A DNA stretch of 64,000 nt. It comes from an uncultured Candidatus Saccharibacteria bacterium (GTDB lineage: Bacteria; Patescibacteriota; Saccharimonadia; Saccharimonadales; 2-12-FULL-41-12). The position numbers were made by a program, and so were the translations under genes. The stretch is taken from positions 140,137 through 204,136 of the forward strand of contig CAYOLI010000001.1 of assembly GCA_964404795.1 (NCBI GenBank). The letters are read 5' to 3'. Positions 1 through 64,000 of this stretch are shown here, in pieces; position 1 is the stretch's first letter; each line of letters starts with the position of its first letter. Under the pieces are notes generated by a model. It was not told the origin of the DNA. It was given only the letters and a program-made list of their open reading frames with translations, and did not search any database.

Positions 1-49
1 AGATAATAAAACAACAGGCGATTAGTACTTAAATATTCACCTGCGGCAT

Positions 50-1027
50 TTAGAGGGAGTGTCTGATATGCGGAGTAACAGGAGGTTTTTTTTCACTGAT
101 TAAGGAGTCAATATATTCGATGCTTACTCTTCTGTGTCTTTGTATTGTAATTCTGTCAATTATGACTACAGGAAAATGCACCAGTACAACAAGAATCGCA
201 TGTAGGTAATTAATAAATCTAAAGTTTACTATACTCGAAACAAAACTTCTTGCAGATTGGTAAACCAATGAAGGGGTGTATTTTATTAACAATTTTGTAG
301 GGATATTTTTAAAAAGCAAAAAATAATAATTTTTATTTGAATGAAATTGGCTGAACGATCCCAACGTAGAGCTTGTGGCTGACACAGCATGATATGCTAT
401 AGCGGATGGAGTGTACCATATCTTCCATCCGTAAAGTTGTGCTCGAAATGATATATCTACATCTTCAAAATAGGCAAAAAATCGTTCATCAAATAATCCA
501 ACATCTTTAAACATCGCTACCCTGTACAAGCTTGCTCCACCGCTGGCGCTAAATACGGGTTCTGTTTTATCGTATTGACCAGTATCAACAGTATTTCTTC
601 CTCTCGGGAAGGGTATACCCCTCTTTGTATAAAAATCCCCCGTACTGTCAAAATGTCTACCATCTGTTCGCATTAATTTGCCAGTGGTTATACCAATTTG
701 TTCATCCTTAACAATGGTATTTACAAGATTTTTTAGCCAGTTTTGATCTGCTTCTGCATCGTTGTTGAAAAGGGCTACCATATCAAAATCATGATCAATT
801 GCATACCTAATTCCCATATTCACTCCACCAGCGAAACCAAGGTTGGTTGAGTTCTTTATCAAAATAACATTTTTAAATTGTTTTTCTATAATATCGATAG
901 AATTATCTGTAGAGGCATTATCTATGACGACTATGGTAGCTTTATAGGTTTGCCCCTCTAAGGATTTGATACACTTACTGATTAGTGTTGATCCATTCCA
1001 GTTTGGGATAATAATACAAATCTTCAT
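50..1027 (-). CDS. Family 2 glycosyltransferase
   Basis: ORF 50..1132. Start placed at ATG 1027 (MKICIIIPNWNG...), the usual GT2 N-terminus. IVVIDNASTDNS, FAGGVNMG and YFEDVD motifs fit the GT-A fold. Confidence 0.8.
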   Translation of the reverse strand: MKICIIIPNWNGSTLISKCIKSLEGQTYKATIVVIDNASTDNSIDIIEKQFKNVILIKNSTNLGFAGGVNMGIRYAIDHDFDMVALFNNDAEADQNWLKNLVNTIVKDEQIGITTGKLMRTDGRHFDSTGDFYTKRGIPFPRGRNTVDTGQYDKTEPVFSASGGASLYRVAMFKDVGLFDERFFAYFEDVDISFRAQLYGWKIWYTPSAIAYHAVSATSSTLGSFSQFHSNKNYYFLLFKNIPTKLLIKYTPSLVYQSARSFVSSIVNFRFINYLHAILVVLVHFPVVIIDRITIQRHRRVSIEYIDSLISEKKPPVTPHIRHSL

Positions 1028-1076
1028 TATGATATACGTATATTCTAAATTATAATTGTATACGACCATCAATACT

Positions 1077-1877
1077 ATGAAGCATTTAGTATCAAAACAA
1101 AATCGTATTCTTCTCACAGAGTTAGTTCGCACTGACTTTAAGCTACGATATCAGGGTTCAGTATTAGGGTATACTTGGTCTCTTCTTCGTCCACTACTCC
1201 TTTTTGCAATACTGTACATCGTATTCGTAAAGTTCTTAAGAATCGGTGGGGACATTCCTCATTTTCCTATATATCTATTGCTTGGTATTGTACTTTGGAA
1301 TTTCTTGTCAGAAGTGACTAGCCAGAGTCTCTCTTCAATAGTGGGGAGGGGCGATCTTATAAGAAAGATCCGCATTCCTAGGTGGATTATAGTGTTATCT
1401 GCTAGCGTGTCAGCATTGATTAATCTTGGCCTAAATCTATTGGTCGTTTTAGCATTTATGTTCTTCAATAAGATTGATTTTCTGGAGACCAGTATTTGGT
1501 TTCCGCTGATTCTACTTCAAATCTATATTCTGGGCCTTGGCTTATCCTTGATATTGGCTACCGCCTTTGTCAAGTATAGAGACGTTAGCTATATATGGGA
1601 GGTTGTTTTACAAGCTGGCTTTTATGTTACGCCAATTCTATATCCATTAACACTTATTACAAACATTACATATCAGAAACTGCTTTTGATTAATCCTATG
1701 GCACAAGCAATCCAAGATGCACGCTATGTTTTGGTTACTCATTCGACTCTAACTGTTGGAACAGTATTCAAAGATGTAGTCTATTGGACAGTACCTATTG
1801 GGATTTGCCTTGCTTTTCTGTTGGTTGGCATTCTTTACTTTAGAAAAGAAGCAAAAAATTTTGCAGAGGATTTATAA
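1077..1877 (+). CDS. ABC-2 type polysaccharide/teichoic-acid export permease (Wzm/TagG-like)
   Basis: LVRTDFKLRYQGSVLGYTWSLLRPLL signature of ABC-2 glycan exporters and about 6 TM segments. ATG 1077, with an alternative TTG at 1056. The stop lies 1 nt before the ATPase start. Confidence 0.8.
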   Translation: MKHLVSKQNRILLTELVRTDFKLRYQGSVLGYTWSLLRPLLLFAILYIVFVKFLRIGGDIPHFPIYLLLGIVLWNFLSEVTSQSLSSIVGRGDLIRKIRIPRWIIVLSASVSALINLGLNLLVVLAFMFFNKIDFLETSIWFPLILLQIYILGLGLSLILATAFVKYRDVSYIWEVVLQAGFYVTPILYPLTLITNITYQKLLLINPMAQAIQDARYVLVTHSTLTVGTVFKDVVYWTVPIGICLAFLLVGILYFRKEAKNFAEDL

Positions 1878-1878
1878 T

Positions 1879-3072
1879 ATGGACGACGAAGTAGCAATCA
1901 AAGTAGATTCTGTCAGTAAATCGTTTAAGCTACCCCATGAGAGGCAGAGATCCATAAAAAGTATTTTTATCGGTATGTTTAGTGGCAAAAAGACTTATGA
2001 AGAACATTCGGTACTGAAGGAAATATCTTTTGAAATAAAAAAAGGTGATTTTTTTGGGATTGTGGGGCGAAACGGAAGCGGAAAAAGTACATTGTTGAAA
2101 TTACTTGCAGGTATTTACAGTCCTGATCAAGGGGAAATTCAAATCAACGGAAGCTTAACTCCTTTTATTGAGCTTGGTGTTGGATTTAACCCCGAACTTA
2201 CTGGACGAGAAAATGTGTTTCTTAACGGTGCATTACTTGGGTTTAGTAGAAGTGAGATAGAAAAGATATATACAACTATCGTAAAGTTTGCAGAACTCGA
2301 AAAATTTATGGACCAAAAGCTTAAGAACTATTCTTCGGGTATGCAAGTACGTTTGGCCTTTTCGATAGCGATTAGAGCAAAGACAGATATATTATTGATT
2401 GACGAAGTATTAGCCGTTGGAGATGCTGCCTTCCAGAAGAAGTGTTTTGATTTTTTTAGTTCTTTTAAAGGTAAAACAACTGTGGTGTTTGTCACTCACG
2501 ACATGGACGCTGTAAAGCGTTTTTGTAATAAAGTGCTTGTTGTTGATCGCTCAAGATCCATTGGTGTATACAGCCCCAAAGAGGGGGCTTACGAGTATGA
2601 GAAAATAATGGATAAGGTAATCAATGATGACAAGCATCAAGACAATCAAGATATTGGAAGTAAGCAAGCAATAATTAAGAAGGTTAACCTATCAGGAGGG
2701 CATAATAGAATATATGAACTCGGTGAAGATATTGATCTTACATTTGAAATTGAGTGTCTAGACGAAACAATTATTGGAAATCAACTTGTAGTCGGAGTAG
2801 GGTTTTGCGATGATAGAGGTGTTAATATAATCGGACCCAATTCAAAAGGACGGTGTAGAATAATAGCAAAAGAGCATGTAGAGGTTGGTTTTTCCCTCAA
2901 GAGAAGTCCTTTTTCAAAGGGTAATATTTCAATAAATGTTGGATTATTTAGCGAAGATTTGCAGGACACCTATCATTTTTTGTTTAACGCAATAGAGATT
3001 AAGGCAGTCAGTGGTTTTGATAGTGGCGGTATAATTACGTATGAAGATGTAAAGTGGACAGCAAAAAAATGA
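1879..3072 (+). CDS. Polysaccharide export ABC ATPase (Wzt/TagH-like) with a C-terminal extension
   Basis: Start at MDDEVAIKVDSVSKSF (ATG 1879). Walker A is GRNGSGKST, signature YSSGMQVRL, Walker B LLIDEV. About 130 aa follow the NBD (nt ~2690-3072), in the position of the Wzt carbohydrate-binding domain. Confidence 0.85.
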   Translation: MDDEVAIKVDSVSKSFKLPHERQRSIKSIFIGMFSGKKTYEEHSVLKEISFEIKKGDFFGIVGRNGSGKSTLLKLLAGIYSPDQGEIQINGSLTPFIELGVGFNPELTGRENVFLNGALLGFSRSEIEKIYTTIVKFAELEKFMDQKLKNYSSGMQVRLAFSIAIRAKTDILLIDEVLAVGDAAFQKKCFDFFSSFKGKTTVVFVTHDMDAVKRFCNKVLVVDRSRSIGVYSPKEGAYEYEKIMDKVINDDKHQDNQDIGSKQAIIKKVNLSGGHNRIYELGEDIDLTFEIECLDETIIGNQLVVGVGFCDDRGVNIIGPNSKGRCRIIAKEHVEVGFSLKRSPFSKGNISINVGLFSEDLQDTYHFLFNAIEIKAVSGFDSGGIITYEDVKWTAKK

Positions 3073-3944
3073 TTCCAGAATTTGATTTTAGAGTATATCG
3101 TAGCGAAGAGAAGCCAAAACCGTTTAGGGATTATCTATATTTTGATAATCTAATCATTAAGCGTGGTAAGCTTGGCGGGTTTTGCCCTATTTGTGGCGCA
3201 ACAACCCTGTTCGAGCTACAAGCTCCAATCGTAAGAGAGGATTTGAGTTGTCGGAACTGTCGATCGTTTAATAGAATTCGACAACTAATGATTGGGCTTG
3301 CATGGGCAAGAGGTGTAAAAATCAAGTTCAATACTAATTTGAGGGATATTTTTGCTACATTCAAGAGCCCTACCAGGATCTTATTATTGGAGGCGGTAAC
3401 ACCAATTGCCGCTATGTTTGAATATTATGCAGCACAATCAAAAAAGGTTGAGCTGTATAAAACTGAATATATTTCAGGATCTCTAAAATCAGGAGAACAA
3501 AAAGAAGATATTATGCATTTTGATATCTTAAAGAGTGGTTTTGATGATGAGTTTTTTGATATTATTGTGCACGCTGATGTGTTTGAGCATGTTAGCGATG
3601 CTCCAAGAGCAGAGAGGGAACAATATCGGTTGCTCAAAAAAAATGGCTTTGCAATATATACCGCCCCAACTAAGGATGAGCTCAACAATGATGATATAAG
3701 GACTAGATTACATAAGGATGGTTCTCTTAATAAAATAAAAAGTGCGATTTACCATGGAGACCCTGCTCCAAGTGACCTTGGCGAAGCGGGTAGCATTGTT
3801 TTTAGGTTTTTTTCCTACAACGACATCAGAAAGAGATACTTAGCCCTAGGTGCGGATTATAGTTGTTTGAAAATTTATGCCCCAGGTTTTGGTATTATAG
3901 GGCAGAACAACCACGTACATTATGTTAAAAAACCTAAGAAATAA
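3069..3944 (+). CDS. Zn-ribbon plus methyltransferase-like protein (paralog 1)
   Basis: ATGA overlap with the Wzt stop. CPICG...CRNCRS four-Cys ribbon. DIIVHADVFEHVSDAP resembles class I MTase motif IV/V, but motif I is glycine-less (ILLLEAVTP). Roughly 40% identity by eye to ORF 6159..7034. Confidence 0.55.
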   Translation: MIPEFDFRVYRSEEKPKPFRDYLYFDNLIIKRGKLGGFCPICGATTLFELQAPIVREDLSCRNCRSFNRIRQLMIGLAWARGVKIKFNTNLRDIFATFKSPTRILLLEAVTPIAAMFEYYAAQSKKVELYKTEYISGSLKSGEQKEDIMHFDILKSGFDDEFFDIIVHADVFEHVSDAPRAEREQYRLLKKNGFAIYTAPTKDELNNDDIRTRLHKDGSLNKIKSAIYHGDPAPSDLGEAGSIVFRFFSYNDIRKRYLALGADYSCLKIYAPGFGIIGQNNHVHYVKKPKK

Positions 3945-5145
3945 ATTGATCAAATATATCCTTAACTTGATTACTAAAAGCAGTACTGTTAAATCGTTCA
4001 GCTCTTTTAGTGACAGTTTTGCTTAATTGGTCTGAACTGCTGCTGTCCATTTCTGCGACTTTATTTGTATATTTTATTAGTTCATCTTGGTTATTCCAAA
4101 GATAACCAGTTTTGCCTTGAATAACAGACTCTTTCTGGCCGGCGGAATTTATAACTACTGGTATGGCGCCCGCCGACATGGCTTCTACAGTTGTAATACC
4201 AAAATGTTCTTGCTTTTCTGGGTATTTGTCTATATCAGAACCGTAACCTGTTGCATGCCAGTAGATAGATGCCTGATTATATAGATACTTCAACTCATTG
4301 AAGCCACAATCGAAATGGAATACCACAGGATAGTTCTTTGCCATATTCATCAACGATACGATGTAAATAGCTCCACTCTTGCTTTTTTCAACTGTGCCCG
4401 CAAAGTGCAACTCCCACCCCTGCTTGTGCATTTTTTTCATTTTAATGAATTCTTCAAGCAAAAAATCTTGTCGTTTGTGGTGGTTATTCTCAAGATTTTC
4501 GAAAAAACGCCCAACACTGAGTATAATTTTTTCTTTCTTAATGTTTTGAGAAAGCATGGAGTCACAAATTGGGTATAAGATTTTACTATTAAGTCCCCAG
4601 AATTTTTTAACATACTTTTGGGTATAAAGGGAGTTCGCCGTAATAAGGTCGTAAGTATCGACTGAGTGCCGTTTGCTCTGGTAAAGAGTATATTTGTATA
4701 ATATATGCAAAATTGAACGATAACCTTTCTTCAAAAGATTTTTGGTGACTTCCTTTTCAAGTTTCTGGGGGAACATACACATATAAACGCCAGTCCTGCC
4801 GGGATTTGGTAGATTACTGTGAAAGCAGTTATTAATAAACAAATCATAGTTCTTTGATTTTAGCTTTCTGTAGAGCCAGAGTTCTTCGGTATAGTTCTTT
4901 AAACTTCTAGGAATAGGTAAGCGCCTTATTACCTTAAGAATAGGAGCATTCATCTTGATAATATTTAATTTTACTCTCGAAAGATCTATATCAAAATATG
5001 CTGCCGAATCTTCAAGGTCAATCTTTCTATGTATGACAATGCTCACTCGATGATCCTTCGAAAGTTCTGACGCCAGTGCGAGGCAAACTTTTTCGCCACC
5101 ACCTTTTGTGTCTAAATAAGGATTATAAATACAAATGTTTTTCAA
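3934..5145 (-). CDS. GT4-family (GT-B) glycosyltransferase
   Basis: The C-terminal EHFGITTVEAMSAGAIPVV motif matches the E-x7-E region of GT4. Start placed at TTG 5145, preceded by GAAGGAGGA, with a TTGA overlap onto the upstream GT2 stop. Confidence 0.8.
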   Translation of the reverse strand: MKNICIYNPYLDTKGGGEKVCLALASELSKDHRVSIVIHRKIDLEDSAAYFDIDLSRVKLNIIKMNAPILKVIRRLPIPRSLKNYTEELWLYRKLKSKNYDLFINNCFHSNLPNPGRTGVYMCMFPQKLEKEVTKNLLKKGYRSILHILYKYTLYQSKRHSVDTYDLITANSLYTQKYVKKFWGLNSKILYPICDSMLSQNIKKEKIILSVGRFFENLENNHHKRQDFLLEEFIKMKKMHKQGWELHFAGTVEKSKSGAIYIVSLMNMAKNYPVVFHFDCGFNELKYLYNQASIYWHATGYGSDIDKYPEKQEHFGITTVEAMSAGAIPVVINSAGQKESVIQGKTGYLWNNQDELIKYTNKVAEMDSSSSDQLSKTVTKRAERFNSTAFSNQVKDIFDQFIS

Positions 5146-6113
5146 AGTTTTTCCTCCTTCAATATCCCACATCTCTTAGCGAGAGCATAAGGTGTCAGGC
5201 ATACTGCGGCCCATATCATTTTCTGGCTAAGTAAGAATTCTTTTAAAGCTTGTTTTTTACCGTAATGTGCGCCTAGAGATAGGTAAATATTCTTAATGCG
5301 TAAGAGCAAATGATCTGCCAGAGTATGTTTCCAGGCCTTTGCCCACGGAATGAATTTGCCATTCTTTGTAAGAATGAGGATACGGTTTCTTCCTACGAAG
5401 TGGTTGAACAATGGAGACCCCTCCTTGCTTGAGCCAGTATGTTCATGATAAGCAATTGCCTGGGGTGCATAATAAAAGCTAAACCCTTTTTTCTGTCCTC
5501 GCCAGGATAAATCACCATCTTCGAAATACATAAAAAAACGAGCATCAAACATACCGACTGTGCTCAGAAATTCTCTGGTAAACAGCACGCTTGCACCACA
5601 AATCGCTGATATCTCGCAGACCTTATCATATTTTCCGTCGTCTTTCTCGTTAGCCCCTATTTCGTATATCGGCCAAGCACTGTTTATGTCCAGTCGCGAT
5701 CCTGCGTTATTGATGTAGCCAGGATTATTCTTGAATAGGATCTTGGGGTTAATTGCTGCGGCATCATTTTCTATAGCTGTAGAGACCATTTCTGTAATCA
5801 TTGATTTGTGCATCTCTAAATCGTTATTAACAACCAAGATAAATTGTCCAGTTGCCTGATGTACGCCACGGTTGTTTCCCCCGGCGTAGCCATAATTTTT
5901 GTCATTCTTAACTAGCTTAATGTTGGGGTATTTGTTGGCATATTCTCTCTCAGTGTACGCTAGTGAGTCATCAGATGAGTTGTTATCGATAAATAAAAGC
6001 TCGAGGGCATCCTTCGGGTAATCTTGTTGAAGATAACTTTTCATAAACTGGTCAATAAATCTCTTCCCATTCCAATTTAAAACCAGGACGGAAACTTTTG
6101 GTTTTTTCGACAT
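5142..6113 (-). CDS. Family 2 glycosyltransferase
   Basis: KVSVLVLNWNG, LLFIDNNSSDDS, YAGGNNRG and YFEDGDLSWR are classical GT2 (rhamnosyl/galactosyl-transferase-like) motifs. Confidence 0.85.
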   Translation of the reverse strand: MSKKPKVSVLVLNWNGKRFIDQFMKSYLQQDYPKDALELLFIDNNSSDDSLAYTEREYANKYPNIKLVKNDKNYGYAGGNNRGVHQATGQFILVVNNDLEMHKSMITEMVSTAIENDAAAINPKILFKNNPGYINNAGSRLDINSAWPIYEIGANEKDDGKYDKVCEISAICGASVLFTREFLSTVGMFDARFFMYFEDGDLSWRGQKKGFSFYYAPQAIAYHEHTGSSKEGSPLFNHFVGRNRILILTKNGKFIPWAKAWKHTLADHLLLRIKNIYLSLGAHYGKKQALKEFLLSQKMIWAAVCLTPYALAKRCGILKEEKL

Positions 6114-6158
6114 ACTGAGTATTATAAACTACAAAGGGTTAACAAAGGGAGATACAAT

Positions 6159-7034
6159 TTGATTAACAAGAACCATATGATGAATCGACATCAGATTTTT
6201 TGTACAGAATCTGATAGACCTACGACTAATAACGAATTTTTACAAGAAGATAATCAAGCGATATTAAGAGGTGGGAAGTTTGGTCACTGTTTAGTTTGTG
6301 GGCTGGATGTATACTTTCAGATAAATCATCCTAACCTAAGAGAATCGTTGGTCTGTCCCGTCTGTAAGTCATATAATCGCCAGCGCCAATTAGTTGCTAC
6401 TATATCCCTCTCAATGTTTGGCGGTGTTTATGACCTTAAAGAGATACTACACAAACTAAAGGGCTCAAAGATACTAATGCTTGAAAGTGTCACTAATCTA
6501 GCAGAAGCGTTTAAGTATTACGGGAAAGGATTGGTCGAATTGCATACCACAGAGTACATTGCGGACACTATGGAATCTGGCGAAACCTCAAATGATGGTA
6601 TTGTGCACCTTAATATTCAAGACCCACACTTTTCTGAGAGTTACTTTGATGTCATTATCCATGCAGATGTCTTTGAGCACGTCAGTGACGCTCCAAAGGC
6701 AGAGGAACAGCAACTAAAACTCCTAAAGAAAAAAGGCAAAGTGTTCTATACAGCGCCATTTGTAGCCGAGCTAGACAAAGATGATGTGAGAGCGATGATC
6801 AAGAGAGGTAAGCTTGTTCATATGGGCGACCCCATTTATCACGGCGACCCATCTCCTAGGCAGGATGTGGACAATAACAAGGGTTGCCTTGTTTTTAGGA
6901 TATTTTCTTACCCCGAGCTTCTGCAAAGATCAAAATCTTTGGGAGCTAGTTTTAAATGTTACCATTTATATGCAGGGGGGCTGGGTATTATTGGTAATAA
7001 TGCATATGTTTTTGAAATCATTAAGGCCATATGA
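6159..7034 (+). CDS. Zn-ribbon plus methyltransferase-like protein (paralog 2)
   Basis: CLVCG...CPVCKS ribbon, DVIIHADVFEHVSDAPKAE, and a glycine-less motif I (ILMLESVTN). TTG 6159 sits 7 nt after GGGAGA. Confidence 0.55.
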   Translation: MINKNHMMNRHQIFCTESDRPTTNNEFLQEDNQAILRGGKFGHCLVCGLDVYFQINHPNLRESLVCPVCKSYNRQRQLVATISLSMFGGVYDLKEILHKLKGSKILMLESVTNLAEAFKYYGKGLVELHTTEYIADTMESGETSNDGIVHLNIQDPHFSESYFDVIIHADVFEHVSDAPKAEEQQLKLLKKKGKVFYTAPFVAELDKDDVRAMIKRGKLVHMGDPIYHGDPSPRQDVDNNKGCLVFRIFSYPELLQRSKSLGASFKCYHLYAGGLGIIGNNAYVFEIIKAI

Positions 7035-7039
7035 GCCAT

Positions 7040-8509
7040 TTATATCCAGTAGGATTGTAATATCAGGAGTTGCATAAAAGAAAGATTAGCGGTAGTTATA
7101 CCAATAATTAATATACTAGCTCTGAGGTTATTAGTAGTTTGCAGGATAGGCCTGGCTAGACCGCTAAAAATAACGATAAAGGGCAGTAACGGTATGAAAT
7201 AACGACCCTGTACTCCATTTACAAAATGGGCACCTTTGGAAGTTGTATAAAAGAGCATGGACAGTGTTATGCCAGCAAACGATACCCCCATAAGCAATAT
7301 GAGTAAAAGATGTAATCTTCTAGCAAAGATAATTCTCTTTTTCTCTGACATGCAATATGCAAGCAGTAGCACAAAGTACACGGACAAGGAATACCACACG
7401 GGGGGTTTAATATAGTAGGATGTGAATAGACCAAAGAAGCCCTGTGTAATAAAATTCGGGATTGCGTGCTCGCTATTTAGGTCGCTGACATAGGTATGGT
7501 AGAGTAGTTTAGCCGTGTAAGACGGGTATACTAAATTTTTGATATTGTCACTGGTGTCATTAGGATAAATTCCTACACTATTCACGGCAAGTCTGTTAGC
7601 TTGATGTACTCCGCGAGCAGAAACAGCAATATTCCAAGATGTTACAAGTAAAAAGGGTACAAGCAGGGTCAATGCTAGCCATCTAGCTCTGGAAGTCCCG
7701 CGTGCAAAGGCCTCTTTTGGTAGTAGCAATAAAATCAAGAAAAGGGGATAGTATACAATTTTACTCAGTGATACAAAAGTGACGGCACAAAAAATCAACA
7801 GTAATAGATTGACTCTATGCTTTCCGAATGTAGCGATGTAACGACGGTTGCTATAAATATAAATGTAGCAAGCGATAAATAGAATACAGAAACCCACGAT
7901 CAGTGCATCAATTGATGTAGATGCAGCTTCTTGGACGCACATTGGTAATAGTCCAATAATTGCAAAAAACCATTTTTTAGTTGGGGCAATGCGGATGGCA
8001 AGTGCTACCATCAATATAAAGCCACACAAGACCGTCATGCGAATTAAGTATAAAGTTGTTAACACTGATAGGTTTAGGATACGCGCAAGACCAATGGTTG
8101 TGGCCTGCAGTACGTATGAAATTGGTGAATATAACGCAGTATTGCTATAGCCCAATACAGATCTAGAGTCACTGTTAATGTGGATATTATTAACATCAGA
8201 TATTTTGGAATGTATATATGCTTTGTTGATTTTTTTGTTGGTAGCATTAAAATTATACATAGCATTCATCTCAATAAAGCTATTGGGAATGGCGCCACCA
8301 ACTTGTCCGTTTCCTATACTTTTTGTAAGCAATACGCCGTTTGATATCTCGTAAGCTCTTGCAGTATGAGCGATCTCATCATTAACAACCATAGGAGGTT
8401 GAGTGAATACAGATGTAAGCCCAAAGACTGTTGCCAATATTACGAATGTTATTAAAGGACTATCAGATAGAAATCGAATAATCCGCTCGCTCTTGCTCTT
8501 AATTGACAT
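7040..8509 (-). CDS. Polytopic membrane protein, DUF2142-like (candidate GT-C glycosyltransferase)
   Basis: About 12 TM segments. The first loop motif VNDEIAHTARAYEIS is the D-E-x-x-H pattern I associate with DUF2142. Start placed at ATG 8509 (MSIKSK), overlapping the upstream gene by 11 nt. Confidence 0.55.
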   Translation of the reverse strand: MSIKSKSERIIRFLSDSPLITFVILATVFGLTSVFTQPPMVVNDEIAHTARAYEISNGVLLTKSIGNGQVGGAIPNSFIEMNAMYNFNATNKKINKAYIHSKISDVNNIHINSDSRSVLGYSNTALYSPISYVLQATTIGLARILNLSVLTTLYLIRMTVLCGFILMVALAIRIAPTKKWFFAIIGLLPMCVQEAASTSIDALIVGFCILFIACYIYIYSNRRYIATFGKHRVNLLLLIFCAVTFVSLSKIVYYPLFLILLLLPKEAFARGTSRARWLALTLLVPFLLVTSWNIAVSARGVHQANRLAVNSVGIYPNDTSDNIKNLVYPSYTAKLLYHTYVSDLNSEHAIPNFITQGFFGLFTSYYIKPPVWYSLSVYFVLLLAYCMSEKKRIIFARRLHLLLILLMGVSFAGITLSMLFYTTSKGAHFVNGVQGRYFIPLLPFIVIFSGLARPILQTTNNLRASILIIGITTANLSFMQLLILQSYWI

Positions 8510-9690
8510 AGGTGTATAATATAGGTCTTTCACCAGACATAGTTGCAACTGATTCAGAGACTAATGCAAACTGTGTAGCATACGCACCAGGTGTAGAGGG
8601 TGCTTTATACCAGAATTCGAAAGTAGCATTCTGGCCTGGATTTACCATATCTTCAATCTGTGCAGTTGGACGAAAACAACTTATCCAGCTTGTGTCGCAA
8701 AAAAGACTTGGGGTAGACGCCGCAACGGCTAACCTCACTGGGCCTACTCCAGACCTCATCCAAGCAACATTTCCGTTATTTCTAAATTTAATCTGAATGA
8801 AAACCTTGTTACCAGCTAACATCTGGTTGTGACTTGTTTCTTGTGTCATCGAAGCATCAGTAAAGGTTCTGACTTGACTTGCGTTGGTAGCGTAGATTCG
8901 AGGTGTTACACGAGTATAAATTATTGGTTCCTCACCGTCCATTCCAGAAACTGTCTCTGCAAGTATTGCAAATCTCGTAGCATAGTCACCAGGTGTAGAG
9001 GGTGCTTTATACCAGAATTCGAAAGTTGCATATCCTCCAAGGCCTACCTCAGCTTCTTTCATATTGGCTGGCCTAGCGCAGTTTATCCAACTTAGATCAC
9101 AAAAGTAGCTATTGTTTGCCGTTGCAAGTCTAACTGCACCGGAGCCATAGTTCTTCCACACAACGTTACCGTTATTACGGAATTTCATTTGAATGAATAC
9201 CTTATCATTAGGCGACAGAGTATTAGCATTGATCTGTTGACCCATCGAAGCATCAGTAAATACTCGGACCTGACTATTGTTATTGGCATATAACGGGGGG
9301 TTAACGTAAGTATAAAGCATGGGTGCATCACCAATAATATTTGTAATCATCTCTGAGACTAATGCAAACTGTGTAGCATACGCACCAGGTGTAGAGGGTG
9401 CTTTATACCAGAATTCGAAAGTTGCATATCCTCCGGGTCCAACAGAACTTTCCTTCATATCTACAACACGCGAGCAGCTTATCCACCCCGTGTCACAGAA
9501 GGGGTTGCCTGCTGATGTAGAAAGTCTTACAGCTCCCAAGCCATAGTTTGTCCAGATGGCATCTCCGTTATTTCTAAATTTAATCTGAATGAAAACCTTG
9601 TTACCAGCTAACATCTGGTTGTGACTTGTTTCTTGTGTCATCGAAGCATCAGTAAAGGTTCTGACTTGACTTGCGTTGGTAGCGTAGAAG
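8499..9690 (-). repeat. Three in-frame tandem coding repeats (396-bp period) with perfect DNA blocks
   Basis: 8772..8896 is identical to 9564..9688 (125 bp). 8557..8624 is identical to 9355..9422 (68 bp). 8987..9038 is identical to 9383..9434 (52 bp). Confidence 0.9.
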
Positions 9691-10556
9691 GCAGTAGTAG
9701 TTCCAAAATATTCAGAGAACATGCGCCAAAAATTTCTATTACCATATGCGCTACAGCCGTCTCCAGTACCGTATAGATTATTTAGAGCTGCAGCATTCGG
9801 CTGGTAGGGGGTGTAGTTATAGAGTCCGGCAGTTGCTTGATTCACTATATATATATTTGATCCACCACAATTGATATTCGGATTGTACTGTACATAGTTA
9901 TTACGATCTTTACGGTAATTGTAGTTGCTGGCATCACGTTCGTATTTTTTGTAAATGCGAGCCGCATTGTATACTTGATTAAAGAAGCCATAGTATTCGG
10001 AATCACAAGGTGCTGTATCGGGGCATCCAAAACCTGTAGCACTCCGGTATTGAATTGTCCATGGCCAGGCATCCGTTAGTAGCCCTTGTTCTTTCTGTAA
10101 TAATACAAGAAGAACTTTGGGGCTGACGCCGCAAGCTTGGGCAACATCGTATATTATTTGAGAACTATTTTTAAAGCCACCATAGTAGGTATTGCATAAA
10201 GCAGATTCAGAATTCCTGTTTGGAGTATTTTCCGTATAGTCCTTTAAGCATGTAAAAGGAGGATAATAACCTCTTGTTGCGCTGTACTGAGCTCTTGTAG
10301 TGGATCCACTATATATAGCAGATCCATTTGTGTCACAAGAAGGTACTTTTACATTCATAAATGTTTGGATCTCTTGTTGCGTCATTGAATATTTATTAAA
10401 GAACACTGTATCATCCGCTATTCTGGCCGCATTAAAATCGCCACCAGACAGAGCATTTGCTGTATGCGACATAGATAAGGAAGCAGCAATAAAAAGGAAG
10501 CCAGAAATCGTAAGAATGGTTATAAATGATTTTTGGGCCAAAACTTTGAGAATCAT
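8499..10556 (-). CDS. Secreted protein: N-terminal hydrolase-like domain plus three ~132-aa Ig-like (NBR1-like) repeats
   Basis: Signal peptide ends ...SHTANA. VSPKVLLVLLQKEQGLL resembles cell-wall glycosidase-associated domains. Three tandem modules each carry ...VFIQ(I/M)KFRNNG...ATFEFWYKAPSTPG. Confidence 0.6.
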   Translation of the reverse strand: MILKVLAQKSFITILTISGFLFIAASLSMSHTANALSGGDFNAARIADDTVFFNKYSMTQQEIQTFMNVKVPSCDTNGSAIYSGSTTRAQYSATRGYYPPFTCLKDYTENTPNRNSESALCNTYYGGFKNSSQIIYDVAQACGVSPKVLLVLLQKEQGLLTDAWPWTIQYRSATGFGCPDTAPCDSEYYGFFNQVYNAARIYKKYERDASNYNYRKDRNNYVQYNPNINCGGSNIYIVNQATAGLYNYTPYQPNAAALNNLYGTGDGCSAYGNRNFWRMFSEYFGTTTAFYATNASQVRTFTDASMTQETSHNQMLAGNKVFIQIKFRNNGDAIWTNYGLGAVRLSTSAGNPFCDTGWISCSRVVDMKESSVGPGGYATFEFWYKAPSTPGAYATQFALVSEMITNIIGDAPMLYTYVNPPLYANNNSQVRVFTDASMGQQINANTLSPNDKVFIQMKFRNNGNVVWKNYGSGAVRLATANNSYFCDLSWINCARPANMKEAEVGLGGYATFEFWYKAPSTPGDYATRFAILAETVSGMDGEEPIIYTRVTPRIYATNASQVRTFTDASMTQETSHNQMLAGNKVFIQIKFRNNGNVAWMRSGVGPVRLAVAASTPSLFCDTSWISCFRPTAQIEDMVNPGQNATFEFWYKAPSTPGAYATQFALVSESVATMSGERPILYTYVN

Positions 10557-11095
10557 TGAATTACCAGGTCCTTTTCTGAAAAGCCGCTTATGGAGTCGGA
10601 ATTATAATTAACTACTACTCTCCATTTACCAGGATTATTGAAGCTAGATCTAGGTATGGATATTGTCTGGCACTGGGTTGTTGTGGCGTCTTTTGTTGCA
10701 GGAACTTGTTTACTAAAATGATTACCTTCTTGGCTTAGGGTTATAGTACAAGTACCAGCAGCAAACACGTTAGTCACAAGCGCGCGTATTTCAATACTTT
10801 GGCCATACTGGCTTGCATCGGTGATAACTACATTCGCGGTGGATGGGGTTGATTGGTTGTTAGCTCGTGCCGCTGAATTGTTTTTAGCGTTATCACTTTC
10901 TTCTTGATCCTCTTTAGTTGCTGGGACATAATTTATTGTTTCATGTTCGGCCAAAGTGGTATTTTGAATATTAGAATCTTTCTTGTTAGTATGGTTGAAA
11001 TTAATATATAAAAAGACCAGTAAAATGCTTATAGCAATACATATTCCTACTGCCAAATACACTTTTTTATTTAACATTAATCTTATTGGTTTCAT
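10553..11095 (-). CDS. Hypothetical membrane-anchored extracytoplasmic protein
   Basis: Single N-terminal TM (VYLAVGICIAISILLVFLYI), then a polar linker and a beta-rich domain. ATGA overlap with the downstream secreted protein. Confidence 0.45.
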   Translation of the reverse strand: MKPIRLMLNKKVYLAVGICIAISILLVFLYINFNHTNKKDSNIQNTTLAEHETINYVPATKEDQEESDNAKNNSAARANNQSTPSTANVVITDASQYGQSIEIRALVTNVFAAGTCTITLSQEGNHFSKQVPATKDATTTQCQTISIPRSSFNNPGKWRVVVNYNSDSISGFSEKDLVIQ

Positions 11096-11191
11096 ATATT
11101 TATTTTAACTTAAGCTTACGATTTTAATTGTAAAACACAGTAGTAAGTAAAGCAAATAAAGTAGCTGGTGAAAATTTATTTAGCAAATAAA

Positions 11192-12676
11192 TCAAGGTCC
11201 AGCATAAAACCTGCTAAAAATAAGAACGAGCATCATAGCTCCTTCTATAAAAACAATACCACCTAGAAGTTTGGGCAGATAGCTTTTTCTAACATAGACT
11301 TTGACATATCTGCCCGTTGTAACGAAAACTAGCAAACCAAGAAGGGGTATAAAATACCTGCCTTGTAATCCTACTATTGCCGGATCAGTACGCGCTGTCC
11401 ATTTGAACCAGAGAAGCAAGGTTAACAGAGTGCAGGTTGATAGAATAATAAACCAAATTAATAGTCTCTCTCTTCTTTCCTTTAGAAAAGTATAATTTTC
11501 TGATAGCAAGGGAATAAGTAATCCCAACAAAACGATAGGTGTTATCCAGGCAGGGTACTTGATGTTAAGAGAGCCAAAACTACCATAAAATGTAATCGCA
11601 GTAAAGTCAGCATGCTCATTATGCATGAAGGTTTTCTGGTCTGTCGGTTTGTTATATTCTGGCGAAATGTTATATACAAAACTTCCAGTCAAGAACCTTA
11701 AGGTATATACAGGCCTATGTACTATATCATTTACAAATTCATTTGCGGTTTTTGTTTCACCAAAACCATCTCGCTGTCGCCACATGGCTAAACCGTTATT
11801 TGTTGTCGTTATGGTTGCCACATTGTAAAGTCCTAAGATACTTAAAATTACTAACATGCAAACTGCAATGTATCTTAGTTTTATAATACTGTGCCTGAAA
11901 ACAGAAGCGGGTATTAAAAATAAGATTAAAGATAGCAGAACATAGGCCTGTTTAGTCAAAGACGCTATGGTAAGCATGGTCAAGAGGCCTATAAGGTATT
12001 TACGATCCACGGGCCTCTTGTTGTATATAAGCATTGCAACCATTGCAATACTTAGCAGGGCCACAGAATTTACAATTCCGTCAGGTGTGATGACTGCAGT
12101 TTGATGAATAGCCATAGGAAAGAGCCCGACCATAACAAAGAACCACTTTTTCTTGGGAATAGTCTTGATCGCGAGGTATACGAGAGTGCCGCATACAGCC
12201 AAATTTGTTAAACGCATCAGCATAATGCTTGTATAAGCAGATAGGCCAAGAACCTTACTTACCGATGCTGTAATGACCATGTGTAAGTAGCCGGTCGATA
12301 GATAGGTTGAGGCATTCTCGAAATATTGAATGGAGGGGGGGGCGTTAATAGGTCCTGATTTGATGTTGTGGGCTAATACGTTGTGGGCTGGTTGGTTTGC
12401 ATTGCTTGAAAATTGATCCTGGTTTAGCTTTATAATTGTGTCGGGTATCTTATAACCATAACCGTTGCTAAACTTATCGAGCTTTAAGTCGAAACTTGAT
12501 AATTCGTAGACCCTATACACATGAGTGGCTTCGTCAGGTCCCATAAAAGGGGGTAGCGTAAAAGATACCAGTAATCCTATTGTAATAAACCATCTTAAGA
12601 AAAACAGCTCAGGGTTGGGGCTGAAAAAGAATTTTATTATAATCCACGGAAAACCCTGTAATATTCTGGTATTCAT
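11192..12676 (-). CDS. Polytopic membrane protein, DUF2142-like (candidate GT-C glycosyltransferase), paralog of 7040..8509
   Basis: GPDEATHVYRVYELS loop motif and about 12 TM segments. It shares ...KKKWFF..GL.PM....A... and GRYFIPLL blocks with 7040..8509. Confidence 0.55.
   Translation of the reverse strand: MNTRILQGFPWIIIKFFFSPNPELFFLRWFITIGLLVSFTLPPFMGPDEATHVYRVYELSSFDLKLDKFSNGYGYKIPDTIIKLNQDQFSSNANQPAHNVLAHNIKSGPINAPPSIQYFENASTYLSTGYLHMVITASVSKVLGLSAYTSIMLMRLTNLAVCGTLVYLAIKTIPKKKWFFVMVGLFPMAIHQTAVITPDGIVNSVALLSIAMVAMLIYNKRPVDRKYLIGLLTMLTIASLTKQAYVLLSLILFLIPASVFRHSIIKLRYIAVCMLVILSILGLYNVATITTTNNGLAMWRQRDGFGETKTANEFVNDIVHRPVYTLRFLTGSFVYNISPEYNKPTDQKTFMHNEHADFTAITFYGSFGSLNIKYPAWITPIVLLGLLIPLLSENYTFLKERRERLLIWFIILSTCTLLTLLLWFKWTARTDPAIVGLQGRYFIPLLGLLVFVTTGRYVKVYVRKSYLPKLLGGIVFIEGAMMLVLIFSRFYAGP
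12345..12352 (-). repeat. Homopolymeric C8 tract (G8 on the + strand) inside the DUF2142-like CDS
   Basis: Read directly: ...tggagggggggggcgtt..., encoding N-A-P-P-S (AAC GCC CCC CCC TCC). Confidence 0.9.
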
Positions 12677-12855
12677 TAAGCGTACACTTTTTGATGATCT
12701 AATGCCGTAATCATATCTTACTGATGTCTAATCTTCTAGTGTCTTGAGCTTGTGTTACCCATAGATCAACTTATAGCTTGATTCATATCTTGCTATTGTC
12801 ATTGCCGTTAATTTCAAGATACTATAGATGTCTAGATAGGATGTAGGAGAAAAAT

Positions 12856-13554
12856 TTGAGTAAAGAGGAGTATCTGTATACAGGACAGACAAACCTAGAG
12901 GTTATGCAGAGTGCTGTTAATTATAACAAGTACTTGCATGATCTTGTTAAACGAGAGATAAGAACTACTACCAAAAAAAACGTAAAGGTTTTAGATTTTG
13001 GCGCAGGGATTGGTACCTATGCAGACATCTTGAAAGATAGAGGAATAAAAGTTGACTGCGTGGAAGTTGACCCAAACGGAGTGTCTGTCTTGAAGAAAAA
13101 AGGATACAAGGTCTACTCGTCAGCCAAAGAAATAAAAAGAAAATATGATATAGTGTACTCTTTTAATGTACTTGAGCATGTCGAAGATGATACAGCTTTA
13201 TTAAGAGAAATGAAGGAAGTAATTAAAGACGATGGGTCGATCATTATCTATGTACCCGCTTTTAACTCTATATTGACTCAGCTCGACGTACTCGTTGAGC
13301 ATTTGAGAAGATATAGATCGAGCGATATGACTTACTTAGCGATAAGAAGTAAGCTTAAGATAAAACGACTGCAATATTGCGACCCGATAGGGTTTATATT
13401 GGCGTATATCTATAAGCTGATTGGCGGTAGTGGCAATCTTAACCCAAAGACAATTTGGATTTTTGATAGAATTTTGTTTCCATTTAGTCGAGCATTAGAA
13501 TTGGTTACAAGAAAGTTATTTGGAAAAAATATTTTAGTTGTATATAAAAAATAA
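12856..13554 (+). CDS. Class I SAM-dependent methyltransferase
   Basis: Canonical motif I VLDFGAGIGTY and FNVLEHVEDD. TTG 12856 follows AGGAGA. Confidence 0.75.
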   Translation: MSKEEYLYTGQTNLEVMQSAVNYNKYLHDLVKREIRTTTKKNVKVLDFGAGIGTYADILKDRGIKVDCVEVDPNGVSVLKKKGYKVYSSAKEIKRKYDIVYSFNVLEHVEDDTALLREMKEVIKDDGSIIIYVPAFNSILTQLDVLVEHLRRYRSSDMTYLAIRSKLKIKRLQYCDPIGFILAYIYKLIGGSGNLNPKTIWIFDRILFPFSRALELVTRKLFGKNILVVYKK

Positions 13555-13563
13555 TTGTTTATT

Positions 13564-14253
13564 ATGATAAAAAACAAAAAAATATCAGTAATTATCCCAT
13601 GTCGAAACGAAGGTGGACATATAGTAGAGGTTATTAACAAAATTCCGAAATATATCGATGAAATTATTGTTGTTAGCAACAAATCTACAGATAACACTAT
13701 TGAAGTTGCAAGTAAAATAGGGGGAAGAGTAAGGGTATATGAGGACAACAGAGTTCTAAAAAGCATTGGTTACGGCTATGCACATATGACGGGAATAAAA
13801 AAATCTAAGGGCGATATCATTATGGCAACTGACGGTGACGGTACGTATCCTATTGAGAGCACTAAAGAAATGGTTATCCATTTATTAGATAATAATTTGG
13901 ATTTTATTTCGTGCAATAGGTACCCCTTAAAAGATGGTACAAGAATACCACTGAAGCTAAAGATTGGTGTGGGTTTATTGAATTTTGAAACCAGGATGCT
14001 TTACGGTATTAAGATAAAAGATATACTATCCGGTATGTGGATATTTAAAAGGGAAATTAAGGATGAGCTTGCTCTGGATATGGGTGATTGGAACCTGAGC
14101 CCACAGATAAAAATAAATGCAGCTACAAACCCTAACATAAAATTTAGTGAGTATAATATTATTCAACACAATAGAGAAGGTGAAACAAAGCAGGACTATT
14201 TTGCAACTGGTTTTTCTCACGCTGTTTGGATTTTAAAGAATCGTTTTAAATGA
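13564..14253 (+). CDS. GT2 polyprenyl-phosphate glycosyltransferase-like (GtrB/DPM1-like)
   Basis: ISVIIPCRNEGG, short GT2 catalytic domain, ATDGDGTYP (DxD). ATG 13564, with an alternative TTG at 13555. Its end overlaps the GtrA gene by 4 nt. Confidence 0.7.
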   Translation: MIKNKKISVIIPCRNEGGHIVEVINKIPKYIDEIIVVSNKSTDNTIEVASKIGGRVRVYEDNRVLKSIGYGYAHMTGIKKSKGDIIMATDGDGTYPIESTKEMVIHLLDNNLDFISCNRYPLKDGTRIPLKLKIGVGLLNFETRMLYGIKIKDILSGMWIFKREIKDELALDMGDWNLSPQIKINAATNPNIKFSEYNIIQHNREGETKQDYFATGFSHAVWILKNRFK

Positions 14254-14684
14254 TAAGCGATAAGGCAAGTCGATTAGTGATAGCTAAGTTCATAGTAGTT
14301 GGTATGGTTGCGTTTTTTGTAAATTACGCAATCCTCGAGCTTGCTCTTCGTTTTGTAACTGGGTCTAAGCCAATTGCAGCTATTTTAGCGATGGTAGTGA
14401 CTATAAATCTAACATATATATTACATACGAAATGGACTTACTTTAGAAAAGATGTAAATTATTATATGTCGTCTTTAAAGAGGTACTTGAGTTATTTGTC
14501 TACTAACAGTACGGGTGCGGTCATTACAATAGTAGGATTTTCAATTTTATCGTTGAGTTTACCTAACTTGATATCACTGGGCATTGCTGCAACTATAGCT
14601 ATGATTTGGAATTTTTTGATGAATCTGATTGTGTGGAGACATAATAGAAGCTTCGGATCAGACATAAAGTCAATTTTGAAATAG
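14250..14684 (+). CDS. GtrA-family small membrane protein
   Basis: 144 aa with 4 TM segments, FIVVGMVAFFVNYAIL and W.F......WRH patterns typical of GtrA. Translationally coupled to the GT2. Confidence 0.7.
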   Translation: MISDKASRLVIAKFIVVGMVAFFVNYAILELALRFVTGSKPIAAILAMVVTINLTYILHTKWTYFRKDVNYYMSSLKRYLSYLSTNSTGAVITIVGFSILSLSLPNLISLGIAATIAMIWNFLMNLIVWRHNRSFGSDIKSILK

Positions 14685-14820
14685 CATCTGCCGCTTTAAG
14701 TGGTTATTGACTATGTCGTGTACGTTTAACTCTGGAATTCGGCTAAGCTCTTTTTTACCTTCTCAATCGAATAAATTGTGCTTGAGCTGAAGGGCTTGTT
14801 AAAATCTTCTGGAGCATATA

Positions 14821-15678
14821 TTACCCTAAACTTGTTAGATATTTTCCATAGCCGGATTTTTTTAGGGGTTTGGCGAGATTAGCTAATTGTTCTTCGTTGA
14901 TGAAACCTTGTTCGTAGGCAATCAGTTCTGGAGATCCGATAATTTGCCCCGTCCTTTTTTGTAATACACGGACATAGTCGGTAGCATCGGATAAGCTATC
15001 TATTGTTCCGGTGTCTAACCATACGTCTCCATCGTCTAGCGTTGTAACCTGGAGTTTGCCACGTTTTAAGTACTCTTCATTAACAGATGTAATTTCGAGC
15101 TCGCCTCGTTCGCTTGGCTGAATATTTTTAGCAATTTCCACTACATCGTTATCATAGAAATATAGGCCAACCACAGCATAGTTTGATTTGGGAGCTGTGG
15201 GCTTTTCTTCAATAGATTTTGCCTGCATATTTTTGTCGAACTCGACAACTCCATAGCGCTGGGGGTCGGAAACCTGATAGGCAAATACAACTCCCCCGTT
15301 TGGATCGGTGCAATTTTTGAGAGATTCATCAAGTTCGGCGCCATGAAATATGTTGTCGCCCAGCACAAGTGCTACTTTATCGCTTCCAATGAATTCTTCT
15401 CCTAACATAAATGCCTGAGCAAGGCCATCGGGCGACGGTTGCTGGACATAATTTAAGTTGATGCCCCATTGTGAACCGTCGCCCAAGAGGTGTTGAAAAG
15501 ATGCTTGATCATGTGGTGTAGTAATAATTAGTATATCTTTTATGCCTGCCTGCATGAGGGTACTTAGAGGGTAATAGACCATTGGCTTGTCGTAAATTGG
15601 TATAAGCTGTTTTGATATACCTTTTGTAATCGGATGCAATCTTGTGCCGCTACCTCCCGCTAGAATAATACCTTTCAT
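14821..15678 (-). CDS. rfbA: Glucose-1-phosphate thymidylyltransferase
   Basis: [23 protein letters not shown] and YDKPM.YYPLS are canonical RmlA motifs. Confidence 0.95.
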
Positions 15679-15769
15679 GTTGTTAGGCCCTCCAGGTGTA
15701 GTCGATCATGTCACTTAACATATTTTTCTGCATATTACTTCCAAGAGTATACTATTTTGCTATCTTAAA

Positions 15770-15803
15770 CTCCAACCGTTTATGTTGCCATAAACGGTTG
15801 GAG
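15770..15803. repeat. Perfect 14-bp inverted repeat (hairpin, 6-nt loop)
   Basis: ctccaaccgtttat-gttgcc-ataaacggttggag, read directly. Confidence 0.85.
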
Positions 15804-15882
15804 TAAAGAAACCCTGAAAAATATAAGACTTTAATCTGTGCGATTTAAGCGGTATCTCGATTTTTGAAGAATCGTATCATTT

Positions 15883-15923
15883 ACATGCTCTATTCGTATC
15901 AGCATGATACGAATAGAGCATGT
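15883..15923 (-). terminator. Perfect 19-bp hairpin 20 nt downstream of the DUF2283-like gene
   Basis: (a)catgctctattcgtatca-gca-tgatacgaatagagcatg(t). There is no clear U-tract, so terminator function is uncertain. Confidence 0.4.
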
Positions 15924-15942
15924 GGGCAAGAGGATGTATCTG

Positions 15943-16158
15943 TTATGGCGCAGGGTTTAGCTCGATAGGTATACTTGTGGGCTTTGTGGGAAGCTGGACA
16001 TTTTTTGAAGCAGACAACACCTCAACACCGATGATTTGGCCTGAGTCAGAATAGTCAACTAACAAGTCCTTGGTAATTTTTTTACTAGATTTGTAAGGCG
16101 CCTTGTCGTTTAAGGTTATGTACATGGCATCTACATTTTCGTCATAAGTTATCTTCAT
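15943..16158 (-). CDS. DUF2283-like small protein (putative antitoxin)
   Basis: MKITYDENVDAMYITL...LVDYSDSGQIIGVEVLSASK matches the DUF2283 pattern as I remember it. TAATG 1-nt overlap with the upstream gene. Confidence 0.6.
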   Translation of the reverse strand: MKITYDENVDAMYITLNDKAPYKSSKKITKDLLVDYSDSGQIIGVEVLSASKNVQLPTKPTSIPIELNPAP

Positions 16159-16382
16159 TATTTCTCCAAAAAATATTCTGTTATAACAATAACTATATTA
16201 TCCTCTTTTTTGCATACAACCTCAAGGACCTTATCATCATATATTTTCTGTAACACAATTCTATCTTTGAAAGACTCAGAATTGTGGTCGGGAGACTGTA
16301 CCGTATTAATGACCATATCTTTGGTAATGTTCTTTCGGCTTTTAAGTCGGGCTAAGGCGTGTTCGGAAAATTCAATTTTCAT
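16158..16382 (-). CDS. DUF4258-like small protein (putative toxin)
   Basis: The FSEHALARLKSR.I....V pattern and ~74 aa size fit DUF4258. The start overlaps the rfbD end by 11 nt. Confidence 0.55.
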   Translation of the reverse strand: MKIEFSEHALARLKSRKNITKDMVINTVQSPDHNSESFKDRIVLQKIYDDKVLEVVCKKEDNIVIVITEYFLEK

Positions 16383-17223
16383 TTGTTAAATATTCTTTGA
16401 GGTTTTCTTGCCAGTTGCTTGAAATAAATCCCACCGACTGGATTTTTGATAAATCCAGAGTGCTTTGTAGTGGACGAGGGGCAATGCCTGGCTTGTCTTG
16501 GTAGTATTCTTTGGTTGTTGTGTCGGTTACAGTAAGGTCGTCTCTACCTAGGATATTAAAAATTTCTCTGGTAATATCTGCCCAGCTAGCAGAAGGTCCT
16601 TCATTAGAAATATTATAAGTCCCATAGGCCACTTGGTTGGTCAGTAGATGATCTATTGCACGCACTAACTCGCTGGTAAATGTGAGTCGCCCTATTTGAT
16701 CGCTAACTACGGTTGGAGATATATTTTTGTTAGCTAGGTCAACCATTGTGCGAACAAAGTTATCTCCCCTTCCTACAACCCAGGAGGTTCTTAAGATGTA
16801 ATGTTTGGGAGCCATTTGTATTGCAATGTCTCCAGACGCTTTACTGCAACCATAAACATTTAGAGGGCTGAACGGTTCGTTTTCCAGATGTATTTTTTTC
16901 GTACCATCAAAAACATAGTCGGTAGATATATGCACGATTACAATATTATTTTTTTGTGCTATTGCTGACAAATAAGAGGGTGCAACAGCGTTAACCTGCC
17001 ACGCAGAGATGCGCCCGTTTGGTGTCTCTGCGCCGTCTACATTGGTGTAGGCAGCAGCATTTAGTATGTGTGTTACGTTAGACCAATCGTAGTTTGAGAC
17101 GGAATTCTTAGACGTTATGTCTAACTCGCCAATATCGACTTTTTGAGCAGAGGGGTATTTTAGCTGTAGCTCTTTGCCGAGTTGTCCATTTGCTCCAATA
17201 ATCAGTATTTTCGATTCGTCCAT
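16372..17223 (-). CDS. rfbD: dTDP-4-dehydrorhamnose reductase
   Basis: ILIIGANGQLG Rossmann motif, YGCSKASGD (YxxxK), and position in the rml context. Confidence 0.9.
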   Translation of the reverse strand: MDESKILIIGANGQLGKELQLKYPSAQKVDIGELDITSKNSVSNYDWSNVTHILNAAAYTNVDGAETPNGRISAWQVNAVAPSYLSAIAQKNNIVIVHISTDYVFDGTKKIHLENEPFSPLNVYGCSKASGDIAIQMAPKHYILRTSWVVGRGDNFVRTMVDLANKNISPTVVSDQIGRLTFTSELVRAIDHLLTNQVAYGTYNISNEGPSASWADITREIFNILGRDDLTVTDTTTKEYYQDKPGIAPRPLQSTLDLSKIQSVGFISSNWQENLKEYLTNEN

Positions 17224-18794
<1,571 letters not shown>

Positions 18795-18821
18795 TTATTA
18801 CCTGATATACTGGTTTGGTAT

Positions 18822-19328
18822 ATGAGTGAAGAATGGGGTGCAAGGGTTGTCTCTTTCGAGGAGTTTGCAAAGTTAAGACCTAAACTAGGAAAAGTAGTTG
18901 CCACAAGTGGGGGATTTGACCCAATTCACCCAGGGCACATTAGCTGTATTATTGAGAGCAAAAAATATGGCGACACACTAGTAGTAGTTGTAAATGGCGA
19001 TAGTTTTTTGCGAGAAAAAAAAGGACGACCTTTTCAGGACTTAGAAACCAGATCGCTAATAGTTAGCGGTATTGCTGGTGTAGATTATGTGATACCGTTT
19101 GAGATTGAAAACGACCAAACGGTAAATAAAGCGCTAGAGTTTTTGAAGCCAGATATTTTTACAAAAGGTGGCGATAGAGTGGACGAAGAAAGTATCCCAG
19201 AGTGGGAGACGTGTAAAAAATATGGCATAAAAGTTGTTTCTGGTGTTGGTGCTGATAAGAAATGGTCTAGCAGTTGGTTTTTAAATGACTGGAATAAGGC
19301 GCACACAAATGGAGAGATTAAGTCGTGA
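18822..19328 (+). CDS. Cytidylyl/adenylyl-transferase-like nucleotidyltransferase (HldC/TagD-like)
   Basis: SGGFDPIHPGHISCI (HxGH motif). Start at ATG 18822 (MSEEW); the upstream part of ORF 18687 overlaps rfbB antisense. Confidence 0.7.
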   Translation: MSEEWGARVVSFEEFAKLRPKLGKVVATSGGFDPIHPGHISCIIESKKYGDTLVVVVNGDSFLREKKGRPFQDLETRSLIVSGIAGVDYVIPFEIENDQTVNKALEFLKPDIFTKGGDRVDEESIPEWETCKKYGIKVVSGVGADKKWSSSWFLNDWNKAHTNGEIKS

Positions 19329-20101
19329 GCAAAAAATTGATAGCATTTGATCTTGACGGTACTCTTGCACCAAGTAAGTCGGCTCTACCGGATAAGATGT
19401 CGTCTCTTTTGCGCCAATTACTACAAAATTATGAGGTGTGTGTTATATCTGGAGGTAAGTTTGGGCAATTTGAAATGCAGCTATTAGGCAATCTCGAGGC
19501 CTCGGAAGAAGAATTAAGTAGATTACACATAATGCCAACCTGTGGCACTAGATATTATCGATATAGTCCTAAAACTAAGCACTGGCAACAGCAATATGCT
19601 GAAGATTTTACAGAAGAAGAGAAGAGGAAAATCATTGAGACAGTCAATGAGATAGTTAAGGAATTCGGTTATGATAAAGCTAAAGTTTATGGTCCGCAAA
19701 TTGAAGACCGTGGGAGCCAAATCTCTTGGTCTGCGCTAGGACAGGACATTGTGACTGAACTTGGGGAGGAAGGGGTTCGCAAAAAAGAAGAGTGGGATCC
19801 GACTGACGAAAAAAAGTTTGCATTGCGAGATGCGATTGCTCTTAAAATCCCCGAGTTTGAAGTTCGCTCCGGTGGTGTAACGACAATTGATATAACCAAA
19901 CTTGGTATAGACAAATCCTACGGGATGAGAAAGTTGATGGAAGCTCTTAAGATAGCTGAAGACGAGATACTATTCTTGGGTGATCGCTTGCAAGAGGGTG
20001 GCAATGATTATCCTGTGCTAGCTATGGGTATCGATTGTGTATCTGTTGATGGGTGGGAGCAGACAGCAGTTGCAATTGATGCGCTATTAAAAGTTACCTA
20101 A
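19325..20101 (+). CDS. HAD-IIB hydrolase, eukaryotic-type phosphomannomutase-like
   Basis: FDLDGTLAP (motif I) and FLGDRLQEGGNDYP (motif IV, PMM-like). 4-nt overlap with the nucleotidyltransferase. Confidence 0.65.
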   Translation: MSKKLIAFDLDGTLAPSKSALPDKMSSLLRQLLQNYEVCVISGGKFGQFEMQLLGNLEASEEELSRLHIMPTCGTRYYRYSPKTKHWQQQYAEDFTEEEKRKIIETVNEIVKEFGYDKAKVYGPQIEDRGSQISWSALGQDIVTELGEEGVRKKEEWDPTDEKKFALRDAIALKIPEFEVRSGGVTTIDITKLGIDKSYGMRKLMEALKIAEDEILFLGDRLQEGGNDYPVLAMGIDCVSVDGWEQTAVAIDALLKVT

Positions 20102-20138
20102 ATTTATTCGACCATCGCATTTAATAGAGCAAAGCAGG

Positions 20139-21245
20139 TTATTTTAGAGTATTTTTTATAACATCAACCACACCGCGTTGAAAGCTTGCCTCAGAAAACT
20201 TCTCGGCACTTTTTTTAACGGCAGTGGGTGAATATGACTTTTTAAAGAACTGGTTTATAGCTTGTTTTAAGCTAGCAACAGATTGGGTGCCAAAAAAGAC
20301 ACCATTTTTCTGGTCATCGATATAATCTAGTGCCCCACCACCCCTAAAGGCAATGACTGGCACCCCAGCAGACAATGCTTCTACTGGCGCAATGCCAAAA
20401 TCGTCAAGTCCGGGGAAAATAAACCCCTTTGCGGTAAATAATGCCTGATTTACATCGCTGTCTGTAGGATTTTCTATAAAAGCGATATTGTTCTCGGCCA
20501 TTGCCTTTAATCGTTTTAGCTCTGGGCCACCACCAAGGACAGCAAGAGGTACTTTTAAATCGTTACAGGCCAGCACTGCAAGATCGATTCTTTTATAAGG
20601 CGTAAGACGGCTAACGCAAACCAGTCCGCTACGTTTGTGGTTGGTGGTTAATGATTTAAAGCGATCTAAGTTAACTGGCGGGAAAACAACCTCTGAGTCG
20701 CGATGATAGTACTGTTTAATTGCGCCTTGAGTATGGGTTGAGTTGGCGATTATTTTATCGGCCCTTTGAGCAGCCCTGTAGTCCCACTTGCGCATCGGCC
20801 CAACTAGTATTTTTAGCGCCCAACGAGCTAGCCAATCGAACCTGCCAAAGCCAGGATTTTTTAGGTATTCATCGTAGCGGCTCCAGTAATAATGTGTTGG
20901 TGCATGAATGTATGCAATGTGGGTGCTGCTGAGGCGCCTTTTTACATATTTTGCCTCGGCACCACTGCTAGAAATTATCAGATCAAATTCGGATAGATCT
21001 AGGCGTGAAAAGTAAAGTGCTCTAAATACTGGCAAGAATTTTTTTAACCCACTTGGTAGTTTTTGTAACCAGCCAGTTCTGATGTCTAGGCCGTTAAACC
21101 AGATAGCCCTTTTTGGGTCATATTGAGAGGTATAAATGGGCGCATCGGGAAAAAGGTTGTGAAGCTCTAGCACTACTCGTTCGGCTCCACCTGGGCCGGT
21201 TAGCCAGTCGCAAACAATGGCGACTTTTAATTTTGATAGATCCAT
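20139..21245 (-). CDS. GT4-family (GT-B) glycosyltransferase
   Basis: GGAERVV near the N-terminus and DDFGIAPVEALSAGVPVIA near the C-terminus. Confidence 0.8.
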   Translation of the reverse strand: MDLSKLKVAIVCDWLTGPGGAERVVLELHNLFPDAPIYTSQYDPKRAIWFNGLDIRTGWLQKLPSGLKKFLPVFRALYFSRLDLSEFDLIISSSGAEAKYVKRRLSSTHIAYIHAPTHYYWSRYDEYLKNPGFGRFDWLARWALKILVGPMRKWDYRAAQRADKIIANSTHTQGAIKQYYHRDSEVVFPPVNLDRFKSLTTNHKRSGLVCVSRLTPYKRIDLAVLACNDLKVPLAVLGGGPELKRLKAMAENNIAFIENPTDSDVNQALFTAKGFIFPGLDDFGIAPVEALSAGVPVIAFRGGGALDYIDDQKNGVFFGTQSVASLKQAINQFFKKSYSPTAVKKSAEKFSEASFQRGVVDVIKNTLK

Positions 21246-21334
21246 AGCAATAAGTATAACTAACTATATCGAAATGGTTTGCATATAAAGGGTAAGAAAA
21301 CAGGAGTTTTTGCTGTTATAATCAGCTTGTAGGT

Positions 21335-22765
21335 ATGAGAAATAACGCAAATCTTTTTTATTCGATTTTGCTAGTAATTGGTGACTTTTTGGCAATTTTG
21401 GCAGCTTTTTCGCTAGCGTACATTTTAAGGGTTAAGTTTGACGATAGGCCTTTGATTGTTCAAATCTCGGCGTATTCGTACATAACGGCGTTTTTGTTTG
21501 CCCTGCCATTTTGGTTGGTTAGCCATGCGTCGCTAGGGCTATACACTAGAAACGTTTTCGAAAATCGCTTTCGAGAAATTGGCCGGTTGATACTGGGTTC
21601 GTTTATTGGGGTGTTGATTGTGGTTGGGTATGATTTTGTTACCGATGGCAATCTGTTCCCAGCTCGACTTGTACCGGTTTATGGTTTGTTTTTGAGCTTT
21701 GGTTTTCTAATAGTTTTTAGAGTAATAGCGAGGATTTGTAGGCGAACACTTTTTGCTTACGGCGTAGGCATTGACAATGTATTGATTATTGGCAATCCCA
21801 AAAGTTCGCATGGGGTAGTAGACGAACTAATTGATACTAAATTTAGTGGTTACAATATTGTTGGAACGGTTGGGTTTAAGATAGAAGATAGTCAAATTGA
21901 TGCCTTTGACGATTTTGAGATGGCTGTTAAGAAACTAAAAAATCGAAGCATAAATACTATTGTCCAGACGAAATTATATTCGTCTGAAAATCAGAATACA
22001 GATATTTTGAGCTACGCCCAAAAACACCACATTGCCTATAAATTCATTCCGGGAAGTGATGGTGTTTTTGCTGGCAATATCGAGGTTGAACTTTTCAGGG
22101 GAGTGCCAGTAGTGAGTGTTCATCAAACGGCCCTTGTTGGATGGGGAAGAATTTTGAAACGTTTATTTGACATAGCTTTGAGTTTTCTACTGATAATAAT
22201 ACTCTCTCCTTTAATGTTGCTGGCAGGCGTTATTATAAAAATTGCTAACCCCCGCGAGCCATTGATGTTTAAGCAAAAACGACTGACCATGCACGATAAA
22301 AAATTTGTTGTTTACAAGTTTCGCTCGCAACAAAAACGTTTTGATGGAACTACTCCCGAACAGGCCTTTAGAAAATTAGGACAAGAGGGTTTGTCGGCGA
22401 AATATCGTAGTAATGGCGATATGCTTTTGGATGACCCTAGGTTGATAAGAGCCGGCAAATTTATTAGATCAACTAGCTTGGATGAGCTGCCGCAGTTGAT
22501 AAACGTACTAAAGGGGGATATTAGTTTGGTTGGCCCTAGAGCGTTGATTCCACAGGAGCTAGAAAAGTATCAAGGTAAACACCAAATACTAAGTGTTAAA
22601 TCGGGCCTGACTGGTCTTGCACAGGTTTCTGGCAGAAGAAATATTAGCTTTGAGGAGCGACGCAAGCTGGATGTTTACTACGTTCAAAACTGGAGTTTTT
22701 GGTTGGATATTAGTATTTTACTTCGAACTTTCAGAGCTGTTATTAACGGCATTGGCGCAAAATAA
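21335..22765 (+). CDS. Polyprenyl-phosphate hexose-1-phosphate transferase (WbaP/large PGT type)
   Basis: N-terminal TM bundle, central Rossmann-like region, and a C-terminal bacterial sugar transferase domain (KRLFDI....PLMFKQKR...KFRS...DELPQL.NVLKGD.SLVGPR). Confidence 0.85.
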   Translation: MRNNANLFYSILLVIGDFLAILAAFSLAYILRVKFDDRPLIVQISAYSYITAFLFALPFWLVSHASLGLYTRNVFENRFREIGRLILGSFIGVLIVVGYDFVTDGNLFPARLVPVYGLFLSFGFLIVFRVIARICRRTLFAYGVGIDNVLIIGNPKSSHGVVDELIDTKFSGYNIVGTVGFKIEDSQIDAFDDFEMAVKKLKNRSINTIVQTKLYSSENQNTDILSYAQKHHIAYKFIPGSDGVFAGNIEVELFRGVPVVSVHQTALVGWGRILKRLFDIALSFLLIIILSPLMLLAGVIIKIANPREPLMFKQKRLTMHDKKFVVYKFRSQQKRFDGTTPEQAFRKLGQEGLSAKYRSNGDMLLDDPRLIRAGKFIRSTSLDELPQLINVLKGDISLVGPRALIPQELEKYQGKHQILSVKSGLTGLAQVSGRRNISFEERRKLDVYYVQNWSFWLDISILLRTFRAVINGIGAK

Positions 22766-22826
22766 GCGGTAAAGTTTAAAAAATGCTATAGTATGTTTGT
22801 TGATACGAACATAAACCAAACAAACA

Positions 22827-23336
22827 ATGCAAAAACTCAAAAAAGGGCAAATCAGAGAAATTAGACGCTTTAGCGAATACATGATTAGTGGTGGTGCATA
22901 CTTTTGGTCTGGATATGCAACCTTTTTCTTTATAGATAAAATCTTGGGGTTGAGCTTTTTTTGGGCAAAATCGGTTGCGACACTAACTGGTTGGACAGTT
23001 AACTTTTTGTTGCAACGTTATTGGGTTTTTAATCACCCTACTCTCAAAAAGCATCAGACGGAGGTAACTGGTCGCTACATAATCATCACACTGGTTGATT
23101 TTGTAATGGATTATTTTATAGTGTACGGGCTTAAAGTATTTGGCATAACACCTTACATTGGGCAGTTTGTTTCGGCTGGATTTTTTACTGGTTGGAATTA
23201 TTTTTGGTACAAATACTGGGTATTTCCAACCAAGTTCAAGGTGGCTACTCGGCGAGCTCGTTATTCTGTGCCAAGAGTTGTGGCACACAAAGCGCACGGA
23301 CACAGTGCTTTTAGGATAGTTAATGGCGACAAATAA
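22827..23336 (+). CDS. GtrA-family membrane protein (second copy)
   Basis: 4 TM segments and the FLLQRYWVF motif typical of GtrA. Confidence 0.65.
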   Translation: MQKLKKGQIREIRRFSEYMISGGAYFWSGYATFFFIDKILGLSFFWAKSVATLTGWTVNFLLQRYWVFNHPTLKKHQTEVTGRYIIITLVDFVMDYFIVYGLKVFGITPYIGQFVSAGFFTGWNYFWYKYWVFPTKFKVATRRARYSVPRVVAHKAHGHSAFRIVNGDK

Positions 23337-23781
23337 GGAACGACCCACCAAAAAGCAATTTGAGATTTTAGAATTTATAGAAAAATTTATATCTCAGCAT
23401 GGCTATGGGCCAAGTTACCGCGAAATATCTACTGGCCTAGAGTATAAGTCGGTTGCTACAGTTGCTGCACATATTGATAATTTGATTGTTAGAGGTCATC
23501 TGCGAAAACGTAATCGTTCGGCTCGTTCGCTTGAAATTATCAGTAACGAGGGTATGAGCCAAAAACCAATTAGAACAGATAGCGTTAAACCGGCTGAAGA
23601 GAAATGGCTGGTTGAAAAGATTGACTACTATTTTCACCGCGTAGAACAGTCGGGTACAGTGGACAAATTGGAGATTGACCAACTATATGTGCTGGTGGGC
23701 GCATTGAAAGTTTTGGGCATAGAGGGCGCAGCACAATCTTTTATCGGGCGCCTTAGTGCAATAAAAAACAAGTATAATTAA
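23323..23781 (+). CDS. LexA-type winged-helix DNA-binding protein lacking the S24 peptidase domain
   Basis: The N-terminus QFEILEFIEKFISQHGYGPSYREISTGLEYKSVATVAAHIDNLIVRGHL matches the LexA DNA-binding domain. The C-terminal 70 aa have no Ser/Lys dyad region. Confidence 0.6.
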   Translation: MATNKERPTKKQFEILEFIEKFISQHGYGPSYREISTGLEYKSVATVAAHIDNLIVRGHLRKRNRSARSLEIISNEGMSQKPIRTDSVKPAEEKWLVEKIDYYFHRVEQSGTVDKLEIDQLYVLVGALKVLGIEGAAQSFIGRLSAIKNKYN

Positions 23782-23784
23782 CTT

Positions 23785-24594
23785 ATGATAGAAATTTTAC
23801 AAGCAATTTTTCTAGGTGTTGTCGAGGGCTTTACAGAGTTTTTGCCTATCTCTAGCACTGGACATTTAATTGTTTCGGAAAGGGTGATTGGCTATAAAGA
23901 CACCGCCGAAATATTTACTATTGTGATACAGATGGGGGCAATCGGTGCAGTTATTTGGTTTTATCGGTCTGATTTAATAAAAAAAATTGTTGGACTAGTA
24001 AAAAGAGACAAAAAAACCTTAAAATTTTGGGCTAATTGGATAATTGCAACAATCCCAGCGGGGCTAGCTGGCTTTTTTCTAAAAGATCAATTATCTAAAT
24101 ATGCAGTAGTTTGGGTAATTGCTGTTGCTTTAATAGTTGGAGGTATTCTAATTTGGCTAATAGAAAATTATCATAAAGCACCGAAAAACGATAAAACCCT
24201 TCCCAAATTTGACGAATTAACTCCCGCTAGAGCGGTGCGTGTTGGTTTGTACCAGATTTTAGCGTTAGTGCCAGGTGTGTCTAGATCTGGCGCAACGATT
24301 ATGGGTGGCTTGCTGTCAGGACTCGATAGGGTTACTGCCACAACCTTTTCGTTTTATTTGAGCATTCCAATTATTGTCTTGGCCGGGTCTTATCAGTTAT
24401 TTAAAGGTAGGCACGAGCTAGCAACGGTCTCTGGTGGGGCGCTTGCACTAGTCGTAGGGACAGTTGTGTCCTTTGTAACTGCTCTAATTGCTATCAAATG
24501 GTTGCTACGTTATGTCTCGACTAACAATTTTAAGTTCTTTGCCTATTACCGAATAATCATTGGTTGTTTGTTGCTGGTGGCGTTTTACCTTTAA
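23785..24594 (+). CDS. uppP: Undecaprenyl-diphosphate phosphatase
   Basis: VEGFTEFLPISSTGHL and PGVSRSGATI are canonical BacA/UppP motifs. Confidence 0.9.
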   Translation: MIEILQAIFLGVVEGFTEFLPISSTGHLIVSERVIGYKDTAEIFTIVIQMGAIGAVIWFYRSDLIKKIVGLVKRDKKTLKFWANWIIATIPAGLAGFFLKDQLSKYAVVWVIAVALIVGGILIWLIENYHKAPKNDKTLPKFDELTPARAVRVGLYQILALVPGVSRSGATIMGGLLSGLDRVTATTFSFYLSIPIIVLAGSYQLFKGRHELATVSGGALALVVGTVVSFVTALIAIKWLLRYVSTNNFKFFAYYRIIIGCLLLVAFYL

Positions 24595-24599
24595 AGAGT

Positions 24600-24627
24600 C
24601 ACCACGCTATCTGTGGTGTAATTTTTA
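24600..24627 (+). terminator. Weak hairpin plus T-rich tail after uppP
   Basis: caccac-gctatct-gtggtg followed by taattttta. Confidence 0.35.
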
Positions 24628-24820
24628 CGGCTTGTACACCAATGCTAGAGTAGTTATATTTAGAGTAGTTTAAAAAATCATTTGCTTGGAATCGCGTGTA
24701 ATTCGTGAGCTGTGCCGCAACTGTAATGTGTTTTCACTAAGCCAGACACAAGCCAAAAAACCATAGTTCCCGAGCAGGATTTGGCGTCAAGTGCGACCTC
24801 TTCGAGAACAGAGAGAGGTC

Positions 24821-25957
24821 ATGAATAAGGTAATTTCGCCAGAAACTTTCATCTATAACCCTGAAAAGCGGCTATATGACGATGCTACAACTTGGTTGGC
24901 AGAAGCAATAGATGGCAGTATGAATTCGGAATTTGCCTATCATTTTGACGGCCAAGAGCTATATGCGGAAGACGGTTCGCCGCTAGGCAAAATTTTTTAT
25001 GATGCACTTGAGGAGGCAGATAGATTACCTCCTAATTTGTACTTTGAGGCCGAACGCCGTCAGTTAGAGTTTGAAGAATATCAACAAATGTTAGTAGTGG
25101 CGCAGGGTGATTTGCCCAATACAATGGTGGTTATTTCGGACTTTCCGAATGAGTTAGCTGATGCAGATCAAGACATAGGAGGTTATAACGTAACTCGACG
25201 TCAGGCGATGCTACGGGTCGTGTCAAAACGCAGTGATGGCAGTATGAAGATTCAATCGCAGAGCTTGGATGGAAGCGACAGACAGGCCCTTGAGGGCTTA
25301 TATCGCCATTTGGGGGCAGAACTGCCATCTGAGGGGGGTTTGTTAGGCCAAAGAGTGCATTTGCAAATGGAGGGAGACACTCAGCAGGAGCTGTTAATTG
25401 ATAGTTTGCGTAATTGTTATGACAGTGCAATGACAGCCAAAACAGGGAAAAATTATTATGCCGGAATTGAGGGCGGAAGTCCGCTAAATACTTTCGAATT
25501 TGTTAAACAGCAAACAGATATTATTGATTATTATCTTGGCAGTGTAGAAAGTATTTACGATAATCAGCAACTAAAATATGCTGTGGTATCGGCAATAAAT
25601 GAACGTTTTGAAAAGTCCATTTCAAAGGTGTCTAGTGGCATTCATCACGGACTATATGAGCCATTAGCGGTCCACCCAGATTTGCTAGTAGAGCAGGTTT
25701 GGCAGGCAGCGGCTAGGGCGTCGGCCAATAATAGGGTATTTAGTGGCTGCGGGGGTAGTATTAGTTTTGGTCTTGACCAATCGGGCGGTCAAGAGTTAGC
25801 GTTACTTGGCTATGGCAATAAGACAAACGAAAAGCAATCTTATAGTTTTAATAAACTACAACATTGTGTAGTTTGCCAAGCCCCACCAGAAGAAGGCGAG
25901 CAGAAAAAAATGTGTGGTCCTTGTGGGATTTGTAGAAGTTGCGATGCTAAGCTATAG
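24821..25957 (+). CDS. Orphan protein with a C-terminal multi-Cys zinc-ribbon-like tail
   Basis: Long ORF. ATG 24821 follows AGAGAGAGG, with an alternative GTG at 24791. The tail is HCVVCQ-x12-CGPCGICRSC. I recognise no family. Confidence 0.5.
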   Translation: MNKVISPETFIYNPEKRLYDDATTWLAEAIDGSMNSEFAYHFDGQELYAEDGSPLGKIFYDALEEADRLPPNLYFEAERRQLEFEEYQQMLVVAQGDLPNTMVVISDFPNELADADQDIGGYNVTRRQAMLRVVSKRSDGSMKIQSQSLDGSDRQALEGLYRHLGAELPSEGGLLGQRVHLQMEGDTQQELLIDSLRNCYDSAMTAKTGKNYYAGIEGGSPLNTFEFVKQQTDIIDYYLGSVESIYDNQQLKYAVVSAINERFEKSISKVSSGIHHGLYEPLAVHPDLLVEQVWQAAARASANNRVFSGCGGSISFGLDQSGGQELALLGYGNKTNEKQSYSFNKLQHCVVCQAPPEEGEQKKMCGPCGICRSCDAKL

Positions 25958-27650
25958 GTTCGTCGTTAACCAGTTGATTGCGGATATAAGATAAGTGCTT
26001 TTCGCGTTGTTTTTTGAATTCGTCTTTTTTGAGACCGCTATGTTTTATGAAGGCACTAACTTTTTCGTTGCCGATATAGTGAGGCATCATGACATAACTA
26101 GCTCCAAGGTCGTATAGTTCGGTTGCTTCCTGGGCGCTGTCTGCATGGCATATTACAACAGCTGTAGGATTAAGTTTTTCCATAGTTGTAACAATAAATT
26201 TGTTGACGTCATGATCGATGATGGTAGAAACGATTAGCTGGCTTTTATCGATTCGTGCTTCTTTAAGTAGCTCCATATCAGCAATATCACCGTATAGGTA
26301 GTTAATCTTTTGACGCTCTAAGATTTCAATAATATTTGGGTCATAATCGATGACCAAGTATTTTTTGCCGAGTTCTTTAAAGGTTTTAATAAATTCATGA
26401 CCACCGTGGTGATACCCAAGCAAGACAAGCTGGTAGGTTGTAGTACTACGTTTTTCGCGGTAGGCCACCTCTTTTTCGAATAATCTTATTTTGATGCGAT
26501 CGAATTTGGCGAATAATTCGTCGTCGTAGTGCATAAGATAGGTGGAAGTAGCAATAGTAATAATTGCGACCAGCGTAATAACAGCACTAAGTTCTGGACG
26601 AACCATATTAACACTGGTTGCTAGTAGCACCAATACGATTGAGAACTCACTAATTTGCGACAGATTTATACCAGTTTTAAATGCCACTCGCTTTGGGTAT
26701 CCCATTAGTCCAGTGGTAATGATAACTGTCAGTGGTTTTATGAATATAACAATAAGAGACAAGACAATGGCAGGACCAATACCGGCAGCAATATTGCTAA
26801 GATTCATGCTTTCTCCTAAAGCTATAAAGAATAATACGACGAAGAAATCTCGTAAGGGCTTCAGCCGAGATGCAATTTCTTGCACATAGGTAGATGGTGC
26901 TAGAGCGATTCCGGCAAATAGAGCGCCAATTTCGGTAGAGAAACCGGACTTTTCAAATAGAGTTGCAATTCCGAAACCCCAAGCAATTGCGAACAAAAAC
27001 AAAAGTTCTTGATTTGAGGCCATGTATTTGGAGACCCGAGGGATAACTTTGGTACTGCAAAGGACTAGGGCAATCAAAAGGAAAACTGCTTTGGCTATTA
27101 AAAATATCAGCTCGGATAGTTGAAACCCGCCTCCATCTTTGCCTGCGACAACAAACAGTAAAGCCATGGTGGCGACCAAGTCATCTGCAACGATGACACC
27201 AATTGCAATTTGACCGTGCAAACGGTTTTGTTCCTTTTTATCGGACAGGATTTTGACAATTATAATTGTGCTACTAAAGAAAAGGGCTAATCCGGCAATA
27301 AAGGCCTCGGTCTTTGAAAATCCAAGTAACGTAGCTGTTGCAAAGCCAAGTGAACTAACTGTTAAGAACGTGGTTAGAGCAGTTAAAGTAACAATATTGC
27401 CTAGACGCTTTAGCTCGCTAATGTTCATGCCAAGCCCAATAATGAACAACAAAAGAGCAATTCCAATACCAGAAAAAGTGCCGAACATTTCGGTGGAGTG
27501 AATAAGATTAAGCCCCGCTGGACCAACTAATAGCCCAGACAGGATATAGCCCAGAATTAGGGGTTGCCTGATGAGCTTCATGATGATGGCAATCACCACT
27601 GTGACCACTATCACCAAGCTAAGTTCGCTGAAAACGGAATCAATATGCAT
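25947..27650 (-). CDS. Kef-type cation:proton antiporter with a C-terminal RCK/TrkA-N domain
   Basis: About 12 TM segments in a CPA2-like core, followed by a LVLLGYHHGGHEF Rossmann-like region. Confidence 0.85.
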   Translation of the reverse strand: MHIDSVFSELSLVIVVTVVIAIIMKLIRQPLILGYILSGLLVGPAGLNLIHSTEMFGTFSGIGIALLLFIIGLGMNISELKRLGNIVTLTALTTFLTVSSLGFATATLLGFSKTEAFIAGLALFFSSTIIIVKILSDKKEQNRLHGQIAIGVIVADDLVATMALLFVVAGKDGGGFQLSELIFLIAKAVFLLIALVLCSTKVIPRVSKYMASNQELLFLFAIAWGFGIATLFEKSGFSTEIGALFAGIALAPSTYVQEIASRLKPLRDFFVVLFFIALGESMNLSNIAAGIGPAIVLSLIVIFIKPLTVIITTGLMGYPKRVAFKTGINLSQISEFSIVLVLLATSVNMVRPELSAVITLVAIITIATSTYLMHYDDELFAKFDRIKIRLFEKEVAYREKRSTTTYQLVLLGYHHGGHEFIKTFKELGKKYLVIDYDPNIIEILERQKINYLYGDIADMELLKEARIDKSQLIVSTIIDHDVNKFIVTTMEKLNPTAVVICHADSAQEATELYDLGASYVMMPHYIGNEKVSAFIKHSGLKKDEFKKQREKHLSYIRNQLVNDEPIA

Positions 27651-27738
27651 ATGTTTTTGTGCTAACCTGTATCTATGATGTACTTTTTAGTTTACATTAA
27701 GCACATATATTTTGCGATTAAGTTGGGAGATAAAATGT

Positions 27739-28245
27739 ATGAAGAACATATTTAGATTTATTTCAAACAAAGTATCTAACGCAGCGGGATCTGCTTATAC
27801 TTTTGTTGGCGCGGTAATAATTGTAATTGTATGGGCAACCACTGGGCCATTATTTAATTTTTCTAACACTTGGCAGTTAATGATTAATACCGGCACTACA
27901 ATAGTTACATTCTTGATGGTGTTCTTGATTCAAAATACTCAAAACCGAGACGGCAAAGCGATGCAATTAAAGCTGGATGAGCTAATTCGTGTTACAACAC
28001 ACGCGCGCGAGGTCTTTGTTGGCTTAGAGCAGCTAACAGACGAGGAATTACACGAGCTCGATAAACAGTTTAGCGACCTACATGAGCGGGCAGCAACCAG
28101 TCCGCTCATGATCAAACTGCAAAAGACAATTCAGCAGGAACACGAACGCCGAAGTATGATTACGAAATTAGCACCAACCTTGGGTAGCGTTAGTAACATA
28201 ATCAACAAAATTAACAAAAAACCCCCAGCCACCCCTACTAGTTAG
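27739..28245 (+). CDS. Low-affinity iron permease family membrane protein
   Basis: G.A.TF......I.VW...GP.F.FS.TWQL.INT.TTI.TFLMVFLIQNTQNRD pattern. ATG 27739 follows GGGAGA. Confidence 0.6.
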   Translation: MKNIFRFISNKVSNAAGSAYTFVGAVIIVIVWATTGPLFNFSNTWQLMINTGTTIVTFLMVFLIQNTQNRDGKAMQLKLDELIRVTTHAREVFVGLEQLTDEELHELDKQFSDLHERAATSPLMIKLQKTIQQEHERRSMITKLAPTLGSVSNIINKINKKPPATPTS

Positions 28246-28248
28246 TAG

Positions 28249-28899
28249 TTATTGCTTTTTTTGCTGAGCAATTGCCTCGTCGATTAACTTTGAGAACTCA
28301 TCGATAGAAGTTGGATTTTTTTCAATTTTTTTATCGTTAATAAAGAAGGTAGGGGTTGAATTTACTCCTAACTGCTGACCAGCTTTTAAATCGGCATTGA
28401 TAACACTAGCAACCGCTGAGCTGTTCATGTCGCTTTTAAACTTATCTATATTTAGCCCAAGTTGCTTTGCATAGTCCTCTAGTATTGGAGTTGGGTTAGA
28501 GCTGGTACTCCAGTTTTCTTGATTTTCGTAAAGCATGTCGTACATTTCGAAAAACTTACCTTGAAGTCCTGCTGCTTCGGCTGCTCTTGATCCAATAAAT
28601 GCGTTGGGGTGAATTTGAGTTAATGGGAAATGCCTGAACTGAAAGGTTATTTGCTGGGCGTATTTTTCTTTTATTTGCTTTACTAACGGATAATATTGCT
28701 TGCAAGCAGGGCATTGAAAATCACCAAACTCTACAAGTTTAACCTTGTCGGCACCGGCGCCAGTGACGTGATTACTAGTCTGAGTTTGTTGGCCAGGGGC
28801 TTGATTATTTGTACTATTGTCTTTCTTTTTAGATATAACCAAAACTCCAAAAAATCCCAAGATTATAACAGCGATAACAGCTAAAAATTGCTTACTCAT
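28249..28899 (-). CDS. Membrane-anchored DsbA-family thiol:disulfide oxidoreductase
   Basis: N-terminal TM, FGDFQCPAC active site, and a thioredoxin fold length. Start at ATG 28899 after AAAGAGGAAA. Confidence 0.8.
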   Translation of the reverse strand: MSKQFLAVIAVIILGFFGVLVISKKKDNSTNNQAPGQQTQTSNHVTGAGADKVKLVEFGDFQCPACKQYYPLVKQIKEKYAQQITFQFRHFPLTQIHPNAFIGSRAAEAAGLQGKFFEMYDMLYENQENWSTSSNPTPILEDYAKQLGLNIDKFKSDMNSSAVASVINADLKAGQQLGVNSTPTFFINDKKIEKNPTSIDEFSKLIDEAIAQQKKQ

Positions 28900-28990
28900 A
28901 TTTCCTCTTTTAAAACTTACTAGCTTAATCATAACATTAATTGGGCTATGATTTATTGCACACCAGAGTGCAAAGGACTAGTATTTAGAT

Positions 28991-29956
28991 ATGATTTTGT
29001 GGGTAATTTTTGTTGTAGTTACGATAGCATGTATATCTTTGGCTAGGATGAGGATTGTCTTTACTGTTGACCCTTCTAAATTGCCGACTGTAGATGAAAA
29101 TACTAATAGTAACGTCTTGATGGCTAATAAGTATAAAAGTAGTGCCTATCTTCTCGGTTGGATGGCTGTTGTTTTGTTGTTTTCTGGAAGTATTTTATTG
29201 TCAAGCAAGGTTCTGTCAGAAACGTGGATGTACATATTTACCGCAATTACTTCGCTGATTGTTTTTGTGTTTGCTGGGCAAATAAAATTGTCGGGATTTT
29301 CTATGAGATTAGCAGGGATTTGTGCCCCGAAATTAGTAAAAACGTTGAAATTATTTCACCCTGTGGCTAAAGAAGTCGATAAAATGTTTGCCGGCTGGAA
29401 GATGCCAGAAGTAACAAAAGTTATTAGTAAAAAAGAATTACTCGAGCTTTTAAAAGCGAGTCAAGAGGAGGGTGCAATTCGACTTAATGGTGCCAGTGTT
29501 GATGCAATAAAATCACTCCTGGATAAAGACACAAAGATTAGCCAAATAATGATAAATTTGGACTCGGCAAGGGTTGTTAGTTCTAGCGAAGCAATTGGTC
29601 CGATATTGATTGATGAGCTTCATAAAACCAATCAGCAGTGGTTTCCAGTTAAAGAGGGACGCACAAAACAGATAATTGGCGTTTTTAATCTTAAAAATCT
29701 ACTTGATTACAAGGAGGGTGGGGCAGTGTCTGATGTAGTAGATCCTAGAATGTTCTATGTTAAAGACAACCAGTCGCTTTGGACGGTTTTGGATGCTTTT
29801 ATTAAGACCCAGGCCCTGATATTTTTTGTATTGGACGAGAAAAGTCGTATTTTGGGATTTGTTTCACTTGAAGATGTTCTGTTGTCGCTATTATCAGATA
29901 AATTCATTTCCGATAATGACTCGTATGATGATGCTGATCAGATTGCGTTATACTAG
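28991..29956 (+). CDS. Membrane protein with a C-terminal CBS-pair-like region
   Basis: 3-4 TM segments, then a ~150 aa region with CBS-like spacing (ImI.......V......I). Confidence 0.45.
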   Translation: MILWVIFVVVTIACISLARMRIVFTVDPSKLPTVDENTNSNVLMANKYKSSAYLLGWMAVVLLFSGSILLSSKVLSETWMYIFTAITSLIVFVFAGQIKLSGFSMRLAGICAPKLVKTLKLFHPVAKEVDKMFAGWKMPEVTKVISKKELLELLKASQEEGAIRLNGASVDAIKSLLDKDTKISQIMINLDSARVVSSSEAIGPILIDELHKTNQQWFPVKEGRTKQIIGVFNLKNLLDYKEGGAVSDVVDPRMFYVKDNQSLWTVLDAFIKTQALIFFVLDEKSRILGFVSLEDVLLSLLSDKFISDNDSYDDADQIALY

Positions 29957-30009
29957 TTATGCTAAAGCTGTTATAATAAATTAGATATAATTAATAACCA
30001 TCACTTGTT

Positions 30010-32079
30010 ATGGCAAACAAAAATAAAAAAAATGATTCCGATCCATTGTTAGGACCAACGGTTGACCCAAAGACCGAGGAAAAGATTGATGCAATGTTGA
30101 GCTTGGAAGACCTACCGGAAACGACCAAGAAAAAAGAGCTCGAACAGATGCAAGCAACCAGCCCAGCTAGTGCCCCGTTAATCCCAAATGATAAACTGCC
30201 CAATTTTGAAGATAAAAGTCAGAATATTAGTGTAGATGAACCAATCGAGTCACCAGAAGAAATTTCACCAGACCCAGTAGTTGCTACTGAGTCGCAGTTA
30301 GATAAAGCAGATGTAGTTGAAGCGGTAGAGACTGTTGGTGATAAGATGGATCAGTTTGAAGCAGAAGCAAACTCGAAGTTAGATGATCCAGCAACCGATA
30401 AGGCAGTTGACGACATACTAATCAAAGAGTCGGATGAACTACTATCTGCTCATGACCACAAAGTAACTCAAGCGTCTGCGCTAAACGACAAAGTGTCTAT
30501 AAAACAAAAAATAGTTAACTTTTTTCGTGCTTGGTGGGGCAATACTTTAGCCCGTCGCGCAACAATTGCTATGCTACTGCTAGCGATTGTGGCTGCGGTT
30601 GCCACACCTAATTCTAGATATTTTATTCTTAATTCTTTTGGCGTTCGTAGTTCTAGCTCGGTTATAATTCTTGACCAAAAATCGACACAACCACTAAAAA
30701 ATGTCGAAGTGCGAATAGCCAATCAGCAAGCAAGGACCGATATAGAGGGGAAGGTTACGCTAACAGGGCTAAAATTGGGAAATCAGACATTAACAATCAA
30801 AAAACCAGCTTTTGCTGATGTTGAAAAGAAAATCACCCTTGGTTGGGGCAGTAACCCTCTGGGAGAAATAACACTAACACCTGTCGGTAGCCAGTATACG
30901 TTTAAATTGAGCGACTTTGTATCTGATAAGCCAATAAAAAGAGCCGAGGCGACCAGTAACGAAGCAAGTGCGGTCTCTAACGAAAATGGTGAAATTATTT
31001 TGACCATGCCAAATTCCAAAGATACGCAGTTTGAAGTAAGTATTTCGGCCGAAAATTATCGTACAGAGAAGATAACTCTGGAGGTAGCAAATAAGCAACT
31101 GAAAGAGATAAAAATGGTCCCAGCACACAAGCTGGCTTTTGTGTCGAAGCGTAGTGGCAAGTATGATTTGTACAAAATCGATGTAGATGGCAAAAACGAA
31201 CAAAAAATACTTGCTGGCACAGGTACAGAACGCGAAGACTCGATGGCCATTGTGCCACATTTAACCAAGAACATTGTTGCTTTTGTGTCTAGCCGAGGAA
31301 ATACTCGTAATCAGGATGGATACGTGTTAAATTCGTTAAATATCATCGATTTAGACACCAACGAGGTAAAGAAAATTGCTGATTCGGAGCGTATTCAGAT
31401 TATTGGATGGCAAGATAACCGATTAGTTTTTGTGAAAGTTGCTCAGGGAGCAAGTGCCGCAAGTAGCGACAGGCACAAACTGGTTTCGTATGATCTGGAG
31501 AAAGACGAATCCAAAGAACTGGCGAGTACCAACTATTTTAACGATGTGATGCTTGTTCGAGGAACGGTATATTACAGCCCGGCGCTTTATAAGGTTAATG
31601 GTCCAGTTGGTCTGTTTAAAGTTAATGCCGATGGCAGCAACAAGCAAACAATTTCTGATAAAGAAGTATGGAACCTATTTAGAACTAGTTATGACAATAT
31701 TGCTGCATCGGTTGGGCAGGATTGGTACGACTACAAAATATCTGATAATAAATTCACACATGCCAATAACCCCCCTGCGCAGCTAAAATCAAGAGTATAT
31801 ACAGATGGACCAAGCAATAAGCTGGCGCTTTGGACAGAAGATAGGGATGGCAAGGGGGTACTACTTTCTTACGACATAAGTGCCAATAAAGACGATGTAT
31901 TGTTTAGCCGAAGTGGGCTGAAAGGACCCTTGCAGTGGCTTGATAACGATCACGTTGTATTTAGAGTATCTAACGAACAAGAATCGGCCGATTACGTAAT
32001 GAGTTTGGCGGGCGGAGAGCCGAAAAAGGTTGCTAATGTAACAAATATTGCTGGGCTTGATCGTTGGTATTATTACTAA
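30010..32079 (+). CDS. Membrane-anchored protein: acidic N-terminus, Ig-like/CarboxypepD_reg-like modules, TolB-like PD40 propeller
   Basis: One TM (IAMLLLAIVAAVA). LKNVEVRIANQQARTDIEGKVTL resembles CarboxypepD_reg. The C-terminal part has repeated ...SG.YDLY..D.DG.N...L patterns. Confidence 0.5.
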   Translation: MANKNKKNDSDPLLGPTVDPKTEEKIDAMLSLEDLPETTKKKELEQMQATSPASAPLIPNDKLPNFEDKSQNISVDEPIESPEEISPDPVVATESQLDKADVVEAVETVGDKMDQFEAEANSKLDDPATDKAVDDILIKESDELLSAHDHKVTQASALNDKVSIKQKIVNFFRAWWGNTLARRATIAMLLLAIVAAVATPNSRYFILNSFGVRSSSSVIILDQKSTQPLKNVEVRIANQQARTDIEGKVTLTGLKLGNQTLTIKKPAFADVEKKITLGWGSNPLGEITLTPVGSQYTFKLSDFVSDKPIKRAEATSNEASAVSNENGEIILTMPNSKDTQFEVSISAENYRTEKITLEVANKQLKEIKMVPAHKLAFVSKRSGKYDLYKIDVDGKNEQKILAGTGTEREDSMAIVPHLTKNIVAFVSSRGNTRNQDGYVLNSLNIIDLDTNEVKKIADSERIQIIGWQDNRLVFVKVAQGASAASSDRHKLVSYDLEKDESKELASTNYFNDVMLVRGTVYYSPALYKVNGPVGLFKVNADGSNKQTISDKEVWNLFRTSYDNIAASVGQDWYDYKISDNKFTHANNPPAQLKSRVYTDGPSNKLALWTEDRDGKGVLLSYDISANKDDVLFSRSGLKGPLQWLDNDHVVFRVSNEQESADYVMSLAGGEPKKVANVTNIAGLDRWYYY

Positions 32080-32084
32080 CAGTA

Positions 32085-32483
32085 TTACACCTGATTAAGC
32101 TGCGAATACACAGCTAGTCCAATTAGCCCAATACAAATTATTATAGCTATTATGATTGCAACAATTGAGGTGTGTGATTTTGGCTTGTTGTGTACTGAGC
32201 GGTCAACATCTGACTTATCTGGTGTCTGATCCTTTTTTTGTTGGTCTAGATTTTTTTCTGGCTGGGGTTGTTTTTTTGGTGCTTCGGGGGAATCATTAGT
32301 GTTTGGCGTTGATTTGTCGTGTTGGTTTTTGTCGTCTGGAGCTACTGTTGGTTTTGGAGTCGTGACATCCATTGCTTTACCTTCGGATGCTAATACCGAT
32401 TGAAGATTATCTTTCGGTGCATCGGCCACGGAAAGCGGAGGAACTTCTTTGTTTATTTCTTGTGGAGTATTTGGTTGGTTCAT
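32085..32483 (-). CDS. Low-complexity Pro/Lys/Asp-rich protein with a C-terminal TM anchor
   Basis: Composition plus the terminal hydrophobic stretch IVAIIIAIIICIGLIGLAVY. Confidence 0.4.
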   Translation of the reverse strand: MNQPNTPQEINKEVPPLSVADAPKDNLQSVLASEGKAMDVTTPKPTVAPDDKNQHDKSTPNTNDSPEAPKKQPQPEKNLDQQKKDQTPDKSDVDRSVHNKPKSHTSIVAIIIAIIICIGLIGLAVYSQLNQV

Positions 32484-32486
32484 TTA

Positions 32487-33371
32487 TTATTTTTTCCTTC
32501 CATTTGAGCTGAGCGTATTAGTGGTAGGCAACTTGAGTTTATTAGAGCGAAATGCAATTAGTAATCTTTTGTAAAATTCGTCTTGGACTTCCCACTGATC
32601 GTTTGCTGTTGCTTGTCCTAGCACTTTAATCTCGACACCCTTTTCAGAAAAACGTACTACGCGCTTAAAATATGGTGGTATCTTAATCTTGTTTTTTATG
32701 CTTGGATCTATGGACATCTCTTCTCCTACATGATTGATAATGTGTTCTACTCGTCTGATATCTATCGACTCATCAAGAATTAAGTTTTCATTGATGCCGC
32801 CATAACCCATTGTCATATTAGCTGTGATTATGATGCTCCCATTTGGTATATGGTATAAGTTGCCTCCAAGGTCACGCAAAACGGTAGTGCGGATAGTTAG
32901 TGCCTCGACGCGACCCTCTATGTCGTTAAGTCGAACTATATCACCAACCCTATATTGGTTGTCAGCAATGATAAATATACCACTAGTAAAATCTTTGATT
33001 AAGCTCTGCGCCCCAAAGCCCAAGGCAATACCTAGTATTCCGGCACTTGCCAGCAGTGGCCCGGTATTGACTCCTAGCTCACTGACAATCATTAACCCAA
33101 TAATTAGAAAGACCCCAAGTTTTACGCCACCGTTAATGAGGTTGTCTAGCGTTTTTATTCGTTTATCTCGGTCGGATTTGGTTGGGTATAGGTCGTTTCT
33201 AATCGTGCGACGAACAATTCGACTCAGTGTTTTTGCGCCGTAGCGGTAAATAAACCACCCAATGAAGAGTAATATCAGTACTCTAACACCGCTTGTTACT
33301 AACCAAGTGCCTACTTTTGTGAGGGTACGTTGATATTCGTCATTAAGCGTAAATAAGAATAGCTGTTCCAT
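32487..33371 (-). CDS. MscS-family mechanosensitive channel
   Basis: GAQSLIKDFTSGIFII..N.YRVGD.V......G.VE..T.R.T..R. Start placed at ATG 33371 (MEQLF). Confidence 0.85.
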   Translation of the reverse strand: MEQLFLFTLNDEYQRTLTKVGTWLVTSGVRVLILLFIGWFIYRYGAKTLSRIVRRTIRNDLYPTKSDRDKRIKTLDNLINGGVKLGVFLIIGLMIVSELGVNTGPLLASAGILGIALGFGAQSLIKDFTSGIFIIADNQYRVGDIVRLNDIEGRVEALTIRTTVLRDLGGNLYHIPNGSIIITANMTMGYGGINENLILDESIDIRRVEHIINHVGEEMSIDPSIKNKIKIPPYFKRVVRFSEKGVEIKVLGQATANDQWEVQDEFYKRLLIAFRSNKLKLPTTNTLSSNGRKK

Positions 33372-33417
33372 CTTTGTTAATAGTATAATATGAGCTTGGC
33401 AAACAGGATAGGTGCTT

Positions 33418-33999
33418 ATGCTTAAATTCGATAAAAATTGTACTTTGGCTCTCCAAAAAGGAGAGGTAGTCATTATACCAACCGATACAGTTTACGGGAT
33501 TTGTGCGAGGGCGTTAGATAAAGAAGCAGTCAAAAAACTATATGCCATAAAAAATAGAACAAATAAGCCCGGTACCGTGATAGCAAACTCGCTGGACCAG
33601 CTAGTCGAAGCAGGGTTTAAAAGACGGTATCTGAAAAATATTGAATACCTGTGGCCTAACTCGATTAGTGTTGTGATTCCTACTGAAGTTGACCAAAAAT
33701 ACTTAGATTTGGGCAAAGGGTCTATTGCAGTTCGGGTGGTTGGGGATTTGGGGCTGGTAAACTTACTGAGTAAAACCGGCCCACTGCTAACAACAAGTGC
33801 GAATTTGCCAACAGAAAAGACAGTTACCACTATTAGACAAGCCAGGCAAATATTTGGCGAAGGCATATCCTATTATTGTGAAGGAGGGCTGCTAGATGGT
33901 AAGCCCTCGACAATAGTTAGAGTGATTGACGACAACATAGTTGTAGTTAGGGCGGGCGCAGTCAAAATTGATGAGAGAGGGGCGATTCTAAGCACTTGA
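33418..33999 (+). CDS. tsaC: L-threonylcarbamoyladenylate synthase (TsaC/YrdC)
   Basis: IIPTDTVYGICA, KNRTNKPGTV and LLTTSAN motifs. An alternative GTG start lies at 33412. Confidence 0.8.
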   Translation: MLKFDKNCTLALQKGEVVIIPTDTVYGICARALDKEAVKKLYAIKNRTNKPGTVIANSLDQLVEAGFKRRYLKNIEYLWPNSISVVIPTEVDQKYLDLGKGSIAVRVVGDLGLVNLLSKTGPLLTTSANLPTEKTVTTIRQARQIFGEGISYYCEGGLLDGKPSTIVRVIDDNIVVVRAGAVKIDERGAILST

Positions 34000-34019
34000 T
34001 ATGTACAAATAAAATCAAG

Positions 34020-35291
34020 CTAGGATAGTTTTTTTCTGATCCATTCGTCTAAGCTGCCACCACCTCCTCCAGAAATACAAACAACGATGTCTCCTTTCTC
34101 TTGATGTTTTTTGATAGCGCCGAATAGCTGGTCGTCTAACTCACTGGCCGTAGCTATCTGTTTGTTGCCCATATATTGCATTAGTTCGTCCGGGGTGAGT
34201 ACGTGTTGATTGGGGTCTTCGCGTGTTAAATAACTAGGTACCCAATAGAGTTTATCTACGCCAGTAAATAGGTCTTTATAAACCTCCTTGATAAAGTACT
34301 GTCGTTTGTTGGTGAGGGGCTCATAAACTACAACTAATTTTTTTGACAGTTCGTGCGCCATTTCTAAACATCCCAAAATCTTTTCTGGAGTATGAGCATA
34401 ATCTGTGTAAATATTGTCTGCTAATTTTTCGAAACGACGAGAAACGCCTGGAAAGGTATTTATTATATCAACCAGTGAATTGTTGGGTCGTTTATAGATT
34501 TGGCTTACTCCATTAATCGCTAACGTCGCATTTTGTCTATTGACTAACCCAGCTAACTTAATACTCGGCATTACCCCCTGGACTTGATGTAAAAAGTCGC
34601 TATCTGTTAGTTGTAGTTTTTCTTTGTCTTCTGCCCATAAAACGACCGAGCTGCTCTGATTTATAAAATCCAAAAAAGCCGAGAGATAATCTTGCTCGGT
34701 AGGGAAAATATCGTGGTGATCGTACGCGATGCCTGTGATGATACTCACGTATGGGTTGAAGGCCAAAAAATTTCTGTCGTATTCGTCGCATTCATAAATA
34801 AAATATTCACTGGCAGGGTGAAAGTAGCCCATCTCGCCGAATGAGATTTTTGCCCCAACCGAGTAGCTAACAGGAATTTTCAATTGTAAAAAGAGCCAAA
34901 TAACCATTGCCGTTGTAGTAGTTTTTCCGTGTGTCCCCGCAATCGCAATTAGTTTTAGATTATTGTCGGTGATGATTTTATTAAGTAACTCGTCTCTTTT
35001 GCTTGTATGAATACCGTTTTTTTTAGCAAATACTAATTCTGGATGATTTGGGTTTTCTATGCTAACCGCCGAAGAGTGAACTAACCAATCGATTGGATGA
35101 TTTTTGTGGACTGCCGAAATGCTTGTTTCGTTTTGGTCAAGTGAAATATTTTCTATTCCACGACTCTTTAGATAATCAATGTAGCTTGAGCCGTGTTTGT
35201 CTGACCCAGAAACGGTGTAGCCGGCTTGGTGGGCAATTAAAGCCAGGGGTCCAATTGCTGTTCCGCCAATTCCAGAAAAATAGATATGCAT
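34020..35291 (-). CDS. Mur ligase family protein (MurC/Mpl-like)
   Basis: IYFSGIGGTAIGPLA N-terminal domain and AIAGTHGKTTTT P-loop. It is shorter than typical MurC. Confidence 0.7.
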   Translation of the reverse strand: MHIYFSGIGGTAIGPLALIAHQAGYTVSGSDKHGSSYIDYLKSRGIENISLDQNETSISAVHKNHPIDWLVHSSAVSIENPNHPELVFAKKNGIHTSKRDELLNKIITDNNLKLIAIAGTHGKTTTTAMVIWLFLQLKIPVSYSVGAKISFGEMGYFHPASEYFIYECDEYDRNFLAFNPYVSIITGIAYDHHDIFPTEQDYLSAFLDFINQSSSVVLWAEDKEKLQLTDSDFLHQVQGVMPSIKLAGLVNRQNATLAINGVSQIYKRPNNSLVDIINTFPGVSRRFEKLADNIYTDYAHTPEKILGCLEMAHELSKKLVVVYEPLTNKRQYFIKEVYKDLFTGVDKLYWVPSYLTREDPNQHVLTPDELMQYMGNKQIATASELDDQLFGAIKKHQEKGDIVVCISGGGGGSLDEWIRKKLS

Positions 35292-35321
35292 CTTATTTAG
35301 TTTAATCTAAAACGGTATTGT

Positions 35322-35942
35322 ATGTACAATATGCTTATGAATAAAAGTTCGTATAGAAAAATGCGTAATAGATTTTCGATTATTCCTGCAAAATATTTTT
35401 TGTTAGCAGGGGTGCTTTGTTTAGTGCTTGGCATTTATGGCCTAAGAAATAACAATTTGCGAATGGTCGAACTGCGCAACCAGGTAATTACAGCTGACGA
35501 GAACAATGGCGATGTGGAAACACCGCTAAATAACCTTAGAGAATATGTGTATACGCATATGAATACTAATTTATCGGGTGGGTCTAATTCAATTAAGCCC
35601 CCAATCCAATTAAAGGGTCGATATGACAGGTTGATGGCCGATGAAATAGTTCGTGAAAAGGCACAAAATGACCAAATTCAAGCCCAAGCAGAAAGAATTT
35701 GTACCGCACAGTTTCCGGCAGCTGGATTTAATAGCCCAAGAGTAGCTTGTGTGCAAGATTATGTAGCTAAAAATGCGGTTAAATCAAGCGAAGTTTCTGC
35801 AGATCTGTACAAATTCGACTTTGTCAGTCCTCGTTGGTCGCCAGATCTAGCTGGATTTAGTTTGTTATTTAGTATCTTATTCTTTATTCTGTTTGCTCTT
35901 AGGTTTTTGGTTGAGCGTTGGCTGGCACCAAATAGAAGCTAA
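35322..35942 (+). CDS. Hypothetical bitopic membrane protein
   Basis: TM segments near both ends. No recognised motif. Confidence 0.4.
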   Translation: MYNMLMNKSSYRKMRNRFSIIPAKYFLLAGVLCLVLGIYGLRNNNLRMVELRNQVITADENNGDVETPLNNLREYVYTHMNTNLSGGSNSIKPPIQLKGRYDRLMADEIVREKAQNDQIQAQAERICTAQFPAAGFNSPRVACVQDYVAKNAVKSSEVSADLYKFDFVSPRWSPDLAGFSLLFSILFFILFALRFLVERWLAPNRS

Positions 35943-36006
35943 ACTTGTCGCATGCATCTTGATTTAGATAACGCAACAAGTTTAGCTTGAAATCTAGATA
36001 AGTTAT

Positions 36007-36711
36007 TTATCGAGTAGGTGCTGGGGTAGTTGGTGTAGGGGCGTTTGTGGCTGGCTTGTTCTCGCTATTAGTAGGAGCGGCACTTGGAGTAGTGTTGGCG
36101 CTAGTAGTACCGTTAGGAGTTTTATCATTTGGCGCAGGATTATTGGAACTGCTAGGTGGTGTATTTTGTTGCTCACAATTTTGACCATTTGGATTGGCCT
36201 TAATGTATTCTGCTACGGCTTTAGCCACTTGGCCATTGTCTTTTAGGTTTTCCCAAAAAGTAATTTGATCTCGGTTTATCATCATTACATCTTTTGGTCC
36301 GTGAAGTTCACAACCGAGTTTGGCCAGAGAAACATCATTTTGATTAACTTGTTGTCCTGGTTGTACCTGTTGGTTAACTCGTAAGTAATATATGTCGTTT
36401 AATTTGACATAAGAACTGTTCATGTAGGCGATACGTCCAAAATACACCTGACCGTTGTTTAGGAATATTGCTTGCATCGATTTTTTGTCGACGTTTTGAC
36501 CTTCTTCGCCACTTTTAGCAAAAGTTACTAAAAATGCTACGATGAGAGCCGCAACAAGGAAAAGAATAAAGTAAAGAAGTCCGGTTTTACGGCTGGGTTT
36601 CTTAAATTTGATTTTCTTATTTTTCTTTGGCTCATTATTGTTAACAGCAGTTGGTACGCCTGATGGTTGGTCTGGCGTAAATGGGCGTGCATTACGATTG
36701 GTAAAATCCAT
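36007..36711 (-). CDS. Hypothetical membrane-anchored protein with a Pro/Thr/Asn-rich tail
   Basis: Basic N-terminus, one TM, a globular region and a low-complexity C-terminus. Confidence 0.4.
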   Translation of the reverse strand: MDFTNRNARPFTPDQPSGVPTAVNNNEPKKNKKIKFKKPSRKTGLLYFILFLVAALIVAFLVTFAKSGEEGQNVDKKSMQAIFLNNGQVYFGRIAYMNSSYVKLNDIYYLRVNQQVQPGQQVNQNDVSLAKLGCELHGPKDVMMINRDQITFWENLKDNGQVAKAVAEYIKANPNGQNCEQQNTPPSSSNNPAPNDKTPNGTTSANTTPSAAPTNSENKPATNAPTPTTPAPTR

Positions 36712-36889
36712 ATATAAAATAACCTCTTGATTTATGTTAAGTGTTCAAGAAGTAGTGTAATACATAAGCGTGTTAATTTGCAATATGACCGATAGATATA
36801 AATGTTGTTATTATTAAAAGGTGTTGACAAGGGAAAACTCTTGGGAGTATGGTATTGATACCACTAGTTAATCTAACAAGGGAGATGTG

Positions 36890-37087
36890 ATGGCATACAA
36901 GCACACAAATAGTAAGGGTGTAACATATTATCTAAACTCAAAGGACGTAGTCTTGCGAGGTGGTAAGAAGCAGACAATTTACTACTTTAGTAAAGACGAG
37001 CGAAAAGATACTGCTACCGAGCTTCCAAGCGGTTTTAGCGTGAACGAAAATCCACGAAACGGTTTTCTTACCGTTAAGCGTGGCTAA
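36890..37087 (+). CDS. Small basic hypothetical protein (65 aa)
   Basis: AAGGGAG lies 5 nt upstream of ATG 36890. A strong terminator follows the gene. Confidence 0.45.
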   Translation: MAYKHTNSKGVTYYLNSKDVVLRGGKKQTIYYFSKDERKDTATELPSGFSVNENPRNGFLTVKRG

Positions 37088-37112
37088 ATATTTAAGTAGC
37101 TAACAATTATTA

Positions 37113-37153
37113 ATACTCCCGGAAAGAGGCGACTCGAATGGGAGTATTTTTTT
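37113..37153 (+). terminator. Rho-independent terminator
   Basis: atactccc...gggagtat forms an 8-bp stem and is followed by a T6-7 run. Confidence 0.6.
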
Positions 37154-37170
37154 GCTACAATAAACAAGCC

Positions 37171-37929
37171 ATGAAAGAGTCACTAGTAATCGTAAATAAA
37201 TTGGTCAAAAAATATGGACCAAAAACGGCAGTTAATAAAATTAGTTTCAAGGTCGGCCGTGGTGAGATTTTTGGCATACTAGGGCCAAATGGGGCGGGCA
37301 AAACTACAACTCTGGAGATGATGGAAACGCTTAGGGGTATTGATGGAGGATCGGTTAGTATTGATGGCATCGATGTTGCAACAAATCCGCAATATATCAA
37401 ATCCATTATCGGAGTTCAGCCACAATCATCTTCTTTCGAGGAAAAAACCAAGTTATTTGAACTTATTCAATTTTTCGCTTCAACTTATGGGGAGAAAGTT
37501 AATGCTGTAGAGCTACTAGACAAAGTGCAACTTTCTGAATACGCCAAAAGTTATCCAGAACAATTATCTGGCGGACAAAGGCAACGCTTTTCAATTGCTG
37601 TGGCGCTGGTTCATAATCCAAAAGTATTTTTTTTGGATGAGCCGACAACAGGTCTTGATCCGCAGGCCAGACGTAATTTGTGGGACTTGATAAACCAGAT
37701 TAGAAAAAGTGGAGTAACTGTGATTATGACAACCCATTATATGGATGAGGCAGAACTGCTGTGCGATAGAGTGGCGGTGATGGATGAGGGTAAAATTGTT
37801 GCTCTGGATAGCCCAAAAAATCTGATAAAAGGATTACTAAAAAAAGGGTTCAAAAAAGAACAGCATGTCGAGCAGGCAAATTTGGAAGATGTGTTTATTG
37901 ATCTAACAGGCAAGGCGCTTCGAGAATAG
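37171..37929 (+). CDS. ABC transporter ATP-binding protein (ABC-2 subfamily)
   Basis: GPNGAGKTTT, LSGGQRQR and FFLDEPT motifs. Start at ATG 37171, because the upstream part of the ORF lies in the terminator. Confidence 0.9.
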   Translation: MKESLVIVNKLVKKYGPKTAVNKISFKVGRGEIFGILGPNGAGKTTTLEMMETLRGIDGGSVSIDGIDVATNPQYIKSIIGVQPQSSSFEEKTKLFELIQFFASTYGEKVNAVELLDKVQLSEYAKSYPEQLSGGQRQRFSIAVALVHNPKVFFLDEPTTGLDPQARRNLWDLINQIRKSGVTVIMTTHYMDEAELLCDRVAVMDEGKIVALDSPKNLIKGLLKKGFKKEQHVEQANLEDVFIDLTGKALRE

Positions 37930-37932
37930 CTT

Positions 37933-39048
37933 ATGAAGAATAATTTGCGACAGAATTTATTGCCGATAGTAACGTTTGCAAAAGTTGATATTAAACGACT
38001 ATTTAGAGACAAGGTAGCGATTTTTTTTGTTTTCTTTTTCCCTCTGATTTTTTTGGTAGTTTTTGGCAGTATTTTCAAAAATGATTCTGATATGACCTTT
38101 AGGGTAGCGATTATCAATGAGTCATCTCAACCAGTAGCCAAAGATTTTGCGAATCAGCTGGCGAATATTAAATCATTTAAAGTTGATAATTCGGGGCTTA
38201 GTGTAGACCAGGCAAAAACTAAGATGAACAGAGGACAAATCGATGCCACAATACTGCTGCCACCCGAATTTGGAGTAACCGAGAATAATCTACCAAAGGG
38301 CCAGGCGATCGTTTTATATGACCAAAACAACGAGCAGGCCGGTCAAACTCTCGGCACAATACTGCAAGGAATTTTTAAAGATGCTAATGAAAAAGTTGTA
38401 TCATCGCCACAACCTTTTACGGTAATAGCTCGTTCGACTGCCACTAAAGGACTAACACAATTTGACTATATATTTTCTGGCATTTTGGGTTTTACCTTGT
38501 TGTCTCTAGGAATTTTTGGCCCAACCAATGCTTTTCCTAGATTGAAACAAAGAGGTGTTTTACGCCGATATAATACAACCACTCTAAAGGTCTGGCAGTA
38601 TTTTGTGGGCAATGTTCTGTCTAACGCAATTTTAGGTATTATGGCTACTGCTCTTATGTTCACTTTTGCGATTACTGTCTTTGGGCTCTCAATGAGGGGA
38701 AACTATTTGAATTTACTTCTAGTTGTGGTGCTCGGTGCGATATTGCTATTTGGGATCGGCTTAGCAATTGGTGGATGGGCAAAAAACGAAAACCAGGCCG
38801 CTCCTATTGCGCAGATTATTGTTTTGCCGATGATGTTTTTGTCGGGTGTATTTTTTCCGACCTTTTTAATGCCTCAATTTTTGCAAAATATCACCAAGTT
38901 TATACCCTTGACTCCAGTTGTTGATTCTATAAGGTTAATTATTACGGAAAACGCTGGGCTTGCATCGCTAGGACCTCAGCTAGCGATAATGCTGGGTTGG
39001 TTGGTGGTAGTTTACGCGTTAGCTTTTAAAATATTTCGTTGGGAATAG
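37933..39048 (+). CDS. ABC-2 transporter permease
   Basis: TM1, then a ~130 aa outside loop, then 5 TM segments. Coupled to the ATPase by a 3-nt gap. Confidence 0.8.
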   Translation: MKNNLRQNLLPIVTFAKVDIKRLFRDKVAIFFVFFFPLIFLVVFGSIFKNDSDMTFRVAIINESSQPVAKDFANQLANIKSFKVDNSGLSVDQAKTKMNRGQIDATILLPPEFGVTENNLPKGQAIVLYDQNNEQAGQTLGTILQGIFKDANEKVVSSPQPFTVIARSTATKGLTQFDYIFSGILGFTLLSLGIFGPTNAFPRLKQRGVLRRYNTTTLKVWQYFVGNVLSNAILGIMATALMFTFAITVFGLSMRGNYLNLLLVVVLGAILLFGIGLAIGGWAKNENQAAPIAQIIVLPMMFLSGVFFPTFLMPQFLQNITKFIPLTPVVDSIRLIITENAGLASLGPQLAIMLGWLVVVYALAFKIFRWE

Positions 39049-39085
39049 CCCCACTATTTGTGGTCTCTTGATATAATCAAGATAT

Positions 39086-39481
39086 ATGCAACAAGATTCA
39101 ATTTTTACAAAAATCATTAAAGGCGAGCTGCCAGCCAATAAAATATACGAGGACGACAGAACGCTGGCTTTTTTAGATATTTATCCGGTACAGCCGGGAC
39201 ACACACTGGTTGTACCGAAAGTACAGGTAGAGTTTTTGTGGGATCTTGATGACGCAAATTATAACGCCGTTATGGCGACCACAAAGCTAGTGGCTCAGCG
39301 AATTAAAGAAGTTCTTAATCCTGCATTTGTTGGGTCAGAGGTTGTTGGAGTGGATGTTCCTCATGCTCATGTGCATATCATTCCATTTTCGGTGGTTTCT
39401 GAATTTCGAAGTATTCCAGACAGGAGCGTTGACCCAGATTACCAAGCGTTAAAAGAGATGGCAGAAAAACTTAAAATTTGA
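39086..39481 (+). CDS. HIT-family nucleotide hydrolase/transferase
   Basis: Histidine triad HAHVHIIP. Confidence 0.9.
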   Translation: MQQDSIFTKIIKGELPANKIYEDDRTLAFLDIYPVQPGHTLVVPKVQVEFLWDLDDANYNAVMATTKLVAQRIKEVLNPAFVGSEVVGVDVPHAHVHIIPFSVVSEFRSIPDRSVDPDYQALKEMAEKLKI

Positions 39482-40440
39482 TGAACAGTTTATTCGCAGG
39501 GCTGCCAAGACCTTTTTTGGTTTTGGCGCCAATGGATGACGTTACGGATACCGTTTTTCGTCAAGTTATTACAAATACTGCCCCCGCCGATTTATTTTTT
39601 ACAGAGTTTGTAAATGTCGATGCACTTCAAAGCAAGGGCAGAGAGTCGGCCATAAAAAAGCTAAAGTTTTCACCCCAAGAGAAGCCCTTAATTGCTCAAA
39701 TATGGGGAAAAGTTCCCAAAAACTTTTATCAGTCGGCTCAAGAAATAGTTGAAATGGGTTTTGATGGAGTAGATATCAACATGGGTTGTCCTGATAAAAC
39801 GATTGTGAAAAATGGTTGTTGTGGAGCACTTATAAAAAACCAAGAGTTAGCAAGTGAGATAATAGATGCTGTAAAAAATGGAGTAAACAACCGTTTACCA
39901 GTTAGTGTAAAAACAAGAATTGGCTTTGCGAATTATGATGAGGACTGGTTAAAATTTTTATTTGCAAAAAAACTTAACATGTTAAGTATTCATTTTAGAA
40001 CCGTAAAGGAAATGTCAAAAGTGCCAGCTCGTTGGGATCTAGCAGAAAAAATTGTATCGCTAAAAAATGATATCTCCCCCGATACTACTCTAGTAGGTAA
40101 CGGTGATGTGTTAAGTCGTGCAGGGGCAGAAGAAATAGCAGAAAAATATAATTTGGACGGTATTATGATAGGTCGTGGAGTATTTTCTGACCCTTTTGTA
40201 TTTGCAAAACAATCCGAGTGGAATAGTTTTGCTCCCGAGAAGCGAATAGCGTTATTCAAAGAGCACGTCGAGCTGTTCGACTCAACTTGGCAGGGAAATG
40301 AAAGAAAAATACAAACACTTAATAAATTTTGTAAAGTTTATATTAGCGATTTTGATGGCTCAAAAGAATTAAGAGCCCGACTAATGCAAACCAAAACAAC
40401 CGACGAGATACTACAGATTTTAGGAGAGCAAGTTAATTAG
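39478..40440 (+). CDS. tRNA-dihydrouridine synthase
   Basis: LAPMDDVTD, INMGCP and VSVKTRIG motifs. Confidence 0.85.
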   Translation: MMNSLFAGLPRPFLVLAPMDDVTDTVFRQVITNTAPADLFFTEFVNVDALQSKGRESAIKKLKFSPQEKPLIAQIWGKVPKNFYQSAQEIVEMGFDGVDINMGCPDKTIVKNGCCGALIKNQELASEIIDAVKNGVNNRLPVSVKTRIGFANYDEDWLKFLFAKKLNMLSIHFRTVKEMSKVPARWDLAEKIVSLKNDISPDTTLVGNGDVLSRAGAEEIAEKYNLDGIMIGRGVFSDPFVFAKQSEWNSFAPEKRIALFKEHVELFDSTWQGNERKIQTLNKFCKVYISDFDGSKELRARLMQTKTTDEILQILGEQVN

Positions 40441-40750
40441 GGTATTTTGCTCCCCATTTTGCCATTTGGCTCAATATTTTTTGGAGGTCTTCCCCTTTTT
40501 CTGTTAGGACAAATTCGTAACGTGGTGGTTTTTGGCAATAACATTTTCGTCTTATTACCTTTTCAGCTTCCAGCATATCGATACGCTGGCTGAGAGTTCT
40601 GGGGCTAATACCTTTCAGGGAGGTTTCTAGGCCCGAGAAAGTTGCAGGCGAAATAGATAAATCTCGCAGAATTAATGGAGTCCATTTATCGCCAATGACA
40701 TCTAGCGAACGTTTGATACATCCTGGTTTTGGCTCTAAAGTTTTAGTCAT
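40433..40750 (-). CDS. HxlR-family transcriptional regulator
   Basis: D.IGDKWT.LILRDL and the ~105 aa size. Confidence 0.85.
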   Translation of the reverse strand: MTKTLEPKPGCIKRSLDVIGDKWTPLILRDLSISPATFSGLETSLKGISPRTLSQRIDMLEAEKVIRRKCYCQKPPRYEFVLTEKGEDLQKILSQMAKWGAKYPN

Positions 40751-40832
40751 GTTACTATTATAATCGAAAAAACAACTTTACAAAATATAGTTTGTCACTA
40801 TACTAAGTAAAGTTAACTAAAAAAGGAGAAGT

Positions 40833-41402
40833 ATGAAACCAAAAATTGGGGTTATTATTGCCAGTAATCGCGATGCTAGGATTGGGCATGCCGTTGCTAC
40901 GTGGTTTATGGGAATTGCTAAAAAGTATACAGAATTAGAATTTCAGTTGATTGACCTGCAAGAAGAGAATTTGCCATTTTTAAACGAACCCAAATTGCCT
41001 GCAGAGGGTAACTATCAGCAAAAATCTACGATTGCGTGGTCGAATAAGATTAGCCGGTTAGATGGTTTTGTTTTTGTGACACCAGAGTATAACCATGGTT
41101 ACCCTGCTTCTTTAAAAAACGCGGTAGATACCTTATATAGGGAGTGGCAAAAGAAGCCAGTTGCTTTTGTAGGGTATGGTGTACTTGGCGCAGCTCGGTC
41201 AATTGAGCAAATGATTGCAGTTGTGTCGCAGATTGGCATGGTGCCACTTGGTAGTCGAGCTATAAACATAATTAACTCTAGTGAATTTATCGATGATAAA
41301 GGAAAAATAAACCAAGACATCATAAAAGGTTCGAAGCCAGAATACCTATTTAGTGAGCTTGCCTGGTGGGCGAAGTTGTTAAAATCGGTCAGAAGTAAAT
41401 AA
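40833..41402 (+). CDS. NAD(P)H-dependent FMN reductase family oxidoreductase
   Basis: IGVIIASNRD....., FVTPEYNHGYP. Divergent from the HxlR gene, which is a common pairing. Confidence 0.8.
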   Translation: MKPKIGVIIASNRDARIGHAVATWFMGIAKKYTELEFQLIDLQEENLPFLNEPKLPAEGNYQQKSTIAWSNKISRLDGFVFVTPEYNHGYPASLKNAVDTLYREWQKKPVAFVGYGVLGAARSIEQMIAVVSQIGMVPLGSRAINIINSSEFIDDKGKINQDIIKGSKPEYLFSELAWWAKLLKSVRSK

Positions 41403-41445
41403 TAACTTAGTAGCTAGTGAGATGTTGTTGTATTACTATTAGTTT

Positions 41446-43044
41446 ATGCGTAGACGCATTTTTGCAGTTTCAATTTTCATAGTATTAGCAATTTTTACGA
41501 ACAATGCACTAGCAGAGTCGCCAGTAAGTTCTGAAAACATCGATAGTTTTGATAGCCAGATTTTCATTAGCCCAGAAAATGTGGCTAACATTACAGAAAC
41601 CATTGTTTATAATTTTGGTTCTAGCGTTCGGCACGGTATTTATCGAGATATACCATACGATTACTCTGGAAGTAACGGGGAAAAGTATTCGTTAGCAGTA
41701 GAGTTTTTAGGAGCGACTAACCAAGACGGAAAGAGTGTCAAGTCCGAAACGAGTCGCACAAGCGGCAACTTTAGAATTAAGCTGGGAGATCCAGACAAAA
41801 CTGTAACCGGCAAACAGGTATATACCATTAAGTACAAATTGTGGCCAGTCGTAACTCAAAAGGATGGCAGTGGTTTTGTAAACCTTGACATTGTTGGTAC
41901 CGGCTGGCAGGTGCCAATTAATCGCGTTAGCGCAACTCTAAGTTTTTCTGGGAGTGCCACGCTCGGCAATTTGGCTTGCTTTAGTGGTAAGCAGGGTTCT
42001 ACCAGCCAGAATTGTTTTTTGCGAGGAGGCAAAGTAGAGGCCGTTAACTTACAGCCGTACGAAGGGCTAACAATTAACGGGACATTACAACCCGACTATA
42101 TTACCGGAAAGTATTTAGAGCCAGGCAAATCGCGCCCTCTAACGAAAGACGATTATATAGGCATAGCAATTCCAGTTTTGATTGGTGTGGTTTTTGGAGC
42201 GTTTGGTCTGGTAAAACTTTTGCGGACCCTGCGCGAGAGAGGTCGTAAAAAACATCAGACAATAATTGCTGAATACGAACCTCCAGAGGGACTAACTCCT
42301 GCCCAAATAGGGCATTTAATAGACGATAAATCGGGAACTACCGAAATAACTTCGATGTTAGTTCACATGGCGGTGAAGGGATATATAAAAATTGAGCAAA
42401 CGCGGCCAAAACGACTCTTTTCAAAGGCAAAATATTCTTTGCATAGGGTTAAAGAGAGTGATGAAGGGCTTGATTTGAATGAGAAATCGCTTTATTCGGC
42501 GATATTTGAAGATGCGATTGATAACGTTATGGAAGTTGATCGACTAGATAAGTCAAAAATGTCGGTTACAACCAAGGCAATTTATTCTAGCATCGAAAAA
42601 TCACTGCGCGATAAGGGGTATTATGGAAGTTTTTTGAGTGAGCCGGGTATTGTTGCTAAACTTCTTGATTCTGGGAACATGACTGACGAGGGTGCTAAGG
42701 AGTGGGCAAAAGTTGAAGGGTTTAAACTGTACCTGAGCGTGGTAGAGAAAGATCGGCTAAAGTTTAGCGATGCGCCAGAAAAAACACCAGAGTTATTTAA
42801 TCGTTTATTGCCATATGCTATTGCACTAGGAGTTGAGAAACAGTGGGCAAAACAGTTTAAGGGAATAGATGTTTCTCCTGCAACAGATTGGTATGTGGGG
42901 TCTTATGCTGGTTTTAGCGCAGGAAGCTTGGCTAGCGATATTGGTAGTAGTTTTGCAACAGTCGTCAGTAGCAACTCTAGCGTTTCTAGCTCTGGTGGAT
43001 CTTCGGGTGGTGGTTTTGGCGGTGGAGGTGGCGGGAGCTGGTAG
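41446..43044 (+). CDS. DUF2207-family membrane protein
   Basis: Signal peptide, extracytoplasmic beta domain (I.SFDS.I.I......YRDIP), TM segments, and a Gly-rich tail SSGGSSGGGFGGGGGGSW. Confidence 0.7.
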   Translation: MRRRIFAVSIFIVLAIFTNNALAESPVSSENIDSFDSQIFISPENVANITETIVYNFGSSVRHGIYRDIPYDYSGSNGEKYSLAVEFLGATNQDGKSVKSETSRTSGNFRIKLGDPDKTVTGKQVYTIKYKLWPVVTQKDGSGFVNLDIVGTGWQVPINRVSATLSFSGSATLGNLACFSGKQGSTSQNCFLRGGKVEAVNLQPYEGLTINGTLQPDYITGKYLEPGKSRPLTKDDYIGIAIPVLIGVVFGAFGLVKLLRTLRERGRKKHQTIIAEYEPPEGLTPAQIGHLIDDKSGTTEITSMLVHMAVKGYIKIEQTRPKRLFSKAKYSLHRVKESDEGLDLNEKSLYSAIFEDAIDNVMEVDRLDKSKMSVTTKAIYSSIEKSLRDKGYYGSFLSEPGIVAKLLDSGNMTDEGAKEWAKVEGFKLYLSVVEKDRLKFSDAPEKTPELFNRLLPYAIALGVEKQWAKQFKGIDVSPATDWYVGSYAGFSAGSLASDIGSSFATVVSSNSSVSSSGGSSGGGFGGGGGGSW

Positions 43045-43161
43045 TTGCCTACGGATTTTTTGTGGATAAAATATTTTAGTATATACCCTATCTTATAATA
43101 TAATAAAAATCGTAAGCGTATTCACACGCCTTTGTGGGCGTTGGTAAGAGTATTAGGGTAA

Positions 43162-46100
43162 ATGAATAAACAAATAAAGAAGGATAGTCAAGGACAAGCC
43201 AATAACCTTGTTGGCATTATCTATAAAAGATGTATGTTCTTGATAAAAAAGACGTTTACTTTTTTGGACTTTTTTGCAGGGATTGTTTGGGTACAAGCTG
43301 AAAAAGCATTAGGTTTCTTCTGGAAATACGTAAAAATACTAACGGCAAGGGCTAGGGTTTTTGCACTTATCTTGGCAAGGTTGACATTGCTGTATACAAA
43401 GAGAATATACAAAGCATTGCACCATCATTTGGCATATAGACCACACGTGCACTTGTCTAATAAATATCAGAAATATAACGCTTGGCATGAGTGGGATAAA
43501 CACAAGATAGTACATCTCGCAGTGTTTGTCTGCTATGCGATAATTGTTGGTGCCTTCGTAATTAGTTCTTATCAAAGAGTGTTAGCGCTTTCCGATTTGT
43601 TTAATAACTGGAATTTTAGCTCTCCTGGGGATTACACACTAGATTCAGGGGTAGAGACGAGTGGCAGTAGTGTTCGACTAAAGGCCCAAAACTATATCAC
43701 CGATGGTGATACGAAGGCGCTATATCATCTAGACGAGACGTCGGGTACAAATGCCAGCGATAGTTCGGGCAGCGGCAACGATGCAACCGTTAATGGTGGA
43801 TCGTTTGCGGCCGGCAATCTCAACAATGGTCTAGCGCTCAATGGGTCTAGTGGATTGGCTGTTGCTCCCGACACACCATCCCTCTCGTTGTCTCAGACAA
43901 ATACTTTAGAAGCATGGACTAAGTTTTCGTCTAATTTTAATGCTGGAAGCCACGAACATAAACAAGGAGTAATAGATAAAGGATCTTATAAGCTATATTA
44001 CGATCAAGAAACAGGTAAAGTGACTTACGAATTAGCAAATAACTCAGCTAATACATGGACTCAGCAGGCAGGTAACGACATAAAAGGTAGCTGGGATTTA
44101 AACGGCAAGCCGATAATTAATGACCAAGTAATAATTGCTGGCAATTTGTATGTTGGTCTTGGCAATGCAGTGGGTGACGCTGAGGTCTGGAAGTGGGATG
44201 GCAGTACCTGGACAATGGTAGGAGGAGATGGAAAAAATAGTAGTTGGCCTGACCAGACGTATGAAAATGTAAAAAGCTTGGCTGCTAATGGCAATACTTT
44301 ATATGCTGGGCTGGGTTCGACCGTTGGTGATGGGGAAGTTTGGAGCTGTAATACTGCAACCGGATGTACGACCTGGACCAAGATTGGTGGCGATGGTATT
44401 AACAGTAGTTGGCCCGTGAATGTGTACGAAGAGGTTAGCTCGATGGTTACTGTAGGAGGCAATTTATATGCCGGACTTGGCCTGAGCGCCGGTGATGGGG
44501 AAGTTTGGAGCTGTAATACTGCAACCGGATGCACGACCTGGACCAAGATTGGTGGCGATGGCATTAACAGCGGTTGGGGCTCAGAAATTGAAGCGGTATA
44601 TTCTCTGACAACAGATGGTTCAAAGATATATGCTGGACTGGGTAATACGACTGGTGATGCAGATCTGTATAGCTGGAACGGAAGCGCCTGGACCAAGATT
44701 GGTGGCGATGGCATTAACAGCGGTTGGGCTGCTAGCACATACGAATATGTGTTTAGTTTGCGCTATTTTGGTGGTAACTTATACGCTGGTTTAGGCGCAA
44801 CAGCTGGCGATGCCGAGGTCTGGCGCTGGAATGGCAGTACCTGGACTCAGATTGGCGGGGATACGCTAAATTCGTCTTGGGATGCAACCTCCTATGAAAT
44901 GGTTTATAGCTTGACCGATGATGGCACTAATTTATACGCAGGACTAGGTAATACGGCTGGCGATAACGAGGTATGGCGATGGAACGGCAGTGCCTGGACC
45001 AAGATCGGCGGTGATGGAGTGAATGGTAGTTTTACAAACACTCACACTATTGTGCAAACGTTAGTGTATGGAAATGGAAAGCTGTATGCGGGGATTAGTG
45101 CAGCGTCTAATAATGCCGAAGTTTGGAGTTGGGACGGCAGTACTTGGACTCGTTTTGGTGGAGGATACATTAACAAAAGTTGGGGTTACTTTAACCTTCA
45201 GGATGTTGAGACAATGACGGTCTCTGGTGATTATTTATATGCAGGTACTGGGTACACTGTGGCCGGAAATGCACAGGTTTGGAGGTTTGATGGTAACTCA
45301 TGGGAAATAGTTGGTGGACAGGGATTAAATGGTAGCTGGTCACCGAGTACTTATGAGAACGTACTGAGTATGATAAGTGTTGGGGGCAATTTGTATGTTG
45401 GTTTGGGCACAACGGTAAATGATGGGGAGGTCTGGCGCTGGGATGGAAGTTCTTGGACTCAAATTGGCGGGGATGGCTTAAATAGTGGTTGGGGCGCTAG
45501 CTATGAAGAGGTTAGCTCTTTGGCTACCTACGGGGGGTATCTTTATGCGGGGCTTGGTAACTCGGCCAATGATGCTGAGGTCTGGCGCTGGAATGGCAGT
45601 GCCTGGACCAAGATTGGTGGTGATAGCATTAATGGTGGCTGGACTACTAACTACGAGAGGGTTAGTTCCATGGCAATTTATAACGGACAACTTTATGCTG
45701 GTTTAGGTGTAACAGCTGGTGACGCCGAGGTTTGGAGTTGGAATGGTAGTACTTGGACCAAAGTAGGTGGCGATGGGGTAAATAGTAGTTGGAATCTGGT
45801 TTATGAACAAGTTGAGTCAATGATTGCGTACAATGGTAAGTTATACGCTGGACTTGGTAACAGTACCGGCGATGCCGAAGTTTGGCAATACGACGGCTCT
45901 AGCTGGTCGCAAATTGGTGGCGATGGGGTAAATAGCAGTTGGTTCGACGGACAGTTTGAGCAAGTAAAAACCATGACAGTTTATAACGGCAAGCTATACG
46001 CTGGTCTGGGCAACAGTGCTGGTGACGGCGAGGTGTGGGAGTACAGTGACGGTGCCTGGACAAAGGTTGGCGGTGGCGGGACAAACAGTAGTTGGGCGGC

Positions 46101-49100
46101 TAACGTTATAGAAACCGTACAAAGCTTTAGTGTATATAAGGGGAAGCTCTACGCAGGGCTTGGTAATACCGCGAATGCAGATGCGTCTGTTTGGTCGTAC
46201 GGCAATAATGGCTTTTTACAATCAACAACAACCTCTCAAGATACCAACTGGCATCACATTGCTGCAACTTATGATGGCATCACGATGAAGTTATATATTG
46301 ATGGTAGCTTGAATGCGCAAACGTCTGCTTCTTTATCTATGCCTGATTCGGCCGAGCCATTACTGCTGGGTTCAACTTTTGGGGCCTCAGAGGCAGGGTG
46401 GTCTCAAGGGTATTTTGAGGGCTCAATAGATGAGGTAAGGATTAGTAGTGTTGCCAGGAACGCTTTCACATCGAAACCGTACAAATCGACGGCGCAGACT
46501 GTTACGCTGAACACCCCAGTTCGCACCAGTGGAGTGTGGCATTGGGACGATCTAACTTCTTCCGAAACACTAAATGGTGGATCGATAACTTACCGTATTT
46601 CGGATAACGGGGGTACTACCTGGAAGTATTGGGATGGTAGTAGCTGGGCTACCTCGGGAAATAATACCGAAGCGAACTCAATCTCGGTAATTAGTGCACA
46701 TATTGGGTCTTTTCCCGTTACCTTTGATGGTATCAAATGGCAAGCAATTTTGAAGGGCGACGGTACGCAGCAAGTACAGTTAAATACGGTTGGACTTACC
46801 GCAACCTCGGACCTAACAGAGCCCACTACTAATGCGGCCAATATTGTTGGCTTTAAGGCATATTCTGGCTCTGCTTTAGCAAACAATGCTTGGACTAATG
46901 GTAGCTCTCCTTACTTCTCATGGGACGCAGGGGTAGATACTGACTCTGGAATTAAAGGATATTGTTTGTATCTAGGCACAGACAATACGGCCGATCCAGT
47001 TACTACCAAAGGTGTACTTGGGGTTAGTCCTGTTTCTACTGGCGGTCATTGCCAGTTTATTGTCGCACCAAGCAATATAGATACGGCAGTATCTGGATAT
47101 ATTGCTTCGCCCCTAGCTTCCTCGAACAATCCTTATTACTTAAATATTAAAGCCATCGACAATGCCGGGAACGTAGCTAGTAGTACTACGCAGTTTCAAT
47201 TTAGGTTTGACAATACACCTCCCTCGAATCCTACATACATAACAGCCCCTTCTGGGTTTATTAATACCAAAGACGTAACACTAACATGGCCAACTACTGG
47301 AGGAGACGCCCCAGCAGACGCTAATTCTGGCGTTGCAGGACTACAATATCGAATCAATGGGACTAGTTGGTATGGTGATTTACACACCGGGTTGGGTGAT
47401 ATAAATGATTTATTAACTAATGACGGCGCATACACTACAGCAGTTTCTCCTGATTATACTAATTTGAATGATGGTATTAATACGGTTTACTTTAGAACAT
47501 GGGATCAAGCGGGTAATGTAACAAGCTCTTATGTGACTGCCGCAGTTAAGCTCAATACTTCCGGAGCTCCTAGTGAGCCCCAGAATTTGATTGTTTCGCC
47601 TGTTACCAACAACACTAATGCATTTTCTTTCAGTTGGCAGGCGCCAAATACTTTCGTGGGGGACGCAAATAATATTACGTATTGCTATACGATTAATAGC
47701 TTGCCGTCAGTCAGTAACTGTACATTTACAGGTGCTGGAGTTACTTCTCTTGGATCGGGCCCTTATGCTACTCAGCCAGGCCAGAACACTTTGTATTTGG
47801 TCGCTAAAGATGAGTCGGGCAACATTAACTACGCAAGTTATGCATCAATCAATTTTACAGCTAACACCCCTTCTCCTGGCATGCCAACTAACACCGATCT
47901 TGTGGATGTTTCCATAAAGACAACTAGCAATTGGCGGTTAGCACTTACATGGGACCAGCCCTCTTACGTAGGTGCAGGTATAGCGAGCTATAAGGTGTAT
48001 AGATCGACAGATAATATTAGTTTCTCGTTTGTTGGTAGTAGTTCGAGCACAACCTACATAGATGCCGGTCTTAGCCAGCAAAGGTACTACTATCGGGTAG
48101 CTGCTTGTGATAGCACCAATAACTGTGGTGCTTATGGAACGGTGGTCAGCGGGATACCGACAGGTAAATTTACCAGCCCGGCCATTCTTGTTTCGGACCC
48201 AGTGGTATCGAATATTACCACCAAAAAAGCTACTATTAGATGGAGTACCGACAGATCAAGCGATTCAAAGATTGCTTTTGGAACATCCAGTGGGAACTAT
48301 AGCCCGTCAGAGGTATCAATATCGAATCAGACGAGTTCACATCAAATAGAGCTAACCAACTTAAGCGCTGGGACCACTTACTATTTTGTGGCTAAATGGA
48401 CTGACGAAGATGGTAACACTGGCGTTAGCCAAGAATATACCTTTAGGACTGCTCCAGCGCCTACTCTTAAGGAGATATCTGCAACACAGATTGGGCTATC
48501 AAATGCAACAATTGGCTTTACCTCGAAGGACGCTACAAAAATAGACATATTTTATGGTAAGAGCGAAGGATTTGGGGGTGTAAAAAGTATTAATACTTCG
48601 CCATATGAGTCAACCTACGCAGTTGATATTGTTGGGCTTGAAGATGGGTCGAAGTACTTTTATAAATTAGTTGCGCACGATAGCGAGAATAATACTTACG
48701 ATGGAAGCGTAGCGTCCTTTACCACTCCTGCAAGGCCACGTATTAGCGACTTGAGATTTCAGCCGATAACTGGCGAGCCAACCAGCACCCAAGAGGTTAC
48801 GTGGAACACTAATGTTCCTTCGACGTCTATGGTCACCTATGGTAAAGTTGGCTCCGTTGGTGTTGATGTCCTTGATTCAGGATCTGTTACTCAACACAAG
48901 ATAATATTAAGAAACCTAGAAGATGACAGCCAGTATTTCTTGGTGGCCCAAAGTCGAGATAGTGGCGGTAATTTGGCAATTTCAGATAGACAGGAATTCA
49001 AAACTGCCCTAGACACAAGACCACCTAAAATTAGTGACATAATAATCGAGACATCTATTAGAGGAACTGGAGCCGAGGCCAGAGGGCAAGTTGTTGTATC

Positions 49101-49383
49101 ATGGAAAACTGATGAACCGGCAACCAGCCAGGTTGGGTATGGCGAAGGGTCAGATGTAAAGACATTTAATAACAAAACATCAGAAGATGAAGCTCTTGGA
49201 ACCGAACATATTGTAATAGTTTCTGATTTGCCAACATCAAAAGTTTATAGCATTCAGCCACTTTCAAAAGATAAATCGGGCAACCAAGGGGTTGGTGATA
49301 GTCAATCAGCTATTATTGGTCGTGCCTCCGACAGCGTACTGACGATAATTCTTAATGCTCTGCAAAAGGTATTCGGGTATTAG
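43162..49383 (+). CDS. Giant (2073 aa) membrane-anchored surface protein: LamG-like, 14 propeller-type repeats, Fn3-like arrays
   Basis: Uninterrupted 6.2-kb ORF. One TM at about aa 115-136. LamG_3-like motifs (LYHLDETSG...DSSGSGNDAT and WHHIAATYDG...GSIDEVRISS). At least 4 C-terminal Fn3/PAP-N-like modules (ATIRWSTDRSSDSKIAFG..., EVTWNTNVPSTSMVTYG..., VVVSWKTDEPATSQVGYG...). Confidence 0.8.
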   Translation: MNKQIKKDSQGQANNLVGIIYKRCMFLIKKTFTFLDFFAGIVWVQAEKALGFFWKYVKILTARARVFALILARLTLLYTKRIYKALHHHLAYRPHVHLSNKYQKYNAWHEWDKHKIVHLAVFVCYAIIVGAFVISSYQRVLALSDLFNNWNFSSPGDYTLDSGVETSGSSVRLKAQNYITDGDTKALYHLDETSGTNASDSSGSGNDATVNGGSFAAGNLNNGLALNGSSGLAVAPDTPSLSLSQTNTLEAWTKFSSNFNAGSHEHKQGVIDKGSYKLYYDQETGKVTYELANNSANTWTQQAGNDIKGSWDLNGKPIINDQVIIAGNLYVGLGNAVGDAEVWKWDGSTWTMVGGDGKNSSWPDQTYENVKSLAANGNTLYAGLGSTVGDGEVWSCNTATGCTTWTKIGGDGINSSWPVNVYEEVSSMVTVGGNLYAGLGLSAGDGEVWSCNTATGCTTWTKIGGDGINSGWGSEIEAVYSLTTDGSKIYAGLGNTTGDADLYSWNGSAWTKIGGDGINSGWAASTYEYVFSLRYFGGNLYAGLGATAGDAEVWRWNGSTWTQIGGDTLNSSWDATSYEMVYSLTDDGTNLYAGLGNTAGDNEVWRWNGSAWTKIGGDGVNGSFTNTHTIVQTLVYGNGKLYAGISAASNNAEVWSWDGSTWTRFGGGYINKSWGYFNLQDVETMTVSGDYLYAGTGYTVAGNAQVWRFDGNSWEIVGGQGLNGSWSPSTYENVLSMISVGGNLYVGLGTTVNDGEVWRWDGSSWTQIGGDGLNSGWGASYEEVSSLATYGGYLYAGLGNSANDAEVWRWNGSAWTKIGGDSINGGWTTNYERVSSMAIYNGQLYAGLGVTAGDAEVWSWNGSTWTKVGGDGVNSSWNLVYEQVESMIAYNGKLYAGLGNSTGDAEVWQYDGSSWSQIGGDGVNSSWFDGQFEQVKTMTVYNGKLYAGLGNSAGDGEVWEYSDGAWTKVGGGGTNSSWAANVIETVQSFSVYKGKLYAGLGNTANADASVWSYGNNGFLQSTTTSQDTNWHHIAATYDGITMKLYIDGSLNAQTSASLSMPDSAEPLLLGSTFGASEAGWSQGYFEGSIDEVRISSVARNAFTSKPYKSTAQTVTLNTPVRTSGVWHWDDLTSSETLNGGSITYRISDNGGTTWKYWDGSSWATSGNNTEANSISVISAHIGSFPVTFDGIKWQAILKGDGTQQVQLNTVGLTATSDLTEPTTNAANIVGFKAYSGSALANNAWTNGSSPYFSWDAGVDTDSGIKGYCLYLGTDNTADPVTTKGVLGVSPVSTGGHCQFIVAPSNIDTAVSGYIASPLASSNNPYYLNIKAIDNAGNVASSTTQFQFRFDNTPPSNPTYITAPSGFINTKDVTLTWPTTGGDAPADANSGVAGLQYRINGTSWYGDLHTGLGDINDLLTNDGAYTTAVSPDYTNLNDGINTVYFRTWDQAGNVTSSYVTAAVKLNTSGAPSEPQNLIVSPVTNNTNAFSFSWQAPNTFVGDANNITYCYTINSLPSVSNCTFTGAGVTSLGSGPYATQPGQNTLYLVAKDESGNINYASYASINFTANTPSPGMPTNTDLVDVSIKTTSNWRLALTWDQPSYVGAGIASYKVYRSTDNISFSFVGSSSSTTYIDAGLSQQRYYYRVAACDSTNNCGAYGTVVSGIPTGKFTSPAILVSDPVVSNITTKKATIRWSTDRSSDSKIAFGTSSGNYSPSEVSISNQTSSHQIELTNLSAGTTYYFVAKWTDEDGNTGVSQEYTFRTAPAPTLKEISATQIGLSNATIGFTSKDATKIDIFYGKSEGFGGVKSINTSPYESTYAVDIVGLEDGSKYFYKLVAHDSENNTYDGSVASFTTPARPRISDLRFQPITGEPTSTQEVTWNTNVPSTSMVTYGKVGSVGVDVLDSGSVTQHKIILRNLEDDSQYFLVAQSRDSGGNLAISDRQEFKTALDTRPPKISDIIIETSIRGTGAEARGQVVVSWKTDEPATSQVGYGEGSDVKTFNNKTSEDEALGTEHIVIVSDLPTSKVYSIQPLSKDKSGNQGVGDSQSAIIGRASDSVLTIILNALQKVFGY
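44100..46210 (+). repeat. 14 tandem in-frame ~50-57-aa coding repeats
   Basis: Consensus is (K/N)LYAGLGN(S/T)xGDAEVW(R/S)W(N/D)GSxWTKIGGDG(I/V)NSSW...YExVxS. 44326..44400 and 44491..44565 differ at only 2 of 75 positions by my reading. cctggaccaagattggtggcgatggcattaacagcggttggg recurs at 44537 and 44687. Confidence 0.9.
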
Positions 49384-49387
49384 TGAT

Positions 49388-50164
49388 ATGTCTGACGAAG
49401 TATTAATAAAAGTAGAAAAAGTTTTTCAAAATTTCGCGATAGAGGAAGGCACTATTGAGATTATTAAAGACGTAAGTTTCGAAGTGCGCAGTAATAGTTT
49501 TAATATTATTTATGGCGCAAGTGGATCTGGTAAATCGACTTTGCTTAATATTTTGAGTGGATTACAGACGCCATCTAAAGGCCGAGTGCTATTTAAGGGC
49601 CAAGATGTTTATGCTTTCTCCCCAGACGAGCTTGCTCATTTCCGCGCTAACCAGATAGGAATTGTTTATCAATCGAATTATTGGGTACAGAGTTTGAACG
49701 TGCTAGAAAACGTAGCAATTCCTCTATATTTTTTAGGATATACCCGCTCCTCTGCTATGCAGAAAGCACTATCTGCTCTAGAAAAAATCGATATGCAAAG
49801 TTATGCAAAAAAGTACCCAATTCTACTGTCTGGCGGTGAGCAACAAAGAGTTGCAGTTGCTAGAGCCATTGTAAACGACCCGATGTTTATCATTGCGGAC
49901 GAGCCAACAGGAAGCTTAGACAGCAAAAACGGCGATAAAGTTATGGACTTGTTAAGGAGTGCGCATAGCGACACTAAACGTACCATTATTTTGGTAACTC
50001 ACAACATGGAATATCTTCCATTGGCGGATAATCTGCTCCACATACAAGATGGAGTGGTCCAAAATCCCGATAGTCAATCTGTTCAGACAATTCCAAGTGA
50101 GATGATAACCTCTCTTAAGCAGCGTCTTGATAAGTTTGCAGCAGCCAAAGAAGAGGAGCAATAA
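49388..50164 (+). CDS. ABC ATPase of the MacB/LolD/FtsE type
   Basis: GASGSGKSTLLN, LSGGEQQRVAVARA and IADEPTGSLD motifs. ATG 49388 lies 4 nt after the giant-gene stop. Confidence 0.9.
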   Translation: MSDEVLIKVEKVFQNFAIEEGTIEIIKDVSFEVRSNSFNIIYGASGSGKSTLLNILSGLQTPSKGRVLFKGQDVYAFSPDELAHFRANQIGIVYQSNYWVQSLNVLENVAIPLYFLGYTRSSAMQKALSALEKIDMQSYAKKYPILLSGGEQQRVAVARAIVNDPMFIIADEPTGSLDSKNGDKVMDLLRSAHSDTKRTIILVTHNMEYLPLADNLLHIQDGVVQNPDSQSVQTIPSEMITSLKQRLDKFAAAKEEEQ

Positions 50165-50167
50165 AAA

Positions 50168-51442
50168 ATGATGTTAAAGAAAATCAAACTTTTTTTGTCG
50201 AATGTGGCTACATGGAGCATGAACTTACTAGGTGCTAATCGTCAGGGCAAGGTTATTTCGCTGGCGATATTAATCCATATAGCATGGCGTAATTTGATTA
50301 GTAAAAAACTTAGATCACTACTTACATTATTTGGAATAATTATCGGAATTGGGGCCATATTTTTTCTATTTTCTTTTGGACTAGGACTACGTAATTTAGT
50401 AACTAATCAGGTAATTGGTGATAAATCGATAAAGGCAATCGATATAAGTACTCCAAATTCTAAGGTTTTGCATCTTGATGCTACGCTTGTGAACAAAGTT
50501 ACGGCCTTGCCTCATGTTGAAAAGGTAGGCAAGGTAATTACATCGCCGGGCAGTGTTAGTTACAAAAAAAGCGAAACTGATGCAGTTGTTTATGGAACCG
50601 ACAAGAACTTCGAGGACTTAAGCTCTCTAAAAATTATAGCTGGGCGGTTAGTTAATAATGATGATGGATTTTCGGTCGTTGTTAACTCGTCACTCCTTAA
50701 GTCGGTTGGCATAAACGACAGCAAGGATGCCGTTGGAAAAAAAATTGACTTAAAAATACCACTTAGCACGAAAGATTCTAATCTAAAAAATATCGACAGA
50801 GAATTTACAATTGTTGGGGTAATTGATTCTGGCTCGGGTGGCGAGCTGTTTACTCCAGTGGGTATTTTTGAAGGCGCAGGTATAGGGTCGTATTCACAAT
50901 TAAAAATAGTAGCCGACGATTCAAATAGCGTACCGTCTCTTCGAAAGCAAATAAGTAGCTTGGGCTATCAAACAGCTTCGCCTATAGATACACTAGATCA
51001 GATTAATCAAATTTTTAAACTCTTTACAATTATTATTGTCGGATTCGGGGCAATTGGTATGGTGGTATCTGTGCTAGGAATGTTTAACACCCTGTCAATA
51101 TCTTTGATTGAAAGGACTAAAGAAATTGGGCTGATGATGGCACTGGGTGCACGAAACCGTGACATGAGTCGATTATTTATTGTTGAGGCAATTCTGTTAT
51201 CGATTGTTGGAGCGATAGTAGGTATAATTTTGGCCTCAATTCTTGGAGAGGTTGTTAACGTCCTTATGAATATGTCGGCAAGGACTCGGGGCGTAACTCA
51301 AAGTTTCGATTTGTTCGCTACTCCTTTATGGTTAATTGGAGCTACTATCGTATTCATGGTGGTCGTTGGCGTTATTGTAGCGTTTTTCCCCTCAAGACGA
51401 GCTGCTAAGATCAACCCAATAGACGCACTACGTCGTGGCTAA
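50168..51442 (+). CDS. MacB/FtsX-type ABC permease
   Basis: TM1, a ~200-aa extracytoplasmic domain, and a C-terminal 3-TM FtsX domain ending ...PSRRAAKINPIDALR. Confidence 0.85.
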   Translation: MMLKKIKLFLSNVATWSMNLLGANRQGKVISLAILIHIAWRNLISKKLRSLLTLFGIIIGIGAIFFLFSFGLGLRNLVTNQVIGDKSIKAIDISTPNSKVLHLDATLVNKVTALPHVEKVGKVITSPGSVSYKKSETDAVVYGTDKNFEDLSSLKIIAGRLVNNDDGFSVVVNSSLLKSVGINDSKDAVGKKIDLKIPLSTKDSNLKNIDREFTIVGVIDSGSGGELFTPVGIFEGAGIGSYSQLKIVADDSNSVPSLRKQISSLGYQTASPIDTLDQINQIFKLFTIIIVGFGAIGMVVSVLGMFNTLSISLIERTKEIGLMMALGARNRDMSRLFIVEAILLSIVGAIVGIILASILGEVVNVLMNMSARTRGVTQSFDLFATPLWLIGATIVFMVVVGVIVAFFPSRRAAKINPIDALRRG

Positions 51443-51512
51443 AGCCATAATCTAGAAAAAACTTTCACTAAAGAGAGTGCAATTTTTGTAAAAATACCTG
51501 AAAGTCAAATTT

Positions 51513-51588
51513 TGGTGGGGCAGGCAGGATTTGAACCTGCGACCAATCGGTTATGAGCCGACTGCTCTAACCCCTGAGCTACTGCCCC
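51513..51588 (-). tRNA. tRNA, anticodon CAU, Ile2(lysidine)-like
   Basis: Hand-folded cloverleaf: GGGGCAG/CTGCCCC, GCTC/GAGC, GTCGG-CTCATAA-CCGAT, GCAGG-TTCAAAT-CCTGC, with an encoded CCA. The anticodon arm and variable region resemble the B. subtilis/E. coli tRNA-Ile2 as I recall them. Confidence 0.85.
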
Positions 51589-51679
51589 AAAAATTATTTG
51601 GACTCTAGAGGTGGTAACAGATATGAGTATAGCAGAGCAAGCGTAAAAATGTTAAGTAAAGCTGTATAATATAAGTCAT

Positions 51680-52144
51680 ATGCTATCAAAAATAAAAAAT
51701 ATTTCTCGCAGTATTCGGATAACACCGTACCTAGAGGTAAGAGTAGTCGGGTTAGTTATTTTTACGATAATTATACTGTTGGTCAGCTGGAGTGGAGTCA
51801 AGGTAATACAGACAAATTATGAACTTGAAAAAAAGATTTCACAGCTTCAAAAAAGAAATACTTTAAAAAAACTTGAAAATGAAAATCTGCGCTTAAAAAA
51901 TACATATTATGAATCCGATCAATATCTGGAGTTAACTGCCAGGCGTCAGTTTAACAAAGCAGCCCCTGGCGAAAAGTTGTTTGTTGTGCCTACGTCTGTC
52001 GCTCTTAGTAAGACCGTTGATCTGCTCAGTGTTGACGACGCTAATCTAGCGTCTAATTCTGCAGAAGTCCAAGCAAAGAAGAGTAAGTTTCAGCAAAATC
52101 TTGAAGATTGGCTGGTGTTTATCTTGCACAAAAACCGTTCGTAA
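51680..52144 (+). CDS. Septum formation initiator family protein (FtsB/DivIC-like)
   Basis: One TM, a coiled coil (LEKKISQLQKRNTLKKLENENLRLKN) and a YLE..AR..... motif. Confidence 0.6.
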   Translation: MLSKIKNISRSIRITPYLEVRVVGLVIFTIIILLVSWSGVKVIQTNYELEKKISQLQKRNTLKKLENENLRLKNTYYESDQYLELTARRQFNKAAPGEKLFVVPTSVALSKTVDLLSVDDANLASNSAEVQAKKSKFQQNLEDWLVFILHKNRS

Positions 52145-52166
52145 GAACTGTTGATATAATAGAAGT

Positions 52167-52499
52167 ATGCAGAAGCTAAAACGCGGGTGGCGCATGGTAC
52201 CATGGCATATTCGAAAACCGGTCGTATTGATTATCGGGCTATTGTTTGTAATTGCGGCTGGATTAACGGGTTGGTTACCTGGGCCGGGAGGTATACCCTT
52301 ATTTCTGATTGGTATTGCCATTTTGGCTACAGAGTTTGTTTGGGCAGAAAAAGCTAGGGACTGGATATTGGATAAGGGCAGAAGCACGGTTGATTATATA
52401 AAAAAACGCAAACATTTACTTGTAATTACTGGTGGATTAATGACCTTGGTACTGGCATCGGCTTTTTTCTTTGCATACAATTTATACATAAGAAGCTAA
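52167..52499 (+). CDS. PGPGW-motif small membrane protein
   Basis: LPGPGGIPLFLIGIAILATEFVWA. Confidence 0.5.
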   Translation: MQKLKRGWRMVPWHIRKPVVLIIGLLFVIAAGLTGWLPGPGGIPLFLIGIAILATEFVWAEKARDWILDKGRSTVDYIKKRKHLLVITGGLMTLVLASAFFFAYNLYIRS

Positions 52500-52557
52500 T
52501 TTTTTGTTAGAATATAATTATTAGGATAAAAACAAATAGCATAACAATTAAATATAG

Positions 52558-53388
52558 ATGTTAAAACTTTTTTCAGTAATTTTTATTAGTGTATTATTTT
52601 TTGCGGGCTATCGGGTGGTTGTTCACTCAGAAGTCGCTCGGAAAACGAATAGTAAAAGTCAAGTCAATCAGTTAGAGAAATATAACTCTCCAAATTTGAT
52701 GAATTTAAAGGGACAAATTCAAAACTCAATTGACTCAAGGCCATCCTTGCAGATTGGAGTAGCGATAATTAATCTAAAAAACGATGAACACGTGTCGCTT
52801 GGTGTTGAGGCCCCGTTTGACGCCGCTAGTACCAACAAGCTATTAACAGCGATATATTTGCTCAAACGTATTGATGATGGAAAAGAATCTCTGAGTACTA
52901 AGGTCGGCAACCATACTATTCAGGCCTATTTACAACAGATGATTGTAGATAGCAACAATGAGGCATGGAAAGATTTAAATGATTATGTTGGTCGAGATAA
53001 TTTAGAAATATTTGCAAAAACTCTTGGCATTACCACTTATTCGTCAGCTACCAATACTATTGCTGCTAATGATGAAGCGAAGATTTTAGCTAGTATTTAT
53101 AGCGGAGAGTTGTCAAAAGATAGTAAGGACAAGTTGCTTGGATACATGGCGCAAGCCGATATAAAAGATTATATTGTTGCAGCCGTTCCAGCGGAATATA
53201 AAGTTTACCATAAAGCTGGCTGGCTTAAAGATCGAGTTCATGATGCTGCAATTATTGATACTGGTCGTGAGGCATTTGTGTTGGTGATATTTTCTAAAGC
53301 ATCGGGTGATTATGACTACAGTGATGGTCAAAAGCTATTTCAGCAAATAACCAAACAAACAATCAACGCCTTTGCTGGAAAAAATTAA
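52558..53388 (+). CDS. Class A beta-lactamase-like serine hydrolase
   Basis: S-x-x-K (ASTNK), an SDN-like motif (DSNN) and a KTG-like motif (HKAGW), with an N-terminal anchor. Confidence 0.65.
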   Translation: MLKLFSVIFISVLFFAGYRVVVHSEVARKTNSKSQVNQLEKYNSPNLMNLKGQIQNSIDSRPSLQIGVAIINLKNDEHVSLGVEAPFDAASTNKLLTAIYLLKRIDDGKESLSTKVGNHTIQAYLQQMIVDSNNEAWKDLNDYVGRDNLEIFAKTLGITTYSSATNTIAANDEAKILASIYSGELSKDSKDKLLGYMAQADIKDYIVAAVPAEYKVYHKAGWLKDRVHDAAIIDTGREAFVLVIFSKASGDYDYSDGQKLFQQITKQTINAFAGKN

Positions 53389-53675
53389 GATTGTGTTTTG
53401 TATTTTGCCGATATTCTTCTCAGGTAGATTTGCGCTAGCCCTACAGCAGACAGTATTGCAAATGAGCTAAAACAAGCTTTTGCTATACTTGCGTGAGTCA
53501 AAATAGAAAGATATAGTCCGGAGGCGATAGTTAGGGCGCTAACTTGCCACATTGTTCGTGCTCTTTTCGTTCCAAGTAATAATTTGTCACTTCGGCTGGC
53601 ACTAGCCACCAAGGCAGCCAAAGTTAATGAACTAACTGCAAGAATAATATGAGAAAATAGAATAACTTTAACCAT
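53385..53675 (-). CDS. Hypothetical small membrane protein
   Basis: 3 TM segments. Only ORF-level support. Confidence 0.3.
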   Translation of the reverse strand: MVKVILFSHIILAVSSLTLAALVASASRSDKLLLGTKRARTMWQVSALTIASGLYLSILTHASIAKACFSSFAILSAVGLAQIYLRRISAKYKTQS

Positions 53676-53751
53676 AACTTAAATTATAACACGACAAAGG
53701 CGTCTTAGATAGTTGCAAGCGAAGCAAGATAAGGACTATTATTAGTATTGA

Positions 53752-54399
53752 ATGATAAAAAAGATTTCTAGCAGGGAGCTCTTTTACGCAGAGATAGCAT
53801 TGGCTGTTGCGATTATTCTGCAGGTTTTTGTGTGGAAGACAAGCCATCACTTTTTTGGTTCTCAATATGTAATTATCTTGGCAGAGATAGTACTAATTGT
53901 AATTTTAGCATTGATTGGTCGAATTAAGACAATGCATGGTAGGGCCGTGTATAAGTCAGCCGCAATTGCCTTTTTAGCGTTGATATCTGTGGGCAACATC
54001 AGCTCTTTGGTAATTGTTCTGAACGTTCTGATTGTAGGTAGTAGCGCCATAACTGGCCCAGAGTTATTGACTGCCGCAATAGCCATCTTTTTAACTAATA
54101 TTATAGTATTTTCTCTTTGGTACTGGGAGATAGATAGCCCAGGGCTAACAAGGCAAAGATGGTCACAATCGGATCAAGATTTCTTATTTGTGCAACAAGA
54201 GAGAAGATCCGAATTTATAGGTTGGACACCTCAATATCTGGACTATTTATATCTGTCTGTTACAAATGCAATTAATTTTGCATCGGCGGATACCAAACCA
54301 ATTACTCGCAATGCCAAATTTTTAATGGGAGCTCAAGCCCTGATATCTGTTTTCACCTTGGCTTTGGTTGTAGCTCGCTCGGTTAGTATTTTGGGGTGA
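53752..54399 (+). CDS. Hypothetical polytopic membrane protein (DUF1345-like?)
   Basis: 4-5 TM segments and an FSLWYWEID motif. The family call is tentative. Confidence 0.4.
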   Translation: MIKKISSRELFYAEIALAVAIILQVFVWKTSHHFFGSQYVIILAEIVLIVILALIGRIKTMHGRAVYKSAAIAFLALISVGNISSLVIVLNVLIVGSSAITGPELLTAAIAIFLTNIIVFSLWYWEIDSPGLTRQRWSQSDQDFLFVQQERRSEFIGWTPQYLDYLYLSVTNAINFASADTKPITRNAKFLMGAQALISVFTLALVVARSVSILG

Positions 54400-54472
54400 G
54401 AGTTAGCTAAAATTGCCTGTTTTGAGGTGCCGTATAGTTTTTTGAACTAGATCGTTATAGGGTTCGTTTATG

Positions 54473-55594
54473 CTAATGAGAGTTTGGTGCGGGAGCTCCA
54501 CCAGTGGTGTTTTTGCTGGTTTTAGGTGCGGGCGTCCCGCCGGTTGATGGTTTTGTTGTCTTTTTCGCAGTAGATTTCAGTATTTTATCGAAGACGGGAT
54601 TGATAGTAGAGTCCTTTCCGTTGGCTTGAGACATTACAACCTTTGCTTGATCAGTGATCTTTTCGTTTGTTGATTTGAACATGCCATTAGCACCGTAGTT
54701 AAGGCCAATAATCATATCGTTAAGGTTTTTCAAATCTTCTTGCATTCTTGCTACTTTCAAATATTCTTGTCTAACTTCTGGGCCCAACTTGTTGTCCGAG
54801 TCGAAGTTAGAGTCAGTAGCTTTTTTGGCTTCATAGACGTCGAGCGCGACTAGCATCTTTGCAGTGTTCTTCCAGTTAGCTAAATGCTGAGTGTCTATAC
54901 GAGATTTAAAGTACTGCATGCGCATATTAGGCAGAATTGTTTGGTAAACCTGTCCATCATGAACGGCACTACATATAGCGTTAATCACATCTGCCTTTTT
55001 CGCGTTGTTTTGGTCTAATAGTTTGCTTGCTTGATCGATAAGTTTTTGGGCGTTGTCTATTTGTTGGTGTAGTGTGCTTGTATCGACTTGAGATTCTGGA
55101 GTTGGTTGTAGCGCATAGGATGGGTTTGGGTCTTGCCCCATTAACCCTCCTGTTCGGGCCTTTTCTAGTGCCGACCTTATACCACCTTGTTTTTCAATTG
55201 CCTCTTTGCTAGATAAAAACTTTTGCTTATTTTTATCTGTTGTAGGTAGGTACTTCTCTTTAAGATATTTAACATCGCCCTTTCTTTTACTAATAGTAGA
55301 TTTTTTCTTTTCTTTAATGTCTTTTAGGTCTTCTTTTGATAGGTTGGCTATACACTGGTCTTTGTTGCCGCCAACGCTATATCTTGGAAGCCCATTAGAA
55401 GGGTTTTCTTTTGGCGGGTCATTTTTGGCGGGCTTAGGTGGATCTTTTTTAGGGCTACTCTTTGGTTTGGAAGTACTCTTCTTTTGCGTGGTTGCAGCAA
55501 GTGAGTTCGCGGGCATAGCGATAATTACTGTACCAATAACAAAAAACGCCAAAGTATTAATAAGTAAAATTCTTTGAATGGTATTTTTAATCAT
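54473..55594 (-). CDS. Hypothetical secreted Lys-rich protein
   Basis: Signal or anchor sequence, Pro/Lys-rich linker, helical body, and a C-terminal repeated GG(T/A)PAPK/N. Confidence 0.45.
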   Translation of the reverse strand: MIKNTIQRILLINTLAFFVIGTVIIAMPANSLAATTQKKSTSKPKSSPKKDPPKPAKNDPPKENPSNGLPRYSVGGNKDQCIANLSKEDLKDIKEKKKSTISKRKGDVKYLKEKYLPTTDKNKQKFLSSKEAIEKQGGIRSALEKARTGGLMGQDPNPSYALQPTPESQVDTSTLHQQIDNAQKLIDQASKLLDQNNAKKADVINAICSAVHDGQVYQTILPNMRMQYFKSRIDTQHLANWKNTAKMLVALDVYEAKKATDSNFDSDNKLGPEVRQEYLKVARMQEDLKNLNDMIIGLNYGANGMFKSTNEKITDQAKVVMSQANGKDSTINPVFDKILKSTAKKTTKPSTGGTPAPKTSKNTTGGAPAPNSH

Positions 55595-55823
55595 TTGCTT
55601 GCTCCGATGTAATCACATTATCTAATTGGCCACTGTCTAGCTCTTCGCTATCGTTGTTGTCAGGTTGCTGCGGTTGACTGCTTTGTGCGCCGTTAGAGGC
55701 AGTTTGCTTTGGCTGGTTTTGAGAGACACGGTATGCAGCAAAGCCAACTGCCGTGACTATCAGTAAGCATATAACCAGCAATCCAAGGTGTGCTACACCT
55801 GACTGATTTTTTGCAATTTTCAT
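55587..55823 (-). CDS. Small membrane-anchored protein
   Basis: N-terminal TM and an acidic/Gln-rich tail. 8-nt overlap with the downstream gene. Confidence 0.4.
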   Translation of the reverse strand: MKIAKNQSGVAHLGLLVICLLIVTAVGFAAYRVSQNQPKQTASNGAQSSQPQQPDNNDSEELDSGQLDNVITSEQAND

Positions 55824-55911
55824 ATTTTTCCTTTTTGTTCTTTTTAGAGTTATTTATTGCGATGGTAACAAACATAAGCATCTCTGTCAACTAGTGCTAC
55901 TATAGATACAA

Positions 55912-57984
55912 ATGTCACCCGAGATAGATAAAATTTTAGAAAGGGCAGTTGCCGATGGCGTACCACCACTAGAGGTGGGCAGACAGCTCATAGCCCAAGG
56001 AGTGCCCGAATCGTTAGTGTCTAGCATGGTTGATGCATGGATGGTCTCGCACGGTAGAAAACGTCAGTCGACCGACTTTACCACATTTGTTAAATCAGTT
56101 AAGGCCAAATCGTCGATGGCAATATTGTTGGTTACTAGCTTTGGCGTATTGGGCGCAATAGTAACTTTATTAAAACCATGGCCCACCAAAATCATGGTTG
56201 ATTCTGTATTTGGTAAAGTTATTGCTCCTGGGCCATTGGCTGGTCTTTCGCAAACGCCAAAATTAATTTTGGTCACATCGATTTTGACGCTTTTAATTTT
56301 TGTTTCGAGCTCGCTACTCTCGGTTGTTAGGGATTATTTGTTACTTAAATTTAGTTACGGAATAAATACTAGTTTTAAGCGCGATTCTCTGCGCCATCTA
56401 CTTTATATCCCTGTTGGTAGAGGGCTACTTAGTAAAGGGGACTATATTTACCGTCAAAACGTACTCACAAATAGCTTGGCTGACTATATTTTGGGCTCGG
56501 CATCAGTAATTATTCAATCTGTTAGCATGATTGTGGCTATCACTATTTTAATGTTTATTATGAACTTTAAGCTTGCGTTAATTTGTCTATTATTGATACC
56601 AACACTTTACTTCTTAACAAAATTATTTGCCCCCAAGGTCGGGTTTTACGCCAAACAGTTGGCAAAAAACAATAGCAAATTATCGGCGATTGTTACCGAA
56701 TCAGTAGATAATGCTGAAACCATTCAGGCCTACGAAATGGCAGAAGACCAGGTAGGTAGAGCAGAGAGGTTATGGCATGAAAATTTTCGTTTAACGTCAG
56801 GTGGTCTGGTCTCTAGTCGTATTTACAAAATGAGTAATAGCTTTTTTGTAATCGTAACAACGGCCGTCATTATGTATTACGGGGGTGTTTTAGCTCTTAA
56901 TGGTGAAATAACACTTGGTGAGCTGTTGATATTTATGACTTACCTGGGGTATATGATGCCGCCAGTCCAAAATCTTGCCAACCAGCTAAGTATAAAAACT
57001 CAAAAAAAACTGGATGTAGTGCGAGCCCACGAAGTTTTATCTGAGCAAGAGGGGGTAGAGTTTACTTGGGACGATAGGCACTTTCCAATCAGTCAGGGAC
57101 GGATCACTCTGCAGGGCGTTGGTTATTCGTACAAAAATTTTCCCGTTTTTAATAACATCAATTTAGTAATTGAACCGAAGCAAAAAATAGGTATTGTCGG
57201 CCCGAGCGGGTCAGGAAAGAGTACGCTACTTAAGTTACTGCCGCTTTTTTTTGAACCATCAACGGGGACAATCAGCATAGACAATATAGATATTCAAACC
57301 ACCTCTTTAAAAGAACTACGTCGGCAAATTTCATATGTTAGCCAAACGCCTCAATTATTTAATATTTCAATACTCGAGAACATAGTAGGGGGTAATTTGG
57401 GCAGGCAAATCTCCAGAGAACAGCTTCACAAAATAACTGTAGATACCGGGGTTTACGACCTTACTCGCAAAATGCCGGATGGCCTAAATACAATTGCTGG
57501 TGAGGGGGGCAGTCGGTTGAGTGGTGGACAGAAACAAAAAATAGCTTTGGCTCGTGGTTTGGCTAAGCAATCCCCAATTATTTGTCTTGATGAGCCAACA
57601 TCTGCGCTAGACGGCGATAGCGAAAACTATATCAAAGAGCATATCGCTAGTCACTTTGCAGAAAAAACTGTAATACTCGTGTCGCATAAAAAGCCACTAC
57701 TAACTCTGATGGACAAGGTATATGTTCTTCAGGACGGTACATTGCAAGATGCTAAAAATTTTGGGGGGCTAGAGCAATACCTAAATAGCATCAATGACAA
57801 AGACATGCAGATAACGGCCGAGAAGGCAAAGATAGAAGAAGCTCAGATTGCAGAGAAAATCCGCCAGGAAGAAGAACAAGCCAAACGTGACGAAAAAAAC
57901 ACTCAAGCTATAATGGCCGAAAAACGTATCAATACTAACCTAGAAGAGTTGAGTGACGAAGTTACTGTAACTATCAGCCACTAG
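55912..57984 (+). CDS. Type I ABC exporter (fused TMD-NBD, MsbA-like) with N- and C-terminal extensions
   Basis: 6-TM exporter domain, GPSGSGKSTLL, LSGGQKQKIALAR and ICLDEPTSALD. There is a ~65-aa N-terminal soluble extension and a ~80-aa Glu/Lys-rich tail. Confidence 0.85.
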   Translation: MSPEIDKILERAVADGVPPLEVGRQLIAQGVPESLVSSMVDAWMVSHGRKRQSTDFTTFVKSVKAKSSMAILLVTSFGVLGAIVTLLKPWPTKIMVDSVFGKVIAPGPLAGLSQTPKLILVTSILTLLIFVSSSLLSVVRDYLLLKFSYGINTSFKRDSLRHLLYIPVGRGLLSKGDYIYRQNVLTNSLADYILGSASVIIQSVSMIVAITILMFIMNFKLALICLLLIPTLYFLTKLFAPKVGFYAKQLAKNNSKLSAIVTESVDNAETIQAYEMAEDQVGRAERLWHENFRLTSGGLVSSRIYKMSNSFFVIVTTAVIMYYGGVLALNGEITLGELLIFMTYLGYMMPPVQNLANQLSIKTQKKLDVVRAHEVLSEQEGVEFTWDDRHFPISQGRITLQGVGYSYKNFPVFNNINLVIEPKQKIGIVGPSGSGKSTLLKLLPLFFEPSTGTISIDNIDIQTTSLKELRRQISYVSQTPQLFNISILENIVGGNLGRQISREQLHKITVDTGVYDLTRKMPDGLNTIAGEGGSRLSGGQKQKIALARGLAKQSPIICLDEPTSALDGDSENYIKEHIASHFAEKTVILVSHKKPLLTLMDKVYVLQDGTLQDAKNFGGLEQYLNSINDKDMQITAEKAKIEEAQIAEKIRQEEEQAKRDEKNTQAIMAEKRINTNLEELSDEVTVTISH

Positions 57985-58530
57985 CTAATCAGCGTCTACT
58001 CCAAAATTATCATCGGTAATAACTGGCTCTTCGTCTACTCCACCAATATCGATTAGATTCGAAACGTCAACCGAACCGGTTTCGGTATCGACGGTTACAG
58101 ATTCTTCTCCTACACTGTCTGCCGGAGATTCGTTGCCACCGGGCTCACCTGCATTGGTAGGATCGCTAACACTCGGTTGGTTTGTGTCAGATACTTCTAC
58201 TGGGGAAGCGTCGTTAGAGGATGGATTGTCACCGGTCTGGTTATCACTAACATCGATTTCTGCATCTGTTGTACCGTCAGTAGGCGACCCTAGGCCGCTA
58301 GAATCTGATTGATCCATGCCAGATGTTTGTTCGTTTTGTGTTGCTATTTCGACTCCTTCTGAATCTACCTGGGCAAGTGTTTGTTGTTCTTGGCCAGCAA
58401 TATTCGGGTCGAGTTTTTCAGCTAGCTCTGATGGCTCCATGTTAGCGTTTGCTCCGTCGGCTTGGGTATAATCTGCCGAAAAGCTATCTTCTCGCATTTG
58501 TGATTGTGGGTCATTTGTGTTGTCGTCCAT
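57985..58530 (-). CDS. Highly acidic low-complexity protein
   Basis: Asp/Glu/Ser/Thr-rich with no TM segment. ORF-level support only. Confidence 0.35.
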   Translation of the reverse strand: MDDNTNDPQSQMREDSFSADYTQADGANANMEPSELAEKLDPNIAGQEQQTLAQVDSEGVEIATQNEQTSGMDQSDSSGLGSPTDGTTDAEIDVSDNQTGDNPSSNDASPVEVSDTNQPSVSDPTNAGEPGGNESPADSVGEESVTVDTETGSVDVSNLIDIGGVDEEPVITDDNFGVDAD

Positions 58531-58609
58531 AATTTTTCCTAAATTATTTATATGATAGTTACAATTATGGACAAATCGGGGTCTTTGTCAAAAGCTAGCA
58601 ACAAATTTA

Positions 58610-59056
58610 CTAAATTATTTGTTGAATATGGCTGGCGTTTGGATCGCTGATAACTTGTCGGTAGTCGGCATATTGGAGTTTTGTTGGTGTCAGCATAAGT
58701 ACTCGGTAATCTCCTTCATGCACTTTCACTACTGGGGGAACCCATTGGCTTGCTTTAGGACCCGTCTCCATTAATTTTTTAAAAACTATTTCAGTGTAAT
58801 CGCTGGTTTCTACTCTTGAGATGGTACCCCTTGTTTGCACGGTAATTTGTTTTTCTTCGTCTGTAATCGTCAGCGCTGCCTGCGGATTTTCTTCAATGTT
58901 TTTAAATTTCAAAGTATTTGCTCTGGTTAAAAAATAAAAATTTAAATCGTCATCGTGTGCAAAGCCAATTGTGGCGCCCCAGGGTTCGCCATTAGTTGAC
59001 GAGGTGGAAAGAACTCCCACGTGATGATCTTTTAGAAAACTTTTTACACTATCCAT
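58610..59056 (-). CDS. Pyridoxamine 5'-phosphate oxidase family (FMN-binding split barrel) protein
   Basis: HVGVLSTSS.NGEPWGA.I.F and the ~148 aa size. Confidence 0.65.
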   Translation of the reverse strand: MDSVKSFLKDHHVGVLSTSSTNGEPWGATIGFAHDDDLNFYFLTRANTLKFKNIEENPQAALTITDEEKQITVQTRGTISRVETSDYTEIVFKKLMETGPKASQWVPPVVKVHEGDYRVLMLTPTKLQYADYRQVISDPNASHIQQII

Positions 59057-59135
59057 TTATCTTAATACAATAGCATGTCCAGCTAAGCAATTGTAATAAC
59101 ATGGAGGATTTGAGTAGATATATAATGTATATTCT

Positions 59136-59163
59136 TTGACAAAATAACAACAACATGTATAAT
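59136..59163 (+). promoter_or_regulatory. Sigma70-like promoter (TTGACA-N16-TGTATAAT)
   Basis: Read directly. It lies about 40 nt upstream of ATG 59202. Confidence 0.55.
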
Positions 59164-59201
59164 ATGTGCGAAATTGTGAAACTAATAATTAAAGGACTAC
59201 G

Positions 59202-59648
59202 ATGGAGTTAAAGCAACTAAAAAATATGAATGAAGCGCTTGATATTCTCGAGCAAGAATATAGTCATTACAGTGATAACATTAAGCATCGTCTTGAGTTT
59301 CTGCCTGCTAGGGAAATTGAAAAACTGACAGACGATGCGCTTATTTCGACCAAAAAATTAGCGAAAGAAGTGTTAGCACAAAATCCAAGTGGAGAGTTGG
59401 ACTTGGGTGAGCTTGGCAAGTATTTACTCGGTATAGATGAAACACGCGACAGGGTATCGTTATATCGAGATAGGGACTTTGATTACGAAGGCATGCACGA
59501 AGCATTTGCAACAGTGTTTCATGTCAATTTAAGTAAAGACAATTTTCACAGAACATCCGATGTTCTTGAGGTGCTTGACGCGCAAGAGACTATGAGTGCC
59601 ATTCATTCTGTTATTTTTCCCCAGACGGTATTACCCATAACTCAATAA
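59202..59648 (+). CDS. Hypothetical protein
   Basis: ORF preceded by a consensus promoter. No recognised motif. Confidence 0.45.
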   Translation: MELKQLKNMNEALDILEQEYSHYSDNIKHRLEFLPAREIEKLTDDALISTKKLAKEVLAQNPSGELDLGELGKYLLGIDETRDRVSLYRDRDFDYEGMHEAFATVFHVNLSKDNFHRTSDVLEVLDAQETMSAIHSVIFPQTVLPITQ

Positions 59649-59683
59649 AAAACGCCTTCTAAAGAGGCCTTTTAGTAATAACT

Positions 59684-59830
59684 TGGTAGCGGGGGCAGGA
59701 CTCGGCCACGTTCCGCGGCCCCGAAACTTCACGATTGGCAAGCCAGTTGCCATCGGAAGATTTCCTTGCGGACTGCCACCGGCAGTCCTCACCTGCGACC
59801 TTTAGTGTCGCAGAGCTGAAGTCCTTGCCC
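59684..59830 (-). ncRNA. GC-rich structured RNA partly derived from the adjacent tRNA(CAU); family unknown
   Basis: The 3' 21 nt (59684..59704) are identical to the tRNA 3' end (59872..59892) including CCA. 59791..59802 is identical to 59894..59905. An 86-nt insert of about 62% GC by hand count sits where the T-loop would be. Five hairpins and a closing helix can be drawn. G-U pairs exist only on the minus-strand reading. Confidence 0.5.
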
Positions 59831-59837
59831 TGTCATG

Positions 59838-59863
59838 AAAAAAGCCTGACAAAAATGTCAGAC
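59838..59863 (-). terminator. Rho-independent terminator after the initiator-like tRNA
   Basis: On the minus strand: GTCTGAC-ATTTTT-GTCAGGC followed by TTTTTT. Confidence 0.6.
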
Positions 59864-59871
59864 TCTTTTCA

Positions 59872-59946
59872 TGGTAGCGGGGGCAGGACTCGAACCTGCG
59901 ACCTTGTGGTTATGAGCCACACGAGCTGCCACTGCTCCACCCCGCA
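59872..59946 (-). tRNA. tRNA, anticodon CAU, initiator (fMet)-like
   Basis: (U)GCGGGGTGGAGCAG...GCTCG TGTGG-CTCATAA-CCACA AGGTC GCAGG-TTCGAGT-CCTGC CCCCGC(U)ACCA. It closely resembles E. coli tRNA-fMet, with a 1:72 U-U mismatch and A11. Only two of the three G-C pairs above the anticodon loop are present. Confidence 0.85.
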
Positions 59947-59990
59947 TCAAACCGCATAAATTATACCAAAACAGGGGTCAGATTGTCAAT

Positions 59991-60542
59991 TTAATCGTTT
60001 TTTGATTTTTTCGTATAGGGATTATCAACTTGACTAAACCCCTGTTTTTTTCTAAATTTTACTAAATCTTGCTTGAATTTATTCCTTTGTTTAGCGTTTT
60101 CGGGTCCCCTAAACGTTTCCACGAATTTTTTAAACGCCATATTGCCTTCTGCATTTTTATCGTAGCTATCTGAGGCCCTGTCTTGCAGTATATAGCCCGT
60201 TCCAGCCATAAATATGTTTCGTAATTTTCGTTCTTTAGCTAATTTTGCGCCGTCAATCTTTTTGTTGACATCTTCGATACCATAAGTACCGTACTTGTAA
60301 TAAAGTTTTTCATTTTCGGTTTGACTAAATTGGGCCTTGTTAAAGCCAGAATTTGAGCTCATTCTGCCAAGTACATATAGGGCCTCTATTAGGCGACGAC
60401 TTCGTTCCTCGACAGAAATGCTTGGTCCGGGCTCAATCCTAAAAGATTGTTGGTCAGTCAGTGCCGGTTCTAAATTAGGAGTGTTTAAATTAAATAGAGT
60501 TCCTTGGTCTGGGTTGGGCTCGAATTCTTTTTTGGATGCCAT
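59991..60542 (-). CDS. Hypothetical protein
   Basis: 183-aa ORF, Lys-rich at the C-terminus. No recognised motif. Confidence 0.45.
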   Translation of the reverse strand: MASKKEFEPNPDQGTLFNLNTPNLEPALTDQQSFRIEPGPSISVEERSRRLIEALYVLGRMSSNSGFNKAQFSQTENEKLYYKYGTYGIEDVNKKIDGAKLAKERKLRNIFMAGTGYILQDRASDSYDKNAEGNMAFKKFVETFRGPENAKQRNKFKQDLVKFRKKQGFSQVDNPYTKKSKND

Positions 60543-60575
60543 TGCTCTATTATACTACAATATGAACAATAAGTA

Positions 60576-60614
60576 AAGACCTACTGATAGTTTAACATCT
60601 ATCAAGTAGGTCTT
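60576..60614 (-). terminator. 15-bp hairpin (one bulge) downstream of the RRM gene
   Basis: aagacctactgatag-tttaacat-ctatcaagtaggtctt. The trailing sequence on the minus strand is T-rich. Confidence 0.5.
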
Positions 60615-60637
60615 ATACTATGTTGAAACGTTACTAT

Positions 60638-60901
60638 TTAGTAGTTGTTTCTTGGTGCTTGTGGTCGTGCCTGGCTAACTCGAATGCTTCGACCACCAAG
60701 GTCTGCGCCATCTGAGCTTTTTTCTGCCTCTTTGCCTTCGTTGTCATCTTCGAATTCAACAAAGCCAAACCCCTTACTGCGTCCAGTGTCGCGATCAACA
60801 ATAACTTTAGCGCTAGCAACTTTGCCATATTGAGCAAAGAATTCAGACAACTGTTCGTCGTTTGTTGAGTAAGGTAAGCCACCTACGTATAACTTGTACA
60901 T
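60638..60901 (-). CDS. RRM-domain RNA-binding protein
   Basis: RNP2 is LYVGGL and RNP1 is KGFGFVEF. Confidence 0.85.
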   Translation of the reverse strand: MYKLYVGGLPYSTNDEQLSEFFAQYGKVASAKVIVDRDTGRSKGFGFVEFEDDNEGKEAEKSSDGADLGGRSIRVSQARPQAPRNNY

Positions 60902-61030
60902 AGTTTTCCTGTTCTTAGTTTATTATTATTCCTTTTCGACCAAACCTCTGCGTCTTGTTTAGTAGTATAGGATTTTACTTCCTTCAAGAACAGTTAGATT
61001 CATCGGGTATTAAAGCATAAAAAATACATC

Positions 61031-61059
61031 TAGACAACTGATAAATTTTCGTGTATAAT
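61031..61059 (+). promoter_or_regulatory. Sigma70-like promoter (TAGACA-N17-TATAAT)
   Basis: Read directly. It lies 50 nt upstream of the small ORF at 61109. Confidence 0.45.
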
Positions 61060-61108
61060 TGGGGACACCAAATCAAAAACAAAAATATAACAAAAAAGGA
61101 AAAAAATT

Positions 61109-61183
61109 ATGCCTAGTTATGAGCTATTACCAACAACAGACAAAAATTTGTTGGAGATCGATGAATTATTGGCCCAGCTATAG
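61109..61183 (+). CDS. Candidate 24-aa peptide MPSYELLPTTDKNLLEIDELLAQL
   Basis: ATG follows AAGGA plus an A-rich spacer, with a promoter upstream. It is too short for the ORF track. There is no homology evidence. Confidence 0.2.
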   Translation: MPSYELLPTTDKNLLEIDELLAQL

Positions 61184-61191
61184 CCAGTATC

Positions 61192-61977
61192 TTACCTTAG
61201 TTGTATATCTCGACGTGAAAAGCCAACCATAGCAACTACTACGGGCACAAGGCAATATACAAGTAATATTATTGTATTTACCAAATAGAAGTCGCCGCTG
61301 GTAGTGTAGTAATGAAATGGCAAGAGTTTATCAATTTCTTTGAAAGCGCTAACAGAAGTAGACATTGAATTGACTAGGAAGCATCCAAAAGCAAAAGCGC
61401 TAGCCGCACCTAGTGAAAACGATCTTTTGCCAGTTATTGCGCCGAGCATAAACCCAAATAGTCCAAAAACCAATGCAATTAATAGGCATTGCAGGTTAAT
61501 GGTTAAAAGAGTAGTAAAAGAAAAACTTTCTTTGATTGTTAATAGCCCTATCAGTACTCCTGCGCTGGCTCCAAATATTGTTATTGTCGATATGGCAAGT
61601 CCCGCCAAAACCCGTCCGATTAACAATCTTTTTCTATCCATCGGTAGAGTGAGCTCTGTCTCGGTGATACCCTGCTGCTCTAGGCCAACACTAAGCCCAT
61701 GGAATAAGCCAATAGTTAGCACAATTGCGAGCATGGGTATCCTGAGTTCAAAAATTTGTTGACTGATATACCCAGACACGGTCTTGAAACTCTCTGCATT
61801 GCCAACAGTTTTTTGCACTGCCTCTGGTAGGTTTTTGAACGAACTATCAAAAACTCCGCTACTGAAGGAGTGGAAAAAAAGCATAGTGAAGCATGTCATA
61901 GCGGCAATACCTAAAAACCACCACAAGGTAAAGCCACGTTTTTTAAAGAGAACTTTCTTAAAAATCGGTTTATACAT
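61192..61977 (-). CDS. ABC-2 transporter permease
   Basis: 6 TM segments downstream of the ATPase. The start is ambiguous (ATG 61977, 61989 or 62013). Confidence 0.7.
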   Translation of the reverse strand: MYKPIFKKVLFKKRGFTLWWFLGIAAMTCFTMLFFHSFSSGVFDSSFKNLPEAVQKTVGNAESFKTVSGYISQQIFELRIPMLAIVLTIGLFHGLSVGLEQQGITETELTLPMDRKRLLIGRVLAGLAISTITIFGASAGVLIGLLTIKESFSFTTLLTINLQCLLIALVFGLFGFMLGAITGKRSFSLGAASAFAFGCFLVNSMSTSVSAFKEIDKLLPFHYYTTSGDFYLVNTIILLVYCLVPVVVAMVGFSRRDIQLR

Positions 61978-62866
61978 GCGAGTCTTCATAATAATTAGAA
62001 AATATTTGATCAAGATCTTGGTCCCTGATAGTTATATCTTGCAGTTTATAGGATGCAAAAAATTGTAATATTGGTTTTGCATCTCCATAAAAGTGAAATT
62101 CGGCAGTGGTGCTGGTTTTTGTAATAAGCTTAAGATGCTTAATTTTTACATGTTCTTTCTGGATGCGCTCAATCTCGGCTTGTCTGGCCTGTACCCGAAG
62201 ATATTTAGCAGATAGTTTTTCGAATTCTAAAACGGTCTTTATGTCTATGACTTTCCCCTCTTTTATAAAAGCTACCCTATCGCACAGTTTTTGGACTTCA
62301 CTTAGTATGTGTGACGACATAAAAACTGTACCACCCTTATCTCTGAATGCTTGGATTAGTTCGACGAATTTATTTTGTATCAAGGGGTCGAACCCGCTGG
62401 TGGGTTCGTCTAAAATTAGTAATTTTGGGTCATGCATTAGAGCAGCAACGAGTCCAATTTTTTGACGATTGCCTCTTGATAAGTGTCGGATTTTTATTGA
62501 TAAATCAATCTCTAATAACTCTGATAGATTATTAATTTGTGTTAAGCAATTCTTTTTATAGACATCTGCAACAAACTGTAGGTATTCTGACCCACTCAAC
62601 TCATCTTCGAACGCCATATCGCCACTTAGGAAACCAACGGATTGTCTTGATAAAAAAATTGTATTTTCTCTGCCGAAGATGCTAATTTGACCCTCACTTG
62701 GGTAAATTGTATTTAAAATCATTCTGATAGTGGTTGTTTTACCAGATCCATTTGGTCCGCAAAATCCAAAAATTTCCCCACTATTAACTTGTATATTAAT
62801 TTTATCGACTACGTATTCTTGTCCATATTGTTTGCTAACGTTTTTTAACAATAGGGCTGCACTCAT
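61970..62866 (-). CDS. ABC transporter ATP-binding protein (ABC-2 subfamily)
   Basis: GPNGSGKTTT, LSRGNRQK and LILDEPTSG motifs. Start at ATG 62866 (MSAALLLKNV), because the longer ORF would run into the tRNA gene. Confidence 0.9.
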   Translation of the reverse strand: MSAALLLKNVSKQYGQEYVVDKINIQVNSGEIFGFCGPNGSGKTTTIRMILNTIYPSEGQISIFGRENTIFLSRQSVGFLSGDMAFEDELSGSEYLQFVADVYKKNCLTQINNLSELLEIDLSIKIRHLSRGNRQKIGLVAALMHDPKLLILDEPTSGFDPLIQNKFVELIQAFRDKGGTVFMSSHILSEVQKLCDRVAFIKEGKVIDIKTVLEFEKLSAKYLRVQARQAEIERIQKEHVKIKHLKLITKTSTTAEFHFYGDAKPILQFFASYKLQDITIRDQDLDQIFSNYYEDSHV

Positions 62867-62926
62867 CAGTTGTATTATACGCTTGTTAAATAAAAGTGTG
62901 GTTATCAATTGTAGGGCAGTACTTGT

Positions 62927-63003
62927 TGGTAGCGGCGAGTGGGGTTGAACCACTGACCTCAGGCTTATGAGTCCTGCGCTCTAACCAACTGAGCTACGCC
63001 GCC
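62927..63003 (-). tRNA. tRNA, anticodon CAU, elongator Met-like
   Basis: GGCGGCG TA GCTC AGTTGGTTA GAGC G CAGGA-CTCATAA-GCCTG AGGTC AGTGG-TTCAACC-CCACT CGCCGCT A CCA. The acceptor and D arm resemble elongator tRNA-Met of Firmicutes/E. coli. Confidence 0.85.
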
Positions 63004-63153
63004 GCAACAGAGGTAAATATAACATAATAACGTATAGTTTTGCTAGAGTATTGAGATACTATGGTTAATCTATGAAGATGAGCGATTTGTTGGTTAATTT
63101 ATTTTGGCAAGATGTTAGGGCCAGTTGCAACTTATAGCTGATACTATAAAAGG

Positions 63154-64000
63154 ATGGAGATTGAGCTGGCTCAGGAAAAATACGTGGTTGCTGTATCTGG
63201 AGGAGTGGATTCGATAGTTTTACTTAACTTGTTAAGTAAAATTGAGTCCGTGGAGCTATGCGTGGCGCATGTTGATCATGGCATTAGAACAAATTCAGCC
63301 GAAGATGAGAAGTTTGTTAGAAAGGTTGCCGAGAATTATGGCCTTCCTTTTTTATCTACGAAATTAAATTTGGGGCAAAATGCTAGCGAAGCACTTGCTC
63401 GTAAAGAGCGATATGCATTTTTGAGGAAAATTCAAAATAGTTGCAATGCCAAAGCAATTGTTACTGCTCATCACCAAGACGATTTAATAGAAACTATTTT
63501 GATTAATTTGGTAAGAGGGACCAACAGGAGAGGTCTGAGCCCTCTTTATAATCATTATGATATTGAACGACCATTACTAAATTATAGAAAGGCAGAAATT
63601 TATAAATTTGCTAAAAAGAATGGTCTGTTGTGGCGGGAAGACCATACCAATTTTGAAACGAAATATTTACGAAATTATTTGCGGCTTAAGGTGATCCCGA
63701 AACTGGAAAATAATGAACGAGAAAAATTACTGAATATTTCCAGGAAAAGCTATGAAGATAATCGCGAAATAGAAGACATCATTAACAATTTGTTACCAAA
63801 TGTGGATGTAGTTGATCGAATTTTTTTCAAAAGTTTGCCACACAATGTATCGGTTGAAGCAGTTGCGTATTTACTGAGGAATTTAAGTGTTCCAATCGAA
63901 AAAAACACGTTAGAAAAAATATGTCTCAAGATGAAAACAGCCAAGGCGAATACCCGTATTGATATTTCTAGAGGGAAACAACTAATAATAGATGAAAAGA
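63154..64000 (+). CDS. tilS: tRNA(Ile)-lysidine synthase, 3'-truncated by the window end
   Basis: I translated it by hand: MEIELAQEKYVVAVSGGVDSIVLL...VAHVDHGIR...TAHHQDDLIETILINL.RG. It has the PP-loop SGGxDS. The frame stays open to position 64000. Confidence 0.85.
   Translation, partial: MEIELAQEKYVVAVSGGVDSIVLLNLLSKIESVELCVAHVDHGIRTNSAEDEKFVRKVAENYGLPFLSTKLNLGQNASEALARKERYAFLRKIQNSCNAKAIVTAHHQDDLIETILINLVRGTNRRGLSPLYNHYDIERPLLNYRKAEIYKFAKKNGLLWREDHTNFETKYLRNYLRLKVIPKLENNEREKLLNISRKSYEDNREIEDIINNLLPNVDVVDRIFFKSLPHNVSVEAVAYLLRNLSVPIEKNTLEKICLKMKTAKANTRIDISRGKQLIIDEK

What the first reader, a model, noticed from the sequence alone, without database searches (positions are those of the whole stretch)
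59684..59830. GC-rich 147-nt structured RNA built from pieces of the neighbouring initiator-like tRNA
Seen: 59684..59704 is identical to the last 21 nt of the tRNA at 59872..59946 (T-loop 3' part, T-stem, acceptor 3' strand, ACCA). 59791..59802 is identical to the tRNA variable-region/T-stem 5' strand. In place of one T-loop base there are 86 nt with about 62% GC (hand count) in a genome that looks about 40% GC. On the minus strand I can draw hairpins at 59793..59813, 59770..59788, 59755..59765, 59733..59754 and 59704..59720. A closing helix pairs GGGCA(A)GGACT (59830..59820) with AGTCCTGCCC (59702..59693). Two pairs are G-U on the minus strand but A-C on the plus strand, which supports minus-strand RNA. 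No tRNA 5' acceptor strand or D-arm is present, so it is not simply a second tRNA. A terminator precedes it at 59838..59863, and a short GC stem plus T6 run follows at about 59645-59670. Possibilities include a new tRNA-derived regulatory or mimic RNA (compare tRNA-like domains of Y RNAs or tmRNA), a small structured insertion element that landed in a duplicated tRNA, or the scar of an integrase-mediated event at the tRNA 3' end.
Basis: partly seen in the sequence, partly recalled or inferred. Interest (0 to 1): 0.65.

Follow-up and report, generated by a model that had tools for sequence, protein, structure and literature searches.

The report
tRNA-linked structured RNA repeat, new family
Behind an initiator-like tRNA gene lies a partial copy of that tRNA's 3' end in which one T-loop base is replaced by a conserved, GC-rich, folded 86-nt module. 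It has the same layout as the unexplained "tRNA-linked repeats" of E. coli but belongs to a separate family found in Saccharibacteria relatives and Betaproteobacteria.

Summary
59684-59704 repeats the last 21 nt of tRNA-Met(CAT) 59872-59946(-), and 59791-59802 repeats its variable-region and T-stem 5' strand. Between them, 86 nt (61.6% GC; window 39.9%) replace U55.

It is not a one-off. About 45 homologous copies occur in Patescibacteria contigs and about 45 in Betaproteobacteria, always beside an intact same-strand tRNA (Met, Lys, Trp, Gln, Leu, Ile, Ser, Glu). Some are in tandem arrays. Flanks match the local tRNA.

The core folds as a four-way junction: 96.7% of cells pair and 30 of 39 pairs show compensatory changes. 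An invariant G:U fixes the strand as the window's minus strand. No Rfam family matches, no protein partner is conserved, and no phage or plasmid copy was found.

The closest known kind is the E. coli tRNA-linked repeats (TLR/RtT RNA). They share the architecture, but covariance models show no homology.

Best reading: a new TLR-type family, probably transcribed by read-through of the tRNA terminator and 3'-processed like the tRNA. It has duplicated among tRNA loci. Its cellular role is unknown, as it is for TLRs.

The parts
59960..59989 (-). Sigma-70-type promoter of the tRNA (TTGACA, 18 nt, TATAAT with a TG extension). It is the only promoter-like site upstream of the element on this strand.
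   Evidence: 12 of 12 consensus matches. No promoter-like site was found between the tRNA and the element.
59872..59946 (-). Intact tRNA-Met(CAT). It looks initiator-like: a U1xU72 mismatch and A11:U24, read from the sequence.
   Evidence: ARAGORN. Rfam tRNA 63.9 bits.
59834..59873 (-). First terminator. A perfect 18-bp hairpin that starts in the tRNA's CCA, with a U6 run in its 3' strand.
   Evidence: -26.4 kcal/mol, z = -8.7. One search lists the core hairpin. The same tRNA-terminator-element layout occurs in the homologues.
59819..59830 (-). 5' arm, part I (GGGCA-A-GGACUU). It pairs with the T-loop 3' part, T-stem 3' strand and start of the acceptor 3' strand (59693-59703) to form the closing helix.
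   Evidence: MFE fold. The same helix appears in most of 25 type-A homologues. Arms pair better with their own tRNA-derived segment than with those of other tRNA species, p = 0.002.
59792..59814 (-). Hairpin 1. Arm part II pairs with the copied variable-region/T-stem 5' strand. The 3' strand contains the 12-nt repeat 59791-59802.
59705..59790 (-). Conserved 86-nt insert that replaces T-loop base U55. Hairpin 2 is 59767-59791, hairpin 3 is 59723-59764 and hairpin 4 is 59704-59720. Conserved purine-rich joiners are UGA, GCAAG and GG.
   Evidence: Alignment A1, RNAalifold and pair counts. Model R1 scores 109.8 bits at 59694-59798. The Betaproteobacteria model R2 scores 21.2 bits, E = 5.5e-4, at 59695-59770.
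59684..59704 (-). 21-nt direct repeat of the tRNA 3' end: T-loop C56-U60, T-stem 3' strand, acceptor 3' strand and ACCA.
   Evidence: Repeats of 20-22 nt occur in the homologues.
59645..59670 (.). Second terminator-like stem plus T-run. It is shared with the convergent ORF 59202-59648(+) and closes the 'dual terminator' layout.
   Evidence: plus-strand terminator 59654-59668; weak on the minus strand, -8.4 kcal/mol, followed by U6.

Best explanation
The element is a tRNA-linked repeat (TLR)-type unit. It is a partial 3' copy of the adjacent initiator-like tRNA-Met gene, from the variable region to CCA. In that copy U55 of the T-loop is replaced by a conserved 86-nt three-hairpin module, and a 5' arm base-pairs with the tRNA-derived parts.

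Shown here:
- The anatomy of the element.
- Membership of a family of about 90 detected copies in Patescibacteria and Betaproteobacteria.
- A core secondary structure maintained by compensatory changes on the tRNA-sense strand.
- Flanks that always match the local tRNA.
- Several copies per genome, tandem arrays, and presence or absence within one species.
- No conserved protein neighbour.

Inferred, by analogy with E. coli TLRs and the rrn dual-terminator sRNAs:
- Its 3' end is matured by the tRNA 3'-processing machinery, because the last 21 nt equal those of the tRNA.
- It accumulates as a stable RNA of about 110-150 nt whose level follows tRNA-operon transcription.

Also inferred: new units arise by recombination or duplication through the tRNA-identical segments. 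This leaves an intact tRNA plus one more repeat each time, so the family behaves as a low-cost, self-duplicating passenger of tRNA loci. What the conserved core binds or does is not known.
For: Repeats and fold in the window.

Family: 4 diverged homologues came from a T-arm-anchored metagenome scan. 82 genome loci came from a hairpin-4 pattern. R1 finds 45 Patescibacteria-type copies at 60-116 bits and Betaproteobacteria-type copies at 22-39 bits. R2, built only from Betaproteobacteria, finds the window element at E = 5.5e-4.

Structure: 96.7% of cells paired against 77.5% in shuffles and 33-44% in slid controls. 30 of 39 pairs show double changes. Covariation score 0.544 against 0.169. The Betaproteobacteria type gives 94.3% paired, with the same two covarying pairs and the same invariant G:U in hairpin 4.

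Linkage to tRNA: a same-strand tRNA lies 66-82 nt upstream. The 5' repeat is about 12 nt and the 3' repeat 20-22 nt, for Met, Lys, Trp, Gln, Leu and Ile. A mirror form lies upstream of tRNA-Trp and tRNA-Ser.

Duplication and turnover:
- Tandem arrays in L088, L095, L079, L104 and L090.
- Several loci per genome.
- Nearest-neighbour inserts sit at different tRNA species at 85-95% identity.
- Contigs with the identical 183-aa gene and the same tRNA lack the unit.
- L020 is L017 plus one unit.

Known analogue: E. coli RtT/TLR units have the same design. TLRs are defined by an 18-19-nt 3' identity to the upstream tRNA or rRNA. [quoted passage not shown]
Against: - No expression data exist for this organism. 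The first terminator is a very stable 18-bp hairpin and no internal promoter was found, so transcription is assumed, not shown.
- Covariation and G:T wobbles would look the same for a folded single-stranded DNA site.
- No sequence or covariance-model homology to E. coli TLRs was found. The TLR link therefore rests on architecture alone.
- The near-invariance of hairpin 4 across two distant phyla points to a specific partner or activity that this explanation does not name.
- A different, AT-rich hairpin occupies the same T-loop position in a neighbouring unit of L087. That hints at an insertion process at this site rather than simple duplication.
Confidence: 0.62

Rival explanations
1. DNA-level mobile cassette. 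The unit would be a miniature non-coding integrative element. As folded single-stranded DNA, it would present a duplex copy of the tRNA gene's 3' part (arm paired with the repeats), with the conserved insert as a protein-recognition branch. A trans-acting recombinase would insert it at the T-loop or 3' end of tRNA genes, in the manner of integron attC sites or CTX-phage attP.
For: - The layout is tRNA 3' part, terminator, inverted arm, loop, then direct copy with insert. Single-strand hairpin integration at a point 3' of the insert would give exactly this order.
- Tandem arrays resemble cassette arrays.
- The mirror 'type B' form fits a circular permutation of the same unit.
- Inserts move between tRNA species.
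- The unit is present or absent within one species.
- Another cargo occupies the same T-loop position in L087.
- The unit sits behind a strong terminator.
Against: - No integrase, transposase or reverse transcriptase is conserved near any of about 80 loci. Neighbours are housekeeping genes.
- No copies were found in phage, viral-contig or plasmid collections.
- Betaproteobacteria and type-B copies lack the long inverted arm and instead look like a tRNA top half with acceptor stem and CCA, which is more natural for an RNA.
- In Herbaspirillum the unit lies inside a tRNA cluster, behind a hairpin without a T-run.
- A circle of about 190 nt has no precedent.
Confidence: 0.17
2. Self-inserting RNA. 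The insert would be a small ribozyme-like module that reverse-splices or ligates into the exposed T-loop of tRNAs. It would then be fixed in DNA by reverse transcription and recombination. Only copies in dispensable tRNA fragments would survive.
For: - The insertion point is exact, between U54 and C56, in every Patescibacteria copy whatever the tRNA.
- Junction purines and hairpin 4 are nearly invariant, as expected of an active core.
- The insert travels without its flanks.
Against: - No known ribozyme family matches, even at E up to 10.
- No reverse transcriptase lies nearby.
- No copy sits in an otherwise complete tRNA.
- The regular terminator-plus-arm unit is not explained.
- Nothing here tests catalysis.
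Confidence: 0.06
3. Inert scar. The element would be a decaying attR-type remnant or tRNA pseudogene left by an integrase event, with a chance GC-rich filler.
For: - tRNA 3'-end repeats are classic att remnants.
- This tRNA locus is hypervariable between strains, and insert-less T-arm remnants lie downstream of the same tRNA in L016, L017 and L020.
Against: - The insert is conserved across two phyla.
- 30 of 39 pairs carry compensatory changes and the structure is strand-specific.
- It is identical in all 14 same-species contigs that span it.
- No integrase is present, and the 'island' between the repeats would be only 188 bp.
Confidence: 0.03
4. Intron-containing, split or permuted tRNA, or a tmRNA or Y-RNA-like gene.
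For: T-arm halves, an acceptor 3' strand and CCA are present. Betaproteobacteria copies even have an acceptor stem.
Against: - ARAGORN (tRNA and tmRNA) and the Rfam tRNA, tmRNA and Y-RNA models give nothing.
- There is no D-arm or anticodon arm. Where the 5' half is complete (type B), the acceptor 3' strand is missing.
- An uninterrupted copy of the same tRNA is always adjacent.
Confidence: 0.01

Closest known systems
tRNA-linked repeats (TLRs) of E. coli, including RtT RNA (rttR; Rfam RF00391) of the tyrT operon and the TLRs of the serV-argVYZQ operon
   Same: - It lies directly downstream of a tRNA in the same orientation.
- The last 18-21 nt are identical to the 3' end of that tRNA.
- The T-stem 3' strand and acceptor strand are closed by a complementary 5' arm (E. 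coli GGGGAAGGAU with AUCCUUCCCC; here GGGCA-GGACU with AGUCCUGCCC).
- A structured GC-rich insert replaces part of the T-loop. In E. coli tyrT it is 67 nt between ...AAGGUUCGA and AAUCC...
- Units form tandem arrays and occur at several tRNA species, each with flanks matching its own tRNA.
- No function is established.
Sources; PMC8144298.
   Different: - No detectable homology. Rfam RtT gives no hit in the window at E up to 10 and only 16 bits (gathering score 45) on a Betaproteobacteria copy. R1 and R2 score below 10 bits on E. coli TLRs.
- The insertion point differs: 54|56 here, 58|59 in tyrT.
- The core is a four-way junction with a near-invariant hairpin, GGCCCGCRGAAYGUGGGC. E. coli has a short CCCGAAGGG hairpin in a similar place. 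That resemblance is noted but has no statistical support.
- The hosts are Patescibacteria and Betaproteobacteria, not enterobacteria.
RrA/RrB/RrF sRNAs between the dual terminators of E. coli rrn operons (the TLR subfamily studied in PMC8144298)
   Same: - The unit sits between two terminators at the end of a stable-RNA operon.
- The 3' end repeats the 3' end of the upstream stable RNA.
- Expression is proposed to be by read-through and processing.
   Different: - Those follow 5S rRNA, bind Hfq and CsrA through GGA motifs, and have experimental support.
- None of that was tested here, and the sequences are unrelated.
attL/attR tRNA-fragment repeats of integrase-borne genomic islands
   Same: A direct repeat of the tRNA 3' part beside an intact tRNA, at a strain-variable locus.
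   Different: - Only 188 bp lie between the repeats, and there is no integrase.
- One repeat is interrupted by a conserved, covarying structured module.
Integron attC sites and CTX-phage attP (folded single-stranded DNA recombination sites)
   Same: A strand-specific conserved fold with little sequence conservation in most stems, arranged in tandem arrays of units.
   Different: - No integron integrase or Xer context is present.
- The fold is a multi-way junction tied to tRNA sequence.
- The evidence cannot tell RNA from single-stranded DNA.

Membership tests
tRNA-linked repeats (TLR), as defined in PMC8144298 after Egan & Landy 1978 and Rudd 1999 | Located in a tRNA or rRNA operon, immediately downstream of the stable-RNA gene | tested here: met
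   The element 59684-59830(-) starts 41 nt after tRNA-Met 59872-59946(-), on the same strand. In homologues the core lies 66-82 nt after a same-strand tRNA.
tRNA-linked repeats (TLR) | About 18-19 nt at the 3' end identical to the 3' end of the upstream tRNA or rRNA | tested here: met
   21 of 21 nt are identical. Homologues show 20-22 nt.
tRNA-linked repeats (TLR) | Repeated: one to five units per locus, and several loci per genome | tested here: met
   The window holds one unit. Homologous loci hold 2-4 tandem units (L088, L095, L079, L104, L090). Several MAGs and isolates carry units on 2-3 contigs. The rest of the source genome was not available.
tRNA-linked repeats (TLR) | Transcribed with the operon and processed to a discrete RNA | not testable with these tools
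   No transcript data. Only the promoter, dual-terminator layout and strand of the fold are consistent with it.
Rfam RF00391 (RtT RNA) | Score at or above the gathering threshold (45 bits) against the RtT covariance model | tested here: not met
   No RtT hit in 59500-60050 at E up to 10. A Betaproteobacteria homologue scores 16 bits, E about 1. As a positive control, E. coli tyrT units score 133-138 bits.
tRNA (RF00005) or tRNA pseudogene | Cloverleaf with acceptor stem, D-arm, anticodon arm and T-arm | tested here: not met
   ARAGORN and Rfam call only the three true tRNAs. The T-loop is interrupted and no D-arm or anticodon arm is present.
tmRNA, including the two-piece form | tRNA-like domain plus a tag reading frame | tested here: not met
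   The ARAGORN tmRNA search and Rfam are both negative.
Integrase att-site remnant | Repeat bounding an island that carries, or once carried, a tyrosine or serine integrase | tested here: not met
   Only two copies of the repeat exist in the window, 188 bp apart. Neighbouring ORFs and 10 downstream proteins of homologous loci have no integrase domain.
MITE- or REP-type dispersed repeat | Many copies at unrelated intergenic sites, with terminal inverted repeats and target-site duplication | tested here: not met
   Every copy found lies inside T-arm halves beside a tRNA. There is no second copy in the 64-kb window. Whole-genome counts were not possible.
Known self-cleaving ribozymes, riboswitches or other Rfam families | Any Rfam 15 model match | tested here: not met
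   Gathering-threshold scans of the window and of 18 homologous loci return only tRNAs. E-value scans return only chance-level hits.

The most novel reading that the evidence does not exclude
TLR-type units, including this family, may not be passive duplications. They could be a bacterial class of self-propagating elements that target the tRNA T-loop. Their conserved multi-way junction would be the active part: either a ribozyme or the folded single-strand site of an unidentified trans-acting enzyme. That would explain the exact 54|56 insertion point, movement between tRNA species, tandem arrays, cross-phylum spread and, in retrospect, the origin of the E. coli TLRs.
Probability: 0.15. Interest if true: 0.85.

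Novelty: new variant of a known kind. Interest (0 to 1): 0.55.

Why it matters
tRNA-linked repeats have been known in E. coli since 1978 and still have no accepted function or origin. They have been treated as an enterobacterial curiosity.

This element shows the same design in two very distant groups, the tiny-genome Saccharibacteria relatives and the Betaproteobacteria. Here the core is far better conserved than in E. coli, with abundant compensatory changes and one hairpin almost identical across phyla. That argues for a selected activity of the folded strand, not mere duplication debris.

It also gives the old question new material:
- a covariance model for genome-wide surveys;
- culturable carriers (Massilia, Herbaspirillum) for genetics;
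- a precise structural target for binding or catalysis assays.

On the practical side, these units are GC-rich islands next to tRNAs that annotation pipelines currently leave blank or may miscall as tRNA fragments.

Tried and rejected
- Rfam at gathering and at E up to 10, on the window, on 18 homologous loci and on a Betaproteobacteria copy: only tRNAs and chance hits.
- ARAGORN for tRNA or tmRNA: nothing at the element.
- Phage records, viral contigs and plasmids. Phage hits cover only the tRNA. Viral contigs gave none with the hairpin-4 pattern. Plasmids gave none for this unit or for a Betaproteobacteria unit.
- Search for a partner protein. Clustering of 1,226 neighbouring ORFs gave only local synteny of housekeeping genes (RNase R, HisZ, RuvB, GltX, SerS). 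Pfam on 10 downstream proteins of about 400 aa gave transporters, a helicase, ComEC, GlnA and the like, with no integrase, transposase or reverse transcriptase. The window's own neighbours are ABC transporters, a PNPOx-like protein and unknowns.
- Clean empty site in the same species. L016 and L017 lack the unit, but their downstream DNA is unrelated to the window, so exact indel ends could not be read there. L020 against L017 gave the cleaner comparison.
- Homology to E. coli TLRs. R1 and R2 with filters off score below 10 bits. The shared GGCCCG...GAA...GGGCGA motif remains an anecdote.
- Hammerhead, k-turn and T-loop-motif readings of the junction were considered by eye and dropped, because the key positions covary as ordinary pairs.
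- Literature searches for a description of this family found none. One search on 'RtT' was wasted on unrelated RTT terms.
- The Bordetella 90-bp repeat paper is unrelated.

Full report
**1. What is in the window**

On the minus strand a consensus promoter (59989-59960) precedes tRNA-Met(CAT) at 59946-59872. Read from the sequence, the tRNA has a U1xU72 mismatch and A11:U24, so 'initiator-like' is a fair description.

- Its CCA runs into a perfect 18-bp hairpin, 59873-59834, at -26.4 kcal/mol, with a U6 run in the 3' strand.
- The element follows at 59830-59684.
- Its last 21 nt equal the last 21 nt of the tRNA.
- 59802-59791 equal the tRNA's variable-region/T-stem 5' strand.
- Between these two repeats the tRNA has a single base, U55. 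The element has 86 nt at 61.6% GC, in a window of 39.9% GC.
- The minus strand folds into a closed multi-branch structure (-75.7 kcal/mol, z = -5.2).
- A weak stem plus U6, shared with the convergent ORF, ends the unit.
- Surrounding genes are ordinary chromosomal ones: ABC transporters, a PNPOx-like protein and an RRM protein.

**2. It is one member of a large family**

A metagenome scan was anchored only on the two T-arm halves, with a free gap between them. It returned four diverged homologues showing obvious compensatory changes.

A degenerate pattern for hairpin 4 plus the T-loop 3' part was then used on genomes. It returned 82 loci:
- about 35 Saccharibacteria or other Patescibacteria MAGs;
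- about 40 Betaproteobacteria (Massilia, Herbaspirillum, other Oxalobacteraceae and Burkholderiales);
- a few chance coding hits.

The same pattern found nothing in viral contigs. Phage and plasmid collections matched only the tRNA or nothing.

The window's own taxon was not established directly. Its nearest insert, at 88% identity, is in a Saccharimonadales MAG.

**3. The fold is conserved and strand-specific**

For 33 Patescibacteria-type cores:
- RNAalifold predicts a T-stem closing three hairpins. 30 of 39 pairs have double changes.
- 96.7% of cells pair, against 77.5% after shuffling and 33-44% with slid partners.
- The covariation score is 0.544 against 0.169.
- Hairpin 4 has an invariant G:U. 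Overall there are about 64 G:U cells against about 10 A:C cells, which fixes the strand as that of the tRNA.

For the Betaproteobacteria type:
- It has two hairpins inside the T-stem. 94.3% of cells pair.
- The same two pairs covary, and the same G:U is invariant in hairpin 4.

The two types are linked. A model built only from Betaproteobacteria copies finds the window element at 21.2 bits, E = 5.5e-4. The Patescibacteria model finds Betaproteobacteria copies at 22-39 bits.

The window has exactly one copy, at 59694-59798, scoring 109.8 bits. It is an intact member.

**4. Relation to tRNA genes**

In the common 'type A':
- A same-strand tRNA lies 66-82 nt upstream.
- A repeat of about 12 nt (variable region, T-stem 5' strand, U54) and a repeat of 20-22 nt (G57 to CCA) flank the insert.
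- These flanks match the local tRNA: Met, Lys, Trp, Gln, Leu or Ile.
- The 5' arm pairs with these tRNA-derived segments. The result is a five-way junction in nearly all of 25 units.
- Arms fit their own tRNA better than other tRNA species, p = 0.009 and 0.002.

In 'type B' (tRNA-Trp and tRNA-Ser):
- A copy of tRNA positions 1-54, the insert, and positions 57-65 precede a TATAAT-like box and the intact tRNA.
- L090 is a tandem array of this form.

Betaproteobacteria copies look like a tRNA top half. They have a true acceptor stem, a plain hairpin, a T-stem carrying the insert, and NCCA.

**5. Signs of duplication and turnover**

- Tandem arrays: four units at 163-nt spacing in Massilia BSC265, three in Sapientia aquatica, and two or three in several Saccharibacteria.
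- Several loci per genome.
- Inserts 85-95% identical sit at different tRNA species. This includes a Lys/Leu pair in one MAG.
- All 14 same-species contigs spanning the site carry the identical element. Two others, with the identical 183-aa gene and the same tRNA, lack it.
- L020 equals L017 plus one unit bounded by the tRNA-end repeat.
- No integrase, transposase or reverse transcriptase is conserved nearby.

**6. Comparison with what is known**

No Rfam family matches. A chance-level RtT hit on a Betaproteobacteria copy led to the E. coli tRNA-linked repeats.

The literature defines TLRs as follows (PMC8144298):
- They sit in tRNA or rRNA operons.
- Their last 18-19 nt are identical to the 3' end of the upstream stable RNA.
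- There are 22 copies at ten loci, with one to five per locus.
- They have no known function. [quoted passage not shown]

Reading the tyrT and arg operons shows the same architecture as here:
- An arm, GGGGAAGGAU or GGGAGGAU, pairs with the T-stem 3' strand and acceptor strand.
- A structured insert takes the place of T-loop bases.
- The tRNA 3' end then follows.

The E. coli units nevertheless share no detectable homology with this family. The element therefore meets the definition of a TLR but is not a member of RF00391.

**7. How it most likely works**

Shown: a conserved, strand-specific fold; linkage to tRNA; duplication.

Inferred:
- Read-through transcription from the strong tRNA promoter.
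- 3' maturation through the tRNA-identical end.
- A stable structured RNA whose level follows tRNA-operon activity.
- New units arising by recombination through the tRNA-identical segments.

The main rival is a DNA-level cassette recognised as folded single-stranded DNA. That model predicts the observed order: tRNA end, terminator, inverted arm, direct copy. It is also favoured by the strong first terminator and by a second kind of cargo at the same T-loop position in L087. It lacks any candidate enzyme, however, and it fits the Betaproteobacteria and type-B forms less well.

A scar or pseudogene and an intron are excluded by the covariation and by the missing tRNA halves.

**8. Verdict**

The element is a new, cross-phylum family of a known but unexplained kind, the tRNA-linked repeats. 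The function of the core is unresolved.

Noticed in passing
L087:4790-5018 (minus strand), compared with L046: Between tRNA-Gln and the GC-rich unit, L087 carries an extra unit of about 160 nt with the same layout: terminator, inverted arm, partial tRNA 3' copy. Its T-loop holds a different cargo, an AT-rich perfect hairpin of about 54 nt (CTAAATAGTCTCAAGCCCGAATTATATTCGGCGCTTAGATTATTTAG). T-loops of these partial tRNA copies therefore accept more than one kind of insert.
   Followed up: partly
L016:2376-2470, L017:1620-1720, L020:2430-2540: Insert-less remnants, consisting of a terminator followed by ..GGTTCGAGTCCTGC.. with decayed acceptor sequence, lie downstream of the same tRNA-Met in strains or species that lack the unit, or lie beyond it. 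The DNA after them differs between strains and encodes proteins with type IV pilin-like N-termini. This tRNA locus is hypervariable.
   Followed up: partly
L107:467-598 and L108:360-480, 590-720, 1010-1140 (E. coli K-12): E. coli TLR/RtT units can be read as T-arms whose loop is replaced by a structured insert. In tyrT the arrangement is AAGGUUCGA, then 67 nt, then AAUCCUUCCCCCACCACCA. The arg-operon TLRs share the core CGUUGC..GCAACG-G-CCCGAAGGG-CGA but fall below the Rfam RtT gathering score.
   Followed up: partly
L100:1949-2240 (minus strand): A truncated copy of the insert, ending inside hairpin 4 at ..GGAACGTG, is fused directly to the start of a second complete insert (TGAGACATGC..). 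This suggests recombination or nested insertion between copies.
   Followed up: no
window 51513-51588, 59872-59946, 62927-63003: Three different tRNA(CAT) genes lie on the minus strand within 11.5 kb. Only the middle, initiator-like one carries a linked unit. The other two have no tRNA-fragment repeat downstream.
   Followed up: yes
window 44135-46177: A coding region of higher GC (about 47%) is built from 9 or more diverged repeats of about 150 nt (50 aa) with a recurring ..GDAEVW.W.G..W.. motif. It looks like a beta-propeller-type repeat protein.
   Followed up: no
window 8503-9688: Three tandem repeats of about 396 nt. Two copies of the 129-nt reference segment are 99% identical. They probably lie within a large repeat-containing gene.
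   Followed up: no
L091:5143-6107 (Herbaspirillum sp. AP02): The tRNA cluster reads Ala-Glu-Glu-unit-Ala-Glu-unit. The unit is embedded in a duplicated tRNA block and is preceded by a hairpin without a T-run, so co-transcription with the tRNAs is likely there.
   Followed up: no
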